64,000 nt of DNA, taken from Macrostomum lignano (taxonomy: Eukaryota). A program made the position numbers and the translations under genes. Position 1 is the first letter of the stretch, and each line of letters opens with the position of its first letter. The notes under the pieces are model-generated. The model made no database searches and was not told the origin of the DNA. It saw nothing but the letters and a program-made list of their open reading frames with translations. This document shows, piece after piece, positions 1 to 64,000 of the stretch. The stretch lies in contig NIVC01000020.1 of assembly GCA_002269645.1 (NCBI GenBank), positions 992,001 to 1,056,000 on the forward strand. The letters run 5' to 3'.

Positions 1-3000
1 GCGGCCATGCCGTGGGCTCCCTCCAGGCCGGACAGCAGGCCGGGGCCCGGCAGGGCGTGCGCGGTGACCAGGTCCGCCCAGTCAGCTATGCGGAACTGGC
101 CGCCGGTGGCCTGCAGCCGGGTCACGTGACCGATGTCGGCCAGCTTCCGGTCCTCCATAATCAGGAAGTTGTGCCGCTTGGCCAGGTCCCGCAGTCTGGA
201 GACGAAGTCCGGACTGAAGTCATCAAGGATGTCGCAGTGCACCTTCAGGACGCAGATGTGCGGGCCCACCTGGCGGGTTGGTGGCAGAGTTGACTAATGG
301 GTGATTAAGCTGCCGAGGCCAATTGGACTAATGGTAAGACTCCTGAATTCAATTAGACTAATAGGTGAGACTCCTGAATCCAATTAGACTAATAGGTAAG
401 ACTCATGAATCCAATTAGACTAATAGGTGAGACTCCTGAATCCAATTAGACTAATAGGTGAGACTCTTGAATCCAATTAGACTAATAGATGAGACTCCTG
501 AATCCAATTAGACTAATAGGTGAGACTCCTGAATCCAATTAGACTAATAGGTGAGACTCCTGAATCCAATTAGACTAATAGGTGAGACTCCTAAATCTAA
601 TTAGACTAATAGGTGAGACTCCTGAATCCAAGTAGACTAATAGATGAGACTCCTGAATCCAATTAGACTAATAGGCGAGACTCCTGAATCCAATTAGACT
701 AATAGGTGAGACTCCTGAATCCAATTAGACTAATAGGTGAGACTCCTAAATCTAATTAGACTAATAGGTGAGACTCCTAAATCTAATTAGACTAATAGGT
801 GAGACTCCTGAATCCAATTAGACTAATAGGTGAGACTCCTGAATCCAATTAGACTAATAGGTGAGACTCCTAAATCTAATTAGACTAATAGGTGAGACTC
901 CTGAATCCAATTAGACTAATAGGTGAGACTCCTGAATCCAAGTAGACTAATAGATGAGACTCCTGAATCCAATTAGACTAATATACGATGGTTTAGCAAC
1001 ACGAAAGCAAACTCTTTGAATTTAAAACATTGTTAATCCGCAGGCGCCACCGCATTAAACTGGGCAGGCTGCAATGCAGAACTGACTCTCAGAGCCCCCA
1101 GCTCAAGCCGCCCACCCCGCCTCCCCAGCTCAAGCCGCCCACCCCGCCTCCCCAGCCAGGTATTTTATTGCATCAAAGTTTGTCTGGTTGGCAATTCAGC
1201 GATTGGAATTTTTCCGATAGATAAAAATTTTGCCCGCAACGGTGGCCGCTCAGGTCTAATTGGGCTGCCACACCTGTCTCCCCGCCTGAGTCAGCTGCCA
1301 GGCCTGCATTTCTGGGGGGGGGGGTCCATAATGGAGAATAAATTCCAAAAATGATAAAGCCTACTGGACATTGTGAAGGTAATAAAAACCATCTGCCCAA
1401 CTTTTTAAAGCCGATCAATAGCTATGCCATCCTAAGGCTGGGTAATAAATCATGATTTTTGCTCAATTAAACGCTGCTTTGCTGGGACTCAAAATAGTAA
1501 ATTAGCTCACTCAGGCCAATCAGCTATTGAATAGCTCTTGGTCTTCCGTTTGATCATTAGCCTTAGGGTTATTGGGCCAGACATTAGCCCGGTCAATGAG
1601 TCAGTCAGCCATTAGCCCAGGTCAATGAGTCAGTCAGCCATTAGCCCAGGTCAATGAGTCAGTCAGCCATTAGCCCAGGTCAATGAGTCAGTCAGCCATT
1701 AGCCCAGGTCAATGAGTCGTCAGCCATTAGCCCAGGTCATTGAGTCAGTCAGCCATTAGCCCAGGTCATTGAGTCAGTCAGCCATTAGCCCAGGTCAATG
1801 AGTCAGTCAGCCATTAGCCCAGGTCAATGAGTCGTCAGCCATTAGCCTAGGTCATTGAGTCAGTCAGCCATTAGCCCAGGTCATTGAGTCAGTCAGCCAT
1901 TAGCCCAGGTCAATGAGTCGTCAGCCATTAGCCCAGGTCATTGAGTCAGTCAGCCATTAGCCCAGGTCATTGAGTCAGTCAGCCATTAGCCCAGGTCATT
2001 GAGTCAGTCAGCCATTAGCCCAGGTCATTGAGTCAGTCACCCATTAGCCCGCAAATTACCTGCTCGGCCAGCGCCAGGACGTCCCTGCCGAGGGTCCGGT
2101 CTGCGGCCACGCACAGGTTGGTCGCCTTCTCGGCCATGAGGCCAAGCAACCGGCGGGCCTGCGGCTGGGTGGCCACCTCGGCGCGCTGTTCGAACGGCAT
2201 CCGGCAGCGGGCGCTGAGCCGCAACAAGCTGGGAGCTTCGGCCGCGTCGCCGGTGGCATCTCGGTCGTTGTCGTTGGTCTGGATGGTGACCTGCGGGTAG
2301 CAAGGGGAATGACAGGGTCTGTTAAGCTGACTGGGTCAGAGTTAACTTGGGTCAGATATAGTTGGGTCAAGCCTAGTTGAGTCAGAGTTAGCTTGGGTCA
2401 GAGTTAGTTTGGGTCAGATCTAGTTGGGTCAGTTAGTTGGGGTCAGACCTAGGTGGGTCAGTTAGTTTGGGTCAGACCTAGTTGGGTCAGAGTTAGTTTG
2501 GGTCAGATCTAGTTGGGTCAGATCTAGTTGGGTCAGTTAGCTTGGGTCAGACCTAGGTGGGTCAGTTAGTTTGAGTCAGATCTAGTTGGGTCAGAGCTAG
2601 TTTGGGTCAGATCTAGTTGGGTCAGAGTTAGTTTGGGCCAGGGCAATTCAGATTAATTCAGAGCAAAAGAAATTTGAGTCAGGCAGTCGATGCGAGTCAT
2701 AGAGGATAAACTTGGTTAAGCATAGCCTCAGCGAAGGTGCACCTGATTCTCAAGCACGAAGGTGCGCACGGTGACGCAGAAGCTGGCCGACACCGACTTG
2801 CTGGTCTCGAGCTGGCGCAGCAGCTGGGTGAGGCGCAGCACGCAGCGCAGCGGCAGGCCGGCCCTGCGCAGGTTCTCTGCGGCGCCCTGCTCGCGGTCAA
2901 GGAGGACGCCGACTCCGGCCACCCGGAGGCCCTCACGGCGGAGAATCTCTGCCGTCTCAAGGACGCTGGACCCGCTGGTGACCACGTCCTCAATGATGAG

Positions 3001-3345
3001 GCAGGACTGGCCGCGGTCGAATTTGCCCTCCAGAATTTTCTTGGTCCCGTAGTCCTTGGTCTCCTTGCGCCGCATCAGCATGGGGATGCCGCGGTCCACG
3101 GAGATGCAGGTGGCGATGGGCAAGGCGGTGTACGGCACCCCACAGACGTAGTCGAACTTCAGGTCCGAGCAGGCCGCGAAGATCAGCTGGCTGATGGTGC
3201 GCATGAGCTCCGGGTGCGAGACGATGACGCGCAGGTCGAAGTACACCGGCGAGATCAGGCCGCTCTTCAGCTTGAACTCGCCGAACTTCACTGCTTCGAT
3301 GTCATGGAGCTTGCTGACCACGTCCGACAGGCTGTCAGAGGCCAT
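1..3345 (-). CDS. UMPS: Uridine monophosphate synthase (OPRTase + OMP decarboxylase), 3' end off-window; exons 3345-2743, 2290-2060, 269-<1
   Basis: Exon 1 has OPRTase motifs (FGEFKLKSGLISPVYFDLR, CGVPYTALP, IIEDVVTSGSS). Exon 2 has MAEKATNLCVAAD. Exon 3 has ODC motifs (VGPHICVLKVHCD, FLIMEDRKLADIG). Both introns are GT-AG, phase 0, and join in frame. Confidence 0.96.
336..983. repeat. Intronic minisatellite, 31-bp unit, about 21 copies (UMPS intron 2)
   Basis: Unit GACTCCTGAATCCAATTAGACTAATAGGTGA. Confidence 0.95.
1587..2045. repeat. Intronic minisatellite, 29-bp unit, about 16 copies
   Basis: Unit CCCAGGTCAATGAGTCAGTCAGCCATTAG, ending near the exon 2 donor. Confidence 0.95.
2330..2640. 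repeat. Degenerate short-unit repeat (TTGGGTCAGA core), UMPS intron 1
   Basis: Recurrent TTGGGTCAG followed by variable ATCTAG/TTAG. Confidence 0.85.
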
Positions 3346-3382
3346 GGCGGGCTGCGGGGTGGGGGAGGCCAGGATGCACTGC

Positions 3383-3500
3383 CTGCAGTTCACTCTGTGG
3401 CTAAGCTGGGCACTGTCGGCAGTTCACTCTGTGGCTAAGCTGGGCACTGTCGGCAGTTCACTCTGTGGCTAAACTGGGCACTGTCGGCAGTTCACTCTGT
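3383..3500. repeat. 34-bp tandem repeat, about 3.5 copies, overlapping the acceptor upstream of the UMPS ATG
   Basis: CAGTTCACTCTGT recurs at 3386, 3420, 3454 and 3488. Confidence 0.9.
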
Positions 3501-3911
3501 ACCTAAACCGCATTAGTATAAAATATAATAATAATAATATAACAGTATCTATGCGCAGCGCGAATATCCTTTAAAAAAACACTGAGCAGCGACACCACAG
3601 GATGCCGGAGCGTCACAGAATCCCTACTCCTCCAATCCCCATCTCGATTCGATTTCGCAGCAGCTCCCGGCTCCCCCCATCAATTTCACGGTGTCTGGCC
3701 GAGACGGCGGATGCAAGGAAGGACGAGAGAAAAGTTCACCTCCGGCCAAGCAGGCCGCACTTGCTGCTATCAGCGATACTGCAATCATAATTGGAGCAGA
3801 AACGGCCTACTTAGACTGCTACTGGGGGGGGGGGGCAGTACCCCTGTGCCGGCAGCATTTCGCTTATTCGGGATGGACAACCGCAGCCTGCTAAAACAAA
3901 CTGACCACACT

Positions 3912-5570
3912 GGAGTCACTCTCAATCCAGATCAGAGTCACTCTCAATCCAGATCAGAGTCACTCCCAATCCAGATCAGAGTCACTCTCAATCCAGATCA
4001 GAGTCACTCTCAATCCAGATCAGAGTCACTCTCAATCCAGATCAGAGTCACTCCCAACCCAGATCAGAGTCACTCCCAATCCAGATCAGAGTCACTCCCA
4101 GTCCAGATCAGAGTCACTCCCAATCCAGATCAGAGTCACTCCCAATCCAGATCAGAGTCACTCCCAATCCAGATCAGAGTCACTCCCAATCCAGATCAGA
4201 GTCACTCCCAATCCAGATCAGAGTCACTTCCAGTCCAGATCAGAGTCACTCCCAATGCAGATCAGAGTCACTCCCAGTCCAGATCAGAGTCACTCCCAAT
4301 CCAGATAAGAGTCACTTCCAGTCCAGATCAAAGTCACTCCCAGTCCAGATCAGAGTCACTCCCAATCCAGATCAGAGTCACTCCCAATCCAGATCAGAGT
4401 CACTCCCAGTCCAGATCAGGGTCACTCCCAGTCCAAATCAGAGTCACTCCCAGTCCAGATCAGAGTCACTCCCAATCCAGATCAGAGTCACTCCCAGTCG
4501 AGATCAGGGTCACTCCCAGTCCAGATCAGGGTCACTCCCAGTCCAGATCAGGGTCACTCCCAGTCCAGATCAGAGTCACTCCATGTCCAGATCAGGGTCA
4601 CTCTCAGTCCAGATCAGAGGCACTCCATGTCCAGATCAGAGTCACTCCCAGTCCAGATCAGGGTCACTCCCAGTCCAAATCAGAGTCACTCCCAGTCCAG
4701 ATCAGAGTCACTCCCAATCCAGATCAGAGTCACTCCCAATCCAGATCAGAGTCACTCCCAGTCCAGATCAGAGTCACTCCCAACCCAGATCAGAGTCACT
4801 CCATGTCCAGATCAGAGTCACTCCCAGTCCAGATCAGAGTCACTCCATGTCCAGATCAGAGTCACTCCATGTCCAGATCAGAGTCACTCCCAGTCCAGAT
4901 CAGAGTCACTCCATGTCCAGATCAGAGTCACTCCATGTCCAGATCAGAGTCACTCCCAGTCCAGATCAGGGTCACTCCCAGTCCAGATCAGAGTCACTTC
5001 CAGTCCAGATCAGAGTCACTCCCAGTCCAGATCAGAGTCACTCCATGTCCAGATCAGAGTCACTCCATGTCCAGATCAGAGTCACTCCCAGTCCAGATCA
5101 GAGTCACTCCATGTCCAGATCAGAGTCACTCCATGTCCAGATCAGAGTCACTCCCAGTCCAGATCAGGGTCACTCCCAGTCCAGATCAGAGTCACTTCCA
5201 GTCCAGATCAGAGTCACTCCATGTCCAGATCAGGGTCACTCCATGTCCAGATCAGGGTCACTCCCAGTCCAGATCAGAGTCACTCCCAGTCCAGATCAGA
5301 GTCACTTCCAGTCCAGATCAGAGTCACTCCATGTCCAGATCAGGGTCACTCCATGTCCAGATCAGGGTCACTCCCAGTCCAGATCAGGGTCACTCCCAGT
5401 CCAGATCAGGGTCACTCCCAGTCCAGATCAGGGTCACTCCCAGTCCAGATCAGGGTCACTCCCAGTCCAGATCAGAGGCACTCCATGTCCAGATCAGGGT
5501 CACTCCATGTCCAGATCAGGGTCACTCCCAGTCCAGCTCAGAGTCACTCCCAGTCCAGATCAGAGTCACT
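3912..5570. repeat. Minisatellite, 22-bp unit, about 75 copies
   Basis: Unit CCAGATCAGAGTCACTCCCAGT; explains the 624/384/323-aa periodic ORFs. Confidence 0.97.
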
Positions 5571-6264
5571 GCAGGCATCAGATAAACAGCACACCTAAGG
5601 CATCTGAATCGCTGCAAAATATGCGCGAACAGAGGCCATTGCAGCAGCAATTTTATTTGAAAACAACACACAAAAGTGCAGCCACAACAGACAGCCATGC
5701 CACGGCATTCCCAAAGTTTTCCAACCCTGCCAGATAACTCAAGGGTGAAGGAAGCTGGAGACGCAGGGATGAAAATAAACTACAGGCAAGGGAAAGATGA
5801 AGGCTGGCTGCTGGGTGGCGGAATCCTGGCGCTACTCTCGAGTCCTCAGAGCAGTGCAGCAACCCCTGCCCAGCCTATCAAGCATGCAAATGAAAGCAAC
5901 GACAAGAGCCGGCAATATTCGCATAATTAATAATTTATTAATGAGAAACGGATACGCAAGCAGAGGAGCAATGTGTGTGTAAATTACGAATGCACAGTCT
6001 CCGCGACTCCTGGGACAGCAAGGCGCGCTCACAACATGCAGAGAACATTGCTGTATGATGCTCAATTCAAGCTGCCGGGGCGCCCACTGGCGCTGACAAG
6101 CCAATTCAACTAGTTGGAAAAACTGCCGCTGAAAATAAAACCTCACCATCTACTTACAAGTAGCGAATAAGCATTTTAACAAAATAAGGAACGCCTAAAA
6201 TTGTAAAAAACGCTGCGATTTGTACTAAGCAGAGAACCCCATTACTAAGAAGTAAAGGCATGGC

Positions 6265-6657
6265 GGGTCAAGATGAAGATCTGGGAGGCTGGCTATGAGG
6301 ATATAGGATGCTGGCTGCTTAGCCTGAGGATCTGGGAGGCTGGCTGCTCAGCCTGAGGATCTGGGAGGCTGGCTGCTCAGCCTGAGGATCTGGGAGGCTG
6401 GCTGCTCAGCCTGAGGATCTGGGAGGCTGGCTGCTCAGCCTGAGGATCTGGGAGGCTGGCTGCTCAGCCTGAGGATCTGGGAGGCTGGCTGCTCAGCCTG
6501 AGGATCTGAGAGGCTGGCTGCTCAGTCTGAGGATCTGGGAGGCTGGCTGCTCAGCCTGAGGATCTGGGAGGCTGGCTGCTCAGCCTGAGGATCTGGGAGG
6601 CTGGCTGCTCAGCCTGAGGATCTGGGAGGCTGGCTGCTCAGCCTGAGGATCTGGGAG
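6265..6657. repeat. 29-bp minisatellite plus lead-in, downstream of MRPL49
   Basis: Unit GATCTGGGAGGCTGGCTGCTCAGCCTGAG. Confidence 0.95.
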
Positions 6658-6710
6658 TTTAGCACATGAAGCCACAGTTAGGATGACGGCAGCAGAACAA
6701 TTCCAGTCCC

Positions 6711-7355
6711 TCAGAAGCCGCAGTCCATCAGGAACTTGGCCACCCGCTGCTCGTGCTGGCCGACAATTCTGATGGTGCCGGACACGTCGTCAACCTGGAC
6801 GAACAGCGGGCCGTCGTTGTCCGGCTCGAGCAGGCGGCGCAGGTCGTGGGCCAGGGCGGCGGTGTCACCTTGGATCCGCTTGACGATGGTCATGCGGCGG
6901 GTGCCGGGCACGTTCTCGGTGCGCCGCCTGTCCGTCTCCGCGTAGTAGATGGGCAGCATGTGGTTGCGGGTCCGCAGCACCGCGTAGGGACGGCCGGTCC
7001 GGCCGGCCAGAGCGTCCGGCGAGGGTGGCGACCAGCCGGACGGCGTCGGGTAGGAGGCGTGGCGCGGCGGCTCTGGCACGGTGTCGGCCGCCAGCAGCGG
7101 GGTTACAAAAGCTTCGAAGTCCTCGGAGCTGGCCTCGAATTCGACTGGAACAGAGCGGGCGGGGCCGAACTGCTGCTGCTCGCCCAGCTGCTGCAGGTCC
7201 TCAACCCAGGGATTCTTCACGCTGGGAAAGTTGGGGAACAGGCCGATGGGATTCTGGCCGATGTGCGCCATCCGGCGGGGCGGCGGCTGCTGGCTGGCGG
7301 CGCAGCCCGCCCGGTGCAGCTGGCGGAGCAGAGCGGCGGAGGCCCGACGCAGCAT
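6711..7355 (-). CDS. MRPL49: Mitochondrial ribosomal protein L49 (mL49), single coding exon, 214 aa
   Basis: Arg/Ala/Leu-rich presequence MLRRASAALLRQLHR. Family-like blocks PYAVLRTRNHMLPIY, RRMTIVKRIQGDTAAL and C-terminal KFLMDCGF. Acceptor TTTCTTACAG ends 12 nt before the ATG. Confidence 0.88.
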   Translation of the reverse strand: MLRRASAALLRQLHRAGCAASQQPPPRRMAHIGQNPIGLFPNFPSVKNPWVEDLQQLGEQQQFGPARSVPVEFEASSEDFEAFVTPLLAADTVPEPPRHASYPTPSGWSPPSPDALAGRTGRPYAVLRTRNHMLPIYYAETDRRRTENVPGTRRMTIVKRIQGDTAALAHDLRRLLEPDNDGPLFVQVDDVSGTIRIVGQHEQRVAKFLMDCGF

Positions 7356-7560
7356 TGACGACAGGAACTGTAAGAAATACAACATTGCGGTTGATATGCG
7401 CACGTGCTACTCACAAATGCTGGTCGGGTAAGTAGTATGGAAAGAAAACGTAAATTCATTCTAGTGCTTTATAAACAAAAATACGCAAGACAAACACAGA
7501 TAAAGTTGGAGACAAATTTCCTTGTTAAAAAATTTGCACACAGATAAGGCTAGCAAGTTA

Positions 7561-7566
7561 TTTATT
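7561..7566 (-). terminator. Candidate AATAAA poly(A) signal for COX10, about 190 nt before the MRPL49 acceptor
   Basis: TTTATT on the + strand in an AT-rich spacer, with T-rich minus-strand sequence downstream. Confidence 0.4.
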
Positions 7567-7748
7567 TTGTCCGCAATTTTATATCAAATAATATTAATGC
7601 AATTATTCTACTGCAGTTGAAGCAAGGCAGTCCTGGGAAATTTACATACTGCAATCTCCTTCAGGGATACCTCGCCTGTACTTTTCATCACATGAGCAAT
7701 CAATCTGGCAGGCGAGAAATGCACTTCTTTACTTTGCTTAAGCAATCT

Positions 7749-8030
7749 CAACCGACCAATCAGAACCCCTTTGCAACCGACCAATCAGAACCCTTTTGCA
7801 ACCGACCAATCAGAACCCCTTTGCAACCGACCAATCAGAAGCAATCTACTCATACATAGACAAACAAGTAATCAGAAGCCATTTACAACCGACCAATCAG
7901 AAGCCATCTACAACCGACCAATCAGAAGCCATCTACAACCGACCAATCAGAAGCCATCTACAACTGACCGATCAGAAGCCATCTACAACTGACCGATCAG
8001 AAGCTATCTACAAACCAACCAATCAGAGCC
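7749..8030. repeat. 25-bp minisatellite carrying CCAATCA, between COX10 and MRPL49
   Basis: Unit ACCGACCAATCAGAAGCCATCTACA and variants. Confidence 0.9.
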
Positions 8031-8053
8031 CTCAAAACGCAGTAAAAAAGAAG

Positions 8054-9639
8054 TCAAAACCGCCAAAAGCCAAACTGATGATGTTGTCCAGAATCCCTAG
8101 CCGAGTCCTGCTTGGCCCGCTCCCGCTCGCTGTCCGGAGTCCTGCTGATCAGCATGAGCACGAACACGATAGGCAGGTTGACCAAGGTGAATTTGAACAG
8201 CCTGCGACCGCTGTTGCTGTCGCCGCGCCAGTAGAAGGCGGCGGCAAAGTACAGCAACGCCAGGTTGAACGGCAGAGTGTCCACCAGGAAAAACCAGGAG
8301 GTGACTCCGCTGAGGGGCAGGCAGTAGCACACGGCGGAGAACATGATGGAGTTGGCCATGGCGGAGCGGCGGCAGCGGGCGGGCTGCAGTACGGAGGCCA
8401 TGCAGTAGCCCGCCCGGCTGTAGTCGTCCCGCAGCGACCAGCTAAGCGCGTGGAAATGCGGGAACTGCCAGTGAAACATCAGCAGGCCCAGCAGGAGGGC
8501 GCCGACGTCAAGGGAGCCGCCGGTGGCAGAGCTCCAGCCAATCAGCGGCGGTAGGGCGCCAACCACGGCGCCGATGGCGGTGTTGGCGACTGTGCGCCGC
8601 TTGGCGGGCGTGTAGGCGGCGCAGTACAGCAGGTGGTTCGCTGCCGCGATGCCGGCGCTGACGGGGCTCGCCAGGCTGGCCAGCAGGGCGACGCCGCCGA
8701 TTCCGCTGACTGCGGCGAAGCTGGCGGCGGTGGCCGGCGACACGCGGCCGGTGACGAGCGGGCGGGCGCGGGTGCGGCTCATCTGGGCATCGTAGGGCAT
8801 CTCTAGCAGCTGGTTGACGGAGTTGGCGCTGGCCGATACGGCGGCGGTGCCGGCCAAGCAGGCGGCGAGGGTCAGCGGGTCCACAGGCCCAGGCGCCATG
8901 GCGTAGCCGGCGGCCGCGGTGGCCACCACGAGCAGCGTGAGGCGGGACTTGGCCAAGGCCAGGTAGGCACCGGGGCTCGCCAAGTCCCGGTCAACCGTCA
9001 GCCACTGGTGCTTAAGCGGCTGGCGTTGCGCCTGGTCGGTGAGGCCGGCGGCCGGGTCGGACAGGGGGAACGGGGCGGCTCGCCCTGCTGCAGCGGACGG
9101 AGCAGCCAATGGCGGATGGGACTTTGGCCGCTGGATCGGCTCTGGCGATGAAGCCGGCGCCGGCTTAGCCTTCGGTCTGGCTGCGGGCGGGGGCGGTGGG
9201 GGAGTGAGCTGAAGGCTGCGGACGCTGCCGCAAATCAAGGCGACAGGCGGTCTGGGGCCAGCGAGGCCCTGACTTTTGAGCACGAACTCAGAGGCCCTGA
9301 CCTTTGAGCACGAACTCAGAGGCCCTGACCTTTGAGCACGAACTCGGATATCTTTAGGAATGCGCCCAATCCCTGCCTTGGGATTATCCAAAGCTATATC
9401 CAATGTGTGCCCACTTGACATTGTCTTGACATTCGAACACGGGAGTAAGGCGTATTGCTACCGTTAAGCTGCTCTGTCCCCTGAGCCACAGGTATTAAGG
9501 GGGGCAGGGGCCGGCACTCACCAGTGGACAGGAGCCGCACAGAGCGGCAGCAGAGCAGACAGCGGACCGGAGCTGCACCGCTCACTGCGCCGCCGACTGC
9601 AAGCTGGGCCAAGGCGAGCGGCTTCAGTCTGGAAATCAT
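8054..9639 (-). CDS. COX10: Protoheme IX farnesyltransferase (heme O synthase); exon 1 9639-9522, exon 2 from about 9141 or 9087 to 8054
   Basis: UbiA-family motifs YLALAKSRLT, NSVNQLLEMPYDAQMSRTRARPLVTG, YTPAKRRTVANT, WQFPHFHALSW, DDYSRAGY. Exon 1 is presequence-like and ends at a GTGAGT phase-1 donor. More than one phase-1 acceptor fits, so the exon 2 start is uncertain. Confidence 0.93.
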
Positions 9640-10283
9640 CGCTTTTATACTACTGACTAGGAGTCATCGTTAGTAGTACGATAACAATCTGAAAAATGAA
9701 TAAAATGGACAAAGTAAATATGCTAAAATATTCAATTTTTTAAATATGAAGATGAAGCTTAAGAAACTGATCTTATCGCGTATATATGGCAGCTTTAAGA
9801 TCCTAGCATCAATTAGAAAATAAAAATTACAAAGCGTGATTATTGATCAGCTCGAATGCACTCTTGTCGCTTATAAAAACAAAACCAGCAAAATGAACTG
9901 TATATTTACCTGTACGTACTAAAAGACCAAAAAAGCGAAGATGAAAAATAAAGAAAAATGACTGGTGCAATGCAGTGTAGTCAGACTGTATTCACAGCTA
10001 CAGTACCCTCGGGCATAGAATGGAAGCAGGTGAGTTCAATAAATCACGAATGTACAACAAATTCATTAAATAAACGCAGAGGATTAAATTGCGGAGAGGG
10101 TACAGAGATGCGGGGTGCAAAAACAAAATGAACAAGAGCAAGCACAATGCATCACAGAAATTGAAATTAATTACTGCAACGATTAATTAACTTAGAGGGT
10201 GCCTGAAAGCTGACAGATTTTAGGCACCCTCTGATGAGCAATCAGCGATCACCTTACAGGTGCAGCTCTAGTCTATAATAAAA

Positions 10284-10540
10284 GGGTCAAGATGAAGATC
10301 TGGGAGGCTCAGTCTGAGGATCTGGGAGTCTGGCTATGTGAATTTGGGAGGCTGGCTGCTCAGCCTGAGGATCTGGGAGGCTGGCTGCTCAGCCTGAGGA
10401 TCTGGGAGTCTGGCTGCTCAGCCTGAGGATTTGGGAGGCTGGCTGGTCAGCTTGAGGATCTGGGAGGCTGGCTGGTCAGCTTGAGGATCTGGGAGCTGGC
10501 TGATCTGGGAGATCTGGGAGCTGGCTGCTCATCATGAGGA
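10284..10540. repeat. Second locus of the 29-bp GATCTGGGAGG minisatellite, downstream of the USP gene
   Basis: Same unit and same GGGTCAAGATGAAGATCTGGGAGGCT lead-in as at 6265. Confidence 0.92.
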
Positions 10541-10631
10541 TCCCTAAGTGCAGCAACTGAGAACCAAAAGTGCCCAACAACGAGGACCACAGGAGTGCAA
10601 CACAGAGCAGAGCCGCCAGAAGCCTGCAAAA

Positions 10632-11162
10632 TCAGCCGGCGGGCTGCTGGCCGTTCTGCAGCGGCACAATCAGCACGGGCACACGGCAATGCGAGATGAC
10701 GTAATTGCTGACGGAGCCCAGCAGGGTTCGCCTGACGTTGCCGAGGCCGCGGATGCCGACCACCACCAGGGCGGCTTTCTCTGCCTCGACCGCGGCAACG
10801 ATGGCGGCGCCGGGGTTCAGCGATTCGACAAACCGAAAGCGGCAGCGCACAGCCAGGCTGTCGCAGCGGGCGAGCATCGCCTGGCGCAGGCGGGCCACTC
10901 GCATCCGCGTGTCCTCCAGCGCCAAGTCCACGTCCGCGGCGGACGGCACAACGGCCGTGGGGGCGCCAAAGCACAGCGACAGGCCGGCCGCGTGCAGCAG
11001 GACGATGTCAACGTCCGGACGACCATGGAACCACTCCAGCGCCTGCTGGCTGTGCAGAGAGCCGTCAACGGCCACCAGCACCGACTGGGGCGACGCGGTT
11101 GGCGCTGACGAAGTCTCAGCAGCTGACTGCTGCTGCCGCTGGGTAGAAGCCAAACTGCCCAT
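10632..11162 (-). CDS. Universal stress protein (UspA-like), single domain, 176 aa
   Basis: VLVAVDGSLHSQQALEW at the domain start and VVVGIRGLGNVRRTLLGSVSNYVISHCRVPVLIVP (G-x-R-G-x9-GSVS) at the end. Confidence 0.9.
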   Translation of the reverse strand: MGSLASTQRQQQSAAETSSAPTASPQSVLVAVDGSLHSQQALEWFHGRPDVDIVLLHAAGLSLCFGAPTAVVPSAADVDLALEDTRMRVARLRQAMLARCDSLAVRCRFRFVESLNPGAAIVAAVEAEKAALVVVGIRGLGNVRRTLLGSVSNYVISHCRVPVLIVPLQNGQQPAG

Positions 11163-11309
11163 TGTGAAAAACTTGCTGGCTTGCTTGCTTAGGCCGGCTT
11201 GCTGGAAGGGTCGCAGAAGCAATTCGATTGTCTGCTTGGACAGGTAATTTAGAAATAGATAGATAAGCGGCTGTTTGAGGACAGGTGAGTGACTCATTAA
11301 GAAGAGCTG

Positions 11310-12305
11310 CAGTGGACAGGGTGGACAGCTGCAGTGGACAGAGTGAACAGGTGCAGTGGACAGAGTGAACAGGTGCAGTGGACAGAGTGAACAGGTGCAG
11401 TGGACAGAGTGAACAGGTGCAGTGGACAGAGTGAACAGGTGCAGTGGACAGAGTGAACAGGTGCAGTGGACAGAGTGAACAGGTGCAGTGGGCAGAGTGA
11501 ACAGGTGCAGTGGACAGAGTGAACAGGTGCAGTGGACAGAGTGAACAGGTGCAGTGGACAGAGTGAACAGGTGCAGTGGGCAGAGTGAACAGGTGCAGTG
11601 GACAGAGTGAACAGGTGCAGTGGACAGAGTGAACAGGTGCAGTGGACAGAGTGAACAGGTGCAGTGGGCAGAGTGAACAGGTGCAGTGGACAGAGTGAAC
11701 AGGTGCAGTGGACAGAGTGAACAGGTGCAGTGGACAGAGTGAACAGGTGCAGTGGACAGAGTGAACAGGTGCAGTGGACAGAGTGAACAGGTGCAGTAGG
11801 CAGAGTGAACAGGTGCAGTGGACAGAGTGAACAGGTGCAGTGGAGAGAATGAACAGTTGCAGTGGATAGAGTGAACAGGTGCAGTGGACAGAATGAACAG
11901 TTGCAGTGGACAGAGTGAACAGGTGCAGTGGACAGAATGAACAGTTGCAGTGGACAGAGTGAACAGGTGCAGTGGACAGAATGAACAGCTGCAGTGGGCA
12001 GAGTGAACAGGTGCAGTGGGCAGAGTGAACAGGTGCCGTGGACAGAGTGAACAGGTGCAGTGGACAGAGTGAACAGGTGCAGTGGGCAGAGTGAACAGGT
12101 GCAGTGGACAGAGTGAACAGGTGCAGTGGACAGAGTGAACAGGTGCAGTGGACAGAGTGAACAGGTGCAGTGGACAGAGTGAACAGCTGCAGTGGACAGA
12201 GAGAACAGGTGCAGTGGACAGAGTGAACAGCTGCAGTGGACAGAGTGAACAGCTGCAGTGGACAGAGTGAACAGGTGCAGTGGACAGAGTGAACAGGTGC
12301 AGTGG
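11310..12305. repeat. Minisatellite, 22-bp unit, about 45 copies
   Basis: Unit GTGCAGTGGACAGAGTGAACAG. Confidence 0.97.
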
Positions 12306-12904
12306 ATTCGAGTCCCAGACTGAATAACAAACAAAAGCAGGATGAAAATAACAAAGAAGCCGAAGACCAAATCGTGTAACGCACAGGATTGCTGAGCACC
12401 CAAAGCCGGTTGTATTTTTCCCTACTAAAGGCGGGCACCACGCGTTGAGCCGCTATTACTCGGCAATCGGGCGAGATTAGTCCAAGGGATTTCAGACATA
12501 CACTAGCAAAGCGGAAAGCAATTTGGGGTCGTGTTGGTAAGAGCTGATCGCAGAATTAATCGATAAAATTAATATATAAAATGAGCACCAGAGTGTGAAG
12601 CGGGGGTTCCGCAGTCTGATTCTGTGATAGTCATTAGCAAGTAGAAACCGAATGAAAGCAGTTCTCATTGATTTATTTAAAACGCAAAAAATACGTGAGC
12701 AAAATAATTTTAATAAAATGTTGCTAATTTCTGCTCAAGAAAAGATCTGCAGTAGCAAAAGGCAATCAGTCGGATAAAAGGCTAAAACTTGTGTTAAAAA
12801 AGCAGTTAGAATTCCAGTTAATTTTCAACAACTATTAGTTCAGGCAGACGGCAGCACCAGTGCGAACTTAGTCAATGATTATGGGTGGAAATCTGTTGCA
12901 TTAT

Positions 12905-14305
12905 TTGTCACCGGCTACTGGCAGTGGCAACATTGGGACAGTCTGCCCCAGCTGTCATATTTGCCACCGGCTACTGGCAGTAGCAACATTGGGACAGTCT
13001 GCCCCAGCTGTCATATTTGCCACCGGCTACTGGCAGTAGCAACATTGGGACAGTCTGCCCCAGCTGTCATACTTGCCACCGGCTACTGGTAGTAGCAACA
13101 TTGGGCCAGGCTGCCCCAGCTGTCATATTTGCCACCGGCTACTGGCAGTAGCAACATTGGGACAGGCTGCCCCAGCTGTCATATTTGCCACCGGCTACTG
13201 GCAGTAGCAACATTGGGACAGTCTGCCCCAGCTGTCATATTTGCCACCGGCTACTGGCAGTAGCAACATTGGGACAGTCTGCCCCAGCTGTCATATTTGC
13301 CACCGGCTACTGGCAGTAGCAACATTGGGACAGTCTGCCCCAGCTGACATACATGTACTTGCCACCGGCTACTGGTAGTAGCAACATTGGGACAGTCTGC
13401 CCCAGCTGTTATATTTGCCACCGGCTACTGGCAGTAGCAACATTGGGACAGTCTGCCCCAGCTGTCATATTTGCCACCGGCTACTGGCAGTAGCAACATT
13501 GGGCCAGGCTGCCCCAGCTGACATATTTGCCACCGGCTACTGGCAGTAGCAACATTGGGACAGTCTGCCCCAGCTGACATATTTGCCACCGGCTACTGGC
13601 AGTAGCAACATTGGGACAGTCTGCCCCAGCTGTCATATTTGCCACCGGCTACTGGCAGTAGCAACATTGGGCCAGGCTGCCCCAGCTGACATATTTGCCA
13701 CCGGCTACTGGCAGTAGCAACATTGGGACAGTCTGCCCCAGCTGACATATTTGCCACCGGCTACTGGCAGTAGAAACATTGGGACAGTCTCCCACAGCTG
13801 TCATATTTGCCACCGGCTACTGACAGTAGCAACACTGGAACAGCCTGCCCCAGCTGACATATTTGCCACCGGCTACTGGCAGTAGCAACATTGGGACAGT
13901 CTGCCCCAGCTGACATATTTGCCACCGGCTACTGGCAGTAGAAACATTGGGACAGTCTCCCACAGCTATCATATTTGCCACCGGCTACTGACAGTAGCAA
14001 CACTGGAACAGCCTGCCCCAGCTGACATATTTGCTACCGGCTACTGGCAGTAGCAACATTGGGACAGTCTCCCACAGCTGTCATATTTGCCACCGGCTAC
14101 TGGCAGTAGAAACATTGGGACAGTCTCCCACAGCTATCATATTTGCCACCGGCTACTGACAGTAGCAACACTGGAACAGCCTGCCCCAGCTGACATATTT
14201 GCCACCGGCTACTGGCAGTAGCAACATTGGGACAGTCTGCCCCAGCTGACATATTTGCCACCGGCTACTGGCAGTAGAAACATTGGGCAGTCTGCCCCAG
14301 CTGAC
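12905..14305. repeat. Minisatellite, 56-bp unit, about 25 copies
   Basis: Unit TTTGCCACCGGCTACTGGCAGTAGCAACATTGGGACAGTCTGCCCCAGCTGTCATA; internal GCTACT/AGTAGC inverted pair. Confidence 0.97.
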
Positions 14306-15257
14306 AGCCGAGAGAAACCTGGAGGCTCATTAGCATATTGTCAGAATCAGTGAGGTGAATAAGCGCCAATTTGCATAATTAATGAGCACTTTAAACAGCG
14401 GGTGCGGGTTGGTTAGGATCGGAAGCACAATGATTCCGTCAGTATGTACACGGTTTCATATAGATAAATAAGGATATTGAAAAGGGTTCTATGTACTCGA
14501 ATCACGCACAATTTACACTTGATAGATAATGCGTTCTGTGCACAATAAATATAGCTGGGGAGACAACGCTCTCCAGCCGCAGGTGGGTCAGAAGCTCATT
14601 CAGGGGAAGCTGAGATTTTTTGTTATCCACAAGCAGGCAAAGAAAGCAAACAGGATATGGTGCGGCAGCGCTGCGGCTGAGGCCCGGATAACAATGGGGG
14701 AGAAGCGCAGTGCACTGCGACTCCAATGCGTGAATAAAATATCAATTCTGCCGAGCGACCCGGCAGGTACAAAGACTAACAAAATCAATCAGATTTTATC
14801 TCTCAGGTACCAAGACTACCCAAGAATGCACGCGCCTGACTCTTGCAGGGCACTGAGTGTACATGCCTGACCCTGGGTGAGCGTGTGTACGAGTGGTGCC
14901 CGACGAAAACGGTCACGTGAGTTAGAGAATCATTAAAGAGCCGCGAAGGAGTCATCTGCTTTTCTATTGCACCTTTGTTACCTTCAACGACTCTTGGGTG
15001 ACGCTTGTGACGCAACAGTCACCCCTCCGTCCCATTAGACGCGTTTGAGTCGCTAAAAAGTCACAAGAGTCGCTAGAGACTCGTTTTCAACGACTGTTTA
15101 GCGATTCTTGTCCCAATATCGTTTTTAACGGGTGCCCAAATCCTTTCTTATTTTAAGACCGCCCCACCTACTAAATTAATCCTTCAGGTACAAAGACACC
15201 TAACCAGGTCCAACAGCCCAATAATCAAAAAAAGATTTCAGCCTCAATGCCAGAGCG

Positions 15258-18200
15258 TCACCGCATGGCCTTGACCAAGCTCCTGGCGGCGGTGCCCAGC
15301 GCGGCGGCGCACTTGAGCATCTCCCGCATCAGCGCCTGGAACTTGGCCGCCTCCCTGGCCGCGTAGGCCGTCTGGGCCGCCCGGAAGCAGCGCACCAGCT
15401 GCGCGAGGTCGCGGGTCAGGCCTTGGCACTGGCGCTGCACCGCCACGCTGCCGGCCAGCTGGGGCGCCGATTCCACCAGCTGGTGCAGCGATTTCAACTC
15501 GGCACCGGTGGCGCGCAGATGGCCAACCAGCTGGCGCGGGTCGGCGGGCGCCGCGGCAACGTAGGCCTGCACCAGGCTGTTCAGCGAGCGGACCAGCGAC
15601 ACCGCGGCAGCCACAACCGCCTCCTCGTGCGCCGGCAAAGCGGCGGCAGTGGCAGCGGCAGCGGCAACGCCTTTAGGCACCGGTGAGACGGCGGGCGAGT
15701 CAGCGGCCGCAGACGGCGGCATCGGTGGCTTTGGAGGCGCAGCGCTAGGAGCAACAGAAGCAGTAGCAGAAGCAGCCTTAGCTAACGCAGCTGCTGGCGA
15801 AGGCGAAGCCGAGTGACGATCAAACACGTCATCGAGGCTGCCAGCCGAGTCGGGTCGCGAAACTGTGGCGGCGGCGTTGGCGGGAGAGGCGGTAGCGGAT
15901 GAATAATAGTCTGTGCTGGCGTTGTTGTTGCTGACGCTGCTGTTGTTGTTGTTGTGCGTAGCGGTGTTCCGCACCTGGAGCTGCTCGGGCGTCAGGGCGG
16001 CCATGCGAGCCCGGAACTGCTCGGCGGTGGGGCGCAGCCGGGGCTCGTAGGTCCAGCACAGGCACAGCAGATTGTAGGCGGCCAGCGGGCACAGCAGCGG
16101 CTTGGCGAGCTGCATGCGGGCCTCTACTTTACGGATGGCGTCAACGTTGCTCAGGCCGGCCCAGGGCTTCTCTCCGCAGCTGTAGATCTCCCAGCAGCAG
16201 ACGGCCAGCATCCAAACGTCCGAAGCTGGCGTGAACTTCCTGGCGTTGTAGGCCTCGGGCGGCAGCCATTTGATTGGCAGCTTGCCGCCGGACGCCTTGT
16301 AGTACTCCTCATTGGCTGCCAGCTTGCGGCTCAGGCCGAAGTCCGCCAGCTTGATGACCGTCGGCTGCATCAGCAGGACGTTGCGGCAGGCCACGTCTCT
16401 GCGAATGGTCAGGATGCGTGGGCGCGTTGCTGTTAGGATGTAGGATGACGTATGAATGCAGAGAAATGGCGTTTGATTGCAGAGATGGCATCTGATTGCA
16501 GAGAAATGGCATTTGAATGCTGAGAAATGGCATCTGAATGCAGAGAAATGGCGTCTGATTGCAGAGAAATGGCATCTGATTGCAGAGAAATGGCGTTTGA
16601 TTGCAGAGAAATGGCGTCTGATTGCAGAGAAATGGCGTCTGATTGCAGAGAAATGGCGTCTGATTGCAGAGAAATGGCGTCTGATTGCAGAGAAATGGCG
16701 TTTGATTGCAAAGAAATGGCGTCTGATTGCAGAGAAATGGCACTTGAATGCGGAGAAATGGCACTTGAATGCTGAGAAATGGCACTCGAATGCAGAGAAA
16801 TGATGGCACTCGAATGCTGAGAAATGGCATCTGAATGCAGAGAAATGGCATCTGAATGCAGAGAAATGGCAACTAAATGCAGAGAAATGCACCCGAATGC
16901 AGAGAATTGCACCCGAATGCAGAGAAATGCACCAGAATGGGCAGAAATGGCACCCGAATGCAGAGAAATGGCACCCGAATGCAGAGAAATGCACCAGAAT
17001 GGGCAGAAATGGCACCCGAATGCAGAGAAATGGCACCCGAATGCAGAGAAATGGCACCCGAATGCAGAGAAATGGCACCCGAATGCAGAGAAATGGCACC
17101 TGAATGCAGACAATATACCCAGCCGCCTACCTGTGCAGCAGATCCTTGCTGTGCAGATACTGGATGGCGTCGGCCAGCTGCACACAGAAGGAGGTCAGCT
17201 GACGCGGGTCGCAGCGCTCGGGCGCGCGCGTCTGCAGGTGGGCGCGCAGTTCGCCGAGCAGCGCCAGCTCCAGCACCACCCAGTCGTTGCAGATGCCCAG
17301 AACCTCAACGATGTGCGGATGGCGCAGCTCCCGCATGCTCTCCGCTTCGGTCACCAGAGCCCCCGAGATCATGTTGCTGCGGGGCTGCTTGATGGCCACG
17401 AGGCGCTGCCGGCCGTCCGGCAGCTGCAGGAGGCCCTTGTGCACCACGGAGAACTCGCCGGAGCCCAGCTGCTCCAGCAGGTCCAGGTCGCGACGATCGA
17501 TGTACCTGCGGGTCGTTGAAATGATGACGGGAACCAGATGAGTCACGGACCGGATCAGTGGGTCAAGGCGAGTCATTGGCTGCATCAGTGAATCAAGGCG
17601 AGTCATTGGCTGCATCAGTGGATCAAGGCGAGTCACTGACTGCATCAGTGGGTCAAGGTGAGTCACGGACTGCATCAGTGGGTCAAGGTGAGTCACGGAC
17701 TGCATCAGTGGGTCAAGGTGAGTCACGGACTGCATCAGTGGGTCAAGGTGAGTCAACGGACTGCATCAGTGGGTCACAAGAATCAACGTTACTCACCATC
17801 CACCGGCTCCTGTGGCGGCGGCAGCGCCGCTTTCCGGGGGCGGCTGGAGGTCCGAGTAGTCGGAGTCGGGGGCGCACTCGAGCAGGCGCTGGCACCTGCG
17901 ATCAAGGAGTTTGAGTGTGATTCGAAACGTGTCAGAGCTCGAACGATAAGCCATTAAGTCAAATATTTTCAGCACAAACCTGTGCGCTGGGTGCAGGGCA
18001 GTCACGGCAGCCTCCGGGCAGCCGGTGAGGTGAGCGGCATCGAGAAGCAGGTGCAGCAGAGCGTCCGCCCGCCTGGCGTTGTCCAGCTCAACAGTCAGGG
18101 AGGCCAGCGGAGGCTGGAAGGCGATGGTGAGGGAGACGCCGCTATCCTCGGGACTCTTGCACAGCTCCAGTCCTTGAAGGCTCTGCACTCGGCCGACGCT

Positions 18201-20399
18201 GATTGGCGCGGAGTCGCGGAGCTCCAGCCGGATGTCGCCGTCGCGGGTGACGGCCAGGCGGGCGTCGGCGCGAGCGCCAAGCAGCACCCGGCAGGGCACG
18301 GAGGGCAAGAAGGCGGCGGGCAGCTCGGAGAGCATCAGGCAGAACCACTCGGCCAGCAGTGTCGAGCGGGACCTGCGGCGGTGGGGGGGGGGCGACAGGA
18401 ATGAGAAACAATACGACCTGGAATTCGGGATGAAGTCCTTGCAGCCATACGAGGGATCAGGGAGAATGAGGCTGCATGCCCGGAGCGATGTGACCAAAGT
18501 GAAGCATGTAGGACATGCATAGCAGCGGCACTTCCAGAACAGACGGACAGACAGACAGATGGAGATAGAACAGCTACAGGACAGACAGATGGAGATGGAA
18601 CAGACACAGGACAGACAGATGGAGATAGAACAGACACAGGACAGACAGACAGACGGAGATAGAACAGACACAGGACAGACAGACAGACGGAGATAGAACA
18701 GACACAGGACAGACAGACAGACGGAGATAGAACAGACACAGGACAGACAGATGGAGATGGAACAAACACAGGACAGACAGACAGATGGAGATGGAACAGA
18801 CACAGGACAGACAGACAGACGGAGATAGAACAGACACAGGACAGACAGATAGTGATAGAACAGACACAGGACAGACAGATAGTGATAGAACGGACACAGG
18901 ACAGACAGATAGTGATAGAACAGACACAGGACAGACAGACACAGAACAGACAGACAGATGGAGATAGAACAGACACAGGACAGACAGATAGTGATAGAAC
19001 AGACACAGGACAGACAGATAGTGATAGAACAGACACAGGACAGACAGACACAGAACAGACAGACAGATGGAGATAGAACAGACACAGGACAGACAGACAG
19101 ATGGAGATGGAACAGACACAGGACAGACAGACAGACGGAGATAGAACAGACACAGGACAGACAAACAGATGGAGATAGAACAGACACAGGACAGACAGAC
19201 AGACGGAGATAGAACAGACACAGGACAGACAGACAGACAGACGGAGATGGAACAGACACAGGACAGACAGACAGACGGAGATAGAACAGACACAGGACAG
19301 ACAGACAGACGGAGATAGAACAGACACAGGACAGACAGACAGACGGAGATAGAACAGACACAGGACAGACAGACAGACGGAGATAGAACAGACACAAGAC
19401 AGACAGACGGAGATGGAACAGACACAGGACAGACAGACAGACGGAGATAGAACAGACACAGGACAGACAGACAGACGGAGAACAGACAGGTATTTGTTCG
19501 GTTTATTCAAACTGAAGCCCAAAAAGCTTTGCGTGCCCAGCACAGTCTTGCCGAAGTCCAAGCCATCCAATTAAAGCATAAAAATTCGCCATCAGCCACC
19601 ATCCGCTTATCAACAGCAGCTATTAATAGCAGCCCAAACTGCAGTTAATGGAAACTATACTGAAAAGTATAAAATTCACAGGAAGTCACAAGACCGGGTT
19701 GCAATTACCGACGCGCATTTTGGACTAAAATATTTGGCATTTCAAGCCAATTGGCAGCGCCAAACCAAGATTTACATGCAAATAATGACACTGGCATGAA
19801 CCTCACCTGCGCCACAGGTCGCACAGGCTGTCAGCCGTGTACCGGCGCAGAATCTTCGGCTTGACGTCGGTCAGCACAACCTGGGGAAACATGTGGTGCC
19901 CGTGGGTGGCGCCCTTATAAATAGCTTTGCTCTCCGCTGTGGCCGCGCGCTTAATGGCGCTCTCGCTGGCGCCAGGCGGGCGCTCCTGGTTCAGGGCGAT
20001 GTTGATGACGCCAAGGCGAAGGCCGCCATGGGTGGTGGAGACGCTGAGCAGGTGCTCCTCCTTGGCCTGCTTATAAATAAACTCGAGCAGTTTGAGCTCC
20101 AGAGCTGCCAGGTCCCGCTGGTTGCAGGCGGGCAGCCAGCGCAGTTTCAGGTAGAAGGCGGCGATGCGGCCGCCGTAGACAACGCAGGCCTCCGAGTAGG
20201 TGAGGTTCGGACACACGATGGCGCCATTGCGCCGCTCTGTGCTGATCCAGTAGTGTCGCACAATGTCCGGCGTCTCCGGGAACCGCTTGGATAAAATTTT
20301 CTCAACCAGCTCGCGGCAAGTCAGGTCTTGGTGGCAGTGCACCGTGCTGTAGTCCGAGGCTGTGAAGTACACGCGAACCCAGTCCGTGCCTGAGCTCAT
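15258..20399 (-). CDS. PTK2: Focal adhesion kinase family tyrosine kinase (divergent FERM, kinase, FAT-like helices); exons 20399-19807, 18372-17980, 17895-17797, 17505-17131, 16398-15258
   Basis: Kinase motifs GSGEFSVV, VAIK, HRDVACRN (across a splice), KLADFGLSR, EEYYKASGGKLPIKW, SDVW. DSDYSDL resembles the Y397 site. C-terminal amphipathic helices are FAT-like. All four introns are GT-AG, phase 2, frame-compatible. The true 5' end may lie further upstream. Confidence 0.9.
16455..17108. repeat. Intronic minisatellite, 21-bp unit (FAK intron 4)
   Basis: Unit GCAGAGAAATGGCGTCTGATT, drifting to GCAGAGAAATGGCACCCGAAT. Confidence 0.95.
17540..17775. repeat. Intronic minisatellite, 30-bp unit (FAK intron 3)
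   Basis: TGCATCAGTG recurs every 30 bp from 17581 to 17731. Confidence 0.95.
18540..19490. repeat. Intronic (GACA)n-derived compound repeat, unit about 26-34 bp (FAK intron 1)
   Basis: GACAGACAGACGGAGATAGAACAGACACAG and variants. Confidence 0.95.
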
Positions 20400-21379
20400 G
20401 CTGCTGCTGCTGCTGCTGGGGACCCCGGGGACTCCACTGACACGGCATGCAGTTGATTGGGTGCAAGTAGACAGGGCGGCTGACTGAAGGCCATTGTATG
20501 CCTACTATTAATCAAGAGCCAATTTTGCTGTTATTTCCCTGTCAGCAAGTGTCATTTAATCTACACAGCAACTTTGCATTTAAACATCCCAACTGAAGCA
20601 AACTAGAATACCAGTGTCTTACAACCTAACTTTGCATTTTTTATTTGAATGAACCCCATTAAAAATATATTGGGCTCATATATTTCTATTTAAAGCATTC
20701 TGTTTGTTTTAAGATGCAAACTTAACTATATACTACTTAGAATTTTTGCTATTTGTTAAACTGACACATTTCTTTTATTTTGAAAAAAAAATCCATTTGA
20801 TTTAATTGCATTTGCTATAGGCTATCCTATACACAAGGCTGTAAATGTGTGCTAAGACTTAGATAAAGATTAAATCTATCAATGATGCTATATATAGTTT
20901 TATTCGAAATTATAAAAAAATATTAAATGTGACAAATCTATTTTAGTTTTGATTTCTTAAGTCATATGCTCATATTTTATTTATGCTTATATTTGATTTT
21001 TTAAGAAATCAAGAAAAAAATTATTAACTGACATTTTTTACTTTAAAAAAAATTACTGCATTAGGTCAACTTAACAAAATAAATGATATATTAGTTATTT
21101 AAAGTAAAGAGGTATTACAAAGCACTCATTTTTAAATTAGGGCACACTTTCTATTTTTTGTGTCTAATTCTAATATTTTAGGCTAGTAGGCTAGACTTTT
21201 AGGCTAATATTGTAAATACTAGGCACTAAAAAGCACAAGCACCAAAAAGTGTAGATACCTTTTGATCTACTGATATAGGTTAGAAAACAATTAACCTATT
21301 TTTTATATAGCAAATTAACTTCTAACTATATTCAGGTAGCAATTTATATATAGTATATTTGAACTCTATGTATTAAACT

Positions 21380-21905
21380 TATGGCAATCCTATAGTTTTG
21401 TATGTTTAAAGTTACTTTAAGCTTAGTAGATAATAGAATAAATAATAGGAAACCAATTTACCATATTATTGAGTGCCTAATTTTGTTTAAGTGTATATCT
21501 ACTAGCAGCTACCTAATCATACCATTGTCAATCATTGACTATACTTTGTGAACCTGGTGGAACCAACTATCTATACTAACACTATTAAGGGCACATGGGC
21601 TCATGTGAAGACTAAATTTTGGCAGATACACTGTACATCCAATGGAATATTTGATTCCCATCTAGAGGAATACCTTTGGTGGTGCCTGTTTTCAAACAAG
21701 ACCTTTGGGAACTTCCTAAATTGGATATTGCATTATTATTCACTTACATATATTAACATTATACACATTTAAACAAAAGTAGGCACTTGATAAAATGATA
21801 AATTTGTTTTCTATTATCTATTCCATTACTTACTAAGCTTAAAGTTACCTAAAAGTTACTATTTTTAACAAAAATAATTTAATGTGCAAAACTACAAGAT
21901 TTCCA
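21380..21905 (+). mobile_element. Decayed Merlin (IS1595/ISXO2-like) DNA transposon derivative: transposase C-terminal fragment between inverted repeats
   Basis: Translation HTIVNH*LYFVNLVEPTIYTNTIKGTWAHVK...FDSHLEEYLW resembles the Merlin VNHS..FV.P....HTN.IE..W...K...YL.E..W block. Arms at about 21405-21478 and 21780-21855 are imperfect inverted repeats. True termini not resolved. Confidence 0.7.
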
Positions 21906-22114
21906 ACACTTATTTATATACTTCAGTTATTAAGACTAATATACTATAGTATTTTGATATACCAATATTGATGTTGTAGTGACTGGCTGCTACTGGTTAT
22001 TCAGCAGCATTCACTAGCTTTCCTTATGAGTGCTGTGATCCGCTGCACAGTATCTCAGTCCACCTGAGCTAGTGAGAGAGTTACCCTGTGCTGGGCCTAA
22101 GTGTTTACTGCCCA

Positions 22115-22329
22115 ATGACTCATCGCCTGAGCGGGTGCGGGCAGCCACACTCAATGTCTTCCCACTCGCGCTGAGGAGGCGTAGCAGGATGACTCATCAC
22201 CTGCGCGGAGTGTAAGGGCTGCCTAGAGGGAGTAAACAGGATGACTCATCCGCCCACGTTTCTATTTTTAGCACAGACTAAGCACGTGACTGTGCACGCA
22301 CTCTGTGCGTGGCCGCTGACCTTGAGTCA
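22115..22329. promoter_or_regulatory. Cluster of four AP-1-type sites in a CpG-retaining patch upstream of the FAK gene
   Basis: ATGACTCAT at 22115, 22189 and 22241; TGAGTCA at 22323; CACGTG E-boxes at about 22284 and 22445. Confidence 0.45.
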
Positions 22330-24155
22330 CGCCACTGCTGCGTGACAGGGTTGCCTTATTTGGAAGTTGGCCTTGGATCACGCGTTGTTCGCATGATTCC
22401 AATGCCCAAATAAGGAAGTTTCACGCGCTCACCGCATGAAGCTCACGTGACTTTTGGGGGTCAGCTCGGCTATAACTACGGAGCATCTGCGAGCCATTTT
22501 TCTCCAGACTGTGTCGTCTTGCGGAGCATTGTGGCTAACTCGTGAAGCCTCTGCCTCCGAGATCTCCTCTCTCATTTCAGGTTTTACAGGTTTTCAGGTT
22601 CGATCAGCATTTACTAAGACGATCGACTGTCGAGACATTTTCAGATTTGCCTTTGCTCCGAGTGTCTTCGTTAATTTTATTTCAGGTGACGGATAGACAA
22701 CTCTGCCGACACGTCGAGTCCGCACACCAAGGTGGCAGCAACCCTACCAAGTCAAGGCTAACGTTTTAGGTTCATCTTCAGGCAAATCGATAGGTAGTAC
22801 TGCGGTGCTATCTAGCTTCTTCAGGAGCAGCGGGTTCCATTTGCAGGAACATCTTCGAGAACCCGAGAAGGAGAAGTACTTCACTGGTGGCAGCGGTGGG
22901 ATACAAAGACCTGCCAGGCCACCTCGTGACAACCCAGAGACAACCAATACTTCAATGTCAATATTTATCAGTCACTAAAGCCAAATAGATATTTAAAATT
23001 CAAATAGACATTTATATAAAATAATCTATATATAACCTGATTTGGCACTAGTGCAGTTTTATTCACAAAATTATTTTTTTTTAATTTAGCTAAACTAAGA
23101 ATTTAATTTTTTTCTTACTCCTGGGAGTGCATGGAACTGTTGTAACATGTAAAACATTTGTTCGTTTGTTTAGAACCATAAACAGAACTGTAAATCAGAA
23201 ATAGAGTTCATAGTTTAGTGTATATTTATATAATAATAGTGTAAATAGTATAAATGGCATATATTTGTACACAAACTACAAACAGTAAAGTAAAGTAACA
23301 GATCAATTGTTACTAATAATAATGACAAATCCAATACCGGATGTTGGCAAATGCTGATTCTGGATCTCCATGCGCATGCTACCAAATATGCTTATAAGAA
23401 TAATTCTTGCTTTAAAAAAATAGATTTGGTAAAAAATGCTTTTTGTTATTTCCCTCTCCCCACTCAAGCAATTATTAGACACCACCCTTTTGGGCCATGG
23501 ATAACTCATAGGGTAGACTTCTTTGCATACATGTGCAACCTTGAGAATTACTTGGCCATTTCTTTTGGCAATACATACATGTAAGTCGCTATTGGCAAAG
23601 AGTAGTCACATGACTACTATTTTGTCCAATAGCAACTTATATATATGTAAGTTGTAAGTAGAAATAGCCAGGTGAATCCCTAGGTTGCACCCAAGCATGC
23701 TTCTTTGCCATGTCAGCATTATCACTCAAATCATCAATTCAAATCTGTAGCACTAGTGCAAATTCAAATAAAAGATAATTTTGTGAAATATTGTAACCAA
23801 TGTGACCATGACATTGAAATGCTGTCAGCATTATCAATCATCAAAATAGGCAAAAATATAAAGAAAAAAAATTGCAAATGAAATTGCACTAATACCCCTG
23901 ATTTAATTATTACATTAGATCTTTTATTAATATATATAATCTTATTGAGTTTTAAATAGTTAATAACTATTCACTATTTAATTAAGATAAAAAACTTGTA
24001 ACTAGGCCTTAGCCTTGGGTGTATAAGCCCTCTCTATTAGTATAATTAATATATTGGCTTTATACAAATATATAATATAGTATTAATATAAAATAATAAT
24101 AACTCTTAAGTAATATATTATTAAAATTATTATGAATTGATATTTATAAATTATT

Positions 24156-25986
24156 CAGTGATGGGCATTGCTAAATTTTTAGTGCCACTAATTAGTTCTA
24201 TTGCTAAAAATTCAAAATAATTTTAAAAAATAGTGATTGCTAATAGCAGGCACTATTTCTACTTTGAAATTTGAATTTGAATCTATTTTAATATATTTTT
24301 AAACAAAATAATAAATATATTTAATATAAATAGCCATTTCACATGGATTTATACATTTTGCACAATTTTTAACTCATATGTTTAAAAAAAATAAGCTAAT
24401 AATGCTACTGCTAATTTGTTTTGATTAACAATCCTACTTCACTTTTAAGACAATGTTAACTGAATAATAAACAGTATCAGTATTAACATTAAGGACTGAC
24501 ATGTGTAGTAAAACTTTAGGCAATAGCAAATTGCAAATTTGGTCAAAGAACTTACCCAGAATGCTCAATCAATGATTTTATAAAATTAAACTGCATTGAA
24601 ATAGATATATGTACAAACTACTAATCCAGTAAAAAACATAAGTAGCCATAGACCATTACTCAAATGTGTAACACAAGACTGCCTGACTTATTAAGTCAGT
24701 AACCAGAAACCAGCAATTGAAATATAAAACATGAAACATAGAAACCAGTTAAACTAGAGCATAAAAAAGTTTTGAAGTAATGCAACTCAAGGTCTTTGCC
24801 AACACCTTTCTATTAGAAATAGGATTTATCACTGCCAAGAAAGATTTGCTCCATGATCCTGAAATTTGTGCTTCTTTTGATTTTGAGTCTGGGATAGATA
24901 TAACTTTTTTGAAATATAGGCTCTTGGCTTTGGAGGCAAGTGGGTCTTCTGCTCTTGAGCCATGTCTTTATACAGCTTTAATGTTGGATTCACATTCTAG
25001 ACAAGTCGACTGTGTGGCTTATAATAGTCTTTTAGGCACACATACATATGATCAGCAAAGTGCTAACTACACACCACTATATTTGCCCACTTGTGCTTAT
25101 ACTTTGTCCCTAGGAGGTTAGCATGGAGGATCCAACAAGCCCAGTCTTCATACCTACAGCAAAAATATAACAAATTATACACAAGTTTTTATGCAAATAA
25201 TATTGGTCACTAGTCAACTAAGCTTACCAGGCATAGTTTGAAAGAAAGCTATAAAACCTGGTTTCTAATAGATAATTATAGGAATAATTTGGACAGCTAT
25301 AAGCAGCACACTGTTTTCACAATTTTTCAAAAGGCATACTTCACTGCAGCAAAACCAAATATCCAAATTCTTTGTAAAAAGACAATGCTACTAGAAGTCA
25401 TTCTATTAAATGAATATATATTGCTACACATTTGAATAATAGTCTAAGGCTAGGGCCTATTTATGTTTCTTTACTAGATTAGTAGTATATACATATCTCT
25501 ATTTCTATGTAGTTTAATTTCATAAAATCATTGATTGAGCATTCTGGCTAAGTTTTAGTTCTATAAATTTGGTTTTACTTATAATTTTAAATGTTATGAT
25601 ACCTATTTCCTTGAAAAAAATTCTTTTCAGGATGCCATTAGCAAGCTACACTTGTTTGACTTGCAGCTTGTTTCATATTTCTAAGAAAATTAAACATATT
25701 TACTAATTTATATAATTGTTAACTTATTACTTAAATATGGTCTCATTTTAATTTTTAAACAGTCATTAAATTAATAAATTACTATTAACTTTTACTACTA
25801 ACCCTCCAGTTTTGTAGCAAAGAAATGAACTTAGTGCAATTAGCAATTTTTAGAAAATATTAGTGGTGCTTTGATAGCATACACTAATTAGAATTTCAAT
25901 TTAGCCAAATTAGTAATGCTAACAAAATGTTTAAATACTTAGCACTTAAGCAGAATTTAAATTTAGCAGTGCTAGTGCCATCACTG
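24156..25986 (-). mobile_element. Non-autonomous TIR DNA transposon (hAT- or P-like) with an 8-bp TSD and a decayed THAP domain
   Basis: Ends CAGTGATGG...CCATCACTG with a perfect AAATTATT duplication (24148-24155 and 25987-25994). The minus strand around 24950-25150 translates W....HANLLG...IVVCS*HF...RLV*NVNPT (THAP VCSxHF and xVPT motifs) with stops. Confidence 0.82.
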
Positions 25987-27963
25987 AAATTATTTTACAT
26001 AAAGTGGGCCCCTATATAATTCTAATGATGTTTAATAATTATCAACTATCTTCTCTATACTCTAAAACTCAAAATAGCATTGGCATTAATAGTCTAATAT
26101 TAATAGGCCTAATACTAGGCCCTAATAGATCTTATCGTTTATTTAATAGCCTTATTGATATTATGCTTTGTGGAATTTATACCATATGAGAGTATGAATA
26201 CTACATAAAGCAATTATATGCCTACAAAGACTAACAAAGTGCTAGGTACCAAAATGTCTGATAGATACAAATAATAACTATGACAAAAAGGTAAAGCCTA
26301 TAGATACCTTTATACTATAGTATAGAGCAAATGCTATAAGTTAAAAAATTAGACTGCATAGTAGGGGTATGGCCTGGGCAAGGTTACGCCTCACAAGGTT
26401 TCGTCACTAGTCTCACTCTTAGTCTGTAAAAGAATATCAACACAGTTTAGTAGGATAATGGAAAATGAAATTAGATTTTTAGTTAAGTTAACAAGGCTAA
26501 CATCAAAAAATAACAAAACAATGCTAGACAACACTTTATATTTGTTTAGAAAACGCATCATCATTAGAGTTCGATAAGCAGTAAGATAAGCCTGAGCATT
26601 CGAGCTCATACTCATACACTCAAGTTAAGCCTGCTCGGCCGGCCGACGACGACGCGAAGTGCCCGCCCAGAAAATTAAATCTAGTTTGAATTTACGCCAA
26701 GGAATTGTTAAGTAGAATATCAAAAGTCCAATCTACTCAAAATTAAATGTTACTATTTATTACTCCTAATGTATCTGCAACATCTTTTTGCAAAGCAACA
26801 GTTGTTCTCGGTCACAGATGCTACCCTCTGCTTTCTGCTTCAACTTACATTTGCTGCATGTAAGTTGGCAGCTCATGTGAACTTTTTGCCAGGTTTACCC
26901 ACTGCCTTGTTTGCGTCCACTTAATTTTTTTGGCTTTTTCAGGCTGGCTGGAAAATTTTCGGTTTATGTTAGTATCAGATGAAATTATTAAAGCCCGGCC
27001 AAACGAATTAAATGTTATAATGTGTGAATTTAATTGGCCTCGAAGGATAAATAAATTTATTATTATTCAGAGGTGGGTTGCGGGCCCCTTTGGTAAAACG
27101 CCTTTGACGACATCCTCCGACATCCAGCTAGAACAGCATTGAGGCAATTCTGCCCATTCCGCGGACTCCGGGCACATAGAAGCTTGAAAATACATGTACA
27201 CGGCGCGGACTTTCATTCACGCGCTCACACAGAGTATACGTGTACAGCGCGCTGGAATTTTGAACCCTCTAAGGCATGTGCACTTCTCTGCGCCTTCAGT
27301 TGTCCTTTATGGGTGTGAATCGCACGACAACTCCGGGCCATGCCTATTTTTTGTAGACAAGTCAATGACTGCGGAATCGGAATTTCGATCACTATAGCTA
27401 GGGGTCGTGGCGCGAGAGTCAGACGGGGGTTTACTGTTGAGCTACTTTGCTCTGCCGCCTTATTTCAAAGGTTAGATAGAAGTCTCCGAAAGCGGCCATC
27501 TTTGTGATTGTTGAAGCACTGGCTCGTGCATCCCACTAACTTTTTCAATTCAACAGCAAAACTTTTGTATTACATTTTGAAGTGAAATTTTAGTCTCAAA
27601 ACCCCACAAGTAAATAGAGTGTTTTGCGGCTGATAACACAAGGATGTCAGATGGCAGCAAATTCCCAGCCAGTCAGTGTGAGGACAGTCTTGAAGTAAAA
27701 TTGCATGCACAGCGGGTTAAACTCAGACAATTTTCTTATCAACGAAAAAGTGGAACTTCAGTCTGGCACTGTTACAATTGCAATGTACAAATCTGAGGTT
27801 CGATAGGCCACAAGTACAGCCACAAGTACAGCCACAGTTACAGCCACAATTACAGCCACAAGTACAGCCACAAGATGCACCTATAATAAGATTGGTCACA
27901 GGCCAGACACGAAAGCAGAGCAGCAATTTAGAGCTTGCAAACTTGAAAGAATTCCTCTAGAAC

Positions 27964-28884
27964 ATGTCAGAGAAGCTCGGAGAGATTGGCAAGGTCCTTG
28001 GTGGAATTTGCGATGCCATCAAGACGATGAAGCAGCTCCAAGATAACAAGACCGAGCTGAACATAAGCACAGAAGAAGCAAAGAAGCATGCCGATGAGGT
28101 GCAGAAGCTGAGCCTGCCGGATGAACCATTGCTTGACACGATGAACCAGGAGCTGCAGAAGGTGAGGAGCTCCGGGTCCAAGCTGGAGGTCTGGCTGCAA
28201 CAATTCGGCCATCGGATCAACGAGCTGGAGCGATTCATCAAGGCGAATATCAGAGGCGGCTCCATTTCGCCAGAGGTCGTCAAAGAGTTCTGCGATCAGA
28301 TTTCCAAGACTCATAAAATGGCTGCAGATTTTTCTGACGCATTCAAAAGCTTCATCTGCTATCTGGCGGAGGCGCAGCGTCTCGCGGTGGAGCTGGCAGC
28401 TCGGTTGAAGACCAAATCGGAGGAGATGCAGCAGGAGGCGAGCACGGTGAGGAACAAGGGCGTGGCTAAAGTCACCGGCCTCGCTGCCCTGTCGGCCGGC
28501 CTGGTGGCTCTCGGCTTCTTCACCGGAGGAGTCACCTGGACCGCGGCCGGCGCTGTTGCAGGAGCAGCCGCCAGCGCGGGCGCCAGCGCCGTGGCCTACA
28601 GCACCGTCGTAAATGTGAAGGCGATGAGAGACCTGGCCAGTGGCATCAGAAACAACTTCAGCAAACTGGAAATCATCGCCAAGAACCTGAAGAGCAACTG
28701 CGACAAGGTCGAGGCCATCCAGCTGGATGAGGAGGCCATGCAGGCGCTGCAAGCTGCGCTGGAGTTCTACAGGAGAGACCTGGAGAAGGACGAGCTGCTC
28801 GAACAGAAGCAACTTGAGCTTCAGGACACCAAAGCTGAGCTGGCTGAGCTGAAGGCCAAAATGAGGAGGCTGGGTCATGACTAA
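27964..28884 (+). CDS. Intronless 306-aa all-helical protein with a Gly/Ala-rich hydrophobic hairpin (apolipoprotein-L / alpha-pore-forming-toxin-like, tentative)
   Basis: Long ORF with C/G-ending codon bias in AT-rich surroundings. Heptad-like helices flank GLAALSAGLVALGFFTGGVTWTAAGAVAGAAASAGASAVAY. The family call rests on motif resemblance only. Confidence 0.8.
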   Translation: MSEKLGEIGKVLGGICDAIKTMKQLQDNKTELNISTEEAKKHADEVQKLSLPDEPLLDTMNQELQKVRSSGSKLEVWLQQFGHRINELERFIKANIRGGSISPEVVKEFCDQISKTHKMAADFSDAFKSFICYLAEAQRLAVELAARLKTKSEEMQQEASTVRNKGVAKVTGLAALSAGLVALGFFTGGVTWTAAGAVAGAAASAGASAVAYSTVVNVKAMRDLASGIRNNFSKLEIIAKNLKSNCDKVEAIQLDEEAMQALQAALEFYRRDLEKDELLEQKQLELQDTKAELAELKAKMRRLGHD

Positions 28885-29258
28885 ATTGAATGATGATATG
28901 AACAGTTATTTTAATAATATATTAGCTGAGCTGTTAAGCACAATGATTTGTTTTCCTACTCTAATGCAGTCCTATTCTCAATATTTAGCTCATATATAAC
29001 AGCATCTATGCTTGGTAGCTTGTGAATTCGTTGTCAGCTTTATTGCAACACACGCGCACTCTTTGACTCTTAAATAAATAGGACCTGCTGCTCCTGTCCT
29101 ATAGCCTTTCTGTACCTCATCCAGATGATGTGGCATTCAGCATGAGCACTTGACCTCTACTGTGTAAAGTTTTTCGTTTTTATTTATTTCGGGGAGATCG
29201 AGTGAAGACTTTCTGTATTTAGAGTGTCTTAGAAGTATAGGAGTGTAGGAATCTTGAA

Positions 29259-29510
29259 GGGGTTGCAGCCTGTTGACTAAAGCGTCAGACTCAAGACTGA
29301 AAGTTCGGGGGGTTCGATTCTCGACCCCGATCGAACAATTTGTGTCCTTGAGTAAGTCAATTTACTCTGTATTGCTTCAGTTCATCAAGCTGAAAAATGG
29401 GTGCGAACATTATCTGGAAGCAAGTCACCGTGACTTTTTGGCCTATGAGTGTGTCGCGTTAAGACTTCGATTGCCGTATGCTAGAAGTCCAGTCTAGCTA
29501 GACCTTCTAT
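29259..29510 (+). mobile_element. tRNA-derived SINE with a CORE (MIR-like) domain
   Basis: Degenerate A box, B box GGTTCGATTCT (29311-29321), then GTGTCCTTGAGTAAGTCAATTTAC...CTTCAGTT...GCTGAAAAATGGG (29341-29401), which resembles the CORE-SINE central domain. Confidence 0.7.
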
Positions 29511-29519
29511 CAAGCACCT

Positions 29520-29765
29520 GCCCCTCTATCCTCTACGTCTCTGTCTACCCCTCTGTCCTCTACCTCTCTGTCCTCCATCCCTATGTCCTTTACCCACCTT
29601 TCTGTCCTCTACCCCTCCGTCCTCTACCCCTCCGTCCTCCATCCCTCTGTCCTTTACCCACCTTTCTGTCCTCTACCCCTCCGTCCTCTACCCCTCCGTC
29701 CTCCATCCCTCTGTCCTTTACCCACCTTTCTGTCCTCTACCCCTCCGTCCTCTACCCCTCCGTCC
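29520..29765. repeat. Pyrimidine-rich tandem repeat following the SINE
   Basis: Recurrent CTGTCCTCTACCCCTCCGTCCTC blocks. Confidence 0.85.
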
Positions 29766-30847
29766 TCAGTAGTATCGCCAAATAGACTTTATGATATACA
29801 GAAAAACAAAGGCTGACGAGTGATGATTTTTTGTCCATAGCTAAAAATGGTTAAAAGCAGCTGGAGGCTGAGTGCACCGGCGCAGCTACACAGCAGAGGC
29901 CAATGTACTTTATTGTTAGGCAAATTTTCAATTTCTTTCAAGCCTTGTTGAATCTTAAAGTTGAAAAAATTCCAGTTTAAAATACAAGTTTGTCTCAACT
30001 CTGATTTGTGAGACACATCGAGCACCAAGAGCTGAGCACCCAGGCGGCACGCGCTGAAATCTAAACGGAATGAATTTGAGAGAGCGAATAATCAAAGTAT
30101 TGGAAGAGTAACAGAGACTGGCTCTGGCCTCCTTGGGGCTGGTTGGCTAGTCTACTATACTAATTCAGCACGTTAACGTAAAAACTCCACTGCTAGTACT
30201 GCAAGTAGCAAAGATTGCAGACAGCGATTCCCGCGCTGCGCTTTAATAATCCAATAAAAGTAAAAGCTGTCTCGAAACCCTCTGCGGCCGCAAGTGAAAT
30301 TCTACGTGCACCGAGGCACAAAGCAGACGGCAGGGGATAAAATGGCTGGGGAAAATTCAACAAAAATATCCGTATAAAAAGAGCGTTCGTCATGCAAAGG
30401 CGAAAAAACGTGTTCATAACAGGATGGAGGTTTATGAGACTTACAAAAATGTTTAGATATCTGAATGCGCAAATTTGCGGAGAGCATGCACAGGCGCATG
30501 AGTCATCCGAGAGAAGTGTAGAAAACAGCTGACATGACCGGGCGATTAAAAATTATGAGAAAAAAATCAACAATATCAACAGTGGAGATTACTTACGAGA
30601 TTACTGGAGCTGTAACACTGTATCTACTTTACTAGATCGAGATCTACCGCTGTCTACGGGTTCTACAGGATTTAAGGGAAATTATTTACGGATAAATCGA
30701 TCCGAGCCTGCAGGTAAGGAGGTAAAAACTCAATTCCCATGCTGGCTTGGGCACATGCAGGCTGGTCTGTCATTTGAGCATATTTTATGAGGCAGTCCAG
30801 CTCCACAGAGCTTCATCAGTTAGGCTCTGCGAGCCTTCTCCAGGCGG

Positions 30848-33800
30848 TCAGCGCCAGTCGCTCAGGGCGGAGATGCCGCCAGTCGCTGATTTTCCGATCC
30901 CCTCCAGGCCTCCGGTGCCCCCTGTGGACGTCTGGCGGCCATTGGCGTAGGACCGGACACCGCTGCCGCCGGCGCCGCTGCCTCCGCCACCGATGCCGCT
31001 GCCTCCGTTCAGCCGGTGCGAGGAGGTGGAGGAGTGCGGCGTCGCCGAGTCCTCGTATTCAGACGCCTCCCTCGCCTTCCTGCCGTAGCCGCCTTGCAGC
31101 GATTTGGAAAGATCGGCGACGGAGCCGCCGGCAGAAGCGCCTGTCGAGGCCGCGTCGTCGCGGCGGCGCATGAGGCGCAGCTCCGACATCAGGTGCTCGT
31201 TGGTGAGCAGCAGCGACTTGTGCGACTCCTGCAGCATCCCGCTGATCAGCTGGGCGGGCATGAGGGGAGGTGTTGGGAGTAGAGCAGGTTAGTTGGGAGT
31301 AGAGTAGGTTGACTGGGAGTAGAGTAGGTTAGTTGGGAGTAGAGTAGGTTGACTGGGAGTAGAGTAGGTTGACTGGGAGTAGAGTAGGTTGACTGGGAGT
31401 AGAGTAGGTTGACTGGGAGTAGAGTAGGTTAGTTGGGAATAGAGTAGGTTGACTGGGAGTAGAGTAGGTTGACTGGGAGTAGGTTGACTGGGAGTAGGTT
31501 GACTGGGAGTAGAGTAGGTTAGTTGGGAGTAGAGTAGGTTGACTGGGAGTAGAGTAGGTTGACTGGGAGTAGGTTGACTGGGAGTAGAGTAGGTTAGTTG
31601 GGAGTAGAGTAGGTTGACTGGGAGTAGAGTAGGTTGACTGGGAGTAGAGTAGTTTGACTGGGAGTAGAGTAGGTTGACTGGGAGTAGAGTAGGTTGACTG
31701 GGAGTAGAGTAGGTTGACTGGGAGTAGAGTAGGTTGACTGGGAGTAGAGTAGGTTGACTGGGAGTAGAGTAGGTTGACTGGGAGTAGGTTGACTGGGAGT
31801 AGAGTAGGTTGACTGGGAGTAGAGTAGGCTGACTGGGAGTAGAGTAGGTTGACTGGGAGTAGAGTAGGTTGGCTGCAGCTCAGTACCGAATTTCGCACTC
31901 ACCTCGACCTGCTCCAGGGACCGCAGCTTCACTTTCAGCCGGTCGATCTCCTTGGTGAGCTCATCCACCTGGCTCTGGCTGGCCAGCCCGCTCTGGTAGC
32001 CGGACTCGTCGAACTGGTGCGATCGCAGGGTGGACCGGGCTGCCGCGCCTCCCCCGGCCAGCTGTCCGACCTCGCGCAGCAGGCGGGTGTTCTCCTGCTC
32101 TAGGTGGGCCAGCCGCGAGCTCAGCGCCGCGGTCTCGGACGCCGATTCGGAGCGGATGAACTGCGCCAGCTGCATCAGCACCGACCGACCGGCCTCCTGG
32201 AAGCGGCGGCTGCGGAGCAGGGAGCCCGGCCCAGCCCAGTGCTTCTCGGCCAGCGAGGCCAGCTCGTTCAGAAAGGGGCACGGCTTGCTGAGGTCCAGGC
32301 CGGGGCACTCGCCGCATTGCAGCTGCGGCTGCGCCTGCTGAGACTGCTGTGCCGCCATCTCCGCTGAGGCGGCGTCTGCGGCGACCTCCTTCCTCCCGCG
32401 GCCTGCGGGCACCGGAGGAGGCAGCTGCTGCTGCTGCTGCTGCTGCTGGGCGGGCGGCTTCTCCCAACGGGCTCGGGGCAGACGCTTCTTCAGCACGCGC
32501 TGCCTGTCCGCACCGGGCTGGTTGGCCGCTGACCGGCCCGAGTCGCTCAGGACGAGCCGCGGGACGCCGCCGTCTGCGTTGAAGGATGTCGAGAAGGAGG
32601 AGCGCCGCTCGCCCGCTGCCGCTGCCTCGGCCGCCGCTGATGCCTCCGCGGCCTTGGCCTCGGTGTCTGAGTTCGGCTGCGACGACTCGCTGCTTGGAGG
32701 GTCGCCCGGGCGCCGCCGCTGCTGCTGCAGTTGCTGACTGGCCGCTCTGTCGCTGGCACTGTGGCTCGCCTGAGTCTCTGGGGTGACGGCGCGGAAGGAG
32801 GCAGCGGGAGGAAAAATCCTTTTAGTGAATTTTCTCCTTCGTGCTTGAGCTTCGCGGTCTTTTGGCGCTTTTGTTTAGCCCCAACCCCCCTCTGATTATC
32901 GGTGAGCGCTTTCCAGCGCAATTCCGGCTGAGTCACCTTCCTGTCACGGAGCAACTTGCCTGGCACGAAGGCGCAGGCGGGCGAAATTCCGGCCAGCTCG
33001 TTGCCGGGCTGAACAAATTTTACCGAAAACTGCTTTGTATTTATTTGGGGAGATGCTTCGGCATTTGGGGCTGGGGAAGACAGCCTTGCTGATTTTTGCA
33101 GGGCTGCTTGATCCGAAACTATGCAACTTTCCTGGCTGGGAGGCTGCAGATGGGCAGGACAGGGAGGCTGCAGATGAGCAGGACAGGGAGGCTGCAGATG
33201 GCGGAGGACAGGGAGGCTGCAGATGGCGGAGGACAGGGAGGCTGCAGATGGCGGAGGGCAGGGAGGCTGCAGATGGCGGAGGACGAGGAGGCTGCAGATG
33301 GCGGAGGACAGGGAGGCTGCAGATGGCGGAGGACAAGGAGGCTGCAGATGGTGGAGGACAGGGAGGCTGCAGATGGCGGAGCACAGGGAGGCTGCAGATG
33401 GCGGAGGACAGGGAGGCTGCAGATGGCGGAGGACGGGGAGGCTGCAGATGGCGGAGGACAGGGAGGCTGCAGATGGCGGAGGACAGGGAGGCTGCAGATG
33501 GCGGAGGACAGGGAGGCTGCAGATGGCGGAGGACAGGGAGGCTGCAGATGGCGGAGGACGGGGAGGCTGCAGATGGCGGAGGACGGGGAGGCTGCAGATG
33601 GCGGAGGACAGGGAAGTTGCAGATGAGCAGGACAGGGAGGCTGCATATGGCGGAGGACAGGGAGGTTGCAGATGAGCAGGACAGGGAGGCTGCAGATGGC
33701 GGAGGACAGGGAGGTTGCAGATGAGCAGGACAGGGAGGCTGCATATGGCGGAGGACGAGGAGGCTGCAGATGGCGGAGGACGGGGAGGCTGCAGATGGCG

Positions 33801-36800
33801 GAGGACGGGGAGGCTGCAGATGGCGGAGGACAGGGAAGTTGCAGATGAGCAGGACAGGGAGGCTGCATATGGCGGAGGACAGGGAGGTTGCAGATGAGCA
33901 GGACAGGGAGGCTGCAGATGGCGGAGGACAGGGAGGTTGCAGATGAGCAGGACAGGGAGGCTGCATATGGCGGAGGACGAGGAGGCTGCAGATGGCGGAG
34001 CACAGGGAGGCTGCAGATGGCGGAGGACAGGGAGGCTGCAGATGGCGGAGGACAGGGAGGCTGCAGATGGCGGAGGACGGGGAGGCTACAGATGGCGGAG
34101 GACAGGGAGGCTGCAGATGGCGGAGGACAGGGAGGCTGCAGATGGCGGAGGATGAATGCCTCTGATGAAAACATTGAGCAAGAACCAGAGAGCCTCGCAG
34201 ACTCACGGCTGCCGTAGGTCTCCAAGTGGAACCGTCGGGGTGCCGTCGCTGATGTCTGCGACGCTGACTGCTGGTGCCGCTGCTGAGGCTGCGGCGTCGG
34301 CGCGTCAGCGGCCGTCCAGCGGGCCTGAGCCTGCACCTCGGACAGCCATTCGCTGTAGGCCTCGTCTCGACCTTGACGATTTGGAGACTCGAGTGGCTGC
34401 CAGGCGGGCTGCTGCGATCGAGACTGCGGCGGAGGCGGCGGCGGCGACGGCGACGACTGTGGCTGCCTCGGCGAGGGCGCGGGCTCGCTGGCAGCTTCCT
34501 CCAAGTCGTCTTCGATGACGCTGCAGAGTCAGTTGAGAATGCAAGTACAGGGGCAAATAAAATAGAATTTGTGCACCATGCTGCTAGCTAGTAGTAATAG
34601 GAGCAGCGAGCTTGCCCAAGCGTCAGGAGCTCATAATGTGGAGCTTAGCTTACTTTTCACTAGGTTGAGAAAGCACCCGGTTTGCCAATCCATTTGCCCC
34701 CAGTGTTCCCCACCTGGTTCCCTACAGGTTCCCCACCAAGCTCACAACCCGGTTTCCCACCAATCTCACAAACCGGTTTCCCACCAAGCTCACAACCCGG
34801 TTTCCCACCAATCTCACAACCCGGTTCCCCACCAAGCTCACAACCCGGTTCCCCACCAATCTCACAACCCGGTTCCCCACCAATCTCACAACCCGGTTCC
34901 CCACCAATCGCACAACGCAGTTCCCCACCAGTCGGTCCCCACCGGTTCCCCACCAATCGCACAACGCAGTTCCCCACCAGTCGGTACCCCACCGGTTCCC
35001 CACAGTATTGGCCCCGCTCGCACCTGGGAGTCCGGGAATCTCTGCCAGGCCGAAGTCCCCGCAGGCCGGCCGCCTGCTCAGTTGTGAAGTGCAGCAACGC
35101 CGAGTTGCGCTCGGTCTCGGCCACGCTGCGATCGTCTGGAACGACGAAGGCGATGGCGATGGCGCCTGCATTCACTTGGCCAACTCTGGCTGATTTATTC
35201 GCGAGATTATCAAGGAAAGGTTTGGCTGGGGACAATATCAGGGTGCCGTTATCGGGGAGAGGTTATCAAGGTACGAGTAAAATATTAGTGAGATTCTTTG
35301 GCAGGATTATCGAACTGAGATTTTTGAGTAGGATGATCAAGTTGAGATTTTTGAGCAGGATTATCAAGGTGAGATTTTCGATTAGGATTATCAAGGTGAG
35401 ATTGTTGAGTAGGATTATCAAGATGACAAGATTGTGGTGGTTTTCCCAGCTGAGATAAATAAAAATGTATTGAGGATAGGATTTTAAGAATGAGATTATC
35501 CTAAAGGATGAGATTCACTAAGTTTCTTAGATTGATATTTCTTTCATGGTATTCTCGCTCAAGTGAAACTCTGAAAACCTGCGAGCCCTACCGAGCCGCT
35601 TGAGGTCGGGCAGCATCTGGATGAGGTACAGCCTGTAGTCTGGCTCGCTCCGTGACACTGGGTTGAGCCGCAGATCGAGCTGCTGCAGGCGGACATTCTT
35701 CCTCAGCTTGAGCAGTTCGGACATTGAGTCGATGCAGTTATAGTAGAGATTTAGCGACTCCAGCTGGGCCAGGCTATCCAGGCCCTGCTCCGGTGAGGAT
35801 TTTGGCAGTGAACTTTTCTTGCACTTTCACAGGTGGTCGCTGTATGCACTGCCTGATACACATGTACTGGCTTGGGCAGAGGTAACAGGTATGGCATGCA
35901 GCACAGCCTCAGTCATGACCCCGAAATCGGTTTAGGTCAATTTGCTAATGAGTCAAATTTGTTCAAGCCTATAACTGCGCTTAATTTTTCTTCCGAAGTC
36001 AGGAGCGGCGGTATTTGCTTCTACATAGTCAAACTTCTTTGACAGAATTCTCTTTACGTAAGCCATTTTTCAAGCTAATGCAAACAGAGCACAAAGCTAA
36101 GTACTGGGGGAATGGCGCTCGTGTTTGTGAAATCAGGTAGTCTGAGGTTTATCTCAGAAGCTTGTAATACTCGTAAATTGATTGCTGATGCACGGGCAAG
36201 CTAGGTCTAGCGCATTTTAGGTGGGAAAACCGAGAAGAATGCAATTAGAATAAAATCCCAGAACACCTGCGGGGAACAGGCATTCACATGCCCAAGTTAG
36301 AGACTTTTATGAAAATAAAATTTTGTCAAAACTCACGCTTAGCGAGCACAGCGCATTTCTTGAAAGGTCGAGATTTTTTAAACGGCTAAACATAACAAGT
36401 GATGAACCCAGGACAGAAATCTTCTCATCGTACCGGCCGGGTAATGAAAGTGATTTGATATTATCTGAAAAGTATTAAATTATAAAGTTCGAAAGCATAT
36501 GCCATAATTAAATATGGAAATCAAGTTTAGAATTGACAATTCAAAGTCAGAATTTTTTTATAGTTTTTTTGTTTCCACCTTTTATGTCTTTTAACAAAAA
36601 AACTTTATATTACGAGCGTAACTTCGCAAACTAATTGTTAAATCGTGAAATATTTCAGTAAGTGAAGGTCAATTTTTTTCCATATTCTGAAGAATCTTAA
36701 ATGACAATAAAATGTCTCGGCAACTGCTATTATTATATGAAACCTAAAGGAAAAGGATGATAATTTTTTTTACTCTTACAATAAATATTCATGGTCATTT

Positions 36801-36945
36801 TGGGAATTTAAAAGGAATTTATGCTACCAAGGCAAGGTTTCTTTTATACAAAGCTTCAAGCTATTAAAATGAAAATCTTACCAAGATTCTCTTCTTTTAA
36901 CTCCAATTTTTCTATTATCCAATCCAAGGTCAAAGAGAGTGTCAT
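30848..36945 (-). CDS. CEP72: Centrosomal protein 72-like (N-terminal LRR, C-terminal coiled coil); exons 36945-36882, 36464-36337, 35784-35592, 35135-35024, 34520-34207, 32777-31903, 31249-30848
   Basis: Spliced N-terminus reads SLSLPGRYDEKISVLGSSL..LKNLDLSRNAL..LESLNLYYNCI..DLRLNPV..EPDYRLYL..DDRSVAETERNSALLHF, matching the CEP72 LRR region as recalled. All six introns are GT-AG with compatible phases (1,0,1,2,1,0). Confidence 0.9.
31270..31870. repeat. Intronic minisatellite, 20-bp unit (CEP72 last intron)
   Basis: Unit GTTGACTGGGAGTAGAGTAG. Confidence 0.95.
33135..34152. repeat. Intronic minisatellite, 25-bp unit (CEP72 intron 5)
   Basis: Unit GGGAGGCTGCAGATGGCGGAGGACA; source of many overlapping periodic ORFs. 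Confidence 0.95.
34690..35000. repeat. Intronic minisatellite, 24-bp unit (CEP72 intron 4)
   Basis: Unit CCGGTTCCCCACCAATCTCACAAC. Confidence 0.92.
35295..35425. repeat. Degenerate tandem repeat, unit about 27 bp (CEP72 intron 3)
   Basis: Recurrent GGATTATCAAG.TGAGATT blocks. Confidence 0.8.
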
Positions 36946-39725
36946 ATTAAAGATTCAATCTGAAGCCTGGCGCCTTTTGTCTGGTTAGAGAATTGCTTTT
37001 ACACGAAAACGTTGACTGACATTAATGGATCGATAGACAACGTTCGGAATGTCTATGTACATTAGTTTTACATTATGCACATACCTCACGAGTATACCTT
37101 ATGAGCATATTTTTAATAAATATTATGCTTTATCCTTAAAGCATCCCAGCAGAAATTTTACAAAACCTTTTGCAAGAAAAAAATCTAAACGTTGTTTGGC
37201 TAGTATTAGTTTTCCGGTGTGCAGTTCGTCAATTGGACATTGGACACTTCAGTCAAAGTTTTGACTTTCGAAAAAATAGAAAAAATAAAAACAGAAGCAT
37301 TTTGTGGGACATTTATTCACATTCTTCACAGCGATGAACCATTTCCTGAAGTTAGTTTTATACTACCGTAGAAGGCTGCAGATTCAGTTTTTGCCGCAAG
37401 TTTTGATTCAAGGATGACGTACGTACTAAAAAAGGACACGACAATCGCATTTTCAGGAAGGGAGCCACTATTATAAGGCCGGTTTTCGATAAAAAATACA
37501 CTAGCAAGAATATAATGCTTGATTGACAATTTGATGCAATTATCAGGAAAATATTTTTTGATCATCACATGATTGCACACAGCTTTATCTTTTAATTTTG
37601 TAGTGGAGCCACAACATGTACAATCATGTACAATGTAGTGGCTCCGCTTATTGTAACATGTACAATAAAAATTATTGACTAAAAGTCATCTTCGAAGCTT
37701 GCACAAGATGACTTTTAGTCAAATTTTAGTCGAAATTTTTTATTTGGGGTATTAGAACTACTGTTTGGTGTCTCACTAGTCAGCAGGTCCCGTGCCCTAG
37801 CTCTGAGCTGTCGCCAGCTGCCGCTGGTGCACAGCTCACCTTTTTTTGCTCTCTGTTCCTGTTCCCACCCTGTTTTCCCTGCATGTCCTCAGCTCTGAAC
37901 CTGGCGGGTGCCCGCGCACGAAGAGGCGAAACGAGCTGCGGACCTTCTTCCTCTGGTATCGTCAACGTACCTCCGCGGCCGCAAAGGGACGATATGTCAT
38001 TGCCCATGGAGAGGCTGCGCTGATATGCAGAGGACAGCTCTTTTAACACCAGCCCCATCACCATCGACGATCGGTGTTCCAACTTACAAAGAAGACGCCA
38101 GACAACAAGGCTACTGGGCCCGAAAATGTGTTCGTCTAGGTGCTGCGCTTCCCGCAGAAGGTCGCGTTGGGAGTCACGCGATCGTGATGAACTGCGTGCT
38201 AGCTGGGAGCGGACTGCGCATATCGTCGGGATCCCAAAGAAACCAGGCTCCGTCAAGATCGAAGAGTATCTCAGGATCTCACTATAACTGATGTCCTGCA
38301 CGGCTCACGCAAGTTGTTGAACAGGGTTCTGCTGTAGCAGTCTGCTGCTGGACGTCGTAGAACAATTGCAGACGACACCCCGAGAAGCGACTCTCCGTCC
38401 TAGCGTACGCGGACAAACCAAGCGCTGCACAAGCTGTCTAGCTCTCAGCTTAAGGAACTCAACGACTGCTAGACCTGGCTGCTTCTAAGAGACGCTGAGT
38501 TCTCTGACCCTCGCGGACTCGCTGTTCTTTTTGACAGCATCCTATATCAATTGGTTAGTCCATGTTGTTTTTGTTTTTAAGGGATTAACAATATTGCATA
38601 AGACCACAAAAAAGTTTGCCTGCGCTGTCACAGTGGCGGATCCAGAGGTGAGCAAAGAGAGCATTGCGGGCAATTTTTCGCTACATCATTTTAGCATTTT
38701 AACAAAGAACTTTATTATTTAGTTGATACGAGCTATGATGATAAATATTTTTAGAGGGCGCTTAGTAATAGACACATGAAATTCAATTTGTCTTAAGGTT
38801 GGCCAACCCGCAAAAATATTCAGGATCGTTCCACAAGGGCTATACTTAAGAAAAACCACTTAATAAACTATACTTAAGTCGTCCTATTCCGCACAGTGCA
38901 GTACGGATATACTCAGTCAGACTTATACTAATACGTTATCGTTAGGTGGACAACTCTTTTAGGATCGTTAACGGTAATGTGCCAATGTTATTAAAGTATA
39001 AAAAATAAAAAGTACTGATTTTAATATTTATAATCTATTAAAAATATTGTATGGTGGCTGATTAATTCGCATTGTTAGTATAGTTTGTTTTAACGACAAA
39101 AATTCGTAGTGCTTGCTGTCCACTATTCACGAACTAATTCAATTGGTGTTTTTTATTTAGTTGTATCATTCTAGCTTACGCTATAGGGTGACTACTCCTG
39201 CGTATTTTGTTGGATGGAAACTGGTTACGTCGTTCACTTACTCTAAAAATATATGTATCGATGTTTGAATGTTTGCGAAAAGTTACATCACTTTTGGATT
39301 TAATAGGCCTAATAAACTGATTTTGCAGAAAGCTATATTCAAACATTTGCAGTGACGTTTCTTTTTTGTAATGTAGGCCTAGGCCCTAAGTAATGATTCA
39401 TTTGATCATAACTTATTAGTAGTAATTATTTAATTTCATGTATAAGCACAGTATATAATTTTCATTATTTTAAAAGAAAGTATTCTGTAACTCTGTACTA
39501 TAAGGCAAGTGCAAAAGCAAATAATTGCAGTTGCAGGTCATTTTGCTTTTGGTAACAGGTTCTTCAGTAACAGATAACTAATGCAAGGGGAGCTCTTTAG
39601 TCCCTTAAAATTGAGCAATGCCTTATATATATTGTGTTGTTAGGATACTAGTGGCTAAATTTGGAATAATATAGCCCTAAGTTATATGTATAGGTATAAA
39701 GGTGTAAATTTAATAATATTTTTAT

Positions 39726-40317
39726 GGCAGTGCTCATCCCCACGGTACCGTAGGAATAATTTCTGTCTTATTCCAACGGTACCGTGGGGATAATTTTCTG
39801 TTTATCCGCACGGCACACTGACGAGATAGCTGCCTATCTTCTACATATGACGTGGGTTCATAATTTAGTTTAGTACTTACGGTTTGAGTGCAATATAACA
39901 ACATAACTTTGCTTGGCTATTATTTTGATAGAAGTAAAGATTTAATGGCCTTTTTACGCAAAAAAACACTTTTTTGTATTTATGACGTATGATTTAAGAT
40001 GAATTGCTCTAGTAATTGTTTACAATTTAAGAACTTTTAGCAACTAGTCTAATCCAGACATCCCCTAAAAGTCCATTGCCGCTGCTTCTGTAGACTTCTT
40101 ACTAGACATGTAAATTCTCAATTTGTTTGTATAGATTATTGCATTGCTTTAACAATTCACCCGTGCGGATAAGCAGAAAATTATTCCCACGGCATATGTA
40201 GAAGATGGGGCAGCTATCTCGTCAATGTGCCATGCGGATAAGCAGTAAATTATCCCCACGGTACCGTTGGAATAAGACAGAAATTATTCCTACGGTACCG
40301 TGGGGATAAGCACTGCC
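39726..40317. mobile_element. MITE, 592 bp, with about 125-bp TIRs and a 3-bp TAT duplication
   Basis: GGCAGTGCT...AGCACTGCC termini and long matching inverted arms with repeated CACGGTACCGT palindromes; TAT on both sides. Confidence 0.85.
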
Positions 40318-40333
40318 TATTTTTATTATTATA

Positions 40334-43227
40334 CAAGCTGTTGAAACCCGCGGATTTTGAACCCAGGGAACTCCATTCCCCGGAATTATTTTTGCATGTA
40401 TTCTAGGGTCTGAGGTAGAACTCAAACAAAAACTTGTTCCCTTGTTAATAGTTAGGATAGAGTTAAACATAAAATAGTATACATTCATGTAAAATTAGGA
40501 TTTGAGGCAAACATTGATATTGTTGGCTGGGGTGCTGCGCAGAATGTCAGGCAAACTCTGGCCTCTACGTACCTCTGCCTCTCCCTATGTCCTTTGCATC
40601 CTTTGAAACTTCCATCTTCTTTTCCGTTTCCTATCTTCTCTCTCGTCTCTTCTCTCTCTCCCCTCTTATCTCTTCTTTCTTCTCTCCTCTCTCGTCTCTT
40701 CCCTCTCCCCTCTATTCTTTTCTCTCTCTTCTCCTCTCTTCGCTCTGGTCTCTGGTCTCTCATATCTCCTTTCTCCTGTTTTATCTTTTCTCATTTCTTT
40801 CTGCTCTCTACTCTCTCTTCCCTCTGCTCTCTGCTCTCTCTTCCCTCACCTCTCTTCTCACTCCTTACTCTACCCTCTCTCAACACTTTCCTTATCTCTA
40901 CTTTCTCCTTTTTCCTCTCTTCTCTCAACTCTTTCCTCTCCTCTGTCCACTCTCTCCTCTCATCTCTCTGCTCTCTCCTATCCTATCTCTCTTCTCTCCC
41001 CTCTTTCCTCTCCTCCCTCGTCCTTTTCACCAATTTCCCCTGTCCTCTCGATTCTCTCCCTTCCCCTCCTCTCTCCTCACTCACTTCTCATCTCTCCCTT
41101 GTCTACACCTCTCATCCCTTATTTCTTATCTCTCCTCTTTTCTCTCTACTCTCCCATCTCTCGTCTGTTCACTCTCGTTTCTGCTCTCTCATCTCCCCTC
41201 TCTTATCTGTCATCTTTACTCTCATATGTTCTCTCACCTCTCTCCCCTTATACTCCTCTCTTTCCCCTTTTTGACTCAGGAGGACTCGATCCTTTCTTCT
41301 TTCTTCTCCTCTCTTCTCTTCTCTCTTCTATACTCTCTCCCTCTCTTGTCTTCTCTCTTCTCTCTCACTCTCCTCTCTCCTCTCTTATATCGTCTGTTCA
41401 CTCTCATCTTTGCTCTCTCATTCCCCTCTCTCTTCTGTCATCTCTACTCTCCTCTCTACTGTGTACTATTCTCTTTCCCCTCTTCTGACTTCTTTCTTTC
41501 CTTACTCCTCTCTTCTCTTCCCTCTTCTATACTCTCTCCCCTCTATTCTCTTTTCTTGTCTCTCCGCACTCTGCTCTCTCTTCCTTCATCTCTCATCTCT
41601 ACTCTACTCTCTCATATTTCCTTTCATCTCACTCATCTCTACAATCTCATCTCTTTCTTCTCTCCTCCTCTTCCCTTTACTCTATCATCTCTCCTTTGTC
41701 CTCTCTTCTTTCTCAACTCTCTCTCTTCTCACTCGTCTTTCCCCCTCTTATCTCCTCTCCTCTCTCCTTTCTAATCCCCCTCTCAAAACTCTCATCTCCT
41801 CTTTGTTCTCTCATCTCACTCTTCTCTACTCTCCTCTCTCATTGATCCTCTGTCTCATCTCTCCCCTCTTCTCTCTCCATCTTCTCACCTCTACTATTTC
41901 CTCTCCCTTCTCTCTCCCCTCCTCTCGCTTCTTCGTCCCATATTCTCTGCTCTCTCCTCAACCTCCTCGTACGTCTCTCCTGTTATCTTCTATCTTTCCT
42001 TTTATCCCCTCTCACCCCTCCTCCCTTTCTAATAGTCTATTCCTTTTCCTTTTCACTCTCATCTGGCCCGTAGCCATGAGCTGGATTCTTTATCTGGCCT
42101 TTGAGATAAAAATCTGCCGAACCCTGCTTCGAAAGCCAGTTTTTGTGGCGTAGTACTATCATGGTTGTTATCATTTCTCATGCTTTAATCACGTCATCTT
42201 TCTGGTCAATTAGCACTTAGCAGCCCTGAGAGAAATTTGTATATCTCCAGCTCCACCACCACAGTCTGCAGCAGTCTAACAACTAAGGAAATACGCATTT
42301 CTTAGGAGGCCATTTATTTTAAAGTAACCTTATGCGAATCTTAATGTTTAAATTTTCATGGTGTAACTAATTTAGTAGGATTGCATTGTAATCAGTTATT
42401 CATTAATTTTTCGTTATCACACATCGCCTTGATTTGCCATCCTTGTTTAACTGCTGCAGACTTGTCTATACAGAGGACAGTAGTTTGAATCTCTCGCTAA
42501 ACTGTCTCTCCTCTCTACGCCTCTAGCTCTCCACTCGCGGGGTACAGAGAAGGCTATTAAAAAGTTATTCCAAAACACTGTACATTCGCTAAGTACATTG
42601 AGCCCTATTGCCTCACCCTTTGTCTGGGCTGGAGGAATGAGTGAGTGAGCGGCACAAACAACAGAAAAAGCAGACAAACTTCACATGCTTACAGTTTCTT
42701 TTCGGTTGAGTTACAGAGTTGAAACTTTACATTTAGATAGAGAATGAGTCAATGAAGAATTGTGTCAAGTTTGAAGTCAATCGCTTTACGTGGAGCAAAC
42801 TTATGGCAGCTGAAAGTTAGTCAATTTTGAAACCCTTTTACACATCTGGGCCCAGATCGGGAAAGAGAGGCAGGCGGGCGGAGGTTGGGGTGGTTGCTAC
42901 GCTGAAAAAAACAGCCTAACTTTAAAAGCGCACAGCACCGCTCAGGACTAACTTTGATACTCGAAATTTTACATGATTGTGCCAAAATAGTTAAAGATTA
43001 TCTGTGTCAAATTTGAAGAGAATCGGTAGAAGTGGAGCGGCGCTATGGAGGATTTAGTGAAAAAATCGCGCATTTTGAGCAGTTTTTTGTACTTTTAGGT
43101 AGGAAGACTTGAGTCTAGGAAATTAAAAGGTAGCCTAAGACATTCTCCGTAGTAAGTTTAGGGTGGGTGTAAAGTTTGGTGTCATTTGGTTGAGCGGTTT
43201 GGGAGTCCATAGCGAAGTAATTTGTCC

Positions 43228-43260
<33 letters not shown>

Positions 43261-43283
43261 GTTTTGATTTTTATATGTAGAGA
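40334..43283 (-). mobile_element. Non-autonomous Helitron-like element, copy A
   Basis: Minus strand starts A|TCTCTACATATAAAAATCAAAACTC(TGTC)n and ends with a GC-rich imperfect hairpin then CAACAGCTTG|T. Large internal GA/CT low-complexity tract. Homologous along its length to 44356-47273. Confidence 0.75.
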
Positions 43284-44355
43284 TTTCTTGTTTTAGTCTT
43301 GGTGTATAATAAGAGATAAGGTTTTAATATTACTAATATTCCTTATATCAAGTAACTATGTTATATTGAAAAAGCTATTAAATCATATGTATAACTTTAA
43401 TAAAAATAAATGTTAAAAATTTATTAACAATTAATTAAGATAATAATAATAATGAACTAATCAAAAGTGAACATTTTTGAAAAACAAATAAAAAATTAAA
43501 TATAAACATGCATAAAAATTAAGGTTCTCTACTCTATTATAGCCAAGGTTAAAACTATGCCAGATACCCTTTTTTAAGTTTTTTCTTATGCTAACACATT
43601 ATTTATAAAAATATTAGATTGCTGATAACCAATTTGCAATTTTCATTAAACATAGTTTATAATAATGGCCATTGGCTATAATATAGTTTAGGTCTATAGG
43701 CTATAGTAGTAAAGCAGTAAATAAATTGAATATCTTTATAATAAAACTTTAAAATTCTATAATAGGCCTATATTATATAAAATAAAATTAATAAGAAAAG
43801 TCCTAAATTAAAATAATAGTCTAAATATATTAAATACTGTATTAAAGTTGTTTTTTGTCTATATTGGTAGATAGTTGGAACTGATAGTAGAAATATATAT
43901 AGTTAAGTAATTCTAATTATGATTATATAATGATGTTATAAATATTGATTGTGTTATTAAAAATAAAATAAATTTCTTTGCTGTCTATTGATATCTCTAT
44001 ATTCATAACTATAATTATAATATAATATAACTTATAACATATAATATAATAAGCCCTATACTATATTAAAAGCAAGATAAATTAGATAACCACCAATTTT
44101 ATTTTAGTTTTATTATAACTAACCTAGGCTTTTTCTAATGGCAAAGCAAACCAAGAACTATATACTTATATTGAAAAAAGTAAATCTAATAAAATAATAG
44201 GCTTAAGGATTATTAGATAACTATTTGCTAGATTCTTTGTAATTGTAATCTTGAAATTTGAAATTTTTAAATGAAATAAAATGAAATAAATTTTGATTAA
44301 ATCAAACTTGACTATATATTTAAAAAAAGCCAAATTAATTATCAAATATTTCAAT

Positions 44356-47273
<2,918 letters not shown>

Positions 47274-49169
47274 TAAAAATTAAAAATATATATATTTTGG
47301 TTTATGAATTAAGTTATTTCTATTATATTTTTATATTCATAATTTATTATATTTGATACTTAGTATATAAGTTTTAAAAGTAAAAATATGTATATTTATA
47401 TAATATTTTAAAGCTTTATACTGTTTATCTTGAAGAAATGTTTTCAAAAAATAAGATAAACTCACCAAAGTTTTTCATTTCTTCCTACTCTAGACTTCCT
47501 TAGTCTAAATCCTATCCCATTCTAAATTGTAAATACCTTGGTTGTTTTTTTAATGTAGCTTAAAATGAAATTTAATAGCTAAAACTTTTTTATTTTAGAG
47601 TTTAGGTTTATTATAACTTTTGTATTTATATTTACTTAAAGTGTAGTAAAAATGCAAGCATTAACATCTTCTAATAAGCAATATACTTTGCCTCATGTTA
47701 GGCATTTTTAGGCTCTCTTTAAAGAATTAGAAATATATTAATCTATCTATACCTAAAAAAACTAAAAATCCATGTTTAATGTCTGTCTATCTATGTAGAA
47801 ATTACTTTGCTATAGACTCCCAAACTGTTCAACCAAATTTTGTATCCATTCTAAATTCACTACAGAATGTGTTATAGGCTACCTTCATCATCATTCATCA
47901 ATATACTAAATCTCTAAGCTATGTCTGTCTGACTAGTATTTCAGTCTATAGCCTGAATGCCTAAACCAATTTATTTTAAACTTGCTTTATTTAATTGCAA
48001 ATTCCTATGAAATTGTGTAGATCAAATTGCATTGAAAAATCTAAATGGGAAGATGGTTAAATATTTGAAAAATGAATTTTCCCAATGCTTTCAATAGGCA
48101 GCTAGAAAAGGTCAAAATCTTGACTGACTGAATTCAATCCCAATTGAGATTGTGCCATAACTTTTCTCTTTACTATGTAGTATAGGCCTCAAAACTAGCT
48201 GCCATGTGCAAGGGTAAATAATGCTTAGTGGCTGTGTGTATATTCTAACCCTGATTAATTGATGGACTACATTGATAATTCTTAGCTATTTATAGATTTC
48301 ACGCAACTGTACATTGGCTCTGTTTGCACACTGAACAGCCTATCACTGTTATGTATTTTATTGCAGTGCCAAAGCATATATGGCTGATTTTATTTCCTTC
48401 CCATCGATAGGCAGAGTAGCTGCACTATAAACATTAGGCTAAGCAAAAAGTTCCAGGTTCAAGTCCTGACTCTAGTAGATAATTAAAATTGAATTTATTC
48501 ATGCCTCAACCAACTGAAACATTTTTTCATTAATTAGCTAAGCAGAGTTTATGAATTATTTTGGCTAATTGCCACAAGTTGCTAAGCAAAATTCTATTTG
48601 TAAAAAAACTGCCTTAATTATTACTGATCACATCAATGGGTATTGCCTAGCTCTATGAAAGTATAAAATTGCTGCTAAACTGCTGAAGGCATTGCTAAAT
48701 GCTATGTTGTGGGAAATTGCTGCTGAGCAGATTGCTAAAGAGATAAATGAGAATTTCTTCCAGATTTATGAATATATTGCTACAAACTGCTAGAGGAAAG
48801 GTAACTGCAGACTACTTGGAGGATAATAGTAGACTTCTGTGGAGGATAAATAACTATAGAGTTTTGAAGGATTTTTTAACTATGGAGGATTAAATGCAGG
48901 TTGCTAAGAGGATTATTGCCAACTGCAAAACATTTTTTTTAGTTTGCTGTAGGAACAATTCTAGGCCACTAAGGGGATAAAGACTTCATGCTAATGAAAG
49001 TTGTAGACTAAAAAGAAGATGATTGCAGGCTTCTAAGAGTATGTCTATAGTCTATTTTAGGGGAATAAAGGGGATAATTTTAGGCTGCGGTGGGGATAAT
49101 TGCAAATTGGGGGTTAGTTAATTTCAACTTCTAAGGCAATAATAATAGCCTAATGGCAGTTTGGGAGTA

Positions 49170-49340
49170 GAGCTAATCTGAAAAAGTGGAGCTAATCTAA
49201 AGGAGTGGAGCTAATCTAAAGGAGTGGAGCTAATCTGGGGGTGGAACTAATCTGAAAAGGTGGAACTAATCTGAAAGAGTGGAACTAATCTGAAGGAATG
49301 GAGCTTATCTGAAGGAGTGGTGCTAATCAGGATGGCAATG
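49170..49340. repeat. Degenerate 20-bp tandem repeat
   Basis: GTGGAGCTAATCT(A/G)AAGGA recurrences. Confidence 0.8.
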
Positions 49341-50789
49341 GTACTAATCAGGGTGGCAGTGGTACTAAACTGGGGAGAGTAAATCAACTCTAATGGTAGT
49401 CCTTGTGCTAGGTTTATCGCCAATTATTGCAAAATGTAATATAATACATAAAACTAATAATTTAATACTAATAATAATACATAATTAGACTAACTATAAA
49501 TTAATTGACATTTCAAAGTTATAAACCTCTAAGATTTTTTTAGTCTCAGTATAAATTGCTTAAAGATTTGCTATTGCAGAACTGCTTGGAGATTAGTGTC
49601 ATTTGTTTAGCAACTATATAAAACTGCTTATAGACCAATGCTTAAATGCTAAAAAGCCACCTAGAAGGGGGCTAAATGGCTAGTAAAATTTCCTAAATTT
49701 AAGTCTTCATACCTTGTAGTGCAAAAACTTAGCTGTTTTTTTGTTAGCAAAGCAACTATCCCAACCTTTGCCCACTTGCCTCTTTTCCAATCTAGGCCTA
49801 GGTGTATAAAAAAGGTTGTAAAATTGGCTAACTTTTGGCTGCTAAAAGTTTGCTCCATATAAAAGAATAGACTTCAAACTTCACAATTTATTATTGACAT
49901 TCTTTGTCTAAATGTAAAGTTTCAACTTTGTAACTCAATCAGAATAGAAACTATAAGCATTTTAAGTTAGTCTGCTTTTTCTGTTGTTTGTGCCATCCAC
50001 TTATTCCCCTAAAGCCAGACCAAAGGTTAGGCCATAGGACTGAATATATATATCAAATGTAGAATGTTCTAGAATAACTTTATTTATAGCCTATGCACCC
50101 AATAGAGAGGCTATTTAGCCATAATTGTTTAGTGAGAAAAATCTAACCATTGCCTTCTATAGGTAAATTCCACAGCAGTTAAACTTTGCAAATCAAGGAA
50201 ATTTAGCATGGTTTGTAAAAGCAAAATATTTATAAAAAGGTAATGCAATGCAATATAAACCTATTAAATTAGTCATACCATACAAATTGTAAGTTTCTCT
50301 TAAGGTACTTTAAAATTTAAATGGCCTCTTAAGAAATGTGCATTTCCTTGTTTGTTAGACTGATGCAGACTGCAGTGGAGCTGAAAATACACAAATTCCT
50401 TTCAAGGCAAGAAAAATTGGCAAGAAAGATGACATAATCAAAGTATGAAAACAACCATAAGAGTATTAGGTCCTACAAACTGGCTTTCCAACCAGAGATA
50501 GGCAGACTTTTACCTCAAAGGCCAGTTAAAGAATCTAGCTCATGGCTAAAAAACAGATGAACAGAAAGAAAAAAGAATAGATGATTCAAAGAAAGAGAGA
50601 AGATAAGAGAAATAAGGGGGTGAGGACAATGAGAGAAAGGGAGGGAGAAGAAGGGGAGTGGAGAAGCAAGATGAGAGAGATGAGATAAGATAAGAGATAA
50701 GGTAAGATACGAGAGGGAAGAGAGGAGAAAAGAGAAAAAAAATGAGAATAGAGATAAAAGAGAAGGGTAGATAAATAAAGGTAAATATC

Positions 50790-52200
50790 AACATGAAGTA
50801 TTATTTGAGTTGCCGATGCATTTCGTCCATTTGCATTAGGACATCGTCAGGGTCTTTTTATTGAGAAACAATTTGAACGAATATTCAGTATATATAGATA
50901 GTTGAGAGTAACAAGAGTAGTTGAATTGAGTTTTTAATTGATGGTTTAAAACTTGTACATAGTAATCAATTTTTGATACAGTATTGGTTGGGTAAAGTGC
51001 ATATCAGTTTCAAGCCAGTCCGGTCATTGACAAATCAGCTAAAAAATTCTGAGTTGACGGCTAGCCCCACCCATCGCAAGTTGGTTATTTAACGTGGGCT
51101 GTTTGGTCTTAATGTACAGGGCTTCTAATAGGCAGAGCATGTGATCTCTATTACAAAAATCAATAGCCTTTATCATTTCGTGTGGTTCAGCCTCACAACA
51201 AGAATTGCAGGTTAGTAGGTGTTCGTTAATAGCAGAGTTTTTTAGCCAGTGCTCTCTGACCCTCGTGTATAAGTGTCGTTTAGTTTTTCCTATGTAGGAG
51301 ATGCTCTGGTCCTCAGAGCAAACAAATTTATACACGACACCAGCCGCAAGAGGACGTGGAACACTGGATTTCAACTTGCAGACAAACTTAGCAATCTTTT
51401 CGGTGCGAAACACAACACGGATTTGAGTGTTTAAGTCTTTACGGAGCAGCTTTTCTAACTTCTTTTTAAACTCTATAGAACAAACACCAAAGTAAGGCAA
51501 AGTGATCAAGGGACATTCAGAGGTGGAATCACGAACTTTCATCCGATTAGGTTCAGTCAGTTTGTCATTGAGAAAAGAGTTGACAATTTTCATCACAAAG
51601 TTCTTAGGATAGCCATTGTAGCTGAGCAGATTGGTGAGGATTTCAAATTCATTGTGGAAAAGTCTCCAAGAGCTGCAAGTGGAAAAAGCCCGGTGAAGAA
51701 AGCAACGAATCAATCCGGTTTTCCATTGTCTAGGGCACAAGGCGTCAAACCTAAGCATAAGCCCGGTAAAGCTAGGTTTCCTATACATGCTGGTCGAAAT
51801 AGTTTCATCGGTGGCGTCAACGTCAATGTCTAAGAAAGGAAGTCTTCTGCCTCCCCCCTCCGCCGTGAATTTGATATTCTCATGAGTAGAATTGATTAAC
51901 TTAAAAAACTCGTCCTTCTTAGCTTCGTCCTCAAAGATCGCAAACGTGTCATCGACGTTGCGTTTGTAGAAGTGAGGCGCACAAGGGAGGACCATCCAGT
52001 CCTTCTCCCAGTGGGCCATGCATAAATTAGCGAGGGTTGGGGCGAGAGGGCTGCCCATGGCACACCCATCAATCTGTCTGTAATATTTGTCCCGAAAAAG
52101 AAAGATGCCGGAGGTGGCAAATTTGAGCATCTTCTTAAAAGTGGCTTTGGAGAAAGGAGGTGGATCGGTTTTTTCATACACAAGATCAGCAGCCAGCTCA
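50790..52200 (-). mobile_element. 5'-truncated Penelope-like retroelement (RT + GIY-YIG endonuclease) with 3' pLTR-like region
   Basis: RT motifs YRQIDGCAMGSPLAP, KRNVDDTF, LPFLDI, YRKP, followed by the GIY-YIG-type block VVYKFVC..YIGKTKRHLYTRVREH..LEALYIK...PTLN. ORF stop at 51039. Confidence 0.93.
50811..50854 (-). ncRNA. Minimal type-I hammerhead ribozyme motif in the Penelope-like 3' region
   Basis: Minus strand GACC-CTGACGA-T-GTCC-TAATGCAAAT-GGAC-GAA-ATGCAT-C-GG: core CUGANGA, 4-bp stem II, GAAA, palindromic stem III and an AUC cleavage triplet. Stem I is only 2 bp by eye. Confidence 0.68.
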
Positions 52201-54516
52201 ATGGTAAAATAAAAGAGAAAGATAAAGATAGAAAGAAAGAAAAAGATAAAAGAGAAGGGAGATAAGGGAATATATATATATATATAAGAAGAGGGGAGAA
52301 AAGAAAGAAGAAAAAGAGAGAAGAAAGGAGAGGGAAAAATGAGTAGATAGGAAAAGGCAGAGATGAGATAAAAAAGGAAGGATAAGAGAGAAAAGAGGAA
52401 AGAAGAGAAAAAAGGCAACATGATAGATGAGATAAGAAAACAAAGGAGAGAGAAGAGAAGTTTTAAAGAACTAGATAGACAGAAAAAGTCAAAAGCCAGA
52501 GTTTGCCAACATTTGCTTTAGATAGACACATTTAGAGACTCATTCTATGTGGTATCCCAGCTGATAAGATCAATGCTTGCCTAAAATTTTTATTTTAGCA
52601 CAAATTCATTATTTTTTCAAACCTTATCCTAACTTTATTAATAAGTTTTTGTTTGAGTAAGACTTCAAATTTAAGAATGTATGCTAAAATACTTCCAGGG
52701 ATTGGAATTCCACAAGTTCAAAATCTGTATGTCTTACAGCTAATTTATTATAAATTAAAGTTTGAAAAGTGACAATAAATTAATAGTCAATTGTATTGTC
52801 TTGTAGAGCACTATTGCAGCCAAGGTCTAAACTATATCAGATACCCCCTTTCCCATGCTATACTGAGCCAGACCAAATTTATTGAAAAATGCTTGTGTTT
52901 GCATTCCTACTTTTATTGTGTACCAAAATGTGTAACTCTACCATAATATTACTTAAAGCTTACTATACTTGTATATATCTACCCTATTGTAATCTAATTT
53001 ATACATAACCTTATTAGGTTTAAAACTTATATATTGCCATGCAATAATAAAATTTGCAAGAAGCTTTATATATGTTTAACATTCTTTTCATTAGCATTAA
53101 CCTATATAAGGTCCTTGGGAACAAAATATTCAAAAATTCTCATTCATTTTTTATGTATTTGTAAGTGCTAGGCTCTAAACCTAGATTTCTAGATAATAAA
53201 ATGAAATATAAAATACTAAATAATATGAAAAAACAGGATTTGTATACTTCGCTACTAAAAGTTTTACTATTAGTTTTGCATTAATATTTAGAAATATTGA
53301 TCTAATAAGTTATAATTGACAATAAAAGATAGGCCATTATATGCCTATTATGAGTGCATATTTATGCTTAGGTATTGGGGGAAAAGATTTCTGATTGCTT
53401 GTTTTAACTTGTAGCAAGTTGGGTTTTGCCTTGTATGTATCAGTGCCCAAAGCCTCCTAACAAAATCAGCAAATTCTGTATTATTCCCATGTATAATATA
53501 GAAAGAGTAACCAAGAATCCAAGATGCATTTTTATGACATTCTATCTAGCACTTGCCAATGTTGCCTGCTAACTTTCCAAGTTATTGCAAGTGGTGCACA
53601 AAACTTGTTTGCAATATTCATAGCTAGCCAAATAGTGTGAATGCTTGTAGATAAATCTGCTTTAATAGCAGAGCATCCAAATCCATGGCCAAACTAGTTA
53701 AACTTAAAAAATTAAATGTTTCAAAATGCTGGTACCACTTTTGTAAAGTGCACCATTACTTTCAATTTGTCCAATCTTTTAAGCTACATAAATTCTATAA
53801 AGCCAAGCTTCTAATAGTGTTTCAGATTGTCCCAGCTAGTGGAACTCATTTCAGCAGCATTGCAGTGATTGGAAGCATTTATTAGACTTAAAAATAGTTT
53901 TGTTTGGAGAGATATGCTCTTCTAAATGAGACATCATTTGGTTATGTCTGTTTTATATGCAAAAATTGACAAGCCTTTATAATATGCCCAAATATGCACA
54001 ATCTAAGGGTTATAAAGCAAAAGCAAAAAGTAATATGTACCTCTATATACTAAAAATCTATCTTCTAAAAATTAATAAATCTTGAAAAAAATATACTTAA
54101 AGTTACAAAAGTGTATGATTGCTTTATAAAGTACATAGGGTTGAAATAACTTGCATTAATTCCCCAATCTCTTGTTAAAAGTGTAATCATTGGTGATGAA
54201 ATTTCTTACTTTGAGAGGCTAAGATTGTAAGAGACCCGAATAGATGATTAAGCATATAGTTTTTTCTTTCAAATTTAGATTGCCTTCCTACAAAAAACTG
54301 AAGCCTTCAACTTGAGATGCAGCAATAAATTTGGAAAGAAAGGGTGTAATTTTATAGTTAATTTTCTTTTGTTTTCATTGGCCAGGAAGTTAGTCTATGA
54401 AATTTATTTGTATTCCATTGCAAGCATCATTGTAATCCATTAGGTCTGGAGTGGGTTTAAAATAATGTGTTAGTAGTTTAGTAAAGTAGTTTTTCCTTCT
54501 TGCTTTATTTCAGCCC

Positions 54517-56334
54517 ATGGCAGCGGACAATTCGACAAAAATCCCAACTCTTCTGAGCCAGGTTCTTGAGTGCATTAAGTCATCTAAGGGCGATGCCTTA
54601 GTTACAGGCTTAAAAGAAGTTAATCAGTTTTTTAGCACCGTGAATGAGTATGCCTTTAGACAGATGGGGGCTCAGATGGCCCAAGCTAGTAGTGAAGACA
54701 CCTCAGCGACAGCTGCTGAGAAGCCTGAAACCACCGCCCCTGACGCTAAGAGTCAATCACAGCAACAGTCATCTAGTGATTCGTCCTCTAAGCAGCCAGT
54801 AGCAAAGCAGGCCGAGCAAAGTTCATCCACCGCCCAGGGGACCCCAGCTTCGAAAGACGCAGCTAATGGCGTAAGCAAGTCTGGGGACTCTAGCGTTGAA
54901 GAGCTTGGTCTCCCGAAGCCCAGAGATGGTCACGTGGCTGTTTGCAGTACCTCCATCATGATAAAGCAGATACCAAAGTTTTGGAGCGAAAAGAAGGTGA
55001 AGGAGAGAGCAGAAGAATTTGGCACAGTGACCCGCATCGACTATAAGGCGTTCTTAAACACAGCAGCAGTAACATTTAAGAGCCGATCTGAAGCATTCAA
55101 GGCTATTTCTGGCGTTCCAAAAACTCGACCATTGTCAGTTTCTTGGGAACTGAATTCTGGCATTGCCAACTCTTACTTCAAAAAGTACTGGGATGCGAAC
55201 GATGGCGCCACTTTCATTCCTATCAGCATGTTCCCCTGGATGAAGCAGAAGGACTTGCTGCTTGGCGGGGCGCTGCTATTAGGCAAAGGGCAGCAACCTG
55301 CAGCTAGCAACGCAGCTAATGCTGACGCATCTAGCTCAGCAACGGCTGGCAGCAAAGCGGCCCAGTCTGGCTCTGCAGCCGCACCCAGCTCGGCTAGCAA
55401 AGCTAGTCCAGCAAACAAGAATGCCCCTGTCTCTAAGAGTGCTTCAACCACTCCTACGCAAAGGAATGTTGCTGGTAGTCCAGCCGGTAGTTTCTCCGGT
55501 AACAAGGCTTCTGGCAATGTGCAAAATTCCAAACGGAGCACTAGCTCATCTTTTGGATCGGGATCGAATCAGAAATCAGTTGGTCCGTCAGCAAGAGGCT
55601 CTGCTAGGCATGGAAATCGGTCGCAAGGAGACATTCCGAGCTTGTTTGCTAGCGACTTCACTAAACCGACTCAGCCTCAGTCAAGCACGCCTGCTCAGTC
55701 AGCTGGTCCTCGCTTTGCAACTCCCAGCAATCCTCCGCAGCAGTCCATGCCTCAAGCTGGCCAGCAGCAAAAGCATGTTCGTCCATACGGTTCGACGCCA
55801 TCCATTGGTATTGCTGGATCTGCTCAGCAGCTAAGCAACCCTTTTGCGTCACCAGCCTCAAGAGCGCCTGCTCCAGGTTTTTCAAATATTGGCCAGCAGC
55901 ATTCAACTTTTCCGCGTCAGTCACGAAACGTACCTGACGTTCAACTACAGCAGCAGCAACAGCAGAACGCTGCTTTTGGGAAAAGGAATTCCTTAGATTC
56001 GAACAGCGCCCATGGTGGCGAAATAAAACGACCGCGCATGGATGAACCCATGCAACCTGTGGGCCGCGGCTACGTTCCCGGGCGCAATGCTTCGTTTGAA
56101 TCCGGCAGCGCTGATAGGTCCGACATGAGCAGAGGTCCGGAGTACTCACAGCAGACTGGCCGCTCTGCTCCCGGGCCGCAATTTGGCCAGCCCTACGCCA
56201 ATCCAGCGCCAGCCGGCCCAGGCATCAGACCCTTTGGAACTCCTAGGCCTGTAAGCAACCAGGGCCTGCTGCAGCCTCCGGCGAATTCCAGATTTGGACA
56301 GTCGGCACCTCCACCTCGTCCTTTTCGGTTTTAA
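54517..56334 (+). CDS. Intronless 605-aa protein with a SCAF4/SCAF8-type RRM and a long S/Q/P/G low-complexity tail; no CID in the ORF
   Basis: HVAVCSTSIMIKQI...EEFG...LSVSWELNSGIANSYFKKYWDANDGATFIP resembles the SCAF4/8 RRM with its flanking extensions (SVCSTTLWVG...IAWALNKG...FWDVDLGVTYIP as recalled). Strong acceptor TTTATTTTCAG ends 3 nt before the ATG. Confidence 0.85.
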   Translation: MAADNSTKIPTLLSQVLECIKSSKGDALVTGLKEVNQFFSTVNEYAFRQMGAQMAQASSEDTSATAAEKPETTAPDAKSQSQQQSSSDSSSKQPVAKQAEQSSSTAQGTPASKDAANGVSKSGDSSVEELGLPKPRDGHVAVCSTSIMIKQIPKFWSEKKVKERAEEFGTVTRIDYKAFLNTAAVTFKSRSEAFKAISGVPKTRPLSVSWELNSGIANSYFKKYWDANDGATFIPISMFPWMKQKDLLLGGALLLGKGQQPAASNAANADASSSATAGSKAAQSGSAAAPSSASKASPANKNAPVSKSASTTPTQRNVAGSPAGSFSGNKASGNVQNSKRSTSSSFGSGSNQKSVGPSARGSARHGNRSQGDIPSLFASDFTKPTQPQSSTPAQSAGPRFATPSNPPQQSMPQAGQQQKHVRPYGSTPSIGIAGSAQQLSNPFASPASRAPAPGFSNIGQQHSTFPRQSRNVPDVQLQQQQQQNAAFGKRNSLDSNSAHGGEIKRPRMDEPMQPVGRGYVPGRNASFESGSADRSDMSRGPEYSQQTGRSAPGPQFGQPYANPAPAGPGIRPFGTPRPVSNQGLLQPPANSRFGQSAPPPRPFRF

Positions 56335-58464
56335 GGGGGCAAGCGTACCGGTAGTTGTGACAGCTTTGTCTGCAAACTCGCATTATGAAATGCTATTTAT
56401 AATTTTCATGCAGCAAATATTCGCTTTTTAACTTATGCCCCCCCATAAGCTCTTGTTAATTAGATCCCATCAGTTAGGGTTAAACTCAGATTAAATTGTA
56501 AACACGGATTGGTGTATGTCCTACAACAAGGATTGTAGCTTTGGTTTGCTTTTTTAACTAACTATTAGATTCGGACGCAGTAGGCCATGAGAATCAAGTT
56601 ATTATAATCTTTATAAAATTTTGCAATTAGTTTAATAGCTTTTAGATCATCTTTGCTTAATCTCCCCCTTTGCATACCAGTGATTTGAATTGAAATACTG
56701 CCCATATATTACTCTAATTTCTATTGTTTGTTTCCTAAGCCTTCTGTCATCGCGGTCGTACAAATACTGTGTGCAAATTTAGTAACCCTTATTATTAGTT
56801 CAACGTCCCTGTTGCTTTTCTTTACTTATTGTTCAGTCGAATCCTTAATTTGTGAAATTAAATTGCAGAAATGCTGCATGTTCGAACTGACTCACCTGTT
56901 TTTTGTTGGCTTTATGCTTATATCATACTGTTTCTACTCGTATATATAGTGTACTAATAATTATCGCCCTGGCCCATTAGTCCTGCCTAAATGTTCTGTT
57001 TTAAACTATTTGTCTTGAAAAGTTCAATAACTAATTTGTACTCGAAATACAAGCGACCCCAATGTTGTTAATAACGATTCTGGGCTGCGATTTGAGCGAA
57101 CTCTGCGTTATTGATTGTCCTTTATCCATAAAGTTTAAGGTGCATAGTTGGCGGGTAAAACGATAATGCTGAGGATTCTCAAAGTTTATCCTTAGTTTTA
57201 TTTTTATTTGTCCTTAAAGTCCAATTTCATTCCTTACCACAGCGCAGCGCACATCATGCTGACGCATTTGGGCTTACTTACTGGGCTTCGACTGCTTAGT
57301 CGTTTGACTTTTTTAATGGTTTTGGGTCAAGGTCTGAGAATTTTATAGGCTCAGAGCTCGGGTTCTGCTGCTTTAGTAAAAAGGCTTGTCTAGAGCCAAT
57401 GCTTAAAGTTATTTTCTATTTGTATCACGGGTCCCTGTTTTGCTATTTAGATGACTTCGTATTAACACAAAGTGGCTGGCATCCTGATACTTGCATTATC
57501 CCTTATACTTTTGTAATCGCGGTGCCACTGAGGAGTGCAAAGCGGGCACCCCTGCCGCAGAGCAGTTATGTCTGGTGCCGTGCAGGGGCGCGCCTTAAAC
57601 TGGGTAAGGCAGGGAACTTGTACAGGGGGTCGCAGACCTAGAGAGAGCAAGAGTTTCAGAGGCTATTGGGTCTCTTCGTGATGACAAAAGACTTGAAAGT
57701 ATTCTTAAAGTCACCGTTTCCGTCCTAAATTGGCGTGCGTCCTTAACGAAGCACCCGAAGTGCTGAGGGAAATCAAAATATTGGGAACTTTTTTGCATTG
57801 ATAGTTATTGGAGGACTGTCCAACTGTCTCACAGTAGAAGACTGCTTCGGCAATACTTGTCTGCTGTAATTTTTGTCCATTAGTATCAGCCAGAGCGTAG
57901 CCACATGGGTCACTAGCGATGTGTAGCAAACGATCATCTCAGCCCTAATGTCATACAAATTTAGAATGTAGGCAACCCTATGTACAGTTTTGACTACCGC
58001 TCACTGTCGGCAAGTCTGGACCAACAGGCTTGATTCTGTCGCTATGCGCACAACGAATTTCAATCATGGCGAGCTGTCGGGTAAGAAAGTTTGATCAATG
58101 CTTTGCTGTGCTAGTTCACAGGAATGTCAGTTGACTTTGCTGTTACACGCTGTCAAAAATAAGCCTGGTAAATACTCTTGGTATCAATTGATTTAATTAA
58201 GGATATAATCTTGAGTTCTCGTGTGGATGATTGCATCTGCTATTCCCCAGTTGTCAGGTGTCGCAAAATTCCTCACCACCCCGGTGCTTTTAAACTTATT
58301 TTTGCCTTCTCAGTTAGTAGTTTTGACTTGGCTTAGTTAGCTTTGAACAAGCCTCTTGTTAAAGCCGTCCATCTGCAGCAGATGATTTTTTTATGTGATC
58401 CGTCGCTGCATGTGTCACTTTACACGGGATTAAAGTTGTCAATGTGTAAATTAGTGGATTTCTT

Positions 58465-59150
58465 ACTCGGCAGTCCGTCATTTAGGAAAGCTGTCACTCT
58501 AATCAGCCCCTAAAGTTGTCACTCGGCAATCCGTCATTTAGGAAAGCTGTCACTCTAATCAACCCCTAAAGTTGTCACTCGGCAATCCGTCATTTAGGAA
58601 AGCTGTCACTCTAATCAGTCCCTAAAGTTTTCACTCGGCAATACGTCACTTGGGAAAGCTGTCACTCTAATCAGCCCCTAAAGTTGTCACTCGGCAATCC
58701 GTCATTTAGGAAAGCTGTCACTCTAATCAACCCCTAAAGTTGTCACTCGGCAATCCGTCATTTAGGAAAGCTGTCACTCTAATCAGTCCCTAAAGTTTTC
58801 ACTCGGCAATACGTCACTTGGGAAAGCTGTCACTCTAATCAGCCCCTAAAGTTGTCAATCGGCAATCCGTCATTTAGGAAAGCTGTCACTCTAATCAACC
58901 CCTAAAGTTTTCACTCGGCAATACGTTACTTGGGAAAGCTGTCACTCTAATCAGCCCCTAAAGTTGTCACTCGGCAATCCGTCATTTAGGAAAGGTGTCA
59001 CTCTAATCAGCCCCTAAAGTTGTCACTCGGCAGTCCGTCATTTAGGAAAGCTGTCACTCTAATCAGTCCCTAAAGTTGTCACTCGGCAATCCGTCACTTA
59101 GGAAAGCTGTCACTCTAATCAGTCCCTAAAGTTGTCACCCAGCAAGGAAG
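58465..59150. repeat. Minisatellite, 56-bp unit, about 12 copies, upstream of the cassette-array gene
   Basis: Unit GTCACTCGGCAATCCGTCATTTAGGAAAGCTGTCACTCTAATCAGCCCCTAAAGTT. Confidence 0.96.
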
Positions 59151-59647
59151 TTGTCAGCTACTAGTATGAAAGCTGTCACTCCGCAATCTGCTTCTTAAGT
59201 AGGTTGCCTTTCTGCCATCCGTCACTCACGGAAGTAACGCTAGCATGAAGAACTGCTAGCATGATGGCCATCTTATATAATCCATTGTGTTTAAGCTTTG
59301 GATCGACTCCCAAATTACATTGGCACTTATAAAGCGGAATCGAGAAGGGCGCTTCCCTCCCCTGCTTAGGGTTAAATGCACAATGCGGCCAAGTATCAAA
59401 TAGTTTCATATCTGGATATCTCAGTACCACTACCCAATTCTATGCTGTTGGTTAGACTACTATATAAATAGCTAAAGTTGTCTCATGCTTAGCTAGTATT
59501 CAGCACCTTGTGTTTAGAGACTAGCCATCTAGTGAAGGCTTGAGCATGCACAGAGTTCAGTCACCAAGGCAGCCCCTTCCAAACCCACCGCCACGTTTGC
59601 AGTGCAGCCTCGCGGCCTCCGCCATCCAACCAGCCTAAATCTCCGTC

Positions 59648-59884
59648 ATGTCAATCGCTATGGGATTTCCGCCTACCCCGGCCGGCGGCCAGGGCGGCGG
59701 CAGCTTCTCTCCGCTGACCATGTTTGAGTGCACCATCAGCAGCGCCACCATGCTCATTGACAGCATGGCAGTGCGAGACCTGCTCATGGCGTTCAAGATT
59801 GTGGCCCAGCTGCACGGCCACCTGCTGGAGGTGCTGGACCCCACTGTGCAGCGGCTGGCTACTGTGGCTGATGAGCACAGCCAG
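59648..59884 (+). CDS. Cassette-array gene, constant exon 1 (79 codons, unknown helical domain)
   Basis: ATG-initiated GC-biased ORF ending at CAG|GTAAGC, a phase-0 donor that joins the 60275 exon in frame. Confidence 0.8.
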
Positions 59885-59974
59885 GTAAGCTCAATCCAGT
59901 GCAGTATAGATCACCTGTAAACTGCGCCTTGACCACCGCCTCGGGATTGGCCCAAGATATACTGACCGTGATCC

Positions 59975-60220
59975 ACCCCTATGGAATCACCCCTGCACCA
60001 CCCTTATGGAATCGCCCCTGCACTATCCCTATGGAATCGCCCCTGCACCACCCCTATGGAATCGCCTCTGCCCCTGCACCACCCCTATGGAATCGCCTCT
60101 GCCCCTGCACCACCCCTTTGGAATCGCCTCTGCCCCTGCACCACCCCTTTGGAATCGCCTCTGCCCCTGCACCACCCCTATGGAATCGCCTCTGCCCCTG
60201 CACCACCCCTTTGGAATCGC
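59975..60220. repeat. Intronic minisatellite, 25/31-bp unit
   Basis: Unit GGAATCGCCTCTGCCCCTGCACCACCCCTAT. Confidence 0.93.
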
Positions 60221-60274
60221 CCAGGCCCAAACAGCAGGAAACCAGCCCATGGCTTCCCTCGCCATCCCTCGCAG

Positions 60275-60782
60275 TGCCCGCCGCCCGCCTCGCGATCAAC
60301 AAGCGGCTCTGGCGGCCTGGCCGGTGTGGCCGCCGCTGCTGCCGCTGCCGCTGCCGCCGGAGCTCCGGGCACGTCGAAGCTGGGCAAGCCGGAGCCGTCC
60401 TTCTCCGGTGTCAAGTCGGAGCCGGGCGCCGATTCCGACGACGACTGCGTCCTGATGGAGGCGGATCTGGTGTACGACGGCTCCGGTGCTGGCGCCGCTG
60501 CCTTCGGCCAGAGCCCGCCCGCCAAGCTGCCCCGTCTCGGCCCAGGCGGCGGTGGCGGCGGCGGCGGCGGCTCCGACCTGTCCGACTCCGGCGAGCTGTC
60601 CAACGACTGGAAGGCCACGCTGCGCAAGGCCTACCGAGTGCTGAAGGACGAGACTGGCACCAACGTGTTCGACTTCTCCCTGCCCTACTCCGCCCGCGTC
60701 AACGTCCTGGCCGCCAACCGCGTGATCGACCGAGCGCTCAGCCTCAGCCAATACCAGCCCGCGAACCTGTCCGCCTGGAGAA
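60275..60782 (+). CDS. Cassette-array gene, constant exon 2 (low-complexity linker, VKSE, acidic SIM-like motif, NLS-like motif, start of a helical domain)
   Basis: Acceptor CATCCCTCGCAG (phase 0), strong C/G third-position bias, and a GTGGGT donor in phase 1 that matches all seven downstream cassette acceptors. Confidence 0.82.
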
Positions 60783-61388
60783 GTGGGTCTTTCAAGTCAT
60801 TTCCTGTCATATTCTGTGTAGGCTACTGCTAGTAGTACGCTTATATCTGGGAGCGGCGGGTTGGCACACTGTTGGCGGTATATTGCCACCATAAAGAGAT
60901 TATCTAAATTTGGAATTAAAATCAAACTATTTGAATAATGCATACTGCAAATATTAAATGCCTTTATTATTGCACTTGTGCCCAATGATCCATTGATCAC
61001 TACATTGGCCTGAAGTGTGCCTCCCCAGCGGTCTCATTGCATATTAGCATGTGATTGTCTGTGCATTATCGAATTTAATTTCACTATAAAACAGACTACA
61101 AAAAAGGGCGTTGCAGGGCCTGATGAGTTGTGCAAATATTTAAAGTTATTGGTCCGAAATAAAAAAATGCTGCGATATTGGCTGAGCCGTGCAGCTGCCG
61201 CGCTGTGGAGCTTTAAAATATAACTATAGTAATAATAATAATCGGCCCCGTTGCAAATCGGGGGGTATCGGGGGCCGCCCCCGCTGCACCAATGCTCTCC
61301 TTGTATGACAACCTAATCAACTAATTATCATAATTTATTAATGCCTATTCAGCGTTGCCGCTTCCCAAAAACCCTCCGCTAAGCAACG

Positions 61389-61535
61389 GGGGGATTCTCG
61401 CTCAGCTGGCAGGGGAATTCTCGCTTTGCTGGCAGGGGAATTCTCGCTCAGCTGGCAGGGGAATTCTCGCTTTGCTGGCAGGGGAATTCTCGCTCAGCTG
61501 GCAGGGGAATTCTCGCTCAGCTGGCAGGGGAATTC
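61389..61535. repeat. 23-bp tandem repeat, 6 copies, just upstream of cassette X1
   Basis: CTGGCAGGGGA at 61406, 61429, 61452, 61475, 61498 and 61521. Confidence 0.93.
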
Positions 61536-61582
61536 GCACTCATCACCAGAGACTCGCAGCTGGCCATCCGGCGCTGTTTCAG

Positions 61583-61689
61583 GCGGCTGCAACCGGTACA
61601 TGTCCGTGTACTTCGGCTGCACGCTGAAGCCCGGCGTCAAGAAGCTGCACATGGCCTCGCGCTGGAAGAGGCAATTCCTTTTCAGCTTG
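61583..61689 (+). CDS. Cassette exon X1 (107 nt): GCNRYMSVYFGCTLKPGVKKLHMASRWKRQFLFSL
   Basis: TGTTTCAG acceptor (phase 1) and GTAAGA donor (phase 0). An in-frame alternative acceptor would start the exon at 61550. Confidence 0.85.
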
Positions 61690-61810
61690 GTAAGACCTGC
61701 GGCCTGCCGACCTCGTCTCCTGTCCCCTGGCAACGCCCTTTGCACCTCAGTCTAGGGTAGAAATTGTGTAGCAACCCTGCAACACTTCGGGGGGTCGGGC
61801 TGCTTTGCAG

Positions 61811-61929
61811 GGCTCTGCTACAGCTACCTGAGCACCTATTTCTCTTGGACGCTGAAGCCATCGGCCAAGAAGCTCCTTGAGCAGGCGCAGCTGCAGCAGC
61901 GGATGGATCGCTTCAAATACCTGGGCTCA
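61811..61929 (+). CDS. Cassette exon X2 (119 nt): LCYSYLSTYFSWTLKPSAKKLLEQAQLQQRMDRFKYLGS
   Basis: CTTTGCAG acceptor (phase 1), GTAAGG donor (phase 0), Y5/YF/L14-K15 register. Confidence 0.85.
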
Positions 61930-62041
61930 GTAAGGCTTAGCTTTTGGTGACCAGCACTTGCTCCCAGGCCTGGAATGCCCGCAGCGAATCCCCAGCAATT
62001 TCTGTGTCCGCTCCGCAATTCAATTGTTTTTGCACTTCCAG

Positions 62042-62148
62042 TTGTAGCCGAAAAATACTTTAAAGTGTACTTTAGCGCTGTGCTCAAACGAGATTATAAA
62101 GTGCAGCACCAGCAGCGCATCTGCGACAAAGTGTTCCACCGCGTCCTG
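62042..62148 (+). CDS. Cassette exon X3 (107 nt): VAEKYFKVYFSAVLKRDYKVQHQQRICDKVFHRVL
   Basis: TTTTGCACTTCCAG acceptor (phase 1), GTAGGT donor (phase 0), same register. Confidence 0.85.
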
Positions 62149-62255
62149 GTAGGTGTGCGCAGCTGATCAGCGCCCAGCACCTGCCCGCTACATTAGCCCG
62201 ATTGGCGAGTGTTTGAAGATGCACAATTCCATGCATATAATGTGTATTGTTGCAG

Positions 62256-62350
62256 AGCGGGCGCTGAGTTACTACTCGGGCTATTTCCGCTGCGTATTGC
62301 GGCGCGATTATAGGCAGGATTATCTAAAGAATAGCTTCCATCGAATCTGG
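62256..62350 (+). CDS. Cassette exon X4 (95 nt): RALSYYSGYFRCVLRRDYRQDYLKNSFHRIW
   Basis: TTGTTGCAG acceptor (phase 1), GTACGT donor (phase 0), same register; most similar to X3. Confidence 0.83.
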
Positions 62351-62479
62351 GTACGTGTCTGCGCCCCGTGTAGCCAAACCCTACCGTGTCTGGCTCACAA
62401 GATGCATACTCAGCAGCAGCTAACCACCCCCCCCACTCACGCTGCCACAAGGGCCAAAAGTTTTGCATTCCATCGGTGA

Positions 62480-62610
62480 TTGAGAAATGGGCGAAGGCTG
62501 CGCTTCAGGGACAGGAACGTCAAAGTCTCCAGACACGAACCCCATCGAGCATGTCTGGCACTTCGTAAAGCGAAGAGTTCAGCAGCTGGTGTCTGGCAGA
62601 ATGTGATAAT
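62480..62610 (+). mobile_element. Tc1/mariner transposase fragment between cassettes X4 and X5
   Basis: Translation SPDTNPIEHVWHFVKRRV (from about 62526) matches the Tc1/IS630 SPDLNPIE.lW..lK motif; the preceding FRDRNVKV is in a shifted frame. Confidence 0.7.
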
Positions 62611-62896
62611 AGTACATTTGATTCTAGACAGGGCAATAGGGGCTCGGAAAATTCGGCGGGTTTTGTGGATAGGAGGCGATGATGAGAGTGGGGTAAGCAG
62701 CACGGGTCTGGAATGATAGGGTTTGAGGGGCGATCGATATCAACAATGTGCATAGCATATTGAGTGAAGCGGGGCATTGGCAGACCAGGCTGTGTCCCTC
62801 CATTCTGCCGCCGGCTCTCTGCAACGTCCCAGCCAATTTTTGTTGCTCCATTGTTTGTTAGGGGGCTGACTGACCCTGAACTGCCTGTTGTTGCAG

Positions 62897-63003
62897 GAGG
62901 CTGCTCCGCCTACCTTAGCTCCTACTATCGCAGGTACCTAAAGTTTAAATATGTCAGCTCAGAGCGCAGCCAGCAGTGTCGGCACACGGTGCTCAGTCTT
63001 ATA
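62897..63003 (+). CDS. Cassette exon X5 (107 nt): GCSAYLSSYYRRYLKFKYVSSERSQQCRHTVLSLI
   Basis: CTGTTGTTGCAG acceptor (phase 1), GTAAGT donor (phase 0), same register. Confidence 0.85.
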
Positions 63004-63109
63004 GTAAGTTGCGCCTCCCCTGCCAGTTGGGGCTCGGGCGCCTGCAATGCTTCCCCTTGCACTTGGTTGAGAAAATCACTGCTAAGAAACTCCTTCCCCG
63101 CCCCTGCAG

Positions 63110-63216
63110 CCCAGTCGCTAAAGTACTTTGGCGGGCATTATCGCAAGAATCTGCAGTGCGCATTTAAGGTCAACAAGCGGCAGTCGGACACTCGAAGCAT
63201 TGTTCGGATTAGCCTG
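63110..63216 (+). CDS. Cassette exon X6 (107 nt): QSLKYFGGHYRKNLQCAFKVNKRQSDTRSIVRISL
   Basis: CCCGCCCCTGCAG acceptor (phase 1), GTCAGT donor (phase 0), same register. Confidence 0.8.
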
Positions 63217-63332
63217 GTCAGTTAGTGCGTTTCCTGATTTGTTTGTTAGAGCTGATCGGCCCAGCAACTCTCGGAAAGGGCAGCTCTCACTGCGCTTGTC
63301 TAGGCTAATTCTGTGTTAGCAATTCTTTATAG

Positions 63333-63439
63333 AGGCCGGATTCAAGTACCTTGGCAGCTGGTTTAATAAGAATCTCAAGCGGGATTTTAAACAGCAGCAG
63401 CAGCAGAGCAAGCTGAACTCAATCTTTCTTGTGCAAACT
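63333..63439 (+). CDS. Cassette exon X7 (107 nt): AGFKYLGSWFNKNLKRDFKQQQQQSKLNSIFLVQT
   Basis: TTCTTTATAG acceptor (phase 1), GTGAGT donor (phase 0), same register. Confidence 0.85.
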
Positions 63440-63538
63440 GTGAGTGCGGACTCGGCTTTGCGCTGTGTTGTGGTGATGAATAGCAGTGAGCATTCGCACT
63501 GTCTGAGCAGGGGTGAGAGCCTGATTTGTCTGGTTCAG

Positions 63539-63583
63539 TTGTGTCTGCTGCTAAAGCTATTTTCCTTGTTTGAACTGCCGAGG
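63539..63583 (+). CDS. Possible downstream constant exon (45 nt, phase 0/0): LCLLLKLFSLFELPR
   Basis: GGTTCAG acceptor in phase 0 fits all cassette donors, and a GTAAGT donor follows. No homology support. Confidence 0.35.
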
Positions 63584-63664
63584 GTAAGTCTATTGTGCGA
63601 CTCTCCCGGCTGCTCTATCCGCGTTCTGCCGAGAACTCTTGGTAACTGGCTTCTAATTTAGTAA

Positions 63665-64000
63665 ATCCCCATCCCACCAGCCCGAGAATCCCATCCCATC
63701 TACCTGAGAATCCCATCCCATCTCATCTACCTGAGAATCCCCATCCCATCACCCCGAGAATCCCATCTCACCTACCTGAGAATCCCCATCCCATCAGCCC
63801 AGGAATCCCATCTCATCTACCTGAGAATCCCATCCCATCTCACCTACCTGAGAATCCCCATCCCATCAGCCCAGGAATCCCATCTCACCTACCTAAGAGT
63901 CCCCATCCCACCAGCCCGAGAATCCCATCCCATCTACCTGAGAATCCCATCCCATCTCATCTACCTGAGAATCCCCATCCCATCACCCTGAGAATCCCAT
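63665..64000. repeat. Minisatellite, unit about 23-33 bp, running off the right edge (probably intronic)
   Basis: Recurrent CCTGAGAATCCCATCCCATCTCATCTA variants. Confidence 0.9.

What the first reader, a model, noticed from the sequence alone, without database searches (positions are those of the whole stretch)
60275..63439. Dscam-like array of seven mutually exclusive homologous cassette exons in an unrecognised gene
Seen in sequence: seven short exons (61583-61689, 61811-61929, 62042-62148, 62256-62350, 62897-63003, 63110-63216, 63333-63439), five of them exactly 107 nt and all 3n+2 long. Each has an AG acceptor in phase 1 and a GT donor in phase 0. They are separated by 106-121-nt introns except one 546-nt gap with a transposon fragment. 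Counting codons from the acceptor without gaps, codon 5 is TAC (Tyr) in all seven, codon 6 is hydrophobic, codons 9-10 are YF/YF/YF/YF/YY/HY/WF, codon 14 is Leu in all seven and codon 15 is K/K/K/R/K/Q/K. Nucleotide identity is otherwise low. The upstream constant exon ends in phase 1 (60782), so it can join any cassette, while any cassette-to-cassette join shifts the frame. Established: tandem homologous exons with incompatible phases typify mutually exclusive clusters (insect Dscam1, Mhc). Inference: one gene makes at least seven isoforms differing in one helix. Conserved protein pattern plus conserved splice phase despite DNA divergence implies old duplications kept under selection. I do not recognise this gene or array as described.
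Basis: partly seen in the sequence, partly recalled or inferred. Interest (0 to 1): 0.96.

Follow-up and report, generated by a model that had tools for sequence, protein, structure and literature searches.

The report
Flatworm gene with seven swappable exons
An uncharacterised gene of the flatworm Macrostomum lignano carries seven interchangeable copies of one short exon, apparently used one at a time under the control of an RNA base-pairing switch like the one in insect Dscam, a design not previously reported in flatworms.

Summary

**Organism and gene.** The window is Macrostomum lignano (GenBank NIVC01000020.1), not an insect. The gene, BOX15_Mlig034464g3, has exon 1 (59648-59884) and exon 2 (60275-60782, ending in phase 1). 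Seven homologous cassettes follow, each running from phase 1 to phase 0. The terminal exon starts in phase 0 just outside the window, at window coordinate 64699.

**Evidence for one cassette per mRNA.**
- The RNA-seq-based GenBank model joins exon 2 to cassette 7 to the terminal exon and skips cassettes 1-6.
- All 17 paralog clusters have exactly one such segment.
- Every two-cassette combination, and zero cassettes, gives a premature stop.
- Four paralogs carry similar arrays of 3 to 8 cassettes. In two of these genes, different models use different single cassettes.

**Candidate mechanism.** A docking site lies in the intron after exon 2 (core GGGCGTTGCAGGGC, 61106-61119). It is complementary to a selector 58-70 nt upstream of cassettes 2-7. 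The same core sits at the same place in four paralogous genes whose flanking intron sequence differs.

**Limits.** Use of cassettes 1-6, the pairing itself and the protein's function are all untested. The family has no Pfam or PDB match.

**Verdict.** This is a new member of a known kind of system.

The parts
59648..59884 (+). Coding exon 1 (ATG at 59648, 79 codons, ends in phase 0, donor GTAAGC)
   Evidence: Matches the N-terminus of GenBank model P0064. It is 84% identical at protein level to the upstream exon on contig L001.
60275..60782 (+). Constant exon 2 (phase 0 acceptor cgcag|TGCCCG; ends in phase 1, donor GTGGGT)
   Evidence: Both splice sites sit at the same positions in L001.
61103..61139 (+). 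Candidate docking site (core GGGCGTTGCAGGGC at 61106-61119), 320 nt downstream of the exon 2 donor
   Evidence: It is the strongest point of complementarity in intron 2 to the regions upstream of cassettes 2-7 (z = -7.0 against composition-matched shuffles; the next independent window has z = -2.8). The core occurs once, at the same relative place, in paralog loci L005, L007 and L011.
61389..61542 (+). Minisatellite A (23-nt unit GGGGAATTCTCGCTCAGCTGGCA, 6.7 copies), just upstream of cassette 1
   Evidence: It is complementary to the minisatellite in the last intron.
61535..61579 (+). Weak, uncertain selector-like stretch upstream of cassette 1
   Evidence: Duplex energy -30.4 kcal/mol, not distinguishable from shuffles.
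61583..61689 (+). Cassette 1 (107 nt; SGCNRYMSVYFGCTLKPGVKKLHMASRWKRQFLFSL)
61704..61742 (+). Selector for cassette 2 (core CCCTGGCAACGCCCTTT, 61725-61741)
   Evidence: Duplex energy -40.4 kcal/mol; p about 0.005; 70 nt from the acceptor.
61811..61929 (+). Cassette 2 (119 nt)
   Evidence: Its closest relative is cassette R2 of paralog locus L010.
61954..61981 (+). Selector for cassette 3
   Evidence: Duplex energy -38.9 kcal/mol; 62 nt from the acceptor.
62042..62148 (+). Cassette 3 (107 nt)
62149..62187 (+). Selector for cassette 4; it overlaps the donor of cassette 3
   Evidence: Duplex energy -44.9 kcal/mol; p about 0.005; 70 nt from the acceptor.
62256..62350 (+). Cassette 4 (95 nt)
62484..62603 (+). 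Tc1/mariner-type transposase fragment inside the 546-nt intron
   Evidence: Pfam DDE_3, E 2e-4, below the curated cut-off.
62810..62844 (+). Selector for cassette 5 (core CTCTGCAACGTCC, 62817-62829); weak by energy
   Evidence: Duplex energy -29.8 kcal/mol. The core matches 13 of 13 positions when wobble pairs are allowed, 68 nt from the acceptor.
62897..63003 (+). Cassette 5 (107 nt); the most divergent cassette
   Evidence: Only 6.7 bits in the leave-one-out test.
63009..63053 (+). Selector for cassette 6
   Evidence: Duplex energy -36.4 kcal/mol; p about 0.005; 58 nt from the acceptor.
63110..63216 (+). Cassette 6 (107 nt)
   Evidence: It is 57% identical to cassette Q3 of paralog locus L007.
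63239..63273 (+). Selector for cassette 7
   Evidence: Duplex energy -36.9 kcal/mol; p about 0.005; 61 nt from the acceptor.
63333..63439 (+). Cassette 7 (107 nt); the one used in the RNA-based GenBank model P0064
63664..64000 (+). Minisatellite B in the last intron. It runs past the window end to about coordinate 64690. The terminal exon follows at 64699-65067 (L004 11052-11420).

Best explanation
This is a cluster of seven mutually exclusive exons in a Macrostomum lignano gene (BOX15_Mlig034464g3). The gene belongs to a lineage-restricted multigene family with no known domain. Each mRNA should carry exon 1, exon 2, exactly one cassette and the terminal exon. That gives up to seven proteins of about 400-410 aa that differ only in 32-40 residues in the middle of one long alpha-helix.

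The conserved residues (Tyr5, hydrophobic 6, aromatic 9-10, Leu14) lie on one face of that helix. The variable residues would be exposed on the other face.

The inferred way a cassette is chosen is the Dscam-exon-6 type of competing RNA pairing. One docking site sits in the intron after the constant exon. [quoted passage not shown] The pairing loops out the cassettes in between and brings the chosen acceptor close to the exon 2 donor.

Frame incompatibility acts as a backstop. Two cassettes, or none, give a premature stop, so the transcript would be degraded by nonsense-mediated decay or yield a truncated product.

Shown here: the exon anatomy, the phases, the homology, the single-cassette architecture of the family, one RNA-based single-cassette model, and the complementarity and conservation of the docking core. 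Inferred: use of cassettes 1-6, the pairing in vivo, how cassettes downstream of the chosen one are skipped, and the protein's function.
For: **Anatomy and phases.**

**Homology beyond chance.** Leave-one-out HMM test.

**RNA-based model.** P0064 is 406 aa and 100% identical, over its full length, to exon 1 + exon 2 + cassette 7 + terminal exon. The NIVC01 annotation was built from RNA-seq with StringTie, TACO and TransDecoder. TACO was run with --isoform-frac 0.75, which I take to discard minor isoforms (PMC5730564).

**Family architecture.** An exhaustive HMMER search found 39 relatives, and all 19 hits whose sources carried an organism name were from M. lignano. An alignment of 17 paralog clusters shows one variable segment per protein.

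**Arrays in paralogs, with the same phase 1 to phase 0 structure and 3n+2 lengths.**
- L005: 8 cassettes
- L011: at least 6
- L007: at least 4
- L010: at least 3

Pairs of models from one gene differ only in the cassette: P0065 against P0009, P0007 against P0008, and P0070 against P0071.

**Frame backstop.** All 21 double inclusions, and zero inclusion, give premature stops. P0066 looks like a real cassette-skipped transcript of a paralog.

**Docking and selectors.**
- The best complementary hits of four of six inter-cassette introns converge on 61103-61139.
- Duplex energies are -36 to -45 kcal/mol for cassettes 2, 3, 4, 6 and 7, against shuffled-dock means of about -23 (sd 3).
- A composition-corrected scan of intron 2 peaks there (z = -7.0).
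- All six selectors lie 58-70 nt from their acceptor.
- The 14-nt core GG[GA]CGTTGCAGGGC occurs once, on the sense strand, in the intron after the constant exon in four paralogous genes whose flanking sequences differ.
- Where the L005 docking site has A instead of G, its selectors have T instead of C (4 of 5 against 0 of 6 with the window gene's C pattern reversed; Fisher p = 0.048, not independent events).

**Selection on cassettes.** Cassettes 2, 6 and 7 have cross-gene partners. Identity at codon positions 1 and 2 is 0.51-0.74, against 0.29-0.49 at position 3.

**Structure.** The cassette lies in helix 244-299 with pLDDT above 90.
Against: - No transcript or read evidence was available for cassettes 1-6 of this gene. 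Only the cassette 7 isoform and an intron-retention form (P0042) are annotated.
- Cassette 5 is weakly homologous, has a weak selector and has a transposon fragment in its upstream intron.
- Cassette 1 has no convincing selector. A minisatellite occupies the expected place.
- Raw duplex energies at the docking site are not unique. G+C-rich parts of intron 2 reach similar values, so the signal appears only after composition correction.
- Selectors share ancestry through tandem duplication. Their mutual similarity alone therefore proves nothing, and the covariation rests on one position.
- No docking core was found in locus L010 or in the more distant subfamily loci L008 and L009.
- The three genomic copies of this locus are more than 99% identical outside the minisatellite-bearing introns, so they give no test of selection.
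- No orthologous array from another species could be retrieved.
Confidence: 0.72

Rival explanations
1. Only cassette 7 is a functional exon. Cassettes 1-6 would be decaying relics of tandem duplication that the spliceosome ignores, so the gene makes one protein.
For: The only full-length RNA-based model of this gene uses cassette 7. Cassette 5 is very divergent and has a transposon fragment next to it. Cassette 1 lacks a clear selector.
Against: - All seven cassettes keep an open frame, an AG acceptor, a GT donor and a 3n+2 length despite low nucleotide identity.
- Cassettes 2 and 6, which are not the annotated one, have clear partners in other paralogs with a coding pattern of conservation.
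- RNA-based or database models of paralogs use non-terminal cassettes: the fifth and seventh of eight in L005, and the first in L010.
- The annotation pipeline was run with an isoform-fraction cut-off and removed many alternative transcripts before GenBank submission.
Confidence: 0.12
2. The cassettes are mutually exclusive, but the choice does not depend on docking-selector pairing. Splice-site strength, trans-acting factors and decay of out-of-frame products would be enough. The complementarity would then be a by-product of duplication plus one inverted copy.
For: All multi-cassette and zero-cassette products carry premature stops. The selector signal is weak for cassettes 1 and 5. No docking core is found in L010, L008 or L009, although those genes have cassettes too.
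Against: A 14-nt intronic core is identical or one base different at the same place in four paralogs whose proteins are only about 50% identical and whose flanking intron sequences differ. All selectors sit at the same distance from their acceptors. One docking-site change is matched in the selectors. As PMC6071210 points out, decay alone cannot enforce exclusivity in clusters of more than three exons.
Confidence: 0.13
3. The cassettes are ordinary constitutive exons spliced in series, as in the UniProt/WormBase models P0004 and P0043.
For: P0004 (359 aa) and P0043 (513 aa) contain pieces of cassettes 1, 2, 3, 6 and 7 in one protein.
Against: Those models need internal splice sites that differ from the homologous cassette boundaries, and they truncate cassettes to stay in frame. 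Joining cassettes at their conserved boundaries always gives a stop. No family member has more than one segment in the 17-cluster alignment. The RNA-based model has one cassette.
Confidence: 0.03

Closest known systems
Exon 6 cluster of arthropod Dscam1 (48 variable exons in Drosophila; docking site and selector sequences, Graveley 2005, as summarised in PMC6071210)
   Same: - A tandem array of homologous exons of near-equal length.
- One docking site in the intron downstream of the upstream constant exon.
- A complementary selector upstream of each variable exon.
- A docking core conserved where the rest of the intron is not.
   Different: - The protein is unrelated: no Ig or FN3 domains, and no Pfam hit at all.
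- There are seven variants rather than 48.
- Cassettes are 3n+2 long, so the frame also forbids double inclusion. The frame check is my own observation here; I did not compare Dscam exon 6 lengths.
- The organism is a flatworm, not an arthropod.
- The same docking core is shared by several paralogous genes.
- No experimental support exists.
Drosophila 14-3-3zeta, Mhc and MRP1 clusters of mutually exclusive exons with competing RNA pairings (PMC6071210, PMC4691838)
   Same: Small clusters of homologous exons whose choice is linked to competing intronic base pairings.
   Different: In those genes the docking site lies downstream of the cluster. Here it lies upstream, as in Dscam exon 6. The gene families are unrelated.
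Tandem exon duplication model for the origin of competing structures (Ivanov and Pervouchine 2018, PMC6071210)
   Same: The layout is the one that model predicts. The duplicated unit includes the exon plus the upstream intronic arm of a stem, which yields many selectors for one docking arm.
   Different: That work analysed annotated clusters in model organisms. This array and gene family are not among the cases found in the literature searched here.
Nonsense-mediated-decay-enforced pairs of mutually exclusive exons (mechanism listed in PMC6071210)
   Same: Inclusion of two cassettes shifts the frame and gives a premature stop.
   Different: That mechanism is held to be insufficient for clusters of more than three exons. 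Here including 4 or 7 cassettes would restore the frame at the terminal exon, but stops occur inside the misread cassettes.

Membership tests
Cluster of mutually exclusive exons arising by tandem exon duplication | Neighbouring exons of similar length with detectable sequence homology | tested here: met
   Lengths are 95-119 nt, five of them exactly 107. Leave-one-out HMM hits score 15.6-32.5 bits for six of seven cassettes.
Cluster of mutually exclusive exons arising by tandem exon duplication | Each variant is frame-compatible with both flanking constant exons | tested here: met
   Exon 2 ends in phase 1, each cassette runs from phase 1 to phase 0, and the terminal exon starts in phase 0.
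Cluster of mutually exclusive exons arising by tandem exon duplication | Exactly one variant per mature mRNA | tested here: inconclusive
   The RNA-based model P0064 has cassette 7 only. Paralog models carry one cassette each, and different ones. All 17 family clusters have one segment. No reads or cDNAs were available for cassettes 1-6 of this gene.
Docking site and selector control by competing RNA structures (Dscam exon 6 type) | A single docking site in a flanking intron, complementary to a selector next to each variable exon | tested here: met
   Docking site at 61103-61139. Selectors for cassettes 2, 3, 4, 6 and 7 give -36 to -45 kcal/mol (z about -3.4 to -7.9). Cassettes 5 and 1 are weak.
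Docking site and selector control by competing RNA structures (Dscam exon 6 type) | Docking site and selectors conserved while the surrounding intron diverges | tested here: met
   The core GG[GA]CGTTGCAGGGC sits at the same place in four paralogous genes. Selectors containing CCTGCA lie 54-98 nt upstream of acceptors in L005 and L007. This was tested across paralogs, not across species.
Docking site and selector control by competing RNA structures (Dscam exon 6 type) | Disrupting the pairing changes exon choice, and compensatory mutations restore it | not testable with these tools
   This needs minigenes or transgenic worms.
Dscam / immunoglobulin superfamily (protein family) | Ig and fibronectin type III domains | tested here: not met
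   No Pfam family matched at E up to 10 for the 284-aa isoform 1 N-terminal query or at E up to 1 for full-length paralogs. The model is all-helical with two short strands. The array works like Dscam exon 6 but the gene is not a Dscam.

The most novel reading that the evidence does not exclude
A multigene family restricted to Macrostomum has independently evolved exon arrays controlled by docking site and selector pairing, of the Dscam exon 6 type. Several tandemly clustered paralogs share one docking core. Each carries 3 to 8 cassettes encoding the exposed face of one helix. Together they would give a combinatorial repertoire of dozens of surface variants, perhaps used for recognition. That would be the first such system outside arthropods, in an animal where transgenesis works.
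Probability: 0.35. Interest if true: 0.85.

Novelty: new member of a known kind. Interest (0 to 1): 0.7.

Why it matters
In the literature read here, multi-exon clusters with a docking site and selectors are described in insect genes. The upstream-docking layout is described for Dscam exon 6.

An independent example in a flatworm would show that tandem exon duplication repeatedly produces this control logic. Here it occurs in an unrelated, lineage-specific gene family, with the docking core kept across paralogs.

It would also offer a very compact natural test bed. The whole array spans 3.9 kb, with seven exons and roughly 110-nt introns, in a species with working transgenesis (PMC5730564).

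There is a practical point too. Ab initio annotations of these genes are wrong: they string cassettes together. Family-wide isoform diversity in M. lignano is therefore underestimated.

Tried and rejected
**Insect origin.** I first assumed an insect source. This was wrong: an exact protein match places the window in Macrostomum lignano.

**Domain and structure searches.**
- Pfam on cassettes, isoforms and paralogs found nothing.
- A PDB sequence profile search found nothing.
- Foldseek of the AlphaFold2 model against PDB gave no match below E = 4.
- Rfam on 59000-64000 found nothing.

**Duplex folding.** Whole-intron duplex folding gave meaningless giant duplexes. I replaced it with windowed folding and local pairing alignments.

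**Motif search.** A strict search for the selector 15-mer with up to 3 mismatches mostly hit an unrelated minisatellite, because the selectors carry indels.

**Comparing the three genomic copies.** They are more than 99% identical outside the minisatellite-bearing introns, so they carry no information on selection.

**Orthologous arrays from other species.**
- Two metagenome scans returned no relatives.
- An ENA contig from another organism (L006) has a family member but no recognisable array within reach.

**Junction peptides.** The last word-index protein search, aimed at junction-spanning peptides of each isoform, did not even return the known models, so it says nothing either way.

**A possible extra exon.** A 45-nt exon-like segment at 63539-63583 is not used in any model, so I dropped it.

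**Flanking minisatellites as a family feature.** I checked whether complementary minisatellites flank the arrays of three paralogs (L005, L007, L010). They do not.

**Alignment of upstream introns.** MAFFT alignment of the introns upstream of the cassettes recovers only the TGCAnCGnCCC motif and the 3' splice site.


Full report
**Source of the window.** The window is not from an insect. The ORF at 27964-28881 is an exact NCBI protein, and its cluster mate is PAA75889.1 of the free-living flatworm Macrostomum lignano. Later look-ups place the window on NIVC01000020.1 of assembly GCA_002269645.1. Window coordinate equals L004 coordinate plus 53647.

Their lengths are 107, 119, 107, 95, 107, 107 and 107 nt, all 3n+2. 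Each follows a pyrimidine tract plus AG and is followed by GT. The introns between them are 106-121 nt, apart from one of 546 nt that holds a Tc1/mariner-type transposase fragment (DDE_3, E 2e-4, below the curated cut-off).

I tested the homology with a leave-one-out HMM against the six-frame translation of the whole window. Six of seven left-out cassettes were the best non-training hit (15.6-32.5 bits). Cassette 5 is weak at 6.7 bits. There are no other copies.

**Gene structure.**
- Exon 1 runs from the ATG at 59648 to 59884.
- Exon 2 is 60275-60782 and ends in phase 1.
- Both exons, and both exon 2 splice sites, are conserved on a 981-bp metagenome contig from a related organism, with many synonymous differences.
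- Through two near-identical genomic copies (L002, L003) and the window's own contig (L004), I found the terminal exon 699 nt beyond the window end. Its acceptor is ccccgcag|AAGCTGAAC in phase 0, followed by 122 codons.
- Exactly seven cassettes lie between exon 2 and that exon.

**What the databases hold.** An exhaustive HMMER search of 1.84 billion representatives gave only 39 relatives. All 19 hits whose sources carried an organism name were M. lignano hypothetical proteins; five others (four from ENA assemblies, one from a JGI metagenome) carried no usable name. The family has no Pfam domain, no PDB relative by sequence and none by fold.

The GenBank model P0064 (BOX15_Mlig034464g3, 406 aa) is identical to exon 1 + exon 2 + cassette 7 + terminal exon. 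The GenBank annotation was built from RNA-seq with StringTie, TACO (run with --isoform-frac 0.75, which I take to discard minor isoforms) and TransDecoder (PMC5730564). P0064 therefore reflects a real transcript that skips cassettes 1-6. The lack of other annotated isoforms is uninformative.

The UniProt/WormBase models P0004 and P0043 instead string pieces of several cassettes together through splice sites that differ from the homologous cassette boundaries. I read this as a misprediction.

**Evidence for one cassette per mRNA.**
- In an alignment of 17 paralog clusters, every protein has a single 25-37-aa segment between the conserved W and the KLxRRQK motif.
- All 21 two-cassette combinations run into a stop inside the second cassette. 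Joining exon 2 directly to the terminal exon shifts its frame.
- One RNA-based paralog model (P0066) ends in just such a shifted terminal exon, so it looks like a cassette-skipped transcript.
- Paralogous genes have arrays with the same phase 1 to phase 0 structure and 3n+2 lengths: eight cassettes in L005, at least six in L011, at least four in L007 and at least three in L010.
- Models from one gene differ only in the cassette: P0065 against P0009 in L010, P0007 against P0008 in L005, and P0070 against P0071.

**Age and selection.** Window cassettes 2, 6 and 7 are more similar to a cassette in another gene than to any neighbour in their own array (scores 87, 108 and 90 against 65, 56 and 59). 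This means at least part of the array predates the gene duplications. In those pairs, codon positions 1 and 2 are 51-74% identical while position 3 is 29-49% identical. Synonymous sites are saturated, as expected for coding sequence under long-term constraint. The three genomic copies of this locus are too similar to add anything.

**Candidate mechanism.** An unbiased search for complementarity between intron 2 and the inter-cassette introns converged on one site, 61103-61139.
- Windowed duplex folding gives -36 to -45 kcal/mol for the regions upstream of cassettes 2, 3, 4, 6 and 7. Shuffled docking sites average about -23 (sd 3). Cassettes 5 and 1 are weak.
- Raw energies are confounded by G+C content. 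After composition-matched shuffling, the site is the clear peak of intron 2 (z = -7.0; the next independent window is -2.8).
- All six selectors align to the same docking core and lie 58-70 nt upstream of their acceptor.
- The 14-nt core GG[GA]CGTTGCAGGGC occurs once, on the sense strand, in the intron just after the constant exon in four paralogous genes: window 61106, L005 5525, L007 12147 and L011 4543. Their flanking intron sequences differ.
- Selectors containing CCTGCA lie 54-98 nt upstream of acceptors in L005 and L007.
- Where the L005 docking site has A for G, its selectors have T for C. The Fisher test gives p = 0.048, but the events are not independent.

This layout, with the docking site upstream and a selector before each variant, is that of the Dscam exon 6 cluster. 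The downstream-docking layout is found in 14-3-3zeta, Mhc and MRP1 (PMC6071210). It is also what the tandem-duplication model in that paper predicts.

**What the cassette encodes.** AlphaFold2, run with the 17-sequence alignment, models residues 185-400 with high confidence. It places the cassette (residues 249-284) in the middle of one long helix (244-299, pLDDT above 90). The conserved positions 5, 6, 9, 10 and 14 fall on one helical face, so isoforms would differ in the opposite, exposed face. This last step is inference. The protein's function is unknown.

**Limits.**
- I had no reads or cDNAs, so use of cassettes 1-6 is inferred.
- Cassette 5 may be decaying.
- The pairing is untested.
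- No docking core was found in L010 or in the distant subfamily loci (L008, L009).
- It is not explained how cassettes downstream of the chosen one are skipped.
- Literature searches found no mention of these genes, and none of the listed titles or abstracts dealt with mutually exclusive exon arrays in Macrostomum.

**Verdict.** This is a real and apparently undescribed cluster of mutually exclusive exons with a Dscam-exon-6-like control layout. It lies in a new gene family and a new phylum, which makes it a new member of a known kind of system.

Noticed in passing
window 61389-61542 and 63664-64000 (continuing to about 64690): The cassette array is bracketed by two minisatellites that are complementary to each other (arms of 26-29 nt, 70-76% complementary, in many registers). 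Of 22 minisatellite units in the window, only the one in the last intron is complementary to the intron 2 unit (score 29 against 14 or less). They could form a long-range stem around the whole array. The arrangement is not seen in paralog loci L005, L007 or L010.
   Followed up: partly
L004 12927-15733 (window coordinates about 66574-69380); also L007, L008, L010, L011: Family members sit in head-to-tail tandem clusters. A 405-aa paralog starts about 1.5 kb downstream of this gene, and L007 holds three in a row.
   Followed up: partly
proteins P0004, P0043 (UniProt A0A1I8GKB1, A0A1I8I406): UniProt/WormBase models of this locus string parts of several cassettes into one protein. They carry unrelated automatic names ('Exocyst subunit Exo70 family protein', 'ULP_PROTEASE domain-containing protein'). 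Other family members carry similarly inconsistent names.
   Followed up: yes
protein P0066 / locus L011: An RNA-based GenBank model of a paralog ends ...AWRKAEPSPEKLRGNQGQPG. That is the terminal exon read out of frame after all cassettes are skipped, so a zero-cassette transcript apparently exists.
   Followed up: partly
L007 14618-15678: In the paralog encoding P0005, the intron between the last detected cassette and the terminal exon holds a roughly 40-nt-period minisatellite. Its unit contains a selector-like CTCTGCAATGAC motif, seen at least nine times.
   Followed up: no
window 63389-63418 and 63533-63562: A 30-nt inverted repeat (73% complementary, arms 114 nt apart) pairs the 3' part of cassette 7 with the intron downstream, enclosing the cassette 7 donor. 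Next to it is an exon-like 45-nt segment (63539-63583, AG...GT, open in phase 0) that no model uses.
   Followed up: no
window 62149-62187: The selector for cassette 4 starts at the donor GT of cassette 3. Other selectors begin 5-25 nt after the preceding donor. Pairing with the docking site would therefore also mask the 5' splice site of the cassette just upstream.
   Followed up: no
whole window: The window is unusually rich in minisatellites with units of 15-117 nt (69 Tandem Repeats Finder rows). Three lie in introns of this gene, and several others lie between or beside the ORFs on both strands.
   Followed up: no
window 51039-52421 (-): A 460-aa ORF with a C-terminal GIY-YIG nuclease domain sits in an A+T-rich, low-complexity stretch. 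My guess is a Penelope-like retroelement remnant, but that was not tested.
   Followed up: no
L006 (ENA ERZ25070786 ctg125606l): A contig from a different organism (G+C 40.6%) carries two family members in tandem. One contributes a terminal exon at 1977-2360 and the next an N-terminal part at 2899-3840. The family is therefore not confined to M. lignano. No array was recognisable within the 10 kb fetched.
   Followed up: partly
window 54517-56334 (+): The upstream neighbour on the same strand is a 605-aa single-exon ORF with no Pfam match. It corresponds to a separate 606-aa called gene and is not part of this gene.
   Followed up: partly
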